From Deinococcales bacterium (lineage in GTDB: Bacteria > Deinococcota > Deinococci > Deinococcales > JAAFIG01), in contig JANNVX010000078.1 in assembly GCA_031414595.1 (NCBI GenBank), positions 1 through 43,853 of the forward strand: a stretch of 43,853 bases of DNA, given 5' to 3'. Shown here piece after piece: positions 1 through 43,853 of this stretch (the first letter of the stretch is position 1; every line of letters begins with the position of its first letter). A model generated the notes under the pieces. The model was not told the DNA's origin. It searched no databases and was given only the letters and a program-made list of their open reading frames with translations. Position numbers and translations under genes: made by a program.

Positions 1-459
1 CATTTCGACTAGCTCGAGCAGTTCTTCGTCATCTACCATATCCACTTTGTTCAAGAAGACCACGATATGCGGCACACCGACTTGTTTAGCCAAGAGAATG
101 TGTTCTCGAGTTTGTGGCATTGGACCGTCGGCAGCGCTACATACAAGAATAGCGCCGTCCATTTGGGCTGCTCCTGTAATCATGTTTTTGACATAATCAG
201 CGTGACCGGGGCAATCTACGTGGGAGTAATGGCGAGCGGCGGTGTTGTATTCAACGTGAGCGGTGTTGATCGTGATACCACGGGCTTTTTCTTCTGGGGC
301 TTTGTCTATTTGGCTGTAGTCTTGGGTTTCGATTGACGGATCAGCCGATGCAGCCGTGTATGTAATGGCGGCTGTCAGGGTGGTTTTACCGTGGTCAACA
401 TGTCCGATTGTACCGACGTTGACGTGTGGTTTGGTGCGTTCAAAGGTTGCTTTTGCCAT
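1..459 (-). CDS. tuf: Elongation factor Tu, N-terminal part (runs off the window start)
   Basis: Manual translation from ATG 459 gives [29 protein letters not shown]...[12 protein letters not shown]...[22 protein letters not shown], with a GGAGGAA RBS upstream. Absent from the ORF track because it is truncated. Confidence 0.98.
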
Positions 460-818
460 ATTACTTCCTCCATCTCGAGTCGTCTCAGGGTGTGCCGTTC
501 TTGGCACGCTGCGCGTTCCTCGAGTCCCACTGTCGTGGGAGGTGTCCTATCTTTCGCTTGTCGAATTACCCTGTGCTAGAAGCTCAGAGCAATTCACCAG
601 TGGTTTGTAACACTGGTTATTGCCGACAAATCGCGCCCAAAATTGGGCAAGGCTCGAGGAATGTAGCACAAAGACGCAGTTTTGAGAAGGGCAGATGGCT
701 CGAGCAAGGGCAAAGATAATTTTAGACTCAGGTTTATATACGATAGACTAGAGCCAATCTGCAAAAATATGATTTCTCGAGACCTTAAATTTTTATCAGT
801 GAAAAGCCAGAAAGCGAA

Positions 819-1430
819 TCACGAAATAAGTTCCTCGAAATTCAAAACTTTTCTTAAGTATGGCAATCCATCAGGTCTGGAACGGTCATTGGATAAATAG
901 AATCCACAAATTTCAGGACATGGACGTGAAATAATCTCAGTAGAACTTCCATTTTTTGTACTGCGCCAAATCATACGTGGTTCAGAAGAAAAAATCACAT
1001 ATGATTGATCTGAAAAATAAATTTGGAAAGCTGCACCATCCTCTTTGTGAACGAGGTTACTTTGGAAAATCGAGAATTGAATTTTGTTGTTCAAAAGTTC
1101 AAGTAAAAACTCTTTAAGACAAAGACCACGTTTCAAAATCCACGGGTCAAAGTAGCGTTCTGAACGAAATTCTAGGTCTTGTCCAAAGTGGTCTGAATAC
1201 AAAAAATACAAGTCCCCAAACGAAAACCAGAATTCAATACTGCCATAGCGGAACGCGAATTGCTCGAGCGAGTGAGCTTGTTTTAACATCCGGGAAATTT
1301 TTAGCGAGCGGTCTTCAAAGTGGTACTCCTTGGGGAAACCAAGCAATCGAACTACTTTTTGTGCAGAGTCACCAAGTCTTATACTACCAAAACGGTGTTC
1401 AAGTAGGAGTTTTTTGAGTTCAAATTTCAT
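819..1430 (-). CDS. Hypothetical protein (203 aa), AT-rich accessory cassette
   Basis: ATG ORF with a GAGG RBS-like sequence upstream. No recognisable family motif. Confidence 0.65.
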   Translation of the reverse strand: MKFELKKLLLEHRFGSIRLGDSAQKVVRLLGFPKEYHFEDRSLKISRMLKQAHSLEQFAFRYGSIEFWFSFGDLYFLYSDHFGQDLEFRSERYFDPWILKRGLCLKEFLLELLNNKIQFSIFQSNLVHKEDGAAFQIYFSDQSYVIFSSEPRMIWRSTKNGSSTEIISRPCPEICGFYLSNDRSRPDGLPYLRKVLNFEELIS

Positions 1431-1447
1431 GGTTTAATCCTCTGTTG

Positions 1448-1690
1448 TCAAGACTCGAGAATTTGATTCACACCCATCAAACCTGCACCCATTGAGGGAA
1501 TCCTAAAGCCATTTGACTTACGCCAAAGCTCGAGCAATTCTTCGGGGAGTTCGGCATTCAAATGTTGCAGTAAGGCTTGAATATCTGACTCGAGGGCTGG
1601 AGGATTTTTACGAATGCCTTGGTGGTTCAGTAGCGAATCAAAAATTTGACTATTCACAGACATTATTATACTTGAATTTCCAAAATCCAT
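1448..1690 (-). pseudogene. SMI1/KNR4 (SUKH) family protein, apparently C-terminally truncated
   Basis: NPPALESDIQALLQHLNAELPEELLELWRKSNG matches the SMI1/KNR4 N-terminal pattern (PA.E.I..LE..LG..LP.Y..F....NG). The ORF stops at 80 aa, shorter than the usual domain. Confidence 0.55.
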
Positions 1691-1705
1691 GAATCAAATA
1701 CACAC

Positions 1706-2017
1706 CTAATCAAGTAGCTTAAAACGCGAAATCCAATATCTGGGATGACGCTTATGATGCACAACTGCCACAACCCAAATCATTTCTTGGCGAATCGTAT
1801 AAATAACATAATAGGGAAAGCGTTCCAATGAAACTTTACGCGCACCTTGTTGACTAAATTCAGGGGCAGAATCTGGAAACTCGAGCAGTAAATCCACACG
1901 GGAAGTCAGTGCATTCTGAAATTCTGAACCTAATCCAAGCTGCTGCGTGTCGTACCATGCTTGAATTTCAATTAAATCCAAAATTGCTGATTCAAGATAT
2001 TCTTCACGATAAGGCAT
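1706..2017 (-). CDS. RelE/ParE-family type II toxin
   Basis: A..DL.EI..WY...GLG.EF, RFPYYVIY and AVVHHKRHPRYW motifs. Probable start ATG 2017 overlaps the antitoxin end. Confidence 0.9.
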   Translation of the reverse strand: MPYREEYLESAILDLIEIQAWYDTQQLGLGSEFQNALTSRVDLLLEFPDSAPEFSQQGARKVSLERFPYYVIYTIRQEMIWVVAVVHHKRHPRYWISRFKLLD

Positions 2018-2228
2018 TTTTAACACGTTCAAGCATTTCGGTTCTCGAGTAACGCTTCATTTCATTGTTTTCGGCTGCAACAATACGGCGGTCAGCCTCA
2101 GCCGCCCAAATAACCTCAAGTTCGGCTTGGCTTGGTTCATCTAAACTACTAAGGAGCTTTTGTGCGAGTGCAGCTCGAGTTTTTAGTGGCAGTTGAAGCA
2201 ATGTATTTTCAAATTCAATCTGACTCAT
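2004..2228 (-). CDS. Addiction-module antitoxin (unstable antitoxin family)
   Basis: LQLPLKTRAALAQKLLSSLD...WAAEADRR pattern, directly upstream of the toxin. Probable start ATG 2228 lies 6 nt after a CATAAT -10-like box. Confidence 0.85.
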   Translation of the reverse strand: MSQIEFENTLLQLPLKTRAALAQKLLSSLDEPSQAELEVIWAAEADRRIVAAENNEMKRYSRTEMLERVKNALS

Positions 2229-2424
2229 AAAAGCATTATGCTCCTTTTGCATGAAAATAGGAATCGCAAATATGGGTCTCCCCTTTCTCGAGACTCGAGT
2301 GGTGTTAGTGGCTCATTTTGCTAAGCATCCTTAATACGGTACAATCCCTGCATGAAGGCACTCGAGCCTCTAAACCAATAGCGCTCGAGTTGGTGCAGCG
2401 TTAATCTGTAAGGAGAAAATTTCC

Positions 2425-3696
2425 ATGTTGGACATTAAATTTATTCGTGAATTCCCAGACCTCGTGCGTGATGCAATTACTAAAAAGCACCTAAACCTGA
2501 ACTTAGATGATTTGTTAGCCCTTGACTCGAGTATTGCCACCAAAAAACGCGAGACCGAGGATTTCCAAGCCGAAGCCAACCGCCTTGCCAAAGAAATTTC
2601 CAAAGCCACACCCGACGCTCGCCCGAGCTTGATTGAACGCGGAAAAGTTGCAAAGAACAACTTAAACACCCTCGAGCCAGAATTGCGTCAACTCGAGGCG
2701 CAACTTAAAACCCTGATGTTCCAAGTGCCTCAGATTCCGTGGGATGGCGCTCCGATTGGCGCGGATGAAACCGCAAATCTCGAGACCCTAAAAGTCGGTA
2801 CGCCGCGAGAATTTGATTTTGCGCCGCTTGACCATGTGGCACTGCTCGAGAAGAACCGTTGGGCAGAAACCGAACGAGTGGCACGGATTGCTGGAACGCG
2901 TTCATACAGTTTACGTGGCGACCTTGCGCTGCTCGAGATGAGTGTGCTGCGTTTTGCGGTAGATTTTATGGTGCAACGTGGTTTTGAACTGATTACTGTG
3001 CCGAGTTACGCCCGTGAAGAAGCCTTTTATGCCCACGGGCAATTTCCAAGTGCCAGAGACCAAGTGTTTGCAGTCGAGGGCGAAGACCGATTTTTGGCTG
3101 GCACTGCCGAAGTGCTGCTGAACAGTTTACACAGTGGCGAAATGCTCGAGGAAACCGATTTACCTAAGCTCTATGTTTCGATTTCACCGTGTTTTCGCGC
3201 CGAAGCTGGCGCGGCAGGCAAAGACACCAGAGGTTTAACTCGGGTGCATCAGTTTAATAAAGTCGAGCAGTACGTGCTTGCCCCTGCTGACAAAGCCAAA
3301 TCCGATGAGTTATTTGAGACGATGCTGGGCAACAGCCGCAGCATTCTCGAAGCCTTAGAACTGCCGTATCGTCTGCTCGAGACCAGCACCGGCGACATGG
3401 GAACAGGCAAGTACCGCATGGTGGATGTCGAAAGCTGGGTGGTTTCGGAAAACCGTTACCGCGAAACCCATTCTTGTAGTGCGCTACACGATTGGCAAGC
3501 CCGTCGCGCCAATTTGCGTTACCGAGACGGCACAGGCAAACCACGGTTTTGCTTCACACTAAATAACACGGCGCTTGCCACGCCTAGAATTCTGGTGATG
3601 CTGCTCGAGAATCATCAAAATGCTGATGGGACTGTCAATATCCCGACCGTGTTGCAGCCCTATATGAACAAAAAAATTCTCGAGCCGAGTAAATAA
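2425..3696 (+). CDS. serS: Serine--tRNA ligase
   Basis: MLDIKFIRE start, coiled-coil arm, LAGTAE, CFRAEAG...RGL.RVHQF.KVEQ, ETHSCS and TLNNTALA.PR motifs. AAGGAG RBS. Confidence 0.97.
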   Translation: MLDIKFIREFPDLVRDAITKKHLNLNLDDLLALDSSIATKKRETEDFQAEANRLAKEISKATPDARPSLIERGKVAKNNLNTLEPELRQLEAQLKTLMFQVPQIPWDGAPIGADETANLETLKVGTPREFDFAPLDHVALLEKNRWAETERVARIAGTRSYSLRGDLALLEMSVLRFAVDFMVQRGFELITVPSYAREEAFYAHGQFPSARDQVFAVEGEDRFLAGTAEVLLNSLHSGEMLEETDLPKLYVSISPCFRAEAGAAGKDTRGLTRVHQFNKVEQYVLAPADKAKSDELFETMLGNSRSILEALELPYRLLETSTGDMGTGKYRMVDVESWVVSENRYRETHSCSALHDWQARRANLRYRDGTGKPRFCFTLNNTALATPRILVMLLENHQNADGTVNIPTVLQPYMNKKILEPSK

Positions 3697-3717
3697 AACC
3701 CTGCTCGAGTTTGGGCT

Positions 3718-4971
3718 TTAGATTCCCATGCGTTTGCGAATATCCTCGATTTTCCAGCCCGTTAGATTGGCTAGGGTTTGGGCTTGTTTTTCGAGTCGCT
3801 GGCTGAGTTCGGTTTTGTAGGCTTTGCCCGCCTCACAACTTAAGTCACCTTTGAATGGACGTTGCAGCACATAACGCCCTTGGTGGGTGCTTTGATTACT
3901 GGTTTCACGCAGCATCAGGTCGTCTTTGTGGGTCAATTTGTTGTACCGAACATGTAAGCGAGTAAAGAAAATTTGGTTTGATTGGCGCACCCAACCCGCT
4001 CCTGCCCGCTCGAGGTCTTCTAAGCTGGGCGGTGGGGCAGCGCAAGGGTCGCACCAATTTGGATTCCAAGCGTATTCAATAAAGGCTGCGCGGCTGCCTT
4101 CTCGAGTATGGGCTTTACTGAATAAGGCTTTATAAAATGTGCCAAATTGTTTTTCGACATACTCGGGAATTTCAAGGTTGCTAGGAATGGTGGTGGTGCG
4201 GTAATTGGCGGTTTCAACCCTGCCTTTGCGGGTCAGGGCGTAGACAATCACATCTTGGCTGCCTTTGGAATTCAGCATTCCAAGGCGTAGCGGCAACATA
4301 AAATCTTTACTTTCAAAACTCATTTGAATCGGGCGCAGGGTGGTAAAACCGCTCGAGTTATATTTTTCCAAGTTGACTTTTGCCACAAAAAATTTCATAT
4401 TCATTTTGATATACGGGGCTAGGGCAGCACTTGCACCTTTAGGCAGTTTATAGCCGTTTTGAACCAGCCAAGTCTCGAGTCCACTGCTTTCGGTGGCACT
4501 TAAAATCAGAATCGTGTACTCACCAATTTCATAAGTCGCTTCGATGGTCACACCGAGCGCGTCGGCTACTTTGGGGGCTTCGGCTCGAGCGGCTTGATTG
4601 GTTGGGGCTGTGGTTGCAACTGGCATTGGTCTTTCAAGAATTGGATTACAAGGGTCTGCGTCAAAATACTCCACTAAACGCGGAGCGCTGTAGGCATCTA
4701 GTTTTTTAATTAAATCTGGCTCGAGAACACTGATTTCGGATTCTTTTAAGACCACAGGCACGGGTACAACCATCGCAAAGTCCTTGACACTGCCCTTAAA
4801 ATCCGAGACCATGGTGATTTTATTGCGGTTGCCATCTTTGGCATAAATAATTTGCGAGGCTTGATTAAAAAGCTCTCCATCGGCTTTTGCCACATAAAAA
4901 CCACAAAAAGCCAATGCCCCTCCGCTTGCCAAAGTTGCTAATGTGACCAGAACCGATGAAAACCGTTTCAT
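3718..4971 (-). CDS. DUF2330-family secreted protein
   Basis: Signal peptide followed by FCGFYVAKAD..LFNQASQ, APRLVEYFD.DPC and CDPC motifs. GGAGG RBS. Confidence 0.85.
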   Translation of the reverse strand: MKRFSSVLVTLATLASGGALAFCGFYVAKADGELFNQASQIIYAKDGNRNKITMVSDFKGSVKDFAMVVPVPVVLKESEISVLEPDLIKKLDAYSAPRLVEYFDADPCNPILERPMPVATTAPTNQAARAEAPKVADALGVTIEATYEIGEYTILILSATESSGLETWLVQNGYKLPKGASAALAPYIKMNMKFFVAKVNLEKYNSSGFTTLRPIQMSFESKDFMLPLRLGMLNSKGSQDVIVYALTRKGRVETANYRTTTIPSNLEIPEYVEKQFGTFYKALFSKAHTREGSRAAFIEYAWNPNWCDPCAAPPPSLEDLERAGAGWVRQSNQIFFTRLHVRYNKLTHKDDLMLRETSNQSTHQGRYVLQRPFKGDLSCEAGKAYKTELSQRLEKQAQTLANLTGWKIEDIRKRMGI

Positions 4972-5080
4972 AATGCACCTCCGTGCTACTGCAATTAAAG
5001 TCTACTCGAGTCACCTGAGGTTGAACTGATACGGAACGAAAACCGCTCTCGAGGCGTAGTGTAGTGTTGGAGGTAATTAT

Positions 5081-6025
5081 ATGGGATTTGGAGTTCTACT
5101 GATATTAGCGGGTTTAGCGGCAATCATTGCCAGTTTTGCACAACGACCTTTGGCACGCTTGCGTCCTGTGGGTTTAATCGGTGTGGTCTTTGGGATTTTT
5201 GTCAGCATCAGCGCGGCGGCTTTGGTCAGTGTGCCAGTCGGTATGGCAGGGGTGATTTCTAATCAGTTCAGTGGCTTAAAACCCGATGTCTTACTGGCTG
5301 GAACGCACTTTATTACGCCCGGAATTGAACGGGTGACTTATTACAATGCTCGTCTGCAAGAAATGACCCTCTCGAGACGCGGCGAAGGCGGACCTGACAA
5401 GGACGAGAGCATCAAGGCGCTCTCTCGAGAAGGATTGGAAATAAGCGCCGATATTACCGTGCAGTACCAAATTATTCCATCAAAAGCCCCAGAACTCCAC
5501 AAAGAAATCGGACCAAATTACGAAGAAATTGTGATTCGCCCAATTGTACGCTCTGAAGTGCGAAACGGCATTGGATCATTCAACGCTGGCGAGTTAATCA
5601 GCACCAAGCGCAAGGAACTCGAGACGGTAATTATTAAAACCTTAGAAAAAGAATTCTTAAAATCCAATATCGAATTAAAGGCTGTGTTATTGCGTGAGCT
5701 TCGGATTCCGGACAGTGTAGCCAAAGCCATTGAGGAAAAACAAACCGCCGAGCAGCGCGTCCAAACCGAACGCAATAACCGTGATGCCGAACGAATCCGC
5801 GCCGATACAGTCTTTGTTAAAGCCAGTGGTGATGCCAAAGCCGCCGTCGCTCGAGCCGAGGGCGAAGCCAAGAGCTTACGTTTACGCGCCAGTGCCTTAA
5901 AAGAAAATCCGCAACTGATTCAACTGACGATTGCCGAAAAACTAGCGCCAACCATCCAGACGATTATGATTCCATCAAGCGGTAATTTCTTACTGAATTT
6001 AGACAGCCTGACCGCTAAAAAATAA
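5081..6025 (+). CDS. SPFH/prohibitin (band 7) family membrane protein
   Basis: Two N-terminal TM helices, SPFH core (SREGLEISADITVQY) and AIEEKQ.AEQ coiled coil. Confidence 0.92.
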   Translation: MGFGVLLILAGLAAIIASFAQRPLARLRPVGLIGVVFGIFVSISAAALVSVPVGMAGVISNQFSGLKPDVLLAGTHFITPGIERVTYYNARLQEMTLSRRGEGGPDKDESIKALSREGLEISADITVQYQIIPSKAPELHKEIGPNYEEIVIRPIVRSEVRNGIGSFNAGELISTKRKELETVIIKTLEKEFLKSNIELKAVLLRELRIPDSVAKAIEEKQTAEQRVQTERNNRDAERIRADTVFVKASGDAKAAVARAEGEAKSLRLRASALKENPQLIQLTIAEKLAPTIQTIMIPSSGNFLLNLDSLTAKK

Positions 6026-6034
6026 GTTGATGCG

Positions 6035-6063
6035 ACAGCCACTCTAATTAGGGTGGCTGTCTT
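6035..6063 (+). terminator. Stem-loop after SPFH gene
   Basis: ACAGCCAC/GTGGCTGT inverted repeat just after the stop codon. The U-tail is weak. Confidence 0.5.
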
Positions 6064-6078
6064 GGTTATACTCGAGCC

Positions 6079-7098
6079 ATGCCAGATGGTTTTGATTTAG
6101 CCGATTATGATTTTGAACTACCCGATTCTAGGATTGCCCAAGTCGGCGCAGACCCAAGGGACTCGAGCAAATTATTGGTGGTACACCGGAGCAAACCAGA
6201 CTTTGAAGACCGAATTTTTAGTGATGTCCTCGAGTATTTAATTGCTGGCGATGTACTGATTATCAATCAAACCCAAGTGATTCCAGCCCGCCTCGAGGCA
6301 CACAAACCCACTGGCGGAAAACTTGAGGTGTTGTTGCTACGGGAATTTGAGCTTGGGGTCTGGAGTGCTTTTCTAAAACCCGCCAAGCGAGTTCTGGTAG
6401 ATGGAGAACTGCGCTTCGGGCATGGAATCACTGCCATTGTCGAAAAGGTTCTCGAGGACGGAGCGCGGCTATTGCGCTTTTCGACCGATATAAAACCGCA
6501 TTTGGATAATTTGGGCGCGATTCCACTGCCGCCATACATTGCCGACTCTGCGTTGGCTCGAGAGCGGTATCAAACGGTTTATGCCAAAGACGCTGGTAGC
6601 GTGGCAGCACCAACGGCAGGTTTGCATTTCACCCCAGAATTACTAGGGGCAGTACAACGAAAAGGTATAAAAATTTGTCCAATCACGCTGCATGTCGGGG
6701 CGGGTACATTCAAACCTGTACTTGATAGCATACAAAATCATGTCATGCACAGCGAACCCTTTGAAATTCCAGAAAGTACCGCCCAAGCCGTCAACACCGC
6801 CAAACTCGAGCAGCGCCGCGTGATTGCCGTCGGGACAACTTCAGTTCGCGCCCTCGAGACCGCATGGGATGGTCAAACCCTGCAAGCTGGGGCTAGAGAA
6901 AGTGCTTTATTTATTCGTCCGCCTCAAACCCTAAAAGTGGTGGATGGGATGATTACCAATTTTCATTTGCCTCGCTCTACTTTGCTGATGCTGGTGGCTT
7001 CTTTTGCGGGTTTTGAAACCATGAAAACGGCTTACAAAACCGCCCTCGAGTCTGATTATCGTTTTTACAGCCTAGGGGACGCGATGCTGATTTTATAA
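6079..7098 (+). CDS. queA: tRNA preQ1(34) SAM ribosyltransferase-isomerase
   Basis: PLPPYI, YQTVYA, GSVAAPTAGLHFT, AVGTTSVRALE, TNFHLPRSTLLML and YRFYSLGDAM motifs. Confidence 0.97.
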   Translation: MPDGFDLADYDFELPDSRIAQVGADPRDSSKLLVVHRSKPDFEDRIFSDVLEYLIAGDVLIINQTQVIPARLEAHKPTGGKLEVLLLREFELGVWSAFLKPAKRVLVDGELRFGHGITAIVEKVLEDGARLLRFSTDIKPHLDNLGAIPLPPYIADSALARERYQTVYAKDAGSVAAPTAGLHFTPELLGAVQRKGIKICPITLHVGAGTFKPVLDSIQNHVMHSEPFEIPESTAQAVNTAKLEQRRVIAVGTTSVRALETAWDGQTLQAGARESALFIRPPQTLKVVDGMITNFHLPRSTLLMLVASFAGFETMKTAYKTALESDYRFYSLGDAMLIL

Positions 7099-7270
7099 AA
7101 GCAGGAGCAAGAGAAAAACAGCTTTGTTCCTGCTTCCCAAGCCATTGCCCTATGCCGTTTGGCGCATGAATTTAGACTCGAGTCTGATGTACAATAAATC
7201 ACTCGAGCTTGATGCCGTCTGCGCTCGAGAATTTATGGGCGCTTGGTTGCCCAAGCAATGGGGTAGAATC

Positions 7271-7885
7271 ATGCCGAAGTTAAAGCGTCAGCACACCTTC
7301 GAGGAATTATTCGAGGAACAAGAACCAGACATAGTACCTGATGAATCAGCACCGTCACGTACTCGCGGTATTAATCTCAATGCGCCGACGGTGCTTGTCT
7401 TAAATGCCTCCTATGAGCCGTTGCATGTTTGTAGTATCAAACGTGCGATTACACTACTTATGTCTGATATTGCGCTTCGTATTGAGGATAAAGAAGATGC
7501 GTTTTTGCATTCCCCAAGTACCCAAATCCCCGTACCTAGCGTGATTCGCTTGATTAAGTATGTCAAGCGCCCACCACGTTTTCACATTGCTTTTAATCGC
7601 CGCAATGTCTTTCGCCGTGATAATCATGCTTGTCAGTTTTGCGGTAAGGGCGGCAGTGATTTAACGCTTGACCATGTGATTCCACGCTCGAGGGGCGGAC
7701 GCAACTCTTGGGAAAATATTGTCACCGCTTGCCGTGAATGCAACTCTAAAAAGCGTGACCGCACGCCACATGAAGCCAAAATGAAACTGATTCGTGAGCC
7801 GTTCGCGCCTAAGTTTGTCTTCTCGACAGCTTACGGACAAGCCCCTAAACTCGATGCTGCTTGGGAAAAATACATTGGCAGTTAA
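7271..7885 (+). CDS. HNH endonuclease family protein
   Basis: VLVLNASYEPL, RRNVFRRD..CQFCG, LTLDHVIPRSRGG and WENIVTAC..CN.KK motifs. Start probably ATG 7271 rather than TTG 7124. Confidence 0.9.
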   Translation: MPKLKRQHTFEELFEEQEPDIVPDESAPSRTRGINLNAPTVLVLNASYEPLHVCSIKRAITLLMSDIALRIEDKEDAFLHSPSTQIPVPSVIRLIKYVKRPPRFHIAFNRRNVFRRDNHACQFCGKGGSDLTLDHVIPRSRGGRNSWENIVTACRECNSKKRDRTPHEAKMKLIREPFAPKFVFSTAYGQAPKLDAAWEKYIGS

Positions 7886-9825
7886 TTCAGTAAGGCATGA
7901 CGCAAACGATCAAATTCTACGGGGACTTCGCCAAGATGTTCGACAAAACGGCGGCTGGCGCGAAGCAGTTCGCGTTTAGCTGCCAGTTCACCCTCGAGCG
8001 ACAACGTAGTGTTAATCACAAATTCGTAAATTGCGGTGTTGAACGGTTCAATCTCGAGTAAACGATGGGCTAAAGTTAAGCATTTTTGATGCTCACCACC
8101 GTCGTACCAGCGTTGCAAGGTCTCGAGTCCAATTTTAATGATGCTCCATGCCAAGGCTTCACGCTCCTCAACTGCCCACTGTGAACTGGCAGTTGGTAAG
8201 AATTCACCAGTGTAGGTGTTGATCGCACTGGTGATTCTATTATCATCATCGCTGTTGACCAATTGCTGAATAATTTGTGCATCCCAGTATAAATCAGTAT
8301 TGCATTGCACAGCGTAGGTTTTTGCATTTGGATTATATTCAATCCAAATTGCATCGGTGACGCTTTTTAAGGTCTGACGGGTTTTATGAAAGTAATTGGC
8401 GGCTTGGCGTGGAATTGAATCTGGGAATAATGTACCTAAGAACTTATCAAGACTACTGTGTGGATTTTTCAGTAGGTAAGCCAGTATTTCCACTGTACGA
8501 CTCATTCGCAAATTAAGAGGTTTGCCGTCAACGACTAATTGGATTTTACCCAGTGTTAGAATTTGAACTTGTAAAGCTGCTTTTGGTGCTTGAATTTTTG
8601 TAGGCATCAAGGCTTTGCGCCACGCATCTGGCGCTTTTAGTACCAACAATTGCTGTACTCGAGGTAAGCAAATCATTTCAAGACAAGCGGCTTGGTCTTG
8701 GCTTTCAAATGCAATATTCGCAGCGACTTCCAATGCACCTAAAGCTGCTTGTGAATCTGACAACCACAAGTTGACATTGGCAATATGCAAAAAAACACCC
8801 AGCAATTCACGCGGCATATTCAGTCGCAAAAACGCTTCTTTGGCTCGAGTTAAATGCACCAAAGCGACTATGGGTTGAGTGGCACTAAAAACCTGCCCTG
8901 AACGCCATTCAAGAAAGGCTAAATCGCGTTCAGAATGTATCTTAAGATTTTTAGCTCGAGCAAGATGCAATTTGCTAATTTCAAACTCTTCTAAAGTGAC
9001 ATAACAAGCGGCTAAACACAACTCAGCATGAAAAACTACGTCTAAATCCTCGGTTTGGTGAGCAAGACTTGACGATAATTCAAAAGCATTTACTGCCAGT
9101 TGCCAATCTCCTTGAGCGCGGTAAACCACACCCACCACATATTCGAGATTAGCAGTCAGACTTGGAACATATTCCAGTTTTTCACGAACCAACCCAAGGT
9201 CTTGTTTAGCCCGTTCAAAATCAGCTTGGAACAAGCGGCAACGCGCCCGATTCAGCAGCACTCGAGCAGCGCGACCCTGTAAGTAATTATCTGTATTTTC
9301 AAAAGCGATTGTAAAATAGTGTTCGGCTCGAGCGTACCGCCGTACATTCATATACACTTCTGCAAGTATTTGTGCAATTCCAGCCCGAAGTCGCAAAAGG
9401 TCTTCATGGCTTGTTACAGCCGCCCAAGCCATTTTCAGTGTTGACATTGCGCCTTCTTGATCACCTAGCACAAACTGATGAATGGCTAATTCACGTAGAA
9501 GTAGAACATGGTCAAAGCAGTTTTTGGGTTGTTGTTTTGAATCCAAGGAAGTAGTTGCTATTAAAGATTCTATTTCGGCATAGGCACTTTTCCATTCACC
9601 AAGGGCGCGATAAGCCGATGCCAATTCTATACGAGCTTGCACACAGCCTCGAGCCACTGCCCGAACTAATAAATCTTTAGCTCTAAAAGGTTGATTTAGC
9701 ACAAGCAATGCACAACCAGCCCACCGATCATCTACTGCGCTTGGCGCATCAATTCCTAAATACACATCCAAGGCTTTGCCCTCGTAACCATCCAAAATCA
9801 GACTGTGGAGTGGATGAGGCATCAT
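7882..9825 (-). CDS. TPR-repeat transcriptional regulator with C-terminal winged-HTH + BTAD (SARP-like) module
   Basis: The N-terminal ~410 aa are helical TPR-like repeats. They are followed by IQILTLGKIQLVVDG...RTVEILAYLL (OmpR-type wHTH) and YTGEFLP....WAVEERE...LLEIEPFNT (BTAD). Start is ATG 9825/9822 or GTG 9843. Confidence 0.85.
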   Translation of the reverse strand: MMPHPLHSLILDGYEGKALDVYLGIDAPSAVDDRWAGCALLVLNQPFRAKDLLVRAVARGCVQARIELASAYRALGEWKSAYAEIESLIATTSLDSKQQPKNCFDHVLLLRELAIHQFVLGDQEGAMSTLKMAWAAVTSHEDLLRLRAGIAQILAEVYMNVRRYARAEHYFTIAFENTDNYLQGRAARVLLNRARCRLFQADFERAKQDLGLVREKLEYVPSLTANLEYVVGVVYRAQGDWQLAVNAFELSSSLAHQTEDLDVVFHAELCLAACYVTLEEFEISKLHLARAKNLKIHSERDLAFLEWRSGQVFSATQPIVALVHLTRAKEAFLRLNMPRELLGVFLHIANVNLWLSDSQAALGALEVAANIAFESQDQAACLEMICLPRVQQLLVLKAPDAWRKALMPTKIQAPKAALQVQILTLGKIQLVVDGKPLNLRMSRTVEILAYLLKNPHSSLDKFLGTLFPDSIPRQAANYFHKTRQTLKSVTDAIWIEYNPNAKTYAVQCNTDLYWDAQIIQQLVNSDDDNRITSAINTYTGEFLPTASSQWAVEEREALAWSIIKIGLETLQRWYDGGEHQKCLTLAHRLLEIEPFNTAIYEFVINTTLSLEGELAAKRELLRASRRFVEHLGEVPVEFDRLRHALLN

Positions 9826-9858
9826 AATTATTTGATTATACACGTGATTGACGTTTTG

Positions 9859-9887
9859 TCAGCATTTCGTCAGCATCTGCTCAGCAC
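9859..9887 (+). promoter_or_regulatory. Three direct repeats TCAGCA(T/C) at 11-bp period; candidate SARP operator
   Basis: TCAGCA starts at 9859, 9870 and 9881. The last heptamer ends at 9887, 8 nt before the TAGGCT -10 (9896-9901). Confidence 0.75.
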
Positions 9888-9929
9888 TCGGAAATTAGGC
9901 TCTTGGCACAACCCTATTAGGAGGTTTAT

Positions 9930-10055
9930 ATGCGAAAAGCAATTAAATTGGTACTGGCGCTCATGGCAATTGGTGGTTTTTTCTCGGTTGGATTTGCAGA
10001 CCCACTTTCTCATTTAGGTGGCGGCTCAGGTAATGGTATTGCATCTCGACCATAA
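9930..10055 (+). CDS. Small secreted propeptide, 41 aa (not in ORF track)
   Basis: AGGAGG RBS before ATG 9930. The sequence MRKAIKLVLALMAIGGFFSVGFA-DPLSHLGGGSGNGIASRP has a basic n-region, a hydrophobic h-region and a G-F-A signal peptidase I site. Confidence 0.8.
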   Translation: MRKAIKLVLALMAIGGFFSVGFADPLSHLGGGSGNGIASRP

Positions 10056-10172
10056 TTATCTTTTACTTAACATAGCGCAAAGTTCGTTGTTTTGCCAGAA
10101 ATTAAACCCAAATGCTAGAATTTACGTGTGGGGAAATTATTGCTTCTGGCACTGTGATGTAAAAGGAGACAA

Positions 10173-12062
10173 ATGAAAGTTCCGTCATTCCGTCATTCCG
10201 TCATTCCTAGTTTAGTTGGAATTGCCATGCTCACCCTCTCGAGTTGTAACCAAGCCCCACAAGCCGAAAAATCCCATGAACCGACACTACAAATCTCTTC
10301 AACCCAAAACACCTTCCGAAAAGGCGAGCAATTCAACTTAACCCTCGAGCTTTACAGCCCCGAAGATAGCAATGTCAGTGTTATTTTAGGGGCTTCAAAA
10401 AACATTGGTTTAGACCAAGACCAAATCCAAGTCACCATTGCCGCAGGACAAACCAAAACCCTAGAGTTGCACGGCACACCAAAACGGGCTGGGTACTACA
10501 ATATTACCGCCAATGCTACTGGCAGCCAATGGCATGAACCCGCCGCCGATATGCTTGGTTTTAATGTTGCCACCGATAACATCAGTGCCGCAAACGCAGG
10601 AGCTTACCCTCAAACAGCCTCTGGACTCGAGTCATTAGAGGCTCACCTCGAGAACTTACCTAAATTTACCAGTGCAGAAGAATACGCTAAACTCGAAACC
10701 GCGCAGACATTGGATGATGTTAAAAATCAGGACTATGTGCGCTTAGATTCAAGACTCGACAATGTGCGTTTTACTAAACTAGATGGTACAAAATCCGAAC
10801 CATTTAACACTGTTCTAACCTATTTACCTGATACGGGTAGTGGACAACCCCGACCAGAAGACCTTGTAGCACCAACGGCGGCGGCTCGAGCAAAAGCTAC
10901 GATACGTCCTCAGGGTTCAGGCTGCGGAATATCAGGAGCTTGGGCAACAGTCTCAGCAACTATTTCTTATGCTGGTAAAACAGTTTCCCTTCCCTTTACA
11001 AAAATTTCAGTTTGGGAAGAAAGTCCATGGTGGGCATCTGGGCTAGTTTCAACTGGATACACAGATGCCAATGGCAATTACAGCTTTCAGAAACCCAATT
11101 GCGATTTGGGAGCTTGGTGGGATTATAGCGGAGTAGACCTTTACTTTGCTTTAGAATCACTTGATAGCCGTGAAATTGGCGTTTGGAACATTATCAGTTT
11201 TCTGTACAGTGGAACTTATGGGGTGCGTACTGGCACTTACTGGGATACAACTGCCACATCTTTTAACATCAATTTTAATGCCGGTAATTCCGACTCTGAA
11301 AATGCCATGTGGTTATATCGTATGGTCCAAATGGCACAAGATTATAATGTTGAAGCCGGTGGAAATGGCGCAACTTACTTTCCGATTCGTATTAGCTGGC
11401 CCACACGTTTAGACCCAAGAGGGTGGTTTGCGAGTCCATATGTAACTTCTTTTGCTCCTGTTGCTAAACTCGAGATTCTTGGACCACATTGGCTATACCC
11501 ATACATTGCTTGGCATGAATTTGGTCATAACATGATGTATAGAACCTCTAAGCCAGATGAATATGCGACAGCCTATGCACAAGGTCCAAATTCTGTCTAT
11601 CTGCCACTATTTGCTTGGGGCAGTCATGATATAGACCTACAAGAAAATGTAGAGCTTGCTTACAACGAGGGGTTCGCCAACTATTTCTATGTCATGCTAC
11701 AAGATCGTTATGATTTTAATTTTAACACCTACACTACAGACTCTAAGTTTCGGAGTTGCAATTATTATCCATCATGTAACGCATATCCCATTGGCGATCA
11801 AAATGAATCGCGTGTTTCAACATTTATGTACCGATATACTCAAGAAGTTTTGAGACCTGCGAACAACGGCATTTCGGCTAAAGCAGCTTATGGTCTAATA
11901 CGTTCCAGTTTATGGAACGCTGGACAGTATAATCTGAGTTTTTCGACAGCATGGGATACGAAAATTAAAACCACGTTGCCTTCTATTTCCAACTTTCTAA
12001 CAGCTACAAAAGCAATCGCTGATGCTACTTATCTCACACTTACAGGATTACCAACACCATGA
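10173..12062 (+). CDS. Lipoprotein, predicted gluzincin-type zinc metallopeptidase
   Basis: Lipobox LSSC, HEFGH (HExxH) and downstream NEGFA third-ligand motif. AAGGAG RBS. Confidence 0.75.
   Translation: MKVPSFRHSVIPSLVGIAMLTLSSCNQAPQAEKSHEPTLQISSTQNTFRKGEQFNLTLELYSPEDSNVSVILGASKNIGLDQDQIQVTIAAGQTKTLELHGTPKRAGYYNITANATGSQWHEPAADMLGFNVATDNISAANAGAYPQTASGLESLEAHLENLPKFTSAEEYAKLETAQTLDDVKNQDYVRLDSRLDNVRFTKLDGTKSEPFNTVLTYLPDTGSGQPRPEDLVAPTAAARAKATIRPQGSGCGISGAWATVSATISYAGKTVSLPFTKISVWEESPWWASGLVSTGYTDANGNYSFQKPNCDLGAWWDYSGVDLYFALESLDSREIGVWNIISFLYSGTYGVRTGTYWDTTATSFNINFNAGNSDSENAMWLYRMVQMAQDYNVEAGGNGATYFPIRISWPTRLDPRGWFASPYVTSFAPVAKLEILGPHWLYPYIAWHEFGHNMMYRTSKPDEYATAYAQGPNSVYLPLFAWGSHDIDLQENVELAYNEGFANYFYVMLQDRYDFNFNTYTTDSKFRSCNYYPSCNAYPIGDQNESRVSTFMYRYTQEVLRPANNGISAKAAYGLIRSSLWNAGQYNLSFSTAWDTKIKTTLPSISNFLTATKAIADATYLTLTGLPTP
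10180..10207 (+). repeat. Octamer tandem repeat (TTCCGTCA)x3.5 just after the start codon
   Basis: Perfect units at 10180, 10188 and 10196, plus TTCC. Confidence 0.9.
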
Positions 12063-12634
12063 AAAAGACTAATATTTTTTTATTGGGTCTTGCTTTCTTG
12101 AGTGGACTATTTGGCTGTACACCTGCAAGTAGTAATACGCAGCCCAACCTTACATCTGACAAATTGACAATCAAAGTTGGAGAATCTGCCATCATAACCC
12201 TGATTGCTCCAACTCGAACCATAACTTCAAGCCCAGACTTACCAACACAAGTAAACGATACGGGATTTTTGTACACTCCTGACCCAAATCAACCAGTCAT
12301 GAACCCGAACCAAACCATAAACCTACAATCTGCTCCATACTTGCTTGATATAAACGGGGCTTTATCAGGACCAAGCCCAAGCGCATTCCCAATTAGCTCA
12401 CACCTGGAAGTGATTTTGCCAATAACTGGAAGTGATAACATACCTTCTCGAGTTACGGTTGCTCGAGAAGGCGACCAGAGCAAAGCTACCTTTACCATAA
12501 AAGGAAAAAGTCTTGGTACTGTTATTCTAAAAGGTGGGTTTTTAAGTAATATAGTTGAAGTTCCAAATAATTTCAAACGCACACCATTTGTACCTGTTTA
12601 TGATGGAATAGTCACTATTCAAGTTGTGCCTTAA
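12059..12634 (+). CDS. Lipoprotein of unknown function
   Basis: MKK + hydrophobic stretch + LFGC lipobox. ATGA overlap with the peptidase stop suggests translational coupling. Confidence 0.8.
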   Translation: MKKTNIFLLGLAFLSGLFGCTPASSNTQPNLTSDKLTIKVGESAIITLIAPTRTITSSPDLPTQVNDTGFLYTPDPNQPVMNPNQTINLQSAPYLLDINGALSGPSPSAFPISSHLEVILPITGSDNIPSRVTVAREGDQSKATFTIKGKSLGTVILKGGFLSNIVEVPNNFKRTPFVPVYDGIVTIQVVP

Positions 12635-12650
12635 AAATTTGTAATTTTTC

Positions 12651-12680
12651 GACCCCAAGAAACACTCTTGGGGTCTTTTT
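12651..12680 (+). terminator. Intrinsic terminator
   Basis: GACCCCAAGA-aacac-TCTTGGGGTC followed by TTTTT. Confidence 0.8.
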
Positions 12681-12754
12681 ATTCCTCGAGTCCTTACGCT
12701 TATGTTCACAAAGGGCTTTTCTTTGGCTTGGGCTAGGTGTACACTCGTTCAGTT

Positions 12755-14038
12755 GTGAGGAAAATCCTTTTTTGGCTGGTGCTGATGCTGGGGCTATTTG
12801 GTTTAGCTCGAGTGTCCGCCTTCCGCTCACCGCTCGAGTTGATTAGTCTAAACTCGCCCAAGACTGTGCGTCTGCAAGCCACACGCCCAGAAGCCAGCAG
12901 TGTGGTGGTCTACTTGCGGGTACGACGAGGCGACAGCATTGGTTCGGTAGCCAATCGTTTTGGGGTGACTCCAAGGGCGATTAAATTAGCCACTGGTATG
13001 ACCAAGAACACTATTTTGCCCGGTGAAATTCTTAAAGTACCACTTCTAAAAGCCGACCTCGAGCCGGCGCGGGTAGCACGTTTGCCGCCGGGTGCGTTTT
13101 GGTACACCGTCAGGCGTGGCGATACCCTGTCTACCATTCAGTCGCGCTATGATTTTACACAAATGGATTTGGTCAATGCCAATCCAGCCTTACGCAGCCT
13201 TGACCAAATTCGGCTTAATGAGCGCTTAATTATCCCCGGGTACAATTACGGGGCATATGTGATGCTCAAAGAAAATCAGGATTTAATGGGTGTAGCCGCC
13301 GACCATGGTGTCGAAATTGATGATTTAATTCGTGCCAATAATGCTGGCAATGTTGGCGCTTTGCGAGTTGGGGATTATGTGGTCTTACCGGGTGTGGATG
13401 CCGACGCGACCCTAAAACGACTCGAAGACAGGCGTGACGCAGAAGAAGCGGTGCGTATCCAAAAACGTTTTGAACTGGCTAAGGAACGGATTGCCGAAGC
13501 CCGTGCCGAAATTGCCCTACAAGCCAAGTCTCGAGCCGCCGCCCGTTTGATAGCCCAAAGCCAAGCCACCAAAGCCCGTGCGCGTCTACAGGTCGCCCAG
13601 CGCTCGAGTGCGTCGCAGGTGCGTCGTGCGACGGCTTCGTTTAGTTTTCCTAGTTTCCGAGGTGGTTATATCTGGCCGATGCGTGGCACAATTACCTCAA
13701 GCTTTGGGCGGCGTGGTTTTTGGATTGGCAGCAGTAATTTTCATACTGGTTTAGATATTGCCGCCGCTTATGGCACGCCAATTTATGCGGCTAAGGGCGG
13801 TTTGGTTCAGCAATCTGGCTATGGGTATTTTGGCTTGAATGTTTGGATTAATACTGGTGGTGGGGTGCAGAACATTTATGGTCATCTCAGCCGCACGGCT
13901 GTTTATGGTGGGCAGTATGTCGAACGTGGTCAACTGATTGGCTGGGAGGGATGCAGTGGAATTTGCACTGGTCCACATTTGCATTTTGAAATTCGGGTCA
14001 ATGGTTCGCCGGTCAATCCGTTGCGTTATCTGCCGTAA
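12755..14038 (+). CDS. LysM-repeat M23 family metallopeptidase
   Basis: LysM repeats (VRRGDS/VRRGDT), coiled coil, HTGLDIAA, YGHLS and TGPHLHFE M23 motifs. Start is GTG 12755 or 12737. Confidence 0.92.
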   Translation: MRKILFWLVLMLGLFGLARVSAFRSPLELISLNSPKTVRLQATRPEASSVVVYLRVRRGDSIGSVANRFGVTPRAIKLATGMTKNTILPGEILKVPLLKADLEPARVARLPPGAFWYTVRRGDTLSTIQSRYDFTQMDLVNANPALRSLDQIRLNERLIIPGYNYGAYVMLKENQDLMGVAADHGVEIDDLIRANNAGNVGALRVGDYVVLPGVDADATLKRLEDRRDAEEAVRIQKRFELAKERIAEARAEIALQAKSRAAARLIAQSQATKARARLQVAQRSSASQVRRATASFSFPSFRGGYIWPMRGTITSSFGRRGFWIGSSNFHTGLDIAAAYGTPIYAAKGGLVQQSGYGYFGLNVWINTGGGVQNIYGHLSRTAVYGGQYVERGQLIGWEGCSGICTGPHLHFEIRVNGSPVNPLRYLP

Positions 14039-14090
14039 TCCATCCTTTGTGTTATCTGCCGTAATCCATCCTTTGCGTTATCTGCCGTAA
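14013..14090 (+). repeat. 26-bp tandem repeat x3 copying the 3' end of the M23 gene
   Basis: tcaatccgttgcgttatctgccgtaa / tccatcctttgtgttatctgccgtaa / tccatcctttgcgttatctgccgtaa. Confidence 0.9.
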
Positions 14091-14143
14091 CAGTGTAGAA
14101 ATTACACACTGTCCGTTCTGATTTTCTAGTAAGCTGTTTCGAA

Positions 14144-14569
14144 ATGACGCAATTGATGCCATTAGCTATGCCAGCCAGAATTCCGCCACAGCCAGCCCCA
14201 CTGGTGGTCTTAATTGATGATGACCCAAGTGTCCGCAATAGCTTAGGCACTCTGATGACCCAACGCGGTTATCGGGTTGAATTTGCCAGCAGTGGCGTAG
14301 GGGGGATTAGTTTGACTTGGAGTCTCGAGAAACGTCCATTTGCTGTAGTCATTGATGTAATGCTGCCAGACATGGATGGTTTTGAAGTGGCTTCGCGGCT
14401 TTATCAAGGGGTGCAGAGTCGTGGGGTGCATTTAATTTTAATCACCACCCCACATGGCTTAAAGGATCGCCGTAAAAATCGGCGTAATCTTAATTTTTTA
14501 ACCAAACCATATCGCCCTAGTCAGTTGCTTGAAATGTTTGAGCGCCTGCTTGAACAAGACTCGGTATAG
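14144..14569 (+). CDS. Single-domain response regulator (receiver)
   Basis: VLIDDD, IDVMLPDMDG (phospho-acceptor Asp) and FLTKP motifs. Confidence 0.88.
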   Translation: MTQLMPLAMPARIPPQPAPLVVLIDDDPSVRNSLGTLMTQRGYRVEFASSGVGGISLTWSLEKRPFAVVIDVMLPDMDGFEVASRLYQGVQSRGVHLILITTPHGLKDRRKNRRNLNFLTKPYRPSQLLEMFERLLEQDSV

Positions 14570-14633
14570 TTTCCCGTGCGGCATTGCGAATAAATTGCGT
14601 ATACTGTGCTTAAGATGCTAACCGGAGCTTCAT

Positions 14634-15776
14634 ATGCCTAATGCTGTTTTTGACATTGTTTGCGATGCGCTGTCTCGGATTGTTTCACACCGAGCCGCCG
14701 AAAACATTGTCAGCGATGCGTTGCGTGGTGCTAAATTATCACCGCTCGAGGTTCGCCCCGAGCAAATGCAGGCTTTACTTAAAAGCGAGGTTTTTAGGCG
14801 TTTACAACAAATTATTCCAGTGGCTCAAGCCAAAGGTGAGATTCGTCAGATGTTAACCGCGCTTGAAACACAATTCACGGCGGCTCGAGCTTTTTCACCC
14901 GAAGTTGAAGAAGGTTGGTTAGCCTTACGTGATGAATTTCGTCGGGTCGACAATCAAACTTCGCCTCGAGCCCAGCGTTTGGCTAAAAGTATTGCCCAAT
15001 TGCCAGAATCTACTGACCCCGTGCGGGTCTTAAATGATTTATGGGCAGAATTGGATTTGTTACAGTTAGAATTATCGCCAAATCCAATTGCGCCTGCACT
15101 TGAATCTCGTTACCAAGGAGATTTACTGCTCGAGAGTGGCGAGTTTGCTTCACTTAATTTTGAATTGGATCATTTTGATTCTCTGATAGCCGAATCAGCA
15201 GAAGTACCTTTAGGTCGTCCGGGTGCAGTGACTTCACCTCGAGTCCATCAAGATGTCAATTTAACGATTGTAGATGAGCCCGTTCTACATAAGCAAGCTA
15301 TTCCTACAGCAGTACCGTCTGTTGTTCCAAGTTTTCAGTTGGAAAATACGCCCATTGCGGCACTTGAGCTAGATTTTGCCAGCTTGGTAGCTCCGCCCGT
15401 GGTGGTTGCACCTCTGGAAACTCCGCCCGTTCATTCAAATGGCAATTGGCTGGGGACAGCAGAATCCCAAGATGCTTTACTGACCCGATTTGCCGTAGAA
15501 GAAGGGGTGACAGGCGTATTGTTATCTAAACGCAATGGTGATGTAATTGCGGCTCGTTTGTCTCTCGGTAGCGCTAATCATTTGGCTGGAGTGGTGGCTG
15601 CAACCACGATGTTACTTGCCAAACGCCGCCATTTTCGAGTTTTTTATACCCATTTAGAAAGTGTAAGTGCTTTTATTGCCCCACTTGGTGATCAATTACT
15701 GACTGTCCTTGCCGATGCCAGTGTTAATGTCGGACGGGTCTTTACTGAGTTAGAATCTTTGAAGGAGACAGCATGA
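14634..15776 (+). CDS. Protein with C-terminal Roadblock/LC7 (MglB-like) domain
   Basis: C-terminal EGVTGVLLSKRNGDVIAA...LTVLADASVNVGRV resembles a Roadblock domain. The N-terminal helical domain is shared with 17602..20781. Confidence 0.7.
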   Translation: MPNAVFDIVCDALSRIVSHRAAENIVSDALRGAKLSPLEVRPEQMQALLKSEVFRRLQQIIPVAQAKGEIRQMLTALETQFTAARAFSPEVEEGWLALRDEFRRVDNQTSPRAQRLAKSIAQLPESTDPVRVLNDLWAELDLLQLELSPNPIAPALESRYQGDLLLESGEFASLNFELDHFDSLIAESAEVPLGRPGAVTSPRVHQDVNLTIVDEPVLHKQAIPTAVPSVVPSFQLENTPIAALELDFASLVAPPVVVAPLETPPVHSNGNWLGTAESQDALLTRFAVEEGVTGVLLSKRNGDVIAARLSLGSANHLAGVVAATTMLLAKRRHFRVFYTHLESVSAFIAPLGDQLLTVLADASVNVGRVFTELESLKETA

Positions 15777-17602
15777 CAAGGTTAAAGCTGGTGTTGGTTT
15801 GGGTTGCGTTATTTTTTGGTGCCGGTGCGAATGCGGCTGATTTATTAAGTGGTTATCAAGCCATCAATTCGGGTTTGCGTTCCGCCTCAACTTTACTTGG
15901 TTCTAATCCTCGAGCGGCAATCAATCAACTTGAATCGGCAAGGGATACCTTTAGACGAATCAGCCCAGAGATTCGGGCGCAAAAACTGATTCCTGGTGGC
16001 AATAAAGCCTTTGATCAGGCTCGCACTGCCATTTCTAGGGGCAGTCGTACCGACCTTGAAGCCCAAGGTTCACAAATTCAACGAATTTTAGAACGGGCGC
16101 TTTACGAAGAATTATTTTTTGAAATCTCAGCAAAACAAAAAACCGCTCCTTTGTACGCTGGCGTTTTAGGCAGGGCTTTTGAGTTGCCAAAAGCCCAACA
16201 AGTCGAATTAAAAAGCAGTGTCGCCAAAGGGCAATCCACTCGGGTTAGGGCGTTACTCGAGACTGGAATTGCTAATTTGATGCAGCGCAGTTTACAAAAT
16301 GCCAACCGCAATAAAAATCAAATTGCTTCGTTCTCGAGTACCGTTCGGGCTGCCAGTGCCTTCTTGGTGGTTCAAGATTCTCCTCGGGTGGGTTCGTTAT
16401 CGGTGGCACGTTTCTCGGAAACCCTTGGGTTACTTGCCAGTGGCGACCTTGGTGGCTACCGCAGTGGTGTGGTTGGTTTACTCTCACAAGTGACGCGTTT
16501 TGGTTCGCAAGCCCGGGCTTTACTCAACTCGAGTCGTAAGGTGGTCAGTAAGCCTGCGGCTAAACCAGTTGTTAAACCCGCTAAACCTGTCACAAAACCT
16601 GTTGTCAAACCAAAACCAGTCACAAAACCAGTGATAACAAAACCCGTTGCCATTGCTGCACCTGTTGTTGCCACAGCAGTTTTTAGTCAAATCAGCAGCG
16701 AACTTAGTAAAGCTGGTATTGCCAAACCCCAAGCCGAACGCTTAGCCCGTGATTTAAGCGAACAAGGCTATAGAAGTTTCTCGAGCGCCATAGATTCGGT
16801 TGGCTTAAAACTCTCCACTGCCTTATCGGACATTCAAAATGCCCGAATTGATTCTGGGCGCGAAGCCATTGGCAGTGCCAAAGCCGTCTTTAATCAAGCC
16901 GTGCGTCCTGTGGTGGCAGCTGGCGACCAGCGCCTTGCGACTCGAGCCAGCACTTTATTTGAAGCCACTGAAGCGGCTTATGGGCTTCGTCCTATTGATG
17001 TCACCACGCTGCTCGGCGAAGTGGATGCGATTCGCAAATGGTCTAGGGGCGAAGCAGCTTCGGGACTTCAAGAAATCGTCTCGAACGCCCAACCTTGGTG
17101 GATGGGTGGAGGGGCGTTGGGCAGTCTGGGCTTACGTGGCATTGTCTTTTTGTTGGTGGCTTTAATGTTTGCTTATCCGATTTATTTGTTGCGTTTGGCT
17201 TTTGGTGGTCGAAATCCATATTGGAATTACATCGGTATCGCCATGGTTTTGTTGTTTATCCCACCCCTGGTCGAAGGAATTGCTTGGCTCGGGTCTTTGA
17301 TTGCCCAAGGGACGCAATTACCTGAACCAGTTGAAAATTTCTTAAATGGTCTAACTTCTTTTTCAGTGCTGCAAAATCCTTTGGCGCAAATGACTTGGGC
17401 ATTTACTTTGCTTTTGACGGTTATTTTTGCCACCGCAGGTTTCCGTGGAATTGCGGCTCAGTTTGGGTTAATTCGCACCCGTACCCCCGTGACCGGAGAA
17501 GCGGTGAGTAACAGTTCAGCCACCAATAAAATCAGCAACCCGACCAACCCAACCAATGGCGGTACTGGACGTACCATTGTAGAATGGGATGAGGAATTCT
17601 AA
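15773..17602 (+). CDS. Membrane-anchored exported protein with KPV-rich linker
   Basis: Signal peptide (ANA-A), helical ectodomain, KPVVKP/KPVTKP linker and about 3 C-terminal TM helices. Translationally coupled to both neighbours. Confidence 0.75.
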   Translation: MTRLKLVLVWVALFFGAGANAADLLSGYQAINSGLRSASTLLGSNPRAAINQLESARDTFRRISPEIRAQKLIPGGNKAFDQARTAISRGSRTDLEAQGSQIQRILERALYEELFFEISAKQKTAPLYAGVLGRAFELPKAQQVELKSSVAKGQSTRVRALLETGIANLMQRSLQNANRNKNQIASFSSTVRAASAFLVVQDSPRVGSLSVARFSETLGLLASGDLGGYRSGVVGLLSQVTRFGSQARALLNSSRKVVSKPAAKPVVKPAKPVTKPVVKPKPVTKPVITKPVAIAAPVVATAVFSQISSELSKAGIAKPQAERLARDLSEQGYRSFSSAIDSVGLKLSTALSDIQNARIDSGREAIGSAKAVFNQAVRPVVAAGDQRLATRASTLFEATEAAYGLRPIDVTTLLGEVDAIRKWSRGEAASGLQEIVSNAQPWWMGGGALGSLGLRGIVFLLVALMFAYPIYLLRLAFGGRNPYWNYIGIAMVLLFIPPLVEGIAWLGSLIAQGTQLPEPVENFLNGLTSFSVLQNPLAQMTWAFTLLLTVIFATAGFRGIAAQFGLIRTRTPVTGEAVSNSSATNKISNPTNPTNGGTGRTIVEWDEEF

Positions 17603-20600
17603 TGACCCCTTTATACGCTGCAATCAGTAAATACTTTGATTCAGAAAGTTCACTCAAAGCCACCAAAGCCAGTTTTGATGAAGGTTTGACCCGCCTTGGC
17701 AAAACCTCGGACACCGTTTCATCTAAAGATATTGAAAAAGTCCTGAAATCAAATGTCTATAAACAATTACAAGTGGCGCTTCCGCCAGCCAGTGCCAAAA
17801 CAGCCGTGCAGAAAATCCTTGATGAGCTATCCAAACTCGAAAAACAATTTGGTAGTGATGCCCCAGCCCCGAAAGACCCGATGCTAGACCGTCAAGCCGA
17901 AGTCCTGCTTGGTCTCGAGCAGGGCTTGAAGCGTTTTTCGCTCTATTTTGATTGGGCAGAAGCCAGTAAGTTTCGTAGCCAAATCAATGTCATCAAAGAA
18001 CAACAAGCCGCCTCTCGAACCGCCCCAGAATTGGTCCGCGATGCCCAGACCCAACTTAGCGCATTAGAACGCAAATTGCAGGATTTATTGGTGCGTCAAG
18101 CGCAAGAAATCGCCGAATTACACTCTGGGTTTGAAAAAGTAAAATCTATTGGTGGACCAAAAATTAAACGTTTAGAAGGACTAATTGCCCAAATCACCGA
18201 AGCCCACGAATCTCAGACATTGGCATCTGACGAGGTTGAACGCGCCCGCAAAATTGTCCTCGAGATGCGTAAGCTGATAGAGTCCAGTGTGGTGCAAGTT
18301 CCCTCAACAATTGCACCTCCAAAAACGCCTACCGTTGTACCGACCAGTGTTTCGCAAATCAATTTACCAGCCGTGGATTTAGACGATGGCGCAATTGTGA
18401 TTGATGATGGCAATGCACCTCAACTTTCGGTCCGTGATTATTCAAGCGATGCCGTTGTGGAAATTGAAGGCTTAGACGACAGCCTAAACATAGACTTGGA
18501 TTTCCCAGAACTCGAACTCACCCCAGAACAATCCGAACGGGTTAAAGACATTGAGTTAGCCGACGATGCGCGAGTCTTAGAAGCCCTTGGTCTTGAATTT
18601 GCCGCCTTACTCGACCTTAACCCAGCCCGTAAAGAGCAATTCTTAGAATTTCATAACCAGAATTTGGCAAGGCAGGTACAAACCCAAGCTATTCGTGAAA
18701 TACGCCCGATTTTAGAAGCGGACTTTGCTGTGGTGCTGCAATTACAACAACAAAATTTAAGTGATTACAGTCTGCTGCTTGCCAAATATGCTGAGGAAGG
18801 CATAGACACCAATGAAGCCAATGTCACGGCTTCGGTCGCCATTGGAATGCTATCAGGTAAAACTTTAGCCAGCGATGAGTTGCAAAAAATCGAGGATTTG
18901 CTGCGCTCCTTTGAACGTCAACTCGAGCAACTACGTTTAGCCAAAGCCGAAGAAACTGCTCGCATTGAACGGGTACTTGTCAGGCAAGCGGCGCTGCTCG
19001 ATGAACTGCGTGGCGTTTTGACCACCTTTGAGCCGCTTGGGGCTGCTGCCACCGCAAAATTATCGCAGCAACTGACCGAACTCGAGATGGCAACTCAACT
19101 GCACCAAGCTCGAGAAGACCTGACCAAATCTCTGGGTGAGGAAATCAGTCAGTTACAAAGTGCTTTAGAGACTTGGGAAGCCACACAACGCTTGGAGACA
19201 GAACGACTCGCCGAAGAACAGCGCCGAATCGAAGCAGAACGCCGTCAAGCCGAAGAAGTTCGTTTAGCAGCCGAACGGCTCGAGCAGCAACGGCTTGAAC
19301 AAGAACGAATGCAGGCAATGGAACGCGCCGAAGCTATGCGTTTAGAAGCACAACAAGTTGAACGCGAACGTTTAGCAACGATTGAACGCGAGCGCCAACG
19401 TTTAGAGACCGAGCGACTGGTGGCAGAAAAACGCGAAGCTGAACGTTTTGAGGCTGAACGCCGGGCTTTGGTTGCCCGCGAAGGTGGAATGCTCCGCGCC
19501 ATGCGATTGTCCTTGGCGGCGCTACCAGACTTGCCCGAATTAGCCACAGACCATGCCTCCCTAGAAGCCCAATTGAGTGTTTCATCTAAGCAACTCGAGC
19601 AGGGATTACCGATTACCACCAACTTAGAGGCTTTTAAGCAGCAATTAGAAAGTCTTGGCAGACGCGCTCGAGAAGTCTATGTGCAGCGCATTGGCGACTT
19701 GGAACGCCGCGCCAATGAACTCGGCGCACTCGAGGTGATTCAAACCCTCTCAGGCGCAAAAGAAGGCTTAGAAGTAGGAAACTTCCCAGACTTAGCCCAT
19801 TTAGAAGCCGATTTACGGGCTCACCGCGAAGCCAGACTAGCTGCTCAGCGCCGTGAACTGACCGACTTAGAAAGTGGGGTCAAAGAATTTATTGGCAATC
19901 CGCAAAGTGTGAAGTTGCAAACCCAAATTGCCGAAGCCAGAGGCAGACACGAATCTGGTACGCTGATTGGTTTAGCCCCTCTTTGGGATGAACTCGAAGC
20001 CTTGCGAATCAGTGAAGAAACTGCGGTCAACGCATGGCGTTCACGTGCCGAAACAGTCATGCGTGAAGTCAACCAGTTTCGTCAGATGGGAGGCGAAACA
20101 ATTCGCCAATTGTTGCGTTTAAGCACGGTTCTTGCCACCGAACCGGGGACACGCCTTGCCCCAGAAACCCGCTTAAAACTCGAGCGCACCTTAGAAGAAG
20201 CCGAGCGCTTACTGCAAGTCGCCCGCCAAGAAGCCGAAGCCGCCAATGCAGTGGCGGTGGCGCTGCGCGATACTGGACAAATAGATGACTTATTGGGCAT
20301 TTTTGGTGGCGATATGAACGCCATTAAACAAGCCGCCGCCGAAGCCAAGCTAACCCCAGTCGAAACAATAAAAGTCGAACCTGTGGTCATGACCGTATCC
20401 TCGAGTGGCTCGAGCAGCAATCTTGCCACCGCTTGGATTAGCGAAGTCAGTAAAGAGCGCGGCGTTGCCCAAGCTGCCTTAATTGCCGCCAACGGCGAAC
20501 TACAAGCTGGAAGTATCCACGAACCTGCCAAAATTGCAACCTTGCTACTAGAAATGGACAAATACCAACGCGAACTCGCTAAAGAACTCGAGCGTCGCCC

Positions 20601-20781
20601 AGCCCGTATTTGCACCGTCGAACAATCTGGTGGCACACTCCTCGCCATGTTTTTAGCAGGTGAGCAAGACACCAAGCATTTTATTACGGTGCAAATCGAA
20701 GATGTTGCGGTCATGAGCCGAATTTTTGCCAATGCCCAACGCGACTATGAAACCCTTAAAAACTGGTCACAGACCACCTAA
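17602..20781 (+). CDS. Large coiled-coil protein with possible C-terminal Roadblock-like domain
   Basis: 1059 aa with an E/R/Q/A-rich coiled coil and C-terminal RGVAQAALIAANGELQAG. Confidence 0.75.
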   Translation: MTPLYAAISKYFDSESSLKATKASFDEGLTRLGKTSDTVSSKDIEKVLKSNVYKQLQVALPPASAKTAVQKILDELSKLEKQFGSDAPAPKDPMLDRQAEVLLGLEQGLKRFSLYFDWAEASKFRSQINVIKEQQAASRTAPELVRDAQTQLSALERKLQDLLVRQAQEIAELHSGFEKVKSIGGPKIKRLEGLIAQITEAHESQTLASDEVERARKIVLEMRKLIESSVVQVPSTIAPPKTPTVVPTSVSQINLPAVDLDDGAIVIDDGNAPQLSVRDYSSDAVVEIEGLDDSLNIDLDFPELELTPEQSERVKDIELADDARVLEALGLEFAALLDLNPARKEQFLEFHNQNLARQVQTQAIREIRPILEADFAVVLQLQQQNLSDYSLLLAKYAEEGIDTNEANVTASVAIGMLSGKTLASDELQKIEDLLRSFERQLEQLRLAKAEETARIERVLVRQAALLDELRGVLTTFEPLGAAATAKLSQQLTELEMATQLHQAREDLTKSLGEEISQLQSALETWEATQRLETERLAEEQRRIEAERRQAEEVRLAAERLEQQRLEQERMQAMERAEAMRLEAQQVERERLATIERERQRLETERLVAEKREAERFEAERRALVAREGGMLRAMRLSLAALPDLPELATDHASLEAQLSVSSKQLEQGLPITTNLEAFKQQLESLGRRAREVYVQRIGDLERRANELGALEVIQTLSGAKEGLEVGNFPDLAHLEADLRAHREARLAAQRRELTDLESGVKEFIGNPQSVKLQTQIAEARGRHESGTLIGLAPLWDELEALRISEETAVNAWRSRAETVMREVNQFRQMGGETIRQLLRLSTVLATEPGTRLAPETRLKLERTLEEAERLLQVARQEAEAANAVAVALRDTGQIDDLLGIFGGDMNAIKQAAAEAKLTPVETIKVEPVVMTVSSSGSSSNLATAWISEVSKERGVAQAALIAANGELQAGSIHEPAKIATLLLEMDKYQRELAKELERRPARICTVEQSGGTLLAMFLAGEQDTKHFITVQIEDVAVMSRIFANAQRDYETLKNWSQTT

Positions 20782-20783
20782 TT

Positions 20784-20818
20784 TAGCTACTAGCGGCTAG
20801 TTTTTAGCTTCTAGCTTT
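20784..20818 (+). repeat. Degenerate 7-bp tandem repeat TAGNNNN x5
   Basis: tagctac tagcggc tagtttt tagcttc tagcttt, immediately after the stop codon. Confidence 0.6.
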
Positions 20819-20922
20819 TCAGAGTTATCGAGTTTTTTCAAAGTCTTTTAGCAAATCGAATGACCCACTAGGAGGAAAGAGGAAATAAGTAGGGGTTTGC
20901 GCTTTTTTCTTTTTTATAATTT

Positions 20923-21891
20923 ATGAACCGAGAACGCCTAAAATTAAATGTCCATGTTGGACGCGAATCAAACCTGACTCGAGCCGGAGCTTCTGAAAAC
21001 GAGCCAGAATACACCACGCCCGGTAGCGAGGTTGAATTTGCCACACCTAGGGTCAAACTGATTCAAGAAGCTGACCGCGCTATTCGCCGTGACCTCGAGC
21101 CGTATCCAAAAACCTTACAAGCCTATCAACTGCTGACCCAAGATGCCGAAGCCCTTGCCAATTGGGATATGGCAAATTACATTACGGTACGCAAACTTGG
21201 CTATAACGACCACGGCAGGGTACATGCTTTTGTGACTGGGGCAGCCAGTTTAGCCCTCTTAGAACTGCTCTTAGAACATAAAGTCAAAGGCGACGTTCTC
21301 GAGTCTGGTTCGGGCGACACCGATGATACTTACTTGGTGGTGCTGCTCGGCACAATGCTGCATGATATAGGTAATCAGGTTCATAGGTCTGGTCATGAAG
21401 CCCACGGGGTTGCCCTTGCGATGCCGATTCTCGAGCGAGTCTTAGGCGCAGTTTACCCCGATATTTCGCAACGCACCAAGTTGCGGGCGTTTATTCTGCA
21501 CTCAATCAATTGTCATGACTTAAACCCTACGCCACTGACCCTCGAAGCTGGCATTACGGCTGTAGCCGACGGCACAGACATTACCAAAGGACGCGGGCGT
21601 AAAGCCTTTGCGTTAGGTAAAATAGATATTCATAGTGTCTCGGCGCTGAGCATCGAACAAGTCACGATTTCTAGGGGACAAGAAAAACCGATTGAGATAC
21701 GTGTCCGCATGACCAACAGCGCTGGGATTTTTCAAGTTGAAGAGACTTTGGCTAAAAAAGTGATTAACACCCCACTCAAACAATATGTGGATATTATCGC
21801 CAGTGCTATCGAAAACACCACCATGGATGAACGGGTAATTGAAAGTGTTCACCTCGAGGGTAAGGGGTTTGTCCTGACCGAAAGCACTTAG
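20923..21891 (+). CDS. HD-domain phosphohydrolase
   Basis: GYNDHGRVH...MLHDIG...VADGTD motifs. Confidence 0.88.
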   Translation: MNRERLKLNVHVGRESNLTRAGASENEPEYTTPGSEVEFATPRVKLIQEADRAIRRDLEPYPKTLQAYQLLTQDAEALANWDMANYITVRKLGYNDHGRVHAFVTGAASLALLELLLEHKVKGDVLESGSGDTDDTYLVVLLGTMLHDIGNQVHRSGHEAHGVALAMPILERVLGAVYPDISQRTKLRAFILHSINCHDLNPTPLTLEAGITAVADGTDITKGRGRKAFALGKIDIHSVSALSIEQVTISRGQEKPIEIRVRMTNSAGIFQVEETLAKKVINTPLKQYVDIIASAIENTTMDERVIESVHLEGKGFVLTEST

Positions 21892-21918
21892 GGTTTTGTA
21901 CTCACCGAAAGCACCTAA
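21865..21918 (+). repeat. 27-bp tandem duplication of the HD gene 3' end
   Basis: GGG TTT GTC CTG ACC GAA AGC ACT TAG / GGT TTT GTA CTC ACC GAA AGC ACC TAA. Confidence 0.9.
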
Positions 21919-21947
21919 AGACATCTCAAAAAAGGAAGTAAAATATT

Positions 21948-22658
21948 ATGATTGCTGAAGCAGGTTTTTCGTGGGATGGATTAGTTAAGATTATTGTTGC
22001 CGATATTGTTTTGTCTGGCGATAACGCCGTAGTGATTGGACTGGCTGTCGCAACCTTACCCATTGCCATGCGTCGCCGTGCAATTTTATTGGGTACGGCT
22101 GGCGCAATTATTCTAAGAATCATATTCACTTTAATTGGCACAGTTTTACTTGGTATTCCATTACTACGTGCCTTGGGCGGACTAACGCTTTTGTGGGTCG
22201 GTTGGAAATTACTAGCACAAACTGAAGAAGCCACCGATGAACCACACGAAATCCAAGGAGGCTACTGGGATGCCATCCGCACCATCGTGATTGCCGATAC
22301 GGTCATGAGCCTAGACAATGCCTTAGCGGTAGCTGGTGCAGCCGATGGGAATTTTTTACTGCTGATGATTGGATTGGGGTTATCCATTCCACTCTTGATG
22401 GTTGGTTCAAACGTCGTCTCGAGTCTTTTTAACCGCTTTCCTTGGCTGGTCTATATTGGTTCTGGCTTAATCGCATGGGTGGCAGCCGATTTAATCCACG
22501 AAGATAAAATGCTTGGTTCTTGGCTACCATTTTTGCACGGCGACCTTGCCCTCTGGACACTCCGTATTTTAAGTGTGGCTGGCGTGATTTTCTTTGGATT
22601 GCGCTCCAAACGTATCAATACCCAGCGCGAACTTGCCGAAGAAGCCGCTCGAGCTTAG
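21948..22658 (+). CDS. TerC family (YjbE-like) membrane protein
   Basis: DIVLSGDNAVVI and ADTVMSLDNALAV motifs with multiple TM helices. Confidence 0.92.
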   Translation: MIAEAGFSWDGLVKIIVADIVLSGDNAVVIGLAVATLPIAMRRRAILLGTAGAIILRIIFTLIGTVLLGIPLLRALGGLTLLWVGWKLLAQTEEATDEPHEIQGGYWDAIRTIVIADTVMSLDNALAVAGAADGNFLLLMIGLGLSIPLLMVGSNVVSSLFNRFPWLVYIGSGLIAWVAADLIHEDKMLGSWLPFLHGDLALWTLRILSVAGVIFFGLRSKRINTQRELAEEAARA

Positions 22659-22723
22659 GGTATACTAAAAAATAATTGGCTCGAAACAGAGCCTCTTTTT
22701 CTTGACCCAAAAAGGACAACACC

Positions 22724-23179
22724 ATGAGTGAAAAAGTACGATTAACCCAAAAAGGCTATGACAAACTCAAAGCCGAACTCGAGCATTTAAGCACCGTAGG
22801 ACGCGACGAAATCAGTTCATTTATGGCTGATGTGATGGCAGAAGGCGATTTATCCGAAAACTCTGGCTACGATGATGCACGGCAAAAAATGGGAACACTC
22901 GAGACCCGAATTTTTCAACTCGAGGGGATTCTTGCCAAAGCTGAAGTTGTGGCGGAAGTTGGCAATGATAAAAAAGTGGGCTTAGGTTCAACCGTCAAAA
23001 TCCGTATGAACGGGGCAGAACGAATTTTTAACATTGTTTCGACCCATGAAGCTGACCCACAAAAAGGCAAAATTTCTGATGCCTCGGATATGGGCGCAGC
23101 CTTGATGGACAACAAAGTGGGTAAAAAAGTGATGGTTAAAGGACGAGAAATCGAAATTCTCGAGATTACCCACGAGTAA
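22724..23179 (+). CDS. greA: Transcription elongation factor GreA
   Basis: LTQKGYDKLKAEL, EGDLSENSGYDDA acidic tip, VGLGSTV and EADP..GKIS..S motifs. Confidence 0.88.
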   Translation: MSEKVRLTQKGYDKLKAELEHLSTVGRDEISSFMADVMAEGDLSENSGYDDARQKMGTLETRIFQLEGILAKAEVVAEVGNDKKVGLGSTVKIRMNGAERIFNIVSTHEADPQKGKISDASDMGAALMDNKVGKKVMVKGREIEILEITHE

Positions 23180-23229
23180 CGTCCTCGAAATTAGCTACGA
23201 GTAACGTCCTCGAGATTACCTGCGAATAG
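23155..23229 (+). repeat. 25-bp tandem repeat x3 copying the greA 3' end
   Basis: aattctcgagattacccacgagtaa / cgtcctcgaaattagctacgagtaa / cgtcctcgagattacctgcgaatag. Confidence 0.85.
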
Positions 23230-23290
23230 ATACCTCACGCCCTAGACAGCTTACCCTTTGAAAAAGACCTAAAGTCAGTACAATACCAAG

Positions 23291-24631
23291 ATGACAACTG
23301 CCACTCGAGAACCGATAACCATTGAGCAATTTGTCCATCTGCCTTTTGATGGAGCAAGCGGGCTGATTGCTGGTTCTGATATTTGTGTGCAGTGTGGTGT
23401 GTGTTTGTCGGCTTGCCCAACCTACCAGTTGACGGGCGAAGAGATTCAGAGTCCACGAGGGCGAGTAATGCTCTACCGCGCCGCCGCCGAGGGCTTAACT
23501 ACCGACTTTGAAGTGGTTCTTGAAGCAGCTTATGATTGCCTTGATTGTCGGGCTTGCCAAACCGTTTGCCCAAGTGGGGTTAAACCCGGTGAGATGGCAG
23601 TTGAAACTCGAGTCGCCTTGCAAGGCGGTAAGCCACCATCTTGGCAAATAGCGGCGATTCTTGAGCCATTTAAGTACCCTTGGGCTTGGGATGTGATGAA
23701 TTTTGGAGTGCGAACCTATCAGGGGTTGGGGCTACAAAAATGGGTGCGTTCAAGCAAAATTTTAGAAAAATTTGGCAATCTAGGTAAGAAATTAGCCGAA
23801 CTCGAGAACATTATTCCGGCAAAAGTCGCGCCTTCAATTCGCACTACCCTCTCCCCTGTTACGCCAGCCATTGGCGAACAGCGTGGGCGGGTGGCTTTTT
23901 TCTTGGGCTGCCTGATGAATGCTTTTTTTAGTGAAGCCTCGAGTGCCACGGTTAAAGTGCTGACGATTAACGGTTTTGAAGTGGTCACACCACGCGAAAC
24001 AACCTGTTGCGGTGCGCCCCATATCGAAGAAGGTGACCGAACTGGTTTTGACCAAGTGGTCAAGCGCAACCTTGATTTGTTTGATGGTTTAGAAGTGGAT
24101 GCGATTATCACCGATTGTGCGGGATGCGGCGCAGAACTGAAAAAATATGCCAAAATGTTCAAAAATGACCCAGAATACGCCGCCAAAGCCGAACGCTTCT
24201 CGAGTAAAAGTTATGGAATTTCGGAATTCTTAAAAAAGCACGGTATCCGCGAACTGCCAGAAGCCAGTGCGCCCGAAATGACCGTGACCTACCAAGATGC
24301 CTGTCATTTGTGTCATGGGCAAGGTTGTAGCACCCAGCCACGCGATTTACTCAAACAGAATCCGCTTGTCGAATACCGCGAACTCGAGAAAGCCAGTGAT
24401 TGCTGTGGCAGTGCTGGGATTTACAACATTACCCATCCAGATATGAGCTATAAAATTCTCGAAGAGAAAATGGAGCGGGTGCGTGAAAGTGGGGCGCAGG
24501 TGCTGAGTGTCGAAAACCCGGGCTGTTTGTTGCAACTCGAGGCTGGGACGCGCAAATACAATGTGGATGTGCAAGTGCTACATACCAGCCAGATTTTGCT
24601 GGCGGCTTATGAAAAACAAAACTCGAGCTAA
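23291..24631 (+). CDS. Fe-S oxidoreductase, GlcF/HdrD-like (2x[4Fe-4S] + CCG domains)
   Basis: CVQCGVCLSACP, CLDCRACQTVCP, TCCGA and DCCGSAG motifs. Confidence 0.9.
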   Translation: MTTATREPITIEQFVHLPFDGASGLIAGSDICVQCGVCLSACPTYQLTGEEIQSPRGRVMLYRAAAEGLTTDFEVVLEAAYDCLDCRACQTVCPSGVKPGEMAVETRVALQGGKPPSWQIAAILEPFKYPWAWDVMNFGVRTYQGLGLQKWVRSSKILEKFGNLGKKLAELENIIPAKVAPSIRTTLSPVTPAIGEQRGRVAFFLGCLMNAFFSEASSATVKVLTINGFEVVTPRETTCCGAPHIEEGDRTGFDQVVKRNLDLFDGLEVDAIITDCAGCGAELKKYAKMFKNDPEYAAKAERFSSKSYGISEFLKKHGIRELPEASAPEMTVTYQDACHLCHGQGCSTQPRDLLKQNPLVEYRELEKASDCCGSAGIYNITHPDMSYKILEEKMERVRESGAQVLSVENPGCLLQLEAGTRKYNVDVQVLHTSQILLAAYEKQNSS

Positions 24632-24633
24632 CC

Positions 24634-25158
24634 CTATTTTTTAGTCTGCTGCCCTACTGGGCAATCAGGGTCATGTGCGCCGCCCAGATAGCCAAGGCTA
24701 ATCAAAAACTCACCCACTATTTCGCCACCTGTAAAGACAAAAGTTTGCTTAAAGAGCTTTCTCCACTCGATTAAATCTAAACCCCTGTGCTTCTCGAGCC
24801 AAGCGCTAAACGAACCATCTTGACGTTGTAACTCGAGGATTCGTTTGGCATTTTCGATTGCTGCTTTGACTTTGAGTTTATTGCGAATAATACCCGTGTC
24901 CGAAAGCAAACGAATTTCGTCCTCGAGGGTAAAAGCCGCCACTTGCTCGAGCTTAAAATTCGCATAAGCGACTCTAAAACCATCACGTTTTTTAAGGATG
25001 ATTTCCCAAGATAACCCAGCTTGGTTTATCTCTAAAATCAGCCGCTCGAACAGCAAGTTATCATCGGTGATTAAAAAGCCGTACTCGAGGTCGTGGTAAG
25101 CCGTATGAACTGCATGAAGCTGACCTGAGCGAATGGCAGCACAATATGTTTTGGACAT
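24634..25158 (-). CDS. tag: DNA-3-methyladenine glycosylase I
   Basis: YHD.EYG, LEINQAGLSW, IIRNKLK and C-terminal H..DC zinc ligands. Confidence 0.92.
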   Translation of the reverse strand: MSKTYCAAIRSGQLHAVHTAYHDLEYGFLITDDNLLFERLILEINQAGLSWEIILKKRDGFRVAYANFKLEQVAAFTLEDEIRLLSDTGIIRNKLKVKAAIENAKRILELQRQDGSFSAWLEKHRGLDLIEWRKLFKQTFVFTGGEIVGEFLISLGYLGGAHDPDCPVGQQTKK

Positions 25159-25176
25159 ATTTGAGTATACGATTTT

Positions 25177-26967
25177 TTAGCGAACTGCATTGGCGGGCTT
25201 GACTGTGCTGCTGTTGCTCCGAGCGGCATTGGTTGGGACTCGAGGGCGGAAGGTAGGTCCAACTTCAAAGACGGCTTGCCAAGGGCGGTAAGCGGTGTAG
25301 AGGCTCTCGGACTGCCCATTGACGGTACGAACCACATTGACGTTATAACCATCCACCGCATAATCCACTTGTTTACGAACTCCCGCCGGTAATCTCGAGT
25401 TAAAAACCGTTTTGGCTGGTGGGTGTGGGGTGCGCCGCAGCACCCTGGCTTTAGATACCGCCACTTTACGCCCATCAGACACGCCGTATAATTGCACTGT
25501 CATGCTTGCACCAACCGTGGTGGCACGAACCACAATTGGACTCGGGGTATTATTTCGCATTTTCAAATCCAAGCTCGGGTAATACACAGCCGCATCCAAA
25601 CCCAGAACATCGTTGTACCAAACCACTTTATAACTGTGTTGGTTACGTTCAACAATTGGCAAACCTGCTCGGTACAGGGCAGCAAAAGCCGTTGTACTGG
25701 CTTGGCAAACCCCGCCACCAACCCCTTTAACAGTACGTCCACCACTAATAATCAGTCCTTCAACAAAACCTGTCTCGGGGCTAATGTCGCCAACCGCCCC
25801 ATTAAAACTAAAGTTCTCTCCGGCTGGGACAACATAGCCATCGAGTTTACGGGCAGCCACGGCAGCATTGGTCACACGCTCACGGCTCGAGCCATAATAG
25901 TTGGTGGTACTCGAGGACAGGAGTGTTAAGGTTTTTGGGTCTGGAATAGATTCGGTACTGACTTTAGGCTTGGTAATCGCCACTGGCAACTGCACTTCGG
26001 GTAAATTCGGATCAAGGATTGCCTCGGCTAAGACCTTTTTGGCTTCAATTAGATTTAAGGCATACCCGTCTTTTGAAGCCTGACGCACCAAATTTGCACC
26101 TTGGCGATTGTACCGTGCATCTTGAGGGGTTTGGTCAAAACGACTCGAGACCAAACGCAAGGTTTCAGCGATGGCTTTATCGTCTAAACGCAAGCCCGTT
26201 TTTTCAACAAAGAACAAATTAGCGACTTCGGTAATGCTCAGGGTTTTTGACAGCCCCAGACCAGTGTTTGGCGTTGGATACGCCAGTTTGATTGGGCGCA
26301 AAATACTATTGGCTTGGTTCGCTAAATCACTCAAAGAACCAGCTTGTATGGCGGCTGGAACATCGGTGATATTTAACTCGAGATTTTGAAGTAAAGGATT
26401 GGCTGCAAATGCCTTGACCGCATTTTCAAAATCCACACCCTGACCGTCTATGTCTTCACGGATGACATACTTGTTTTGAGTTAGTACCAAAGCTGCGTCT
26501 TTAGGGGACACCGCAAAAGGCGCAGCCAGACTCGAGAGCCTATTTCTAAAGGTTTTAGGGTCAACTTTAGCCGCCAATGACACACTTTTATTGCCAGTGA
26601 AGCGCTTGGCTAAATTGTCAAAAAATTCGCCATCACGTCCGATTTGCAATGCACTTTGCGCCATTCCATCAAAATCAAGTCGCCAGCCCAACTCGGCAGC
26701 CTGCACCCGCATGGTTTGGTCTCCAGCTTGCACTGCCACCACAGGCACGGATAACTTGGCAGCACGCAAGGCTTCTACAGCTTCGGGCTGGGTTAAACCG
26801 CCCACCGCAACCCCAGCAGCAGTCACGCCCGGTAAAACACGGTCGGTGTGATACAACTCAAAACCACCCCAAGCTAAGCCAAGGGCTGTCAGACCAAACA
26901 ACGGCATAAATTGGCGCAGATTCAAAGGACTTTTTACGACCACATTTTTAGCAACAGACTGGCTCAC
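25177..26967 (-). CDS. VanW family protein with peptidoglycan-binding repeats
   Basis: N-terminal TM, FSFN..VG, GVGGGVCQASTT, ERNQHS, DAAVYYP.LDLK motifs. Confidence 0.9.
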   Translation of the reverse strand: MSQSVAKNVVVKSPLNLRQFMPLFGLTALGLAWGGFELYHTDRVLPGVTAAGVAVGGLTQPEAVEALRAAKLSVPVVAVQAGDQTMRVQAAELGWRLDFDGMAQSALQIGRDGEFFDNLAKRFTGNKSVSLAAKVDPKTFRNRLSSLAAPFAVSPKDAALVLTQNKYVIREDIDGQGVDFENAVKAFAANPLLQNLELNITDVPAAIQAGSLSDLANQANSILRPIKLAYPTPNTGLGLSKTLSITEVANLFFVEKTGLRLDDKAIAETLRLVSSRFDQTPQDARYNRQGANLVRQASKDGYALNLIEAKKVLAEAILDPNLPEVQLPVAITKPKVSTESIPDPKTLTLLSSSTTNYYGSSRERVTNAAVAARKLDGYVVPAGENFSFNGAVGDISPETGFVEGLIISGGRTVKGVGGGVCQASTTAFAALYRAGLPIVERNQHSYKVVWYNDVLGLDAAVYYPSLDLKMRNNTPSPIVVRATTVGASMTVQLYGVSDGRKVAVSKARVLRRTPHPPAKTVFNSRLPAGVRKQVDYAVDGYNVNVVRTVNGQSESLYTAYRPWQAVFEVGPTFRPRVPTNAARSNSSTVKPANAVR

Positions 26968-27140
26968 AATTTATTCACTCCCGAAAAGATTAGTTAAGAC
27001 TACCAAGCGGCGTATCACTAAACACTCGACTTTAGTGTAGCAAGCCAGCGCGGGACAATCGTGACAATCAGGTGAAAAACACAGGTAAAAAGGGGAACAA
27101 GGTCAAAAGGTTAAAAGTGAAAACCCTTTGACCCTAGCCT

Positions 27141-27860
27141 CTAAGCTCCACGCTCTAGCATTCTGGCTCGGCGTAAGGCTGTAAAAATATCGGTTGGCAG
27201 TGCCGAATCGAGCCTTGAAAGGCGCAAGCCTAGGGTTCTGGTCAACCCAGCTAAGCCCTCGAGATGGGTGTTTAAGCGCTCCAAATAACGCCGACGCGCC
27301 ACATCGTCTACCTCGAGTGAGCCAGTACCTTCGGCATCCTGAATTCGCCATGCACCTGTGGGCGGGTCGGTATCTTCGGGAGATAAAATCTGCAACCACG
27401 ACAAATCAAAACCTCTTGCCGTGAGTGCGGTTAAACCCGTGCGAATCCCCGAAAGTGGCTCGAGACCATCACTTACCAGTAAGACCAAACCTGGTTTCTC
27501 GAGCGCCAGCCTTGCTAAGCCAGAATGCAAATCTGGGACAGAGCGCTCAAACCAACGGTCTAAACGTGCAAATGGTTTTGCAAACGCCAAAGCGCTTTTT
27601 GCCACCTCGAGTTTAGAAGTCATCGAAGCACTGGTGTCTAGCACTGCATAAACCCGCGTGGCGCGTTCGGCGGCAAAACGCCGCACAAATAACTTGCCAC
27701 TGCGGGCATAGACATTCCAATCTATAAAACGTGGTTCGTCGCCGGGTTCGTAAATCCGATGCTCTAAAAATTCGCCACCAGAACCCGCAAAATTAGAACG
27801 GCGTTCACCCGCGCCAGATGCCAGCGCTCGAGAAGCCAGACGATAACCACGCAGTTGCAT
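27141..27860 (-). CDS. DUF58 domain protein (MoxR partner)
   Basis: EFLEHRIYEPGDEPRFIDWNVYAR, LDTSASM and LVSDG motifs. Confidence 0.92.
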   Translation of the reverse strand: MQLRGYRLASRALASGAGERRSNFAGSGGEFLEHRIYEPGDEPRFIDWNVYARSGKLFVRRFAAERATRVYAVLDTSASMTSKLEVAKSALAFAKPFARLDRWFERSVPDLHSGLARLALEKPGLVLLVSDGLEPLSGIRTGLTALTARGFDLSWLQILSPEDTDPPTGAWRIQDAEGTGSLEVDDVARRRYLERLNTHLEGLAGLTRTLGLRLSRLDSALPTDIFTALRRARMLERGA

Positions 27861-27861
27861 C

Positions 27862-28797
27862 TTAAGCCTTCACAGATGCCAAGACTTTCTCGAGAATATC
27901 TTTAACCAGCACGCCCTCGAGTTCAGCTTCAAATGACAACATCATGCGGTGATTGGCAACCAGCGGTAACGCCCGAATCACATCTTCTTTAGACACAAAT
28001 GGACGGGCATTAAGAAGCGCAAACGCTCGAGCCATTCCCAAAAGCGCCTGCGCTCCTCGCGGCGACAAGCCATAACGCACTCGAGCATCGGTGTGGGTGG
28101 CTTCAACCAATTGCACAATGTACTCGAGCATTGGTTGAGAGACTGGTACATCGCGCACCACCGCCCGTAAAGCCTGTAGCTGCTCGAGTTCAAGGGCTGG
28201 TTGAGGCACACTAGGTTCGCCAGCCTCGAGAATTCGTTTGAGGGTTTCAGGACTTGGGCGCTTAAATTCGAGTCGAGCCAAGAATCTATCTAGCTGCGCT
28301 TCAGGAAGCGGGTATGTGCCTTCCATCTCGAGTGGGTTTTGAGTGGCAATCACCAAGAAAGGCTTGGGGAGTTCATGTCGTTCACCTGCTATCGTGACCG
28401 CCCCTTCCTGCATGGCTTCTAAAAGTGCCGACTGAGTTTTTGGCGTGGCGCGGTTAATTTCGTCTGCCAGTAAGACTTGTGCGAAAATTGGACCACGCAC
28501 GAAACGATACTCGAGCCGCCCCGAACCAGACTCAATAATTTGCGTGCCGGTAATATCGGCTGGCATTAAGTCTGGCGTAAATTGCACCCGACGGTACTCT
28601 AAATTTGCCGCCCTCGAGAAACTCGAAGCCAGAAGGGTCTTACCCAAGCCCGGCACGCCCTCGAGCAGTGCATGACCACCCGCCAGAGCCACGGCAATCA
28701 AGTTTTCCACGACTTCGGTCTGACCAATCAGAACCCGCTCTAAACTGCTTTTTAGGCGCACCGATGCACCATGAACCAAATCTACGCCATCAGCCAT
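27862..28797 (-). CDS. moxR: MoxR family AAA+ ATPase
   Basis: GVPGLGKT, QFTPDLMPADITG, LADEINRA and ATQNPLEMEGTYPLPEAQLDRF motifs. Confidence 0.93.
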   Translation of the reverse strand: MADGVDLVHGASVRLKSSLERVLIGQTEVVENLIAVALAGGHALLEGVPGLGKTLLASSFSRAANLEYRRVQFTPDLMPADITGTQIIESGSGRLEYRFVRGPIFAQVLLADEINRATPKTQSALLEAMQEGAVTIAGERHELPKPFLVIATQNPLEMEGTYPLPEAQLDRFLARLEFKRPSPETLKRILEAGEPSVPQPALELEQLQALRAVVRDVPVSQPMLEYIVQLVEATHTDARVRYGLSPRGAQALLGMARAFALLNARPFVSKEDVIRALPLVANHRMMLSFEAELEGVLVKDILEKVLASVKA

Positions 28798-28850
28798 ATA
28801 AATAGGCTAACACTCGAGAGATGAAAAAAGGGTGTCTTGGGTGTGACAAT

Positions 28851-29861
28851 TTAACCAACCGAACGTTCCAACGCCGATTCACGCATCAGTTCGCCCAGCC
28901 TAGATAAACACCGTGCGTATTTTTTGGCATAGCCTCCAAATCTATAACTTTGCGGAAATAGTTCCTCAAGCGGTACACCAGACAGACTCAAGCGAATTTC
29001 ACGGTCATAGAGTTTATCCACAAAATGCACAAAACGCAGCGCATCATCTTGTTTTTCTATTTGGCTTAAATTCTCGAGAAAGACCGTATTTAAGCCCTCG
29101 AGCAAATGATTAAAACGAATCGGGTGCAGCCGTGCCAAGTGTGCCAATAAATCTGTAAAAGTTTCATAGGCAACATTGCCCGTAGCATTCTCAAAAGCAT
29201 TTTTTAACTGCAAACTTGAGCAAGGTTCAGGCGCAATCAAACCCGCTCTGTGCCGATAATCTGCTCCATCAATGCGGTGTGATTCAAAGCGGTCAGCGAT
29301 GCCTTGGATTTCTCGTTTGAAATCATCGGCATTAAATCGCCCTTCGCCCAATTGCTCAGGCAAGGTGTTACTGGTCGTGACCACTCGAGTGCCACGCGGA
29401 ATCAGTTCGCCTAAAAATCTCGAGACGACCAGCGTATTGCCAACATCATCGAGTTCAAATTCATCTATGCAGAGCAATTTGGCTTGAGCAAAGGCTTGTA
29501 CGGCTTTTGCCATGCCAAAAGCCCCGATTGCAAAAGTTAGTTCAGCAAAACTTAAAAAAAACTTTGTGCCGTTAAATTCATGCCATGTAGCGGCGAGTAA
29601 ATGGGTTTTACCGACCCCAAAGCCGCCATCCAAGTACAGACTTAGGGATTGAACTGGTTTTTTGAAAAGCCTTAGAAAACTTTTTGTGGTTTCGTTACGA
29701 CTCAAAAAAGCCTCGAGCCTCGAGCGAACTGCCGCTTGGCTGGGGAACGCCACATTGGGATTGTAATTGTTAAAACGTACCTTGGCAAAACGCGCTGGCG
29801 GTACAAAACCCTCGAGCATCGCTTCGGGGCGCACTTCTTGGTTACGGCTGGTTAATTGCAC
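28851..29861 (-). CDS. zapE: AFG1/ZapE family ATPase
   Basis: YLDGGFGVGKTHL, CIDEFE and TTSNT motifs. Start uncertain (GTG 29861 or ATG 29888). Confidence 0.85.
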   Translation of the reverse strand: MQLTSRNQEVRPEAMLEGFVPPARFAKVRFNNYNPNVAFPSQAAVRSRLEAFLSRNETTKSFLRLFKKPVQSLSLYLDGGFGVGKTHLLAATWHEFNGTKFFLSFAELTFAIGAFGMAKAVQAFAQAKLLCIDEFELDDVGNTLVVSRFLGELIPRGTRVVTTSNTLPEQLGEGRFNADDFKREIQGIADRFESHRIDGADYRHRAGLIAPEPCSSLQLKNAFENATGNVAYETFTDLLAHLARLHPIRFNHLLEGLNTVFLENLSQIEKQDDALRFVHFVDKLYDREIRLSLSGVPLEELFPQSYRFGGYAKKYARCLSRLGELMRESALERSVG

Positions 29862-29929
29862 GACAGGCACAAGGACAGAGCATAACAAAAAAGCACTCGA
29901 GAAATCTCGAGCGCCCTTGGTTTGATATT

Positions 29930-30286
29930 TTACGCTTGTGCTTGTTTTGCAGCCGTTACCAATTGTTCAAAAGCGGCTGGTTCACGCACGGCAATATCTG
30001 CCAGCATCTTGCGGTCTACTTCGATATTGGCTTTTTTCAGTCCGTTAATAAAAACACTGTAACTCATGCCGTGCAAACGCGTAGCGGCATTGATACGTTG
30101 AATCCATAAACGACGAAAATCGCGCTTTTTGTTACGACGGTCACGGTACGAGTACGTGGCGGCGTTAAGCAAGGTCTGTGAAGCGTTCTTGTAGTTTTTA
30201 CTACGGCTACCCCAGAATCCTTTGGCGCGTTTGAGGATGACTTTGTGACGACGACGACGGATAATACCGGTCTTTGCGCGTGGCAT
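29930..30286 (-). CDS. rplT: 50S ribosomal protein L20
   Basis: MPRAKTG...[15 protein letters not shown]...DRKMLADIA. Confidence 0.98.
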
Positions 30287-30489
30287 TATTTGCTCCCATA
30301 AGGAATCATGCGAAGCACACGTTCCTGATCGGCATCTGCAAGCACATAGGCTTTGCCTTTGCCACGAATTTCATCGCCGCTTTTATGGTACGACAAATGA
30401 CGCTTACCGGCTTTCCATGCCATTGCTTTACCTGTGCCACTGATTTTAATGCGGCTGGTTGCAACTTTTCTGGTCTTTAACTTACCCAT
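30286..30489 (-). CDS. rpmI: 50S ribosomal protein L35
   Basis: MGKLKTRK...RIKISGTGK...GKRH. ATG 30489 follows a GGAGG RBS and lies immediately upstream of rplT. Confidence 0.95.
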
Positions 30490-30581
30490 TTTTCCTCCGC
30501 TCGAGAAGTTCGCGTAGACGCTAATTCTGGTCTTGGCGATGGACGATGCCATACTTAAGCCAACACACTCCAAGCCGAAGA

Positions 30582-30610
30582 AGAATAGCAGACACCGCCA
30601 AAAAGCGCAA
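30582..30610 (-). promoter_or_regulatory. Sigma70-type promoter of rpmI-rplT
   Basis: TTGCGC-17 nt-TATTCT with a TGn extension on the minus strand. Confidence 0.7.
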
Positions 30611-30762
30611 GGGCAATTTAGAGTAGGAACACAACATCAAACGAATAAAACCAAAAGTTTGCCAGTCAAGAAAGTAAATCGTGATACTCTAAAACACGCT
30701 ACTTGAGAAGTCTGAACTGCAATTTGATACGGGATTATTCGGCTCGAGCAAACAGCGATTTG

Positions 30763-33700
30763 ATGAGCGTTGTAAAGATTGGTTTTGATGAGGTTTTAGT
30801 GCAGTTAATACGAATTTTTAAGCCCAAAACCGAAATCTCTGTATCCCCGCCAATTCAGGCATCAGGTGAGCTTCAACAGCTACCTTTGTATCAATTGGGA
30901 GCAAAGAACTTTGAACGCCTTTGCGCTCGGCTGGCGAGTGTGCAAACAGGGGTTCTCGAGGCGTTACTTTATGGTGTGAACGGGCAAGACCAGCACGGTA
31001 TTGATGTCTATGCTAGGCTCAAAGATAGCAGCAACCACACGGTTTACCAAGCAAAATGTTATTCCAATCCCGATGAGGTGAATCTAGCTGAAATTGTTTA
31101 TACACTCCTCTACGAAAATCCTAAGACGGCGCAGGGCAAGTCAAGAAATCCCAATGTAACCGAATTAAAAAAAACTGGAGAACCTGAAAAGAAATGGGCA
31201 AAGCAAGGTAACACTTTTGTTTTATGTGTAGCTTGTAAATGTGAGAAAACCCATTTTGAAACCGACAAACAAGTGCAACGTGAACGGCTCGAGCAGCTAG
31301 GCATTGGCTTTGAAGTTTGGGACGAAGTACGAATCACCAACGAATTACGCAAGCACCCTGAAATTGTGTACGACTTTTTTGGTTTAGAATGGGTTAGGAA
31401 ATTGTTTTCAGACGAAAGTACCTATATTCGCTTCAAAGACAACTTGGATGATTTGGTAAAAATACCAGTACCACGCAGCCATACCACACCAAGCGGAGCG
31501 CTTCGCAGTGAAAACCGCAGTGTCCCGTTTCGATTCCGACGACAGGAACGCAAAAAATACATTGAATGGTTGAATAAATCAGATGACTTTGCCGTAAAAG
31601 TGTTTACGGGCAAAGGTGGTATTGGCAAAACCCGCTTATTTCTCGAGATAGCTCGAATCATGCGGTGCTTAGGTTGGACAGCAGGTTTTATAGACAAGAA
31701 AATCTCTACAGACCAACTTCATACAATTTTGAACCGCGAAACACCTTTATTCCTGATTTTTGATTATGCCGAAGGACGCAAAAATCAACTCGAGGCACTA
31801 ATTTCAAGGTTAGATGGTACTACCCGAAAATACCCAGTCCGAGTTGCCTTACTTGCCCGAGACACAGGTGAATGGCTCGAAACTTTAATTGTCAATATCC
31901 CAAATGCTCGAGAGATTATTCAAAAAGACCCAATTGCAATAAAACCAATTCCAAACGACTCACAAACCAGAGAACGCAGTTACCGCGAAGCATTTTTAGC
32001 CTACTTAAAACAGTTTGATACACCAAATTATGAGCAACGAAAAAATTGGATTCCAACACCACCTGACTTAAGCCACGAAACTTTCCAGCGTGTCTTAGCA
32101 ATTCACATTTCGGCACTGAACATGGTTTTAGCCGAAACAACGAACCCACCCGAGGATTTATCAACCATACTGGATATTCTACTTGAACACGAAATGCGAG
32201 CATGGGATTCAATAAGTACAGAAATTAGCCAAAACGAGTCTCGATCACGCGAACGCCTACGCCGAGTAATGACCATTGCAACGCTTTACGATGGATTCTC
32301 GAGCGAAACCCAAGCCTTAGAAATGGTTCAAAAAGCTCCACTATTTGAGCTAAGTAATGCAGACCAGCACAGAACGGTTTTGCGGCGCTTGAAAGCATTG
32401 TACCCAAAAGACAAACTTTATATTGCACCACTCGAGCCAGATATTTTAGGTGAGCGGTTGGTACAAAAGGAACTCGAGAGTCCAGAAGGGCAACAAATAA
32501 TCAACTTGGTTTTTGGTGAGCCAGAACCGTCTGAGTCACCACCAATTGCAAATTTGGAAACAGCCATTGCTGTGCTTATTCGTATGGTGCAATGGAATCC
32601 AGATAGCAGTGAACAATTACTAAGAACCGTCCTAGAAAATAGAATGCAGCTTTTAGCTTTAATAGTTTTTGACAGCTTACCAGAAGCTACTGTAAAACTT
32701 AGAAAACTTGCTGTGGATTGTGGAGAGTATGCAGAAAGAATTATTGATAATCCAATCTCTCATCTTAGTTTACTTCACGATTTGGGTATTAGGTATCGCC
32801 AATCTGGACTACACTCAAAAGCACTAGAAATCAATCTGAAGACTAGAACAATTTACGAAAAACTTGCTACGGCACAACCAGAAGTATTTAAGCCTGACTT
32901 TGCTATGAGCCTTTTAAGTCTTGGAAATTGCTATGGAACACTAGGAATGAGAGAACTAGCTTTGCAGGTAACACTTGATGCAGTAAAAATTTATAAGGAA
33001 CTCAGCTTTGAAAACCCAGATATTTTTGAACTTAATCTTGCCAGAAGTTTAAGTAGTCTTGGAAATAGGTTCAGCCAACTCGGAATGAAGCTGGATGCAC
33101 TAAAAGTCAGTCAAGATGCAATAGATATTTTCCGTAAGTACCCCGAAACTGCCAAATCAGATTTTGCAGGTACTCTTAGTAATTTAGGGTCAAAATTTAC
33201 AGACCTTGGAAAATATGAAGATGCTCGGATCGCATCCGAAGAAGCAACAAAAAAATATGAAGAGCTTGCCCAACACAAACCAGATACTTTCAATATGCTT
33301 CTTGCAATGAGTTTTACTAATCTCGGTATGAAATATAGCGACCTCGGAGAACATAACAAAGCTGAGGAAACAATTCTTAAAGCAAAGGTCATTTATAACC
33401 AACTTATAAATGAGAACCCAGATGTGTTTCTGCCAGACCATGCAATGAATTTACATAATCTGACAATTTGTTATGGAAATCTTGAAAAGTTCGACTTAGC
33501 TTTACAGGAAGTTCAAAATGCGCTTTCAATACTCAAATTGTATTTTAGTAAATATGGATCGCAGTTTACCGAAAGATATGTATCTTGCCTAATGTTGGCA
33601 ATCGATCTCTACAAAATTGTAAATCAAAAGCCAAATGCCATTAAGTCTATATACTTAGCGATACAAGTTTTTGCAGAACTATTTTTCCAACACCCCAAGG

Positions 33701-33834
33701 TGTTTTTAGACCGTATGTTAAAATTAATTTACGACTATAACATCATCTCTATTGAACTCAATCTCGAGCCAGACCACGAACTCCTCAATCCCATTCTCGA
33801 GAAACTCGAACAATTGCAATCCGAAAATCTATAG
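30763..33834 (+). CDS. PD-(D/E)xK nuclease-like domain + P-loop (STAND-like) NTPase + TPR protein
   Basis: FERLCARL...GQDQHGIDVY...YQAKCY nuclease-like motif, Walker A GKGGIGKT, Walker B LIFDYAE and about 6 C-terminal TPR-like repeats (LA.SL..LG..). Start uncertain between 30703 and 30799. Confidence 0.8.
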   Translation: MSVVKIGFDEVLVQLIRIFKPKTEISVSPPIQASGELQQLPLYQLGAKNFERLCARLASVQTGVLEALLYGVNGQDQHGIDVYARLKDSSNHTVYQAKCYSNPDEVNLAEIVYTLLYENPKTAQGKSRNPNVTELKKTGEPEKKWAKQGNTFVLCVACKCEKTHFETDKQVQRERLEQLGIGFEVWDEVRITNELRKHPEIVYDFFGLEWVRKLFSDESTYIRFKDNLDDLVKIPVPRSHTTPSGALRSENRSVPFRFRRQERKKYIEWLNKSDDFAVKVFTGKGGIGKTRLFLEIARIMRCLGWTAGFIDKKISTDQLHTILNRETPLFLIFDYAEGRKNQLEALISRLDGTTRKYPVRVALLARDTGEWLETLIVNIPNAREIIQKDPIAIKPIPNDSQTRERSYREAFLAYLKQFDTPNYEQRKNWIPTPPDLSHETFQRVLAIHISALNMVLAETTNPPEDLSTILDILLEHEMRAWDSISTEISQNESRSRERLRRVMTIATLYDGFSSETQALEMVQKAPLFELSNADQHRTVLRRLKALYPKDKLYIAPLEPDILGERLVQKELESPEGQQIINLVFGEPEPSESPPIANLETAIAVLIRMVQWNPDSSEQLLRTVLENRMQLLALIVFDSLPEATVKLRKLAVDCGEYAERIIDNPISHLSLLHDLGIRYRQSGLHSKALEINLKTRTIYEKLATAQPEVFKPDFAMSLLSLGNCYGTLGMRELALQVTLDAVKIYKELSFENPDIFELNLARSLSSLGNRFSQLGMKLDALKVSQDAIDIFRKYPETAKSDFAGTLSNLGSKFTDLGKYEDARIASEEATKKYEELAQHKPDTFNMLLAMSFTNLGMKYSDLGEHNKAEETILKAKVIYNQLINENPDVFLPDHAMNLHNLTICYGNLEKFDLALQEVQNALSILKLYFSKYGSQFTERYVSCLMLAIDLYKIVNQKPNAIKSIYLAIQVFAELFFQHPKVFLDRMLKLIYDYNIISIELNLEPDHELLNPILEKLEQLQSENL

Positions 33835-33861
33835 CCCTCTGATGCTCGAGATACTTTGATT

Positions 33862-33937
33862 TAATGCGGTAAAGCTCAAAATAAGCCATGCCCAAAGGTC
33901 GCACCAAAGAAAAATATCTTCGAGCCAAAGTTAGAAA
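33862..33937 (-). pseudogene. Remnant C-terminus of a PIN-domain (VapC) toxin
   Basis: Reads FLTLARRYFSLVRPLGMAYFEL, resembling the VapC ending TLDRRHFS.VRP....FELLP. A 1-nt insertion would restore FELLPH-stop. Confidence 0.55.
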
Positions 33938-34137
33938 TAGTCTCTGGCTCGAGAACCCAAATCTGGAATTCCAGAAGTCGCCATTCCAATCCAAGCTGGA
34001 CGTGGTTTTGGTGTTTGTAAAGCTGTTTCTTGTTGCAGTAACTCGAGTATAACTTGTTCTGGTGTTGTTCCACGACTGACCGCCAAGACATCTAAACGTT
34101 TGGCTAATTCAGAATTAAGTTGAATCTGCAAGGTCAT
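33931..34137 (-). CDS. Ribbon-helix-helix (CopG/VapB-like) antitoxin
   Basis: MTLQIQLNSELAKRLDVLA..RG...EQVILELL plus a C-terminal WIGM..SG..DL. ATG lies 6 nt after TACACT. Confidence 0.7.
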   Translation of the reverse strand: MTLQIQLNSELAKRLDVLAVSRGTTPEQVILELLQQETALQTPKPRPAWIGMATSGIPDLGSRARDYF

Positions 34138-34166
34138 ATTTTTAGTGTAGCACAAGCCGATTCTAT

Positions 34167-36374
34167 TCATCCTTCAAGCAGTAAATTAGCGTATTTGACC
34201 AATAATTTCTTAGCCCCAGCCTCAAAATGAATCATTGCTTCAAGCCTATCGCCAATGCCCGTCACTGCCAGCACCTTGCCAATGCCAAATTTAGGGTGCT
34301 TGACGCGTTCCCCACCCTTTAAGCTCAGCACCGCCCCACCAGCCGCCTCGAGCTTGGCTTGAAGGGCTGGCGGGGTGCATTGTGGGTCAATTCTTGCGCC
34401 ATAAGGTTCATTGAATAAATTGACTTGCGCCATCAAATCTTGGGGAATGTCACGCAAAAACCGTGATTCTTCGCTAGGCATGGTTTTCCCGTAGACTTGC
34501 CGAGATTCTGCCATCGTAATCCAAAGCCGTTCCATGGCTCTGGTAATACCAACATACAAAAGTCTACGTTCTTCTTCGATACCACCCGCTTCAACAATAC
34601 TCGAGCGGTGCGGTAAAAGCCCATCTTCAAAACCAACCAAGAAAATATTCTCAAACTCGAGACCTTTGGCATTGTGCAAGGTCATCATCGTCACGCAGTC
34701 CTCGGGGGTATTTTTGTTATCGCGTTTGGTTCGCATGTCATCCACGCTGCTTAGAAGCGCACTATCATCTAAAAACTCGAGAATTGTGCCGTGGTTTTCG
34801 CCGTCCCATTCAGCCGCCGCATTGACAAGCTCGTTAATATTTTCTAAACGCGCTTCGGTTTCAAATTTATTGGTCTTGATTTCCGATTCAAGCATGGCTT
34901 TGTAACCCGTTACGTCTATGACCAGTCTAAAGAATTCTTCGGCACTGTGGGCTGAGGAATACTCGGATAACTCGAGAATCAACTTGCCAAACTCTTCGCA
35001 TTTATTGCCGCCACGCTCGAGAATTTCATCCCCTTTTAAGAGCGCAGTTAAGAGCGAAGTGTTGCTGAGTTTTGCCCAAGTCTCGAGTTTTTCTAAAGTC
35101 GTGTCGCCAATGCCTCGGCGTGGGCGTTTCATGGCGCGTTTCATGGCGAGGTCATCCGAGTTATTAACTGCTGCACGCGCATACGCTAGTAAATCCTTGA
35201 TTTCTTGGCGGTCATAAAAGGACATCCCACCCACAATTTTACTCGGCACACCTGAGCGCATCAGCCGTTCCTCGAGAACTCGACTTTGGGCATTGGTGCG
35301 GTACAAAATCGCTATTTTCTTGTACTCTGAGCCGCTTCCTCGCAAGGCTTCGATGCGATTGGTCACAAATTCGGCTTCGGCGCGGTGGTCTGGCGCTCGG
35401 TAAAAACGCACTGGTTCACCGGCTGGTTTGACCGCCACTAAATTCTTCTCGAGCCGTTCAGAGTTGTGTTTAATTAAGGCGTTGGCTATCTCGAGAACCC
35501 GAGCATTGCTACGGTAATTGGCTTCAAGGCGGTAAATCGCGGCATCAGGGTAATCTTTTTGAAAATCGAGGATATTTTGAATATCTGCGCCACGAAAGGC
35601 ATAAATACTCTGGTCGGGGTCGCCAATCACGATTAAGTTGCGGTATTTTTCGGATAACAAGCGGGTCATTTCGTACTGGACTTTGTTGGTGTCTTGGTAC
35701 TCGTCTACATGGGCAAAAACCGCCCTATTCTGGATTCGCTCGAGAACATCCTCGCGTTCCTTAAAGAGTTTTACGGTCATGACCAAAAGGTCGCCAAAGT
35801 CAATCGCATTGGCGCGGCGCATGGCGCTCTCGTAGCGCCTGTAAGATTCCACAACCACATCCTTGGGCATTCCAGACATGTACTCCTCGCCTTGCACCCC
35901 AAGGTCTTGCGGAGTCCACAGGTTCGATTTGGCACGGTCAATAATGCCGCGCAAATAACGCGGGTTGTAATCGCCAGCCCCAGAAATTCCCTCGAGAATG
36001 TTTTTGAGAATATCCAATTGGTCAGAATCATCATAAATCACAAAACCGGTTTTAAGCCCTACAAACTCGCCGTAGCTTCGCAAAATTCGTACACCCGCAC
36101 TGTGAAACGTCGTGACCCAAATCTGTTCGGCGTGCTTACCGATTAAATGGTTGACCCGTTCTTTGAGTTCGCCAGCCGCTTTATTGGTAAATGTCACCGC
36201 CAAAATTTCGTTCGGGTACACCCCGTGTGCCTCCATCAAATAGGCAATGCGGCGCACCACCGTACTGGTTTTGCCCGCCCCAGCCCCCGCCACGACTAGC
36301 GCAGGTCCATGCAAGTGTTCGGCAGCCGCTCGCTGTGCGGGATTAAGGGAATCAAGTAAAGAAGAATCAGCCAT
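34167..36374 (-). CDS. uvrD: UvrD/PcrA ATP-dependent DNA helicase
   Basis: AGAGAGKT, VDEYQDTN, GDPDQSIYAFRGA, NYRS, LHNAKGLEF and EERRLLYVGITRA motifs with a C-terminal Tudor-like tail. Start ATG 36374. Confidence 0.95.
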   Translation of the reverse strand: MADSSLLDSLNPAQRAAAEHLHGPALVVAGAGAGKTSTVVRRIAYLMEAHGVYPNEILAVTFTNKAAGELKERVNHLIGKHAEQIWVTTFHSAGVRILRSYGEFVGLKTGFVIYDDSDQLDILKNILEGISGAGDYNPRYLRGIIDRAKSNLWTPQDLGVQGEEYMSGMPKDVVVESYRRYESAMRRANAIDFGDLLVMTVKLFKEREDVLERIQNRAVFAHVDEYQDTNKVQYEMTRLLSEKYRNLIVIGDPDQSIYAFRGADIQNILDFQKDYPDAAIYRLEANYRSNARVLEIANALIKHNSERLEKNLVAVKPAGEPVRFYRAPDHRAEAEFVTNRIEALRGSGSEYKKIAILYRTNAQSRVLEERLMRSGVPSKIVGGMSFYDRQEIKDLLAYARAAVNNSDDLAMKRAMKRPRRGIGDTTLEKLETWAKLSNTSLLTALLKGDEILERGGNKCEEFGKLILELSEYSSAHSAEEFFRLVIDVTGYKAMLESEIKTNKFETEARLENINELVNAAAEWDGENHGTILEFLDDSALLSSVDDMRTKRDNKNTPEDCVTMMTLHNAKGLEFENIFLVGFEDGLLPHRSSIVEAGGIEEERRLLYVGITRAMERLWITMAESRQVYGKTMPSEESRFLRDIPQDLMAQVNLFNEPYGARIDPQCTPPALQAKLEAAGGAVLSLKGGERVKHPKFGIGKVLAVTGIGDRLEAMIHFEAGAKKLLVKYANLLLEG

Positions 36375-36418
36375 AAAGCCACACAGTATAACCCGAGTTT
36401 TCTTGTATAATCGTAGAC

Positions 36419-36754
36419 ATGACAATCGTTCTGGATAAAGGTTCTTTGACTTTAATTGATCATTATCGTAGAGAACATGGAATTCGTACTCGCAAAGCAG
36501 CATTAGCAAAAATCATTGCTACTGTCATCCCAGTACCAAGCAATAATCAGTCTCTGACTGAAACGCAGGAGCATCCGCTTGATGTTAAACTGCGGGAGGC
36601 TCGAGCAAACCCGAGTAATGAGAAAATTCCTGCTCGAGTTAAACGGTCTTTTGAAGAAATGCGTTTGGCTCGAGCCAATGGCACGTTACAAACTGTTTCT
36701 CATGCAGAAATGATGGAACGTTTGCAACGGAGAAAAAAAGCCAATTCGCAGTGA
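36419..36754 (+). CDS. Putative antitoxin
   Basis: Small ORF upstream of a RelE-like toxin, ending in a VSHAEM antitoxin-like motif. TATAAT lies 7 nt before the ATG. Confidence 0.65.
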   Translation: MTIVLDKGSLTLIDHYRREHGIRTRKAALAKIIATVIPVPSNNQSLTETQEHPLDVKLREARANPSNEKIPARVKRSFEEMRLARANGTLQTVSHAEMMERLQRRKKANSQ

Positions 36755-36758
36755 TTTA

Positions 36759-37031
36759 ACTCCGTATTCAATCGAATATCATCGAAGAGCCGAAAAAGTA
36801 ATAGATGCTTTGTCCAGTGAAAATACAGAACGCGTATTGTTGGCGCTGCAACACTTGGCTTTAACTGCCAATGGTGATGTTGTCGCTTTAGGCGAAAGCT
36901 ACCAAGCCGAGTATCGTTTGCGAGTCGGTAATCTCAGGGTTTTTTTCGATGTTGTCTTACCTGAACGTATTATTTTTGTAGCTGACCTCGAGAAACGCGG
37001 CGAGGCGTACAAGAAAAAATCTAAGCGCTAA
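36759..37031 (+). CDS. RelE/ParE-family toxin (start codon unclear)
   Basis: YSIEYHRRAEKVIDAL...YRLRVGNLRVFF...KRGEAYK. The first canonical in-frame start is TTG 36810, downstream of the conserved N-terminal motif. Confidence 0.75.
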   Translation, partial: TPYSIEYHRRAEKVIDALSSENTERVLLALQHLALTANGDVVALGESYQAEYRLRVGNLRVFFDVVLPERIIFVADLEKRGEAYKKKSKR

Positions 37032-37990
37032 AATTTAACCCAACCAGCAACTCGAGTGGCTGCGTGATAACTCGCCCAAGCCGTGGCGGTCACAAGGGCT
37101 GCGTCTTCTGGGTAGTATTTGCGGTACTGGACTATGATACCTTGCTCGAGTTGATACGCCGCAAAAGCCGTCAGTAAGACCAATTTTGCTGATGCTTGAT
37201 GTTCGTCTGATAGGTCTTTGACCATTTCATTGACCCATTGGCGCGATAACCCCATGTGCTGACCACGCCATTCTTTGATTTTTTGCAACGCAAAGATTTG
37301 AACTATGACTGGTAGGGCAGTATCAATGGCGGTTTGCAGCGTGTGGTGCAAATGACTGAGTGCAGCAGCGATATTTGTATTTTTCATAAACTCGAGGTGC
37401 TTGGGTAGGTCGTGTGTTTCTAAAAACTCGAGCGACAATCCGGCTTTGTTGGGTTTAGTTAAGACAAATTTTTCAAATACCCAACCCATCAGTTTTAAGT
37501 ACGGTTGTTTGAATTGCCCAAAAGCAACCCAAGCCGAATCTATCAGTAAGGCGTTACTCATGCGGTTTATGTATTGCCAAAGCAGCACCGCCGCGATGTA
37601 CTCGGGCATTAGTTCTGGTTTGAATGGTGGGTTTTTTAGGGCTGGGTCGTCTGGATTTTGGGTTGCTTTTGCCCATTGTGCAATACTAACGTTTATTGTC
37701 GTGTTGGCAAGGGCGGTGCTGTGGGCTTCGATGCACCACGGACACTGGTTTTGTTCGGCAATCACAAGGGCAATCGTTTCTAGGTCAACTCGAGGTACAC
37801 GGCTGGCGATTTGTGTCTCGCGGAATAATGCCCAGATTCCAGCCAGCAAGTTCGGGACACTCGAGTGGATTAAAAAAGGTCCGTGTACTCCAGCGTTTTC
37901 TTGGTTCATTTGCCTATAAATGCGTTTGACTAAGCCAGTGGCTTGGGTTGGTTCGATAACGTGCAGGTTATATTTTACAAATTTTGACAT
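37028..37990 (-). CDS. Carboxymuconolactone decarboxylase / AhpD-like protein
   Basis: ETIALVIAEQNQCPWCIEAH (CxxC..H) motif. AGGAG RBS before ATG 37990. Confidence 0.82.
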   Translation of the reverse strand: MSKFVKYNLHVIEPTQATGLVKRIYRQMNQENAGVHGPFLIHSSVPNLLAGIWALFRETQIASRVPRVDLETIALVIAEQNQCPWCIEAHSTALANTTINVSIAQWAKATQNPDDPALKNPPFKPELMPEYIAAVLLWQYINRMSNALLIDSAWVAFGQFKQPYLKLMGWVFEKFVLTKPNKAGLSLEFLETHDLPKHLEFMKNTNIAAALSHLHHTLQTAIDTALPVIVQIFALQKIKEWRGQHMGLSRQWVNEMVKDLSDEHQASAKLVLLTAFAAYQLEQGIIVQYRKYYPEDAALVTATAWASYHAATRVAGWVKF

Positions 37991-37992
37991 GA

Positions 37993-38355
37993 TTACTCCT
38001 TGATGCTGGCTAATTGCCAAATGGCAAAACCAGCCACGATAACAGCAATGCCAGTCACACCGATTACGCCGCTTGGGGTCAGGGCTAACCAACCTGTCAT
38101 TAAAACAATCAGGCTCGAGATGACCCAGAGCGTATCAAGGATAATCGCTATTTTTGCGATTAGAATTTGCTTGCTTTGAATGCCATACCAGAGAATGCCC
38201 ACAAAACCAAGTAAGGCAACAGCCACAAGTCTAAGCATCAGTTCGCTTGCGCCACTGGCACTGGCAATTGTCTTGGTAAAAAGTAAAAATGTAATGGCGG
38301 ATAGACTCGAGAAGATCAGGTTGCTAAGCATGGCGGTGCGTAATTTTGGGTTCAT
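37993..38355 (-). CDS. Small four-TM membrane protein
   Basis: Four hydrophobic segments and an ATGA overlap with the TetR stop codon. Confidence 0.75.
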   Translation of the reverse strand: MNPKLRTAMLSNLIFSSLSAITFLLFTKTIASASGASELMLRLVAVALLGFVGILWYGIQSKQILIAKIAIILDTLWVISSLIVLMTGWLALTPSGVIGVTGIAVIVAGFAIWQLASIKE

Positions 38356-38951
38356 GGGTTTAGTCCTTGCCACTCTTCAAAATGGCGAAAAATTGCGTTT
38401 CTAGCAATTGCAAAATACTGTTTATCACGGCTAAGTTGGTAGCTTAGATTGGCGCTGAGTAAAAACGCATGGAGTTCAAAAGCCATTTGTTCGGCTGGCA
38501 AACTGGTAACGAGTTGCTGTGTATCTTGGGCTTTTTTAATTCGTTCGATTAGAACAAACACAGCCCTCGAGACTAGCTGCATAAGATGGTCGCGGACAAT
38601 TCCGGGTTTACCGTCTAGTTCGCTGCTGGCGGACATGAAAACGCAACCGCCGGGGAAGGTGTCTGACTCGAGGTAGTTAAGCCACTGCTCGAGTAGGTGC
38701 TGTAGTTGCTGCACGGCACTTAAATCTGGTGGTGCAGTCAGGCACGGCGAAAAAATTATCCAAGCTGTATCGAGCGTAGCAATTTGTAATTCTTCTTTTG
38801 AACCAAAATGGGCAAAAACCCCGCTTTTACTCATGCTTAGGCTTTGTGCGAGGCTATTGATGCTCAAGCCTTGCAGCCCTTCAATCGAGGCAATTTGAAC
38901 CGCTTTCTCGAGGATGTGGGTGCGAGTAGATTGTTTTTTAGGAGTCTCCAT
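38352..38951 (-). CDS. TetR/AcrR family regulator
   Basis: ILEKA...GL.GLSI..LA..L.MSKSGVFAHFGSKEEL HTH and a GGC.F motif. Confidence 0.93.
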   Translation of the reverse strand: METPKKQSTRTHILEKAVQIASIEGLQGLSINSLAQSLSMSKSGVFAHFGSKEELQIATLDTAWIIFSPCLTAPPDLSAVQQLQHLLEQWLNYLESDTFPGGCVFMSASSELDGKPGIVRDHLMQLVSRAVFVLIERIKKAQDTQQLVTSLPAEQMAFELHAFLLSANLSYQLSRDKQYFAIARNAIFRHFEEWQGLNP

Positions 38952-38957
38952 TAGATA

Positions 38958-38985
38958 AAAATAGCACGAACGTTCGTGCTATTTT
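38958..38985. promoter_or_regulatory. Perfect 28-bp palindrome, probable TetR operator
   Basis: AAAATAGCACGAAC|GTTCGTGCTATTTT overlaps the -10 (TATTTT) of the tetR gene. Confidence 0.8.
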
Positions 38986-39019
38986 GTTGTTGGCAATACC
39001 GGACGCTTAAATCCCAACC

Positions 39020-39790
39020 TTATCTTAATTTGGCAGATTCTAAGCGCTCGAGTAGGGCTTCTAAGGCTTTGATATGAACTTTGTACGAACCTCGAGTACC
39101 CTCCAGCCAACCCTGTTCACGCCATGTACTCAGGGCAGTTGTGGCACTGACTCTGGTTGTACCCGCCAACGCTCCAAGTTCGTCTTGGCGCAAATCCAGA
39201 TTTAATTCGTATAGATGCTCATTAATCGGTGTACCAAAACGTTTGGTTAAAAGCAGTAAGCTACCCGCTAACCGAGCTTCAGCAGGTAAGCTGGCGCGTT
39301 GTAACTCGAGTTCAAGGGTGCGGTTGCGTTCTGATAAAACCGTCGCAAATGCCAGCGCAACATTTGGGATATTTTTTGCCACACTTAAAAATTGGTCTCG
39401 AGAAATCGGGCAGGCAAGCACTTTTGGGCTTAAACAAACAGCATTACTTAAGCGCTGTACGGAATTGATTAAAAAAGATTCGCCAAAAAAATCATCTGGT
39501 CCACAAACCGCCACCACCCGTTCGTTGGGCAACATCACTTTGACATGCCCCTCGAGCAGAATAAACATCGTGTCGGCAGGGTCGCCTTGGCGGTAGATGA
39601 ATTCGCCCTTGCGGTACGGACGCGGTGGGCAAATGCTACCCATCATTTTCATTTCCTCTAAACTCAGTTTCGGTCCCCAATTGGTGTTCTGCACCACCCA
39701 CGCTTCAGAATGAGACAAGACTGATTTTGGAGTTTGAATCCCTAAAACTCGAGCAATTTGTTGGTATAGATTTGGTTTTTCCACAGTCAT
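39020..39790 (-). CDS. Crp/Fnr family transcriptional regulator
   Basis: IYRQGDPAD...EGHVKV...FFGE cNMP-binding domain and the LRQDELGALAGTTRVSATTAL HTH. Start probably ATG 39790. Confidence 0.9.
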   Translation of the reverse strand: MTVEKPNLYQQIARVLGIQTPKSVLSHSEAWVVQNTNWGPKLSLEEMKMMGSICPPRPYRKGEFIYRQGDPADTMFILLEGHVKVMLPNERVVAVCGPDDFFGESFLINSVQRLSNAVCLSPKVLACPISRDQFLSVAKNIPNVALAFATVLSERNRTLELELQRASLPAEARLAGSLLLLTKRFGTPINEHLYELNLDLRQDELGALAGTTRVSATTALSTWREQGWLEGTRGSYKVHIKALEALLERLESAKLR

Positions 39791-39827
39791 AATTAAAAAT
39801 ACGAGAGAAGCTGGCTTTTTGTTCATT

Positions 39828-39847
39828 TGTGTTAAGCGCTTGACACA
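39828..39847. promoter_or_regulatory. Near-perfect 20-bp palindrome with TGT-N10-ACA core; candidate Crp/Fnr site
   Basis: TGTGTTAAGC|GCTTGACACA lies between the divergent crp and yceI-like genes. Confidence 0.55.
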
Positions 39848-39931
39848 CCGTACACAATTTTTTTGCAAAATTATGGGTACTTCCTGGAAAACCAGAAGTG
39901 TACCCGCCTTTAGGCACAAGGAGATTCACCC

Positions 39932-40531
39932 ATGAAAAAAGTAATGTTAGCCAGTGCTGTTATTGCCCTGACCGTCGCCGCAATTGCCCAAGCCCAAAGT
40001 AACGCTTGGAAAATCGTTGCCGATGAACGCTTTAGTGTCGCCACCGTCGAGAACAAAACCGATATTGAAAACTGGACTGGACGCACCAGCAAAATCACTG
40101 GCACAATCAACTTTGATGCTGCCACCAAAACGGGTAGTGGCACAATTATTGTGGACGGTACAAGCATTGACACGGGCGTAGCCTTACGCAACGAACACAT
40201 GCGAAGCGCTGACTGGTTCAACTTTGACAAAGACGGCATGATTAAATTTGAAGCCAAGACCGTGCGTAACACTTCGGGTAACAACTACGCAGTGACCGGC
40301 GACCTGACCATGAAAGGCATCACCAAGCGTTTGACCACCACCGCCACCTTAAAAATCACCAACGCCAGCGAAGTCACCAAAAGCATGGGCTTTGCTGGAA
40401 ATGTAGCTGCACTTAGCACCAAATTCAAAGTTAAACTCTCCGATTATGGCGTTAAGCACCCAGCCATTGGCGCAGGACGGGTTAATGATAGCGTAGAGAT
40501 TACTCTGGCTGTTGTGGCAACGGATAAATAA
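39932..40531 (+). CDS. YceI family secreted lipid/polyisoprenoid-binding protein
   Basis: Signal peptide, SIDTG...RNEHMRSADWF and VTGDLTMKGITK motifs. Confidence 0.92.
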   Translation: MKKVMLASAVIALTVAAIAQAQSNAWKIVADERFSVATVENKTDIENWTGRTSKITGTINFDAATKTGSGTIIVDGTSIDTGVALRNEHMRSADWFNFDKDGMIKFEAKTVRNTSGNNYAVTGDLTMKGITKRLTTTATLKITNASEVTKSMGFAGNVAALSTKFKVKLSDYGVKHPAIGAGRVNDSVEITLAVVATDK

Positions 40532-40534
40532 GCC

Positions 40535-40939
40535 ATGTTCTCGAGACTGCGCCCAGTTTTTTTCGGTTTAGCCATTACTGCTGTAGTTGTGCTAACCGGT
40601 AGTTTTGTGGTCTCGAGTATTGTTACCCAAAATGCAGTTCTAGCCCAACGCATCGAAATCAGGGAAGCTGGCGTAGCCGCACTTTTTGGCGCAGAGAACG
40701 AAGTCGGTAAACCAATTGGCAGTCCACAACGCCTGATTATTAGCGACCCAAAAGCCTTCCTCGAGAAAACAGGCGAAAACGGTTTGCGTTACGTGAACGA
40801 TAAGTATTTGAAAGACAACAATATTTATCCGCTCCAAGCCCTAACCGTCGAGTTTTTTCGCAATGTCACCGCAATTATTGCTGGACTGGGCGCAATTATC
40901 ATGTTTGGCTTATGGCGTTTAACTAAACCAAAAGCCTAA
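40535..40939 (+). CDS. Hypothetical two-TM membrane protein
   Basis: N- and C-terminal hydrophobic helices, starting 3 nt after the yceI-like gene. Confidence 0.7.
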   Translation: MFSRLRPVFFGLAITAVVVLTGSFVVSSIVTQNAVLAQRIEIREAGVAALFGAENEVGKPIGSPQRLIISDPKAFLEKTGENGLRYVNDKYLKDNNIYPLQALTVEFFRNVTAIIAGLGAIIMFGLWRLTKPKA

Positions 40940-40955
40940 ATGACCAGAATCAAGG

Positions 40956-40983
40956 CTCGAGTGAACAATCACTCGAGTTTTTT
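40956..40983 (+). terminator. Intrinsic terminator built from two CTCGAG sites
   Basis: CTCGAGTGA-acaa-TCACTCGAG followed by TTTTTT. Confidence 0.75.
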
Positions 40984-41065
40984 GGTATCTCGAGCCACAA
41001 GCTGACACCCATTTCACACAATTTTTTGTATACTTTCACAGTTTATTTACTTGGAGGATACAAAA

Positions 41066-42985
41066 TTGAAAACACTTGAACGTTTCACCATCACCGATGC
41101 CGCCGAAATTTATGGTGTGCCAAGTTGGGCTGGTGGCTATTACCGTGTTGGCGAAACTGGTTTGCTCGAGGCAACCCCAACCCAAAATGGTGCTTCTGTG
41201 CCTTTAACGGCGATTCTCGAGGAACTTAAAAAGCGCGATGAAGCCCTACCTGTGATTATTCGTTTTCCCCAGATTCTTGAGTCTCGGGTAGCTGGGTTGA
41301 ACGCGGCGTTTGCTTCAGCTATCGCCGAATATAAGTACCCCGGAACGTACCAAGGTGTTTTTCCGATTAAAGTTAATCAGCGCCGCGTCGTGGTCGAGAC
41401 CATTGCCAAAGCGGGACGGCAATTTGCTCACGGCATTGAGGCGGGTTCTAAAGCCGAACTTGCTTTGTGTTTAGCCCAAGAACTTCATCCAGAGGCGCTT
41501 TTGTGTTGTAACGGCTTCAAAGACGATGGTTTTGTGCGTCTTGCGCTTTGGGGCAGAAAACTTGGTAAGAACGTCGTGATTACTCTAGAAAAATTCTCAG
41601 AACTCGAGCGGGTGCTGCGGATTGCCAAAGAAGTTGGGGTCAAACCTGTGGTCGGAGTGCGTTTTAAGCTCCATGCCAAAGGCAGTGGACAATGGGAAGA
41701 ATCTGGTGGAGACGGCGCGAAATTTGGTTTGAACGCCACTGAATTGTTGGCTGTGGTCAACCGCTTAAAGGGGTTGGGTCTCGAAAGTTCTTTGCAAATG
41801 CTACATTGTCATGTTGGCAGCCAACTGACCGATATTCGCCGTATTAAAGTGGCGGTGCGTGAAGCCGCTCAGACTTACGCCGAGTTGCGTGAGCTTGGCG
41901 TGGGGATTAAGTACCTCAATGTTGGTGGCGGACTGGCTGTGGATTACGACGGCAGCAAAACCACGTTTTACTCGAGTGCCAATTATACCCTGCAAGAATA
42001 TGCCCAAGATGTGGTCTACAGTGTTTTAGAAACTTGCAAAGGCGCAGAACTCGAGGAAAGCGCTTACCCAGTCATCGTCTCAGAATCTGGACGGGCTTTA
42101 ACGGCGCATCATGCCGTGCTGGTACTGCCAGTGCTAGATGTGACCGGACCGACCCGATACCCAGCCGACCTTGCCCCAAGAGACCCCGACTCCCATGATT
42201 TAGTCAAAGATTTAGAGCAGATTTATGAAAATATCAGCTTAAAAAACTATTCGGAGATGTACAACGATGCCGTGGATTCCAAGACTCAAATGCACACTTT
42301 GTACGACCTTGGGTATCTGAATTTGCGTGACCGCGCTCGCAGCGAAGAACTGTTTAACCGAATTTTGCAAAAGGTCTTAAAAGTCATCGAGGAAGCCGAT
42401 CCAAAATACGTGCCGGAAGAATTCGAGGATTTACCGCCGCTCTTGGCAGACAAGTACATCTGTAATTTTAGTTTATTCCAAAGCCTGCCAGACCACTGGG
42501 CAATAGATGCACTTTTTCCAATTGTGCCGCTTTCTCGGCTCGAGGAACGCCCCACCAAACTTGGTACGATTGTGGACATCACTTGCGATTCAGATGGCAA
42601 AATAGACAAGTTTATAGACCTGCGCGATGTCAAAAAAGCGATTGCGCTGCATGAATTTAATCCAGAGCAACCGTATTACCTTGGGGTCTTTTTGGTTGGC
42701 GCATACCAAGATGTCTTGGGCAGCGACCATAACCTGTTTGGCAAAGTCAACGAAGTTCATGTGACAGTCGAGGACAACGGCGAGTACGAAATAGATTTAT
42801 TTGTCCGTGGTCAAAAAGCTCGGCGTTTAATCGAAGGCATGGGCTACACCGCACCACAACTCTTCTCGAGTATGCGCTCACAAGTAGACCGCAGCGTTGC
42901 CATGAAAGTGGTTGGTACAGACGAAGGCGAGAGCTTCTTAGAGCATTATGACGAAGAGCTTGTAGGGTATACCTACCTCGAGTAA
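41066..42985 (+). CDS. speA: Biosynthetic arginine decarboxylase
   Basis: FPIKVNQ (PLP Lys), HCHVGSQ, NVGGGL, ESGRA, TCDSDG and GAYQD motifs. Start probably TTG 41066 after GGAGG, or TTG 41051. Confidence 0.96.
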   Translation: MKTLERFTITDAAEIYGVPSWAGGYYRVGETGLLEATPTQNGASVPLTAILEELKKRDEALPVIIRFPQILESRVAGLNAAFASAIAEYKYPGTYQGVFPIKVNQRRVVVETIAKAGRQFAHGIEAGSKAELALCLAQELHPEALLCCNGFKDDGFVRLALWGRKLGKNVVITLEKFSELERVLRIAKEVGVKPVVGVRFKLHAKGSGQWEESGGDGAKFGLNATELLAVVNRLKGLGLESSLQMLHCHVGSQLTDIRRIKVAVREAAQTYAELRELGVGIKYLNVGGGLAVDYDGSKTTFYSSANYTLQEYAQDVVYSVLETCKGAELEESAYPVIVSESGRALTAHHAVLVLPVLDVTGPTRYPADLAPRDPDSHDLVKDLEQIYENISLKNYSEMYNDAVDSKTQMHTLYDLGYLNLRDRARSEELFNRILQKVLKVIEEADPKYVPEEFEDLPPLLADKYICNFSLFQSLPDHWAIDALFPIVPLSRLEERPTKLGTIVDITCDSDGKIDKFIDLRDVKKAIALHEFNPEQPYYLGVFLVGAYQDVLGSDHNLFGKVNEVHVTVEDNGEYEIDLFVRGQKARRLIEGMGYTAPQLFSSMRSQVDRSVAMKVVGTDEGESFLEHYDEELVGYTYLE

Positions 42986-43040
42986 CGGATTACTCACCTA
43001 CCTCGAGTAACGCACTTACTCACCTACCTCGAGTAACGGA
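42971..43040 (+). repeat. 25/26-bp tandem repeat x3 copying the speA 3' end
   Basis: ACCTACCTCGAGTAACG at 42971, 42996 and 43022. The spacers contain TTACTC, forming GAGTAA/TTACTC hairpins. Confidence 0.9.
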
Positions 43041-43063
43041 GCTTCAGGCTGTGCATAACATCA

Positions 43064-43093
43064 AAAGCGGATTCCCTAACCAGAATCCGCTTT
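43064..43093 (+). terminator. Stem-loop terminator after speA
   Basis: AAAGCGGATTC / GAATCCGCTTT inverted repeat. Confidence 0.7.
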
Positions 43094-43121
43094 GTTCATA
43101 CTCGAGTCCAGCACACAGCAG

Positions 43122-43150
43122 TTGACAGTCTCGCCAGTGGCTTGTATACT
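43122..43150 (+). promoter_or_regulatory. Near-consensus sigma70 promoter for the tRNA genes
   Basis: TTGACA-17 nt-TATACT. Confidence 0.85.
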
Positions 43151-43180
43151 CCTCGCCGCTCGAGAGAGCAGCATTGCCTT

Positions 43181-43256
43181 GGACTGGTGGTGCAGCGGTT
43201 AGCATACCCGCCTGTCACGCGGGTGGTCGCGGGTTCAAATCCCGTCCGGTCCGCCA
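43181..43256 (+). tRNA. tRNA-Asp (GTC)
   Basis: 76-nt cloverleaf with anticodon arm CCCGC-CTGTCAC-GCGGG, TTCAAAT T-loop and encoded CCA. Confidence 0.95.
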
Positions 43257-43261
43257 CTTTT

Positions 43262-43286
43262 AAGCCCGAGTTCGCTCGGGCTTTTT
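43262..43286 (+). terminator. UUCG hairpin with U-tail between the two tRNAs
   Basis: AAGCCCGAG-ttcg-CTCGGGCTT followed by TTT. Confidence 0.6.
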
Positions 43287-43315
43287 GGAACAAAAGGTAA
43301 GCAAGGTTCTACCAA

Positions 43316-43391
43316 GGCGGGATAGCTCAGCTGGTAGAGCATACGACTGAAAATCGTAGTGTCGCCGGATCATGCCCGGCTCTCGCCACCA
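43316..43391 (+). tRNA. tRNA-Phe (GAA), atypical T-loop
   Basis: 76 nt with acceptor GGCGGGA/TCTCGCC, anticodon arm TACGA-CTGAAAA-TCGTA, T-stem GCCGG/CCGGC with loop ATCATGC, and CCA. Confidence 0.88.
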
Positions 43392-43422
43392 AAAAAGACC
43401 CTGTGTTTCACAGGGTCTTTTT
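43392..43422 (+). terminator. Bidirectional-type intrinsic terminator
   Basis: AAAAAGACCCTGTG-ttt-CACAGGGTCTTTTT. Confidence 0.8.
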
Positions 43423-43642
43423 GATTCCACTTTAGATTGGTATAGCGGCTCGAACCATTTTTTGTGCAAAAAGTTGCACAGTAGAATTTACTCGGGCTCT
43501 TTAGTAATTTTTTTACCCGCGAAGAAGTCAATCATTTTGGCTCGTTTCTCCTCGAGCCTAATATGACGGTAGACATCGGTGGTGATCGAGATTCTGGAAT
43601 GGGTACACTTTCGTATCTTGACAATTACCATCCGCTAACACA

Positions 43643-43852
43643 TTAGTGAAGCCGTATCGCTTCCATGACCTCATCCACCATTTCAGAAGCGTCACCTCGA
43701 GCGGCAGCTGTCGCCACATGCGCCTCGAGATGCCCACGCAAAACAACTTCGCCAGCCCCTTGTAATGCCCCTTGAACAGCTTTGATTTGGCGCAGAACAT
43801 CCACGCAGTAGACATCGGGGTTCTCGAGCATTCTTTGGATGCTCTCGAGATG
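43643..43852 (-). CDS. CsoR/RcnR family metal-sensitive repressor (5' end outside window)
   Basis: HLESIQRMLE...YCVDVLRQIKAVQGAL...LRGHLEAHV. Confidence 0.88.
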   Translation of the reverse strand, partial: HLESIQRMLENPDVYCVDVLRQIKAVQGALQGAGEVVLRGHLEAHVATAAARGDASEMVDEVMEAIRLH

Positions 43853-43853
43853 C

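Follow-up and report, generated by a model that had tools for sequence, protein, structure and literature searches.

We describe here a regulator gene and a short divergent peptide gene that form a conserved one-to-one pair in bacteria of the Deinococcus group. Both lie in a 43,853-nt stretch of DNA from a metagenome-assembled Deinococcales genome (hereafter the window; Table 1). The regulator is predicted to carry a TPR domain at its N-terminus and a SARP module (winged helix plus BTAD) at its C-terminus. The joint inheritance of the two genes across Deinococcus-group bacteria points to peptide cell-to-cell signaling of a kind described only in Firmicutes, and we consider it somewhat probable that the locus is an RRNPP-like two-gene peptide signaling module with a SARP output. 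A sequence-only reading of this DNA had proposed an RRNPP-like circuit with such an output: the pairing, the repeats in the shared promoter region, and the TPR fold speak for it, but the downstream cargo that it included was not supported, and its peptidase is putative.

Table 1. Features of the regulator-peptide locus and its downstream neighbors (window coordinates).
Feature	Position	Strand	Remarks
Regulator ORF	7882..9843	-	product 646 aa
SARP module of regulator	7885..8601	-	residues about 408-646; predicted OmpR-type winged helix + BTAD
TPR sensor domain (predicted)	8602..9825	-	residues 1-407; about ten helix pairs
Regulator start, ATG pair	9825/9822	-	likely start; 9 nt past TATAAT hexamer
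Regulator promoter-like site, CTGACA-16 nt-TATAAT	9835..9862	-	consensus match, 11 of 12
TCAGCA x3, candidate SARP operator	9859..9886	+	11-bp spacing; copies at 9859, 9870, 9881
TAGGCT, -10-like hexamer of peptide promoter	9896..9901	+	9 nt past repeat 3; without -35
Shine-Dalgarno AGGAGG of peptide ORF	9919..9924	+	5 nt ahead of ATG
41-aa pre-peptide ORF	9930..10055	+	unannotated
Promoter-like site, TTGCCA-18 nt-TAGAAT with TG	10092..10121	+	ahead of 629-aa gene; consensus match only
629-aa predicted lipoprotein	10173..12062	+	HExxH motif; neighbor of module
8-bp tandem repeat, unit TTCCGTCA	10180..10207	+	3.5 copies; just past 629-aa start codon
191-aa predicted lipoprotein	12059..12634	+	4-nt overlap with 629-aa gene
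Terminator-like hairpin	12651-12675	+	10 pairs + T run; past 191-aa gene

The TPR-wHTH-BTAD regulator of that reading is present where it had been placed. By Pfam, the N-terminal part contains TPR repeats, and the model of the full protein (pLDDT 92.6) shows helices alone up to residue 405. The Pfam BTAD match in this protein is sub-threshold (residues 536–639, E 0.0018, 19.1 bits against a cut-off of 22.1), and Pfam finds BTAD in 26 of 42 members of the family. A profile built from 42 C-terminal domains aligns with the AfsR SARP module (8hvr_I) over positions 8–240 (E 2.3e-6), and with the predicted fold of the C-terminal domain (pLDDT 93.6) Foldseek returned AfsR (TM 0.68–0.71) and EmbR (TM 0.63–0.64). 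A phmmer search of the PDB with the C-terminal 240 aa alone gave no significant match, and neither the regulator nor the peptides matched a family in NCBIfam. Profile and predicted fold identify the C-terminal domain as a SARP module, in which BTAD directly follows the winged helix as in other SARPs; its position after the TPR domain departs from the N-terminal placement that is usual for SARPs. No signal peptide or membrane helix was found in the regulator. One family member, from Deinococcus yavapaiensis, is labeled “SARP family transcriptional regulator” by NCBI. Smaller SARP paralogues are present in this genome as well.

The divergent 41-aa ORF with a signal peptide, also part of the earlier reading, is preceded by a Shine-Dalgarno sequence, and orthologues have AGGAGG or GGAGG at the matching position. 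Residues 1–23 of the pre-peptide are a predicted Sec-type signal peptide with a basic N-terminus and a hydrophobic core, as called by a crude in-house hydropathy rule and not by a trained predictor. A small-x-small site precedes residue 24, and residues 24–41 make up a Gly-rich tail with a basic residue and Pro at its end. In an alignment with 14 homologues, the Ala at the predicted -1 position and two Gly residues are invariant. Related peptide-gene pairs differ by 108 synonymous and 118 non-synonymous codon changes, the closest pairs by 28 and 13; this synonymous excess argues that the 41-aa ORF is a real coding sequence.

The sequence-only reading had asked whether secreted micro-ORFs lie beside homologous regulators, and the answer is clearly positive. 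Under a strict rule, which called for a divergent ATG ORF of 25–60 aa with a signal-peptide-like start 30–250 nt upstream, such an ORF is present at 35 of the 57 regulator loci, compared with 21 of 1882 control long ORFs of the same genome; two of these 21 are the genome's own two regulators. A relaxed rule finds an adjacent candidate gene for an exported propeptide, the neighbor expected of an RRNPP receptor, at 60/68 loci (signal peptide again by the hydropathy rule) against 150/1866 controls, and when the ORF is limited to a distance of at most 150 nt the counts are 52 of 68 loci and 41/1866 controls. A chance open frame in the promoter region, or merely a regulatory leader, would account for an ORF that is short and unannotated, and the relaxed rule also finds one upstream of 8% of control genes. 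We give this explanation hardly any credence, since those 60 loci keep the place, orientation, and length of the ORF as well as its ribosome-binding site and signal-peptide character, the residues invariant in the alignment include the predicted cleavage site, the closest pairs show the synonymous excess, and the region (9600–10400) matches no Rfam family.

The pairing of regulator and peptide genes is conserved, and it is kept across regulators that are only 20–65% identical. Several paralogues are found per genome (up to 12); the paralogue in the window's own genome, on contig C29, is 26% identical and is adjoined by a distinct 38-aa peptide. The regulator family occurs in 160/301 sampled genomes of the phylum and in 81/100 genomes of genus g7; this genus includes G044, whose sequence as query brought in named Deinococcus species. 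Cultured, harmless species with the pair include D. murrayi, D. phoenicis, D. rhizophilus, and D. altitudinis. Word-based protein searches recovered few members of the family, and a related-locus search with the regulator among genome contigs and metagenome contigs found no relative.

Regulator and peptide genes are separated by a 107-nt spacer holding three TCAGCA repeats. The triple repeat of 11-bp period noticed earlier was recovered by TRF (period 11 at 9854–9886) as well as from the positions of the TCAGCA words. It occurs once in the 4.49-Mb assembly when both strands are scanned, as does a triple TCAGYR repeat with 11-bp spacing, and no shuffled upstream region out of 1180 scored as high. 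In the genome, no further operator site with fewer than 2 mismatches over the three words was found; because the operator is unique, no regulon emerged beyond the peptide gene. Three other genomic places, with 2–3 mismatches to the triple, were set aside, none of them being promoter-like. Orthologous loci have 3–5 TCAG-type repeats, 11–12 bp apart, at the same location, and a generic triple-repeat test upstream of all peptide genes gave shuffle-like scores outside the window's own clade. Among DNA contigs of four runs, a near-identical strain (second study) covers the region 9641–9999 with 2 differences and leaves the 8-bp tandem repeat of the 629-aa gene uncovered.

SARP targets are direct repeats with 11-bp spacing that end about 8–9 nt before the -10 element and replace the -35. 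The repeats ahead of the peptide gene fit this geometry in sequence, and a TAnnnT hexamer, read by eye, lies 8–9 nt past the last repeat in nine clade-A loci. We regard the three repeats as a unique candidate operator with SARP geometry. On the other strand, the -10 of the promoter-like site is only 9 nt from the regulator ATG, so that the regulator mRNA would be leaderless; in orthologues TATACT stands 8 nt ahead of this ATG. The -35 of the same site shares bases with repeat 1, so the regulator's own expression would probably be affected too. Such consensus sites are not richer overall than in shuffled sequence, neither for promoters (7 sites versus 5.8 expected) nor for terminators (3 versus 3.3).

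The likening of the TPR domain to RRNPP receptors agrees with its predicted structure, for which the nearest folds are Rap and NprR peptide receptors. With VIA-align, the top matches are Rap proteins (Z 29.0–29.8 over 336–340 residues), including the peptide-bound Rap structures 8rtc (Z 29.8, rmsd 4.0, 336 residues), 4gyo (29.7), and 4i9c (29.0). MalT domain III scores 28.6, NprR 26.7, and AimR 23.3; generic TPR proteins score high too (Z 22–26; LGN 26.4), and they dominate the Foldseek matches of the whole regulator. By sequence, the TPR part matches NprR (E 5.7e-11) and RapJ (E 2.4e-8) more weakly than designed consensus TPR proteins (E 8e-41), so that descent shared with these receptors is no more than possible. 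The regulator does not show the combination by which RRNPP receptors are recognized, namely an N-terminal HTH (or Rap three-helix bundle), a C-terminal TPR domain, and family homology. A complex prediction for the TPR domain (42 rows) with pre-peptide residues 12–41 (15 rows), run without controls, scored 0.02 (mark 0.32).

What the TPR domain would sense is the point on which a second explanation differs. The regulator may activate the peptide gene without feedback, with its TPR domain sensing another cue or partner, and the peptide may be a signal for a different receptor or an extracellular effector (surface-active, antimicrobial). All evidence for a functional gene pair fits this equally well, and the DNA specificity of each regulator alone could give the one-to-one pairing. 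MalT and other SARP/STAND regulators use TPR domains to bind ligands other than peptides, and MalT domain III is among the close structural matches. Co-variation of receptor and peptide, proposed earlier as a check, does not discriminate: in Mantel tests peptide-tail distance tracks TPR distance (r 0.61), but no better than SARP distance (r 0.59), which is how linked genes behave. The cleavage-site rule used there overshoots in Gly-rich tails.

The precursors themselves argue in the other direction. Exact copies, 2–3 per precursor, of a 5–11-residue motif are present in 8/60 of them. Comparison of N-D-Y-G copies in Deinococcus rhizophilus, D. murrayi, D. phoenicis, and G044 showed that the two residues after the core vary by species and are identical in both copies within each. 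This concerted change is what would be expected if every copy gave the same short active peptide, and it points to sequence-specific recognition. The predicted tails, about 7–25 residues long and without a hydrophobic segment, are unlike bacteriocins, and a generic effector would not readily account for as many as a dozen diversified pairs in one genome. Since, in addition, the best structural matches are peptide-bound receptors and no conserved second receptor gene lies nearby, we hold the explanation without feedback to be a real but minor possibility, and we prefer the signaling module.

Downstream of the peptide gene, the two coupled lipoprotein genes and the terminator of the sequence-only reading were confirmed by the 4-nt overlap and the hairpin, and both proteins have a Cys-containing, lipobox-like end of the signal peptide. 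In the full circuit that it proposed, the peptide promoter would drive an operon of the peptide, 629-aa, and 191-aa genes, the lipoproteins being regulated secreted cargo (peptidase). No terminator-like site was found between 10055 and 10173, whereas the 191-aa gene has a strong one behind it. In genome G003, which has the nearest orthologous locus, a 186-aa lipoprotein is encoded 338 nt past the peptide gene and shows a weak match to the 191-aa protein (46 residues, E 1e-5); in addition, two metagenome contigs (7544 and 15031 bases), equated by size alone, match both the regulator and the 629-aa protein. Yet tblastn found homologues of the 629-aa and 191-aa proteins in none of the other fetched regulator loci, and most loci lack a co-directional gene after the peptide gene. 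The 629/191 pair travels together in G005 and G003 away from any regulator: in G005 it comes directly after an HNH gene with neither regulator nor peptide between, and in G003 it sits on a contig other than the regulator's. In the G007 orthologue a terminator-like hairpin comes immediately after the peptide gene and LptF/G-like genes are next, and in the window the 629-aa gene is preceded by a promoter-like site of its own. We therefore think the full circuit unlikely; the two lipoprotein genes are outside the conserved regulator-peptide module, and read-through from the peptide gene into both is possible in this genome.

The label “peptidase” is putative. The HExxH motif is the sole basis for reading the 629-aa protein as a zinc metallopeptidase; the protein has no significant match in Pfam, NCBIfam, or PDB sequences and fits no protease family. 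Its Atlas neighbors are only clusters named “hypothetical protein,” and in one nearby cluster (score 0.85) 14% of members belong to the Mycolysin_M family. The G005 orthologue has one extra copy of the 8-bp repeat, which puts its ATG out of frame.

For the two-gene signaling module, we propose the following scheme. The 41-aa product would be exported by Sec and lose its signal peptide, after which the short Gly-rich tail, whole or in part, would build up outside the cell. The peptide may then re-enter, plausibly via an Opp-type permease, and, once in the cytoplasm, dock in the groove formed by the superhelix of the regulator's Rap/NprR-like TPR domain. Bound peptide would alter the occupancy of the three TCAGCA repeats by the SARP module; as these repeats would stand in for the -35 of the peptide promoter, a feedback loop on the peptide gene could result. 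Regulator-repeat binding, export, processing, uptake, peptide-TPR binding, and an on/off effect of the peptide are all steps that we infer. The genome has 15 matches to Opp/Dpp-type binding proteins, which shows uptake capacity only. Deinococcus-group bacteria have an outer layer that the peptide would have to cross twice, and this counts against the module.

In its broadest form, our proposal is that Deinococcota have phylum-wide, multi-paralogue Rap/NprR-like TPR-SARP receptors, each with a Sec-exported propeptide, as true RRNPP-type quorum sensing outside Bacillota and in bacteria with an outer envelope, with multi-copy precursors, diversification like that of pherotypes, and perhaps an ancestor shared with the receptors of Firmicutes; for this we see the chances as evenly balanced. 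Signaling by a cytoplasmic TPR receptor and an adjacent propeptide counts as a hallmark of Bacillota and their phages. As presented in the main article of the RRNPP_detector survey, peptide systems are a Bacillota trait and signal types are divided by phylum (PMC10075063). In the open-access literature, we found no description, for Deinococcota, of a peptide gene paired with a TPR-SARP regulator. If the signaling idea is true, a cell-to-cell language encoded in the genes of Deinococcus-group bacteria would have gone unsought until now, one and the same circuit logic would have been built around a different output domain, and the SARP family would gain members of a new class under ligand control. 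The cultured carrier species allow a direct test of the idea.

Among known regulators, the CheY-SARP response regulators of Deinococcus (COG3947, e.g., Deide_19260) share the phylum and the SARP output module. They have an N-terminal receiver instead of a TPR domain, and the passages describing them in PMC3564903 report no peptide gene alongside. The SARPs AfsR, EmbR, ActII-ORF4, and DnrI, and the “large” SARPs with NB-ARC and TPR domains, have the winged helix and BTAD in common with the regulator described here, and the repeats resemble their targets. The differences are that the module here is C-terminal, there is no ATPase domain, the TPR domain is the only sensor domain, the partner is a peptide gene and not an antibiotic cluster, and the host belongs to Deinococcota and not to Actinomycetota. 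The divergent arrangement of peptide and receptor-regulator genes recalls Rgg/SHP and ComR/ComS of streptococci, in which the peptide gene is likewise divergent and a positive loop acts on the peptide promoter. SHP peptides lack a Sec signal peptide, leave the cell through PptAB, and are cleaved by Eep, and the HTH of Rgg is N-terminal; the present system has instead a predicted classical signal peptide and a SARP-type DNA-binding module.

The comparison with RRNPP systems (Rap-Phr, NprR-NprX, PlcR-PapR, AimR-AimP) shows differences in domain order, which is reversed here with the TPR domain N-terminal; in output, which is a SARP winged helix and BTAD and not an N-terminal HTH or Rap three-helix bundle; and in host, a member of Deinococcota with an outer envelope layer, whereas RRNPP systems are found in Bacillota and phages. 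What is shared is a gene for a cytoplasmic TPR-type receptor, here a candidate, adjoining a small gene for a propeptide that is, or is predicted to be, exported, a TPR domain whose predicted structure is nearest to Rap, NprR, and AimR (Z 23–30 over about 330 residues), and the occurrence of several diversified pairs per genome, some with multi-copy precursors.

The layout proposed in the sequence-only reading, a regulator gene with a divergent 41-aa ORF, 11-bp repeats, two lipoprotein ORFs and a terminator-like hairpin, is confirmed in the sequence, since all of these elements are present in the window. The gene pair, its architecture and the candidate operator are real and conserved. In the 41-aa product, a basic N-terminus and a hydrophobic core precede a small-x-small site, which lies before residue 24; the remaining tail of 18 residues is Gly-rich. 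Consensus promoter and terminator scans gave overall no more sites than shuffled sequences, so single hexamers alone are weak evidence. The source assembly (120 contigs, 4.49 Mb in total) has a completeness of 94%. The neighbouring QueA protein shares 82% identity with its counterpart in a 'Deinococcales bacterium' MAG, and no other hit exceeds 52%. The regulator gene converges with an HNH-endonuclease-like gene, and their stop codons overlap by 4 nt (window 7882-7885).

Features of the regulator-peptide locus in the window
Feature	Position	Strand	Remark
HNH-endonuclease-like gene	7124..7885	plus	
Regulator ORF	7882..9843	minus	likely start at the ATG pair 9825/9822
TCAGCA repeats	9859, 9870, 9881		between regulator and peptide starts; TRF period 11
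41-aa peptide ORF	9930..10055	plus	AGGAGG 5 nt before start; 107 nt from regulator start
629-aa ORF	10173..12062	plus	predicted lipoprotein-type signal peptide
191-aa ORF	12059..12634	plus	predicted lipoprotein-type signal peptide; 4-nt overlap with the 629-aa ORF
10-pair hairpin and T run	12651-12675		3' of the 191-aa ORF

The same reading had taken the two lipoprotein genes for secreted cargo of the regulator, and this part was not supported: by tblastn, neither gene was found in any other fetched regulator locus, and the pair lies elsewhere in two other genomes, on another contig in G003 and, in G005, directly after the HNH gene, which in the window is the regulator's neighbour. From this arrangement, the two-gene module of the window is flanked by the HNH gene on one side and by an independent lipoprotein pair on the other. 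In most loci, the peptide gene is not followed by a co-directional gene; in the G007 orthologue, a terminator-like hairpin directly 3' of the peptide gene is followed by LptF/G-like genes. The 629-aa protein matched no peptidase family. A cargo operon is thus improbable, and would at best be a local addition; what speaks for it is that no terminator lies between 10055 and 10173, that the G003 regulator locus encodes a 186-aa lipoprotein with weak similarity to the 191-aa protein (E 1e-5), and that two metagenome contigs, matched between the two hit lists by their equal length only, seem to carry a homologue of the regulator together with one of the 629-aa protein. The G003 locus (L147, contig C72) is the nearest orthologous one; its 186-aa lipoprotein (L147 7433-7993) lies 338 nt after the peptide gene and matches the 191-aa protein at 33% over 46 residues, and a true orthologue of the 191-aa gene (71% identical) is present elsewhere in G003. 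Of separate note, the 629-aa gene has a repeat of an 8-bp unit, TTCCGTCA, right behind its start codon (window 10180-10207). The window has three full copies and an in-frame ATG; the G005 orthologue (L168, contig C457) has four, the fourth putting the ATG out of frame, so that only TTG or GTG starts remain. The repeat is a candidate slipped-strand phase switch.

Whether secreted micro-ORFs adjoin homologous regulators was the decisive check, and the outcome was positive. Under a relaxed rule applied to 68 loci (57 fetched with enough upstream DNA and 11 from named records), a micro-ORF was found at 60, against 150 of 1866 controls, and within 150 nt at 52 of those 60, against 41 of 1866, although the loci are mutually related and the counts are not independent trials. 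One of the 60 candidates, at L019, is seemingly spurious; no relaxed-rule candidate was found at eight loci (L018, L031, L032, L057, L058, L159, L165 and L166), and at L058 a looser rule gives a 43-aa signal-peptide ORF 602 nt upstream. A strict rule (a divergent ATG ORF, 25-60 aa long, whose start resembles a signal peptide and which lies 30-250 nt upstream) finds a micro-ORF at 35 of the 57 fetched loci and at 21 of 1882 long ORFs of the window's genome, two of the 21 being its own two regulators. The second of these, a full-length paralogue on contig C29, is 26% identical and has a divergent 38-aa micro-ORF with a predicted signal peptide and a different tail. Regulator identity across the tested loci ranges over 20-65%. 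Homologues at E <= 1e-10 occur in 33 genomes among 60 relatives searched; every one of the 18 relatives from the same family is among these 33, and a single genome has as many as 12 matches. Codon changes among related peptide genes are 108 synonymous versus 118 non-synonymous (28 versus 13 in the closest pairs); judged by these counts, the synonymous share is far above that of unconstrained sequence. At three loci, L011 (G015:C38), L043 (G012:C331) and L045 (G008:C772), two peptide genes in tandem, whose tails are related yet distinct, precede a single regulator. In the window's genome, the control scan also showed two further divergent micro-ORFs upstream of long ORFs other than TPR-SARP regulators, on C21 at about 6202 and on C39 at about 32841; both have good signal peptides, and their tails are short, one with a Cys-Cys end.

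The spacer between the two genes was compared by eye in the nine loci of the window's clade, clade A (38-65% identical regulators, plus the window itself). These spacers contain three to five TCAG-type repeats spaced 11-12 bp apart, a TAnnnT hexamer 8-9 nt after the last repeat and a Shine-Dalgarno sequence about 20 nt further; no -35 element was seen in front of TAnnnT in the nine loci. SARP-dependent promoters have the same geometry. A generic repeat test was not above shuffles for loci outside this clade. Triple TCAGYR at 11-bp spacing occurs once in the assembly, both strands included, and an assembly scan for further candidate operator sites returned none with fewer than two mismatches. 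Contig C114 of this genome carries two more triple TCAG repeats with 11-bp spacing, at about 42837 (minus) and 63037 (plus) (L003 and L004). A small SARP paralogue (C114:42022-42663) lies about 170 nt from one of them, and both probably serve other SARP regulators of the genome as operators. For the regulator gene, a consensus match places a promoter-like -35 over repeat 1 and a -10 nine nt before the ATG, so its mRNA would be leaderless. Since that -35 covers repeat 1, occupied repeats would probably affect the regulator gene too.

The predicted signal peptides are alike across precursors, and tail classes track regulator clades: in the window's clade the tail is Gly-rich, with a basic residue and Pro at its end; in other classes it ends in Pro-Pro-x-x-Cys-x-x-Cys or Gly-Gly, and in a group of family f2 it spans only about seven residues. 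Six f2 loci (L052, L053, L056, L059, L060 and L061) have shorter regulators of 524-549 aa, with part of the C-terminus absent in the alignment, and their 33-aa signal-peptide ORF, with a tail of about seven residues, lies 400-530 nt upstream versus about 100 nt elsewhere. Two or three exact copies of a 5-11-residue motif occur in 8 of 60 precursors. In Deinococcus rhizophilus, D. murrayi, D. phoenicis and a further genome, G044, the repeat unit is N-D-Y-G plus two hydrophobic residues, which vary between species and are identical in both copies within a precursor. Such concerted change is expected if all copies are released as one identical short active peptide, recognised by its sequence. The main rival scheme, in which the regulator-target relation is kept and the peptide is not the ligand, we hold to be possible, with a minority of the probability. 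The likeliest mechanism, which we favour at slightly better than even, is a loop like that of the Firmicute RRNPP systems: the pre-peptide would be exported by Sec and processed, the processed peptide would be taken up again and bind the Rap-like TPR domain of the regulator, and the bound form would control the SARP module at the peptide promoter.

Of 301 genomes sampled from the phylum, 160 matched a family profile (E <= 1e-30): 8 of 9 in family f1, 93 of 112 in f3, 52 of 103 in f2, 6 of 62 in f5 and 0 of 14 in f4. Within f3, genus g7 has a match in 81 of 100 genomes, and the loci found by a g7 query belong to named Deinococcus species. One family member is named 'SARP family transcriptional regulator' at NCBI, and NCBIfam has no model for the regulator. 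Our literature search returned no description of this regulator-peptide pairing. Peptide systems in the phylum appear only as faint traces in a survey of quorum sensing in thermophiles (PMC6022435), and the SARP-type regulator studied in D. deserti carries a receiver domain, not TPR (PMC3564903).

Pfam finds TPR repeats in the regulator and a BTAD match below threshold; BTAD is found in 26 of 42 aligned family members. The C-terminal 240 residues, taken as a profile, align over their full length with the AfsR SARP module (E 2.3e-6) and also with the EmbR DNA-binding domain. Modelled with AlphaFold, this C-terminal part (pLDDT 93.6) matches AfsR (TM 0.68-0.71) and EmbR (TM 0.63-0.64), the fold search returning no other match below E 1e-3. 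In the full model (pLDDT 92.6, pTM 0.67), helical repeats run to residue 405, followed by a winged helix and a helical BTAD. Whole-protein Foldseek leads to generic TPR proteins, and NprR and RapJ match the regulator in sequence more weakly than designed TPR proteins do. Re-ranking with VIA-align over residues about 25-376 places peptide-bound Rap proteins on top (8rtc, Z 29.8; 4gyo, 29.7; 4i9c, 29.0), followed by MalT domain III (28.6), NprR (26.7), LGN (26.4) and AimR (23.3). Rap leads the generic TPR proteins by only about three Z units; we take the fold likeness as a sign that the modelled TPR part of the regulator is a compact receptor superhelix of this kind, not as proof of homology.

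Follow-up and report, generated by a model that had tools for sequence, protein, structure and literature searches.

A Two-Gene Module of a Small Exported Peptide and a TPR-SARP Regulator as a Candidate Peptide Signalling System in Deinococcota

The stretch of DNA analyzed in this work (contig JANNVX010000078.1 of the Deinococcales assembly GCA_031414595.1, 43,853 nt, hereafter the window) contains a gene for a small exported peptide and, divergent from it, a gene for a large regulator. Judging from the genomes compared here, the two genes form a module that is widespread in the Deinococcus-Thermus phylum. The genes are linked, the peptide carries the signature of a signal peptide, the regulator combines two folds, and direct repeats in helical phase lie between the two genes. 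In our view, the module may well represent a peptide signalling system, and we found no such system described for this phylum.

The Peptide Gene and Its Conservation

The small ORF occupies positions 9930..10055 of the + strand, from an ATG start to a TAA stop (10053-10055), and encodes a product of 41 aa; it was defined from the sequence and from its homologues. A Shine-Dalgarno motif, AGGAGG, is located at 9919-9924 with a 5-nt spacer to the ATG, and GGAGG-like sites are also present upstream of homologous peptide ORFs. The first-pass annotation had proposed this ribosome-binding site and an ORF of 41 codons, and both are found as described: the frame is open from 9930 to the TAA, and the product is the one quoted there. 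The first 23 codons (9930-9998, + strand) encode a predicted signal peptide and the following 18 codons (9999-10052, + strand) a predicted Gly-rich mature peptide. The product has a positive n-region (MRK..K), an uncharged h-region and the residues G-F-A before the predicted cut after A23, and its 18-residue tail starts with D-P and ends with S-R-P (DP...GGG.G.GI.SRP). The signal-peptide features and the cleavage site were assigned by the -3/-1 rule alone, and by this rule a signal peptide of the Sec/signal peptidase I type followed by a short mature part, as proposed at first pass, fits the ORF and all 26 aligned family members. The genome to which the window belongs has one copy of the 41-aa ORF.

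A six-frame search of 61 related genomes revealed intact homologues of 38-43 aa in a second genus and in six of the seven genomes of the same genus, that is, in the close relatives in which disrupted frames had been put forward as evidence against the gene. Synonymous and non-synonymous codon differences stood at 7:3 (G005 vs G004), 12:9 (G016 vs G015), 9:6 (G015 vs G011) and 8:8 (G016 vs G011). The differences in close pairs lean towards the synonymous side, which is consistent with a real gene, and conservation of the ORF at the protein level spans more than 40 loci. On this comparative evidence the 41-codon ORF is a conserved real gene and not a chance ORF. It is short, and it could be viewed as a by-product of the regulatory region or as a leader ORF that attenuates the downstream genes; we find this view hardly credible in the light of the many conserved loci, the ribosome-binding site, the intact frame and the synonymous excess. 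Moreover, the genes downstream of the peptide genes are not conserved (lipoproteins in several loci, sensor kinases in genus g5 and unrelated genes elsewhere), so that attenuation would have no common target.

In the 26 aligned family members the signal peptides are 21-26 aa and the mature parts 10-28 aa long, and the peptide genes of the family comprise 34-52 codons. All 26 members have a net positive charge over the first ten residues, A at position -1 and A, G, V or S at position -3, and their hydrophobic stretch measures 12-19 residues. The mature part begins with D, E, N or G, and its second residue is Pro in 20 of the 26. The best-conserved stretch covers the cut site and the start of the mature peptide, namely A before the cut, then D/E-P/G, 1-4 residues and G-x-G; the latter often takes the form GGGG, with L, W, I or F after it. 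The h-region is variable, and the distal tail differs between clades. A conserved signal region with a variable tail had been expected at first pass; this pattern is largely reversed, since the h-region varies while the cut site and the mature start are the most conserved parts. A hydrophobic stretch of 12-19 residues could span a membrane, and the product might then stay uncleaved in the membrane as a single-pass peptide and modulate some process of the membrane or envelope. We consider this highly improbable, since the Ala at -1 and the small residue at -3 found in all 26 members, followed by the polar D/E-P, are the signature of signal peptidase I.

The mature parts are rich in Gly, Pro, Thr and Ser, and the tails of some Deinococcus peptides contain paired Cys or His. 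The shortest members end right after the Gly run, with a mature part of only about 8-10 residues, a size more in keeping with a signal than with a structural or enzymatic role. In genus g5, two tandem peptide genes with different tails lie beside the regulator gene (L027, 5708-6062; L029, 7936-8285), and the gene of a large sensor histidine kinase comes next; in G011 the second tandem copy appears to be split between two frames and looks disrupted.

Pfam and NCBIfam contained no family for the peptide, and a feature-based search of protein clusters (Atlas) with the peptide as a query returned only unnamed clusters at 0.80-0.81, which corresponds to the chance level. Two weak peptide matches (G006:C5 and G003:C98) were rejected as false: they lie inside a V-type ATPase operon and apparently represent its small membrane subunit. 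Homologous peptides are present in public sources as 'hypothetical protein' of Deinococcus and Calidithermus species. The description of the gene as hidden, given in the first-pass annotation, therefore holds in part: an identical 41-aa protein is already deposited in public collections, while the gene tables of two Deinococcus plasmids, which are incomplete, leave the gap upstream of the regulator gene, where the peptide gene of this family is situated, without any CDS. In the second of these two plasmid records the peptide ORF itself was detected in this gap.

The Regulator

The regulator gene (7882..9825, - strand) is divergent from the peptide gene and encodes a protein of 647 aa (MMPHPL...). 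The promoter-like site described below places its start at the ATG at 9825 and leaves hardly any leader; the GTG at 9843, which the ORF tool had listed, is situated upstream of the -10 element of that site. Two parts can be distinguished in the predicted structure: a TPR superhelix (residues 1-406; 8608..9825, - strand), which is the putative ligand-binding domain, and a SARP module consisting of a winged helix and BTAD (residues 418-647; 7885..8574, - strand).

Pfam revealed TPR repeats in the first half of the window regulator and a weak BTAD match near its end; across the family, BTAD was matched in 25 of 26 members, with a best E of 3.7e-14. The AlphaFold2 model built from 26 family members (mean pLDDT 91.5) has helical repeats up to residue 406, followed at 418-647 by a strand-helix winged-helix region and a helical domain. 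The last 236 residues modelled alone reached a pLDDT of 93.8. With this C-terminal model, Foldseek found AfsR (8k60/8hvr, E 6e-9 to 1e-8, TM 0.68-0.70, about 245 columns; best match 8k60_J with E 5.7e-9, TM 0.68 and 245 columns) and EmbR (2ff4, E 1.9e-7), and nothing besides these two at E 1e-3. According to the models, the C-terminus of the regulator is a SARP fold.

When structural matches of the TPR domain were re-ranked with VIA-align, Rap was the best, followed by NprR (26.2) and AimR (22.5), and the domain superposed on all three over almost their whole length. Rap was ahead of MalT and LGN by about two Z units, a difference that is suggestive, not decisive. The family profile matched NprR (E 4.7e-6 and 1.2e-5) and RapJ (2.3e-3), amid many unrelated TPR proteins. 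Only generic TPR matches were obtained for the sensor half with Pfam and NCBIfam; a Foldseek search of the PDB with the whole model returned only generic eukaryotic TPR scaffolds, and phmmer with the single regulator sequence found nothing at E < 0.1 among PDB sequences. On the modelled structures, the regulator combines an N-terminal Rap/NprR-like sensor with a SARP activator at the C-terminus. The protein was taken to be cytoplasmic because of its DNA-binding domain. A predicted complex of TPR residues 1-412 with peptide residues 12-41 scored 0.02 against a mark of 0.32 in a run without controls, and this result speaks neither for nor against binding.

The first-pass annotation had read the small ORF as a pheromone-type propeptide. 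We arrived at the same best reading, and the evidence for it is the adjoining TPR regulator, whose closest structures are the Rap/NprR receptors. This partner, which is absent from that annotation, is the real argument for a pheromone.

Linkage of Peptide and Regulator Genes Across the Phylum

In a census that started from the peptide, a regulator homologue (35-64% identity, tblastn) was located directly beside the peptide gene in all 10 loci, with the regulator truncated by the contig end in two of them; the other neighbours differ among the 10 loci. In a census that started from the regulator, homologues at E <= 1e-20 were revealed in 94 of 301 genomes sampled from the phylum. Among the 30 best regulator loci of the phylum, 28 contain a small exported-peptide ORF within a few hundred bases, of which 26 were detected by a strict filter and two (L037 and L040, with an obviously related peptide) by a looser filter only. 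The strict filter required an ATG, K/R close to it, 10 or more consecutive uncharged residues, Ala-[DENAG]-[PGN] and then a G..G..G pattern. As a control for chance, it passes 11 ORF starts on both strands of the 4,488,778-bp genome, two of them with a Shine-Dalgarno match, namely the 9930 ORF and a second like peptide on another contig.

The peptide gene is divergent from the regulator gene in 27 of the 28 loci. The exception is L045, where it lies 407 nt downstream of the regulator on the same strand. In L038 and L058, the two remaining loci of the 30, no peptide ORF was detected with the filters. In the next 35 regulator loci (23-33% identity), a candidate peptide was found in 15, and none was detected with the filter in 20. 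It should be mentioned that the regulator-like proteins of about 570 aa from family f2 are not members of this group: they align only with residues ~23-560 of the query, and no peptide was seen in the five of their loci that were examined.

To judge from a quick maximum-likelihood tree of 58 regulators, the type of peptide tracks the clade of the regulator from genome to genome. Where a genome has several cassettes (G130, G010, G020, G011, G007 and G006), its regulators belong to different clades, each with a different peptide. The match between peptide and regulator clades is consistent with cognate pairs; shared descent alone could also give it.

Two other loci of the same genome are described here for completeness. 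The second like peptide ORF (C88:169244-169384, - strand) encodes 46 aa and has a ribosome-binding site, a signal peptide and the motif A-D-P...GGGP. It is convergent with the gene at C88:166424-169279 (+ strand; loci L102 and L104), which it overlaps by 36 nt at the 3' end, and the product of that gene is a 951-aa AfsR-like regulator with a SARP N-terminus, NB-ARC and TPR. The C88 peptide has conserved counterparts at 78% identity in G003 and at 76% in G005, the latter with one stop within the match. A distant paralogue of the window regulator (C29:7225-9228, + strand, locus L103; 667 aa, 26% identity, TPR and BTAD) is followed by an HD_5 (HD-GYP-like) protein, and the filter found no peptide ORF beside this paralogue.

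The sole cross-phylum comparison was made with a plasmid collection of 72,556 records; seven of them had a match to the regulator, and all seven belong to Deinococcus. In these records the regulator bears the name 'BTAD domain-containing putative transcriptional regulator' or is called hypothetical. By profile search, 358 regulator clusters, mostly of 630-660 residues, were obtained at E <= 1e-30 among 1.84 billion representatives, and a word-indexed protein search with the regulator returned only six proteins. Searches of 31 genomes from genus g9 and 14 from family f4 did not reveal the regulator.

The Intergenic Region and a Putative Operator

The intergenic region between the regulator and peptide genes is 104 nt long. 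Three direct repeats TCAGCA start at 9859, 9870 and 9881 (9859..9886, + strand), with a spacing of 11 bp, and form a putative SARP box. This triple repeat is the only zero-mismatch site of its kind in the 4.49-Mb genome, where one unrelated site has two mismatches; exact two-repeat sites occur here and at one other place in the genome, with about 0.5 expected by chance. Exact 6-mer direct repeats were also searched for in 42 homologous upstream regions. They were found at 11 bp in 11 loci and at 22 bp in nine, and each of the other spacings from 5 to 40 was represented in 0-4 loci. The repeat words differ from clade to clade.

A possible -10 element of the peptide promoter, TAGGCT (9896..9901, + strand), is located 9 nt after the last repeat; it was proposed from inspection of the sequence and was not called by a promoter consensus scan. 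Two of the homologous loci, L044 and L050, have similar words, TAGGCT/TAGCCT, followed by CT..GGCA. SARP boxes standing in for a -35 element are known from AfsR, and the layout in the window is the one expected for boxes that replace a -35 element, which makes the repeats a putative operator. A promoter-like site of the regulator gene, CTGACA-16 nt-TATAAT (9835..9862, - strand), has 11 of 12 consensus matches, and its -35 element overlaps repeat 1.

A further word, CT(T/C)(T/G)GGCAC, occurs at 9900-9909 after the putative -10 element and again at 10140-10150 before the first lipoprotein gene. L044 and L050 also have words resembling it behind their -10-like element.

Neighbouring Genes

The peptide gene is followed by two lipoprotein genes (10173..12634, + strand), which encode proteins of 629 aa (with an HEFGH motif) and 191 aa without a Pfam match. 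The stretch that separates them from the peptide gene contains no predicted terminator but has a promoter-like site at 10092-10121. For the 629-aa lipoprotein we found no match in Pfam or NCBIfam, no meaningful sequence match in the PDB and no second copy in the genome. No homologue of it was found next to any other cassette, and this absence rules it out as a conserved part of the module; the lipoprotein genes are a possible local output of the module.

Several other features of this neighbourhood can be mentioned. The 629-aa lipoprotein (10173-12062), with its HEXXH motif, may be an uncharacterised metalloprotease under the control of the module. Inside the 5' end of its gene, which starts at 10173, there is a perfect tandem repeat with an 8-bp unit, TTCCGTCA, in 3.5 copies (10180-10207). 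The length of the unit is not divisible by three, so that gain or loss of copies would alter the reading frame, and the repeat may be a phase-variation switch. On the other side of the module, an HNH endonuclease gene (7124-7885, + strand) converges on the regulator gene with an overlap of 4 nt at their ends, and this neighbour is also kept in G003.

The neighbours are relevant to the possibility that the small ORF encodes a RiPP precursor, with modifying enzymes located elsewhere or represented by an unassigned neighbour, for example by the HEFGH lipoprotein acting as a maturation protease. The Gly-rich core, the Cys pairs of some homologues, the HEXXH motif of the 629-aa protein and the four of 10 scanned neighbours without any Pfam match could be accommodated by this explanation. 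At the same time, Pfam recognised no RiPP modification enzyme among these 10 neighbours, the neighbours of the cassette vary by locus, the 629-aa protein is near no other cassette, and a Sec signal peptide in place of a leader peptide is unusual for RiPPs. We consider a RiPP precursor very unlikely, in agreement with the first-pass annotation, which had placed it behind a pheromone for the same lack of modification enzymes nearby.

A Model of Signalling by the Module

On balance, we are inclined to think that the module operates as an RRNPP-like signalling loop in Deinococcota, in which the TPR domain senses an exported peptide and the peptide promoter is activated through the SARP domain. Sec would export the propeptide, and cleavage after A23 by signal peptidase I would release an 18-residue Gly-rich peptide that may be trimmed further. 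The peptide would presumably be re-imported through an oligopeptide permease; the genome contains 14 genes of SBP_bac_5 peptide-binding proteins, so that an import route exists, which is permissive only. In the cytoplasm, the peptide would be bound in the groove of the Rap/NprR-like TPR domain of the regulator. The SARP domain would then bind the three TCAGCA repeats that replace the -35 element at the peptide promoter and activate this promoter, together with any read-through into the lipoprotein genes, which would close a positive feedback loop. At repeat 1, which overlaps the -35 element of the regulator gene, the bound SARP domain would probably repress the regulator gene.

Several points count against signalling. 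The conserved D/E-P/G...G-x-G is common to cassettes that should be orthogonal, a situation not typical of specific pheromones. The known RRNPP systems usually derive their active peptide from the C-terminus of the propeptide; here the conserved part of the peptide directly follows the cut. These bacteria have an outer membrane, which a diffusible signal would need to cross. As there is a single operator site in the genome, the regulon may consist only of the peptide gene and its neighbours. Finally, no peptide was detected with the filter in two of the 30 best loci and in 20 of the 35 more distant ones.

In the main rival explanation, the TPR-SARP protein senses something else, either a protein partner or, like MalT, a small molecule, and merely switches on the peptide gene without feedback. 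The peptide would then have a role of its own, for example as an antimicrobial, a metal-binding peptide or a component of the surface or matrix. The putative SARP box before the peptide gene speaks for regulation and not for sensing, and the paired Cys or His of some Deinococcus tails would agree with such a role. However, unmodified peptides as short as about 8-10 residues, with a high content of Gly, Pro, Thr and Ser, would be poor stand-alone effectors, and the one-to-one pairing has been kept through the expansion of paralogues, as in cognate ligand-receptor pairs, although shared ancestry could suffice for this. We regard regulation without feedback as unlikely and retain the RRNPP-like loop as our working model.

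A more far-reaching proposal is that Deinococcota possess a peptide quorum-sensing family of their own, in which each TPR-SARP receptor, with its Rap/NprR-like sensor, has a cognate Sec-exported Gly-rich peptide and a private operator of 11-bp repeats, and in which such systems have multiplied to several orthogonal copies in a genome and are often borne on megaplasmids. We put it forward tentatively, as somewhat short of an even chance.

Relation to Published Work and Significance

In the literature on RRNPP, BTAD or SARP proteins of Deinococcus and Deinococcota that we searched, supplements being outside its scope, we found no description of the pairing of a peptide with a TPR-SARP protein. 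The large RRNPP_detector survey was restricted to Firmicutes and viruses and to receptors of 250-500 aa (PMC10075063). In the literature consulted, genetically encoded signalling by peptides that are imported and bound by TPR receptors in the cytoplasm is regarded as a property of Bacillota and their mobile elements. One Deinococcus SARP paper deals with a CheY-SARP response regulator (PMC3564903). In a structural phylogeny of RRNPPA proteins (PMC12700828) the terms Deinococc, BTAD and SARP are all absent from the paper, the supplements of which could list candidates from outside Firmicutes.

If the proposed loop is confirmed, a multi-copy module of the same logic in Deinococcus-Thermus would widen the range of this type of communication: RRNPP-type signalling would exist outside Bacillota and in bacteria with an outer membrane. 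A peptide quorum-sensing family proper to Deinococcota would also suggest that the peptide-sensing TPR fold predates the radiation of Bacillota or has moved between phyla. The receptor would represent a new architecture, a TPR sensor with a SARP output and a readable operator code. It could also supply orthogonal peptide-inducible switches for Deinococcus, a chassis for radiation-resistant biotechnology. More generally, genes of only 34-52 codons, absent from some annotation tables, can be the key partner of a large regulator.

Comparison with Known Systems

The module resembles the RRNPP systems (Rap-Phr, NprR-NprX, PlcR-PapR and AimR-AimP) in that a small gene for an exported propeptide lies beside the gene of a TPR receptor, that several paralogous pairs are possible in one genome, and that the modelled TPR domain superposes best on Rap, NprR and AimR. 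Thus, the logic is alike, whereas similarity in sequence is seen only at the generic level of TPR repeats. Unlike the RRNPP systems of Bacillota and their phages, the module is found in Deinococcota. Its receptor of about 645 aa exceeds the 250-500 aa covered by the screen of RRNPP_detector (PMC10075063). The output is a C-terminal SARP and not an N-terminal HTH or the effector-binding N-terminus of the Rap type, and the conserved part of the peptide is placed directly after the signal-peptide cut and not at the C-terminus.

TPR sensors of the MalT/LAL type (SUPR) also differ from the regulator described here, whose output is a SARP. MalT senses maltotriose and has an ATPase and an HTH of the LuxR type, and we know of no peptide partner gene for it.

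With the SARP activators (AfsR, EmbR and the small SARPs of Streptomyces) the regulator shares the predicted fold of winged helix and BTAD, as well as direct repeats of 11-bp periodicity at the putative target promoter. The usual place of the SARP module is the N-terminus of the protein, and it is N-terminal in AfsR and EmbR according to the matched chain ranges; here, in contrast, it is C-terminal and lies behind the sensor. Unlike the SARP activators, the regulator has no NB-ARC ATPase between its domains and is paired with a gene for a secreted peptide.
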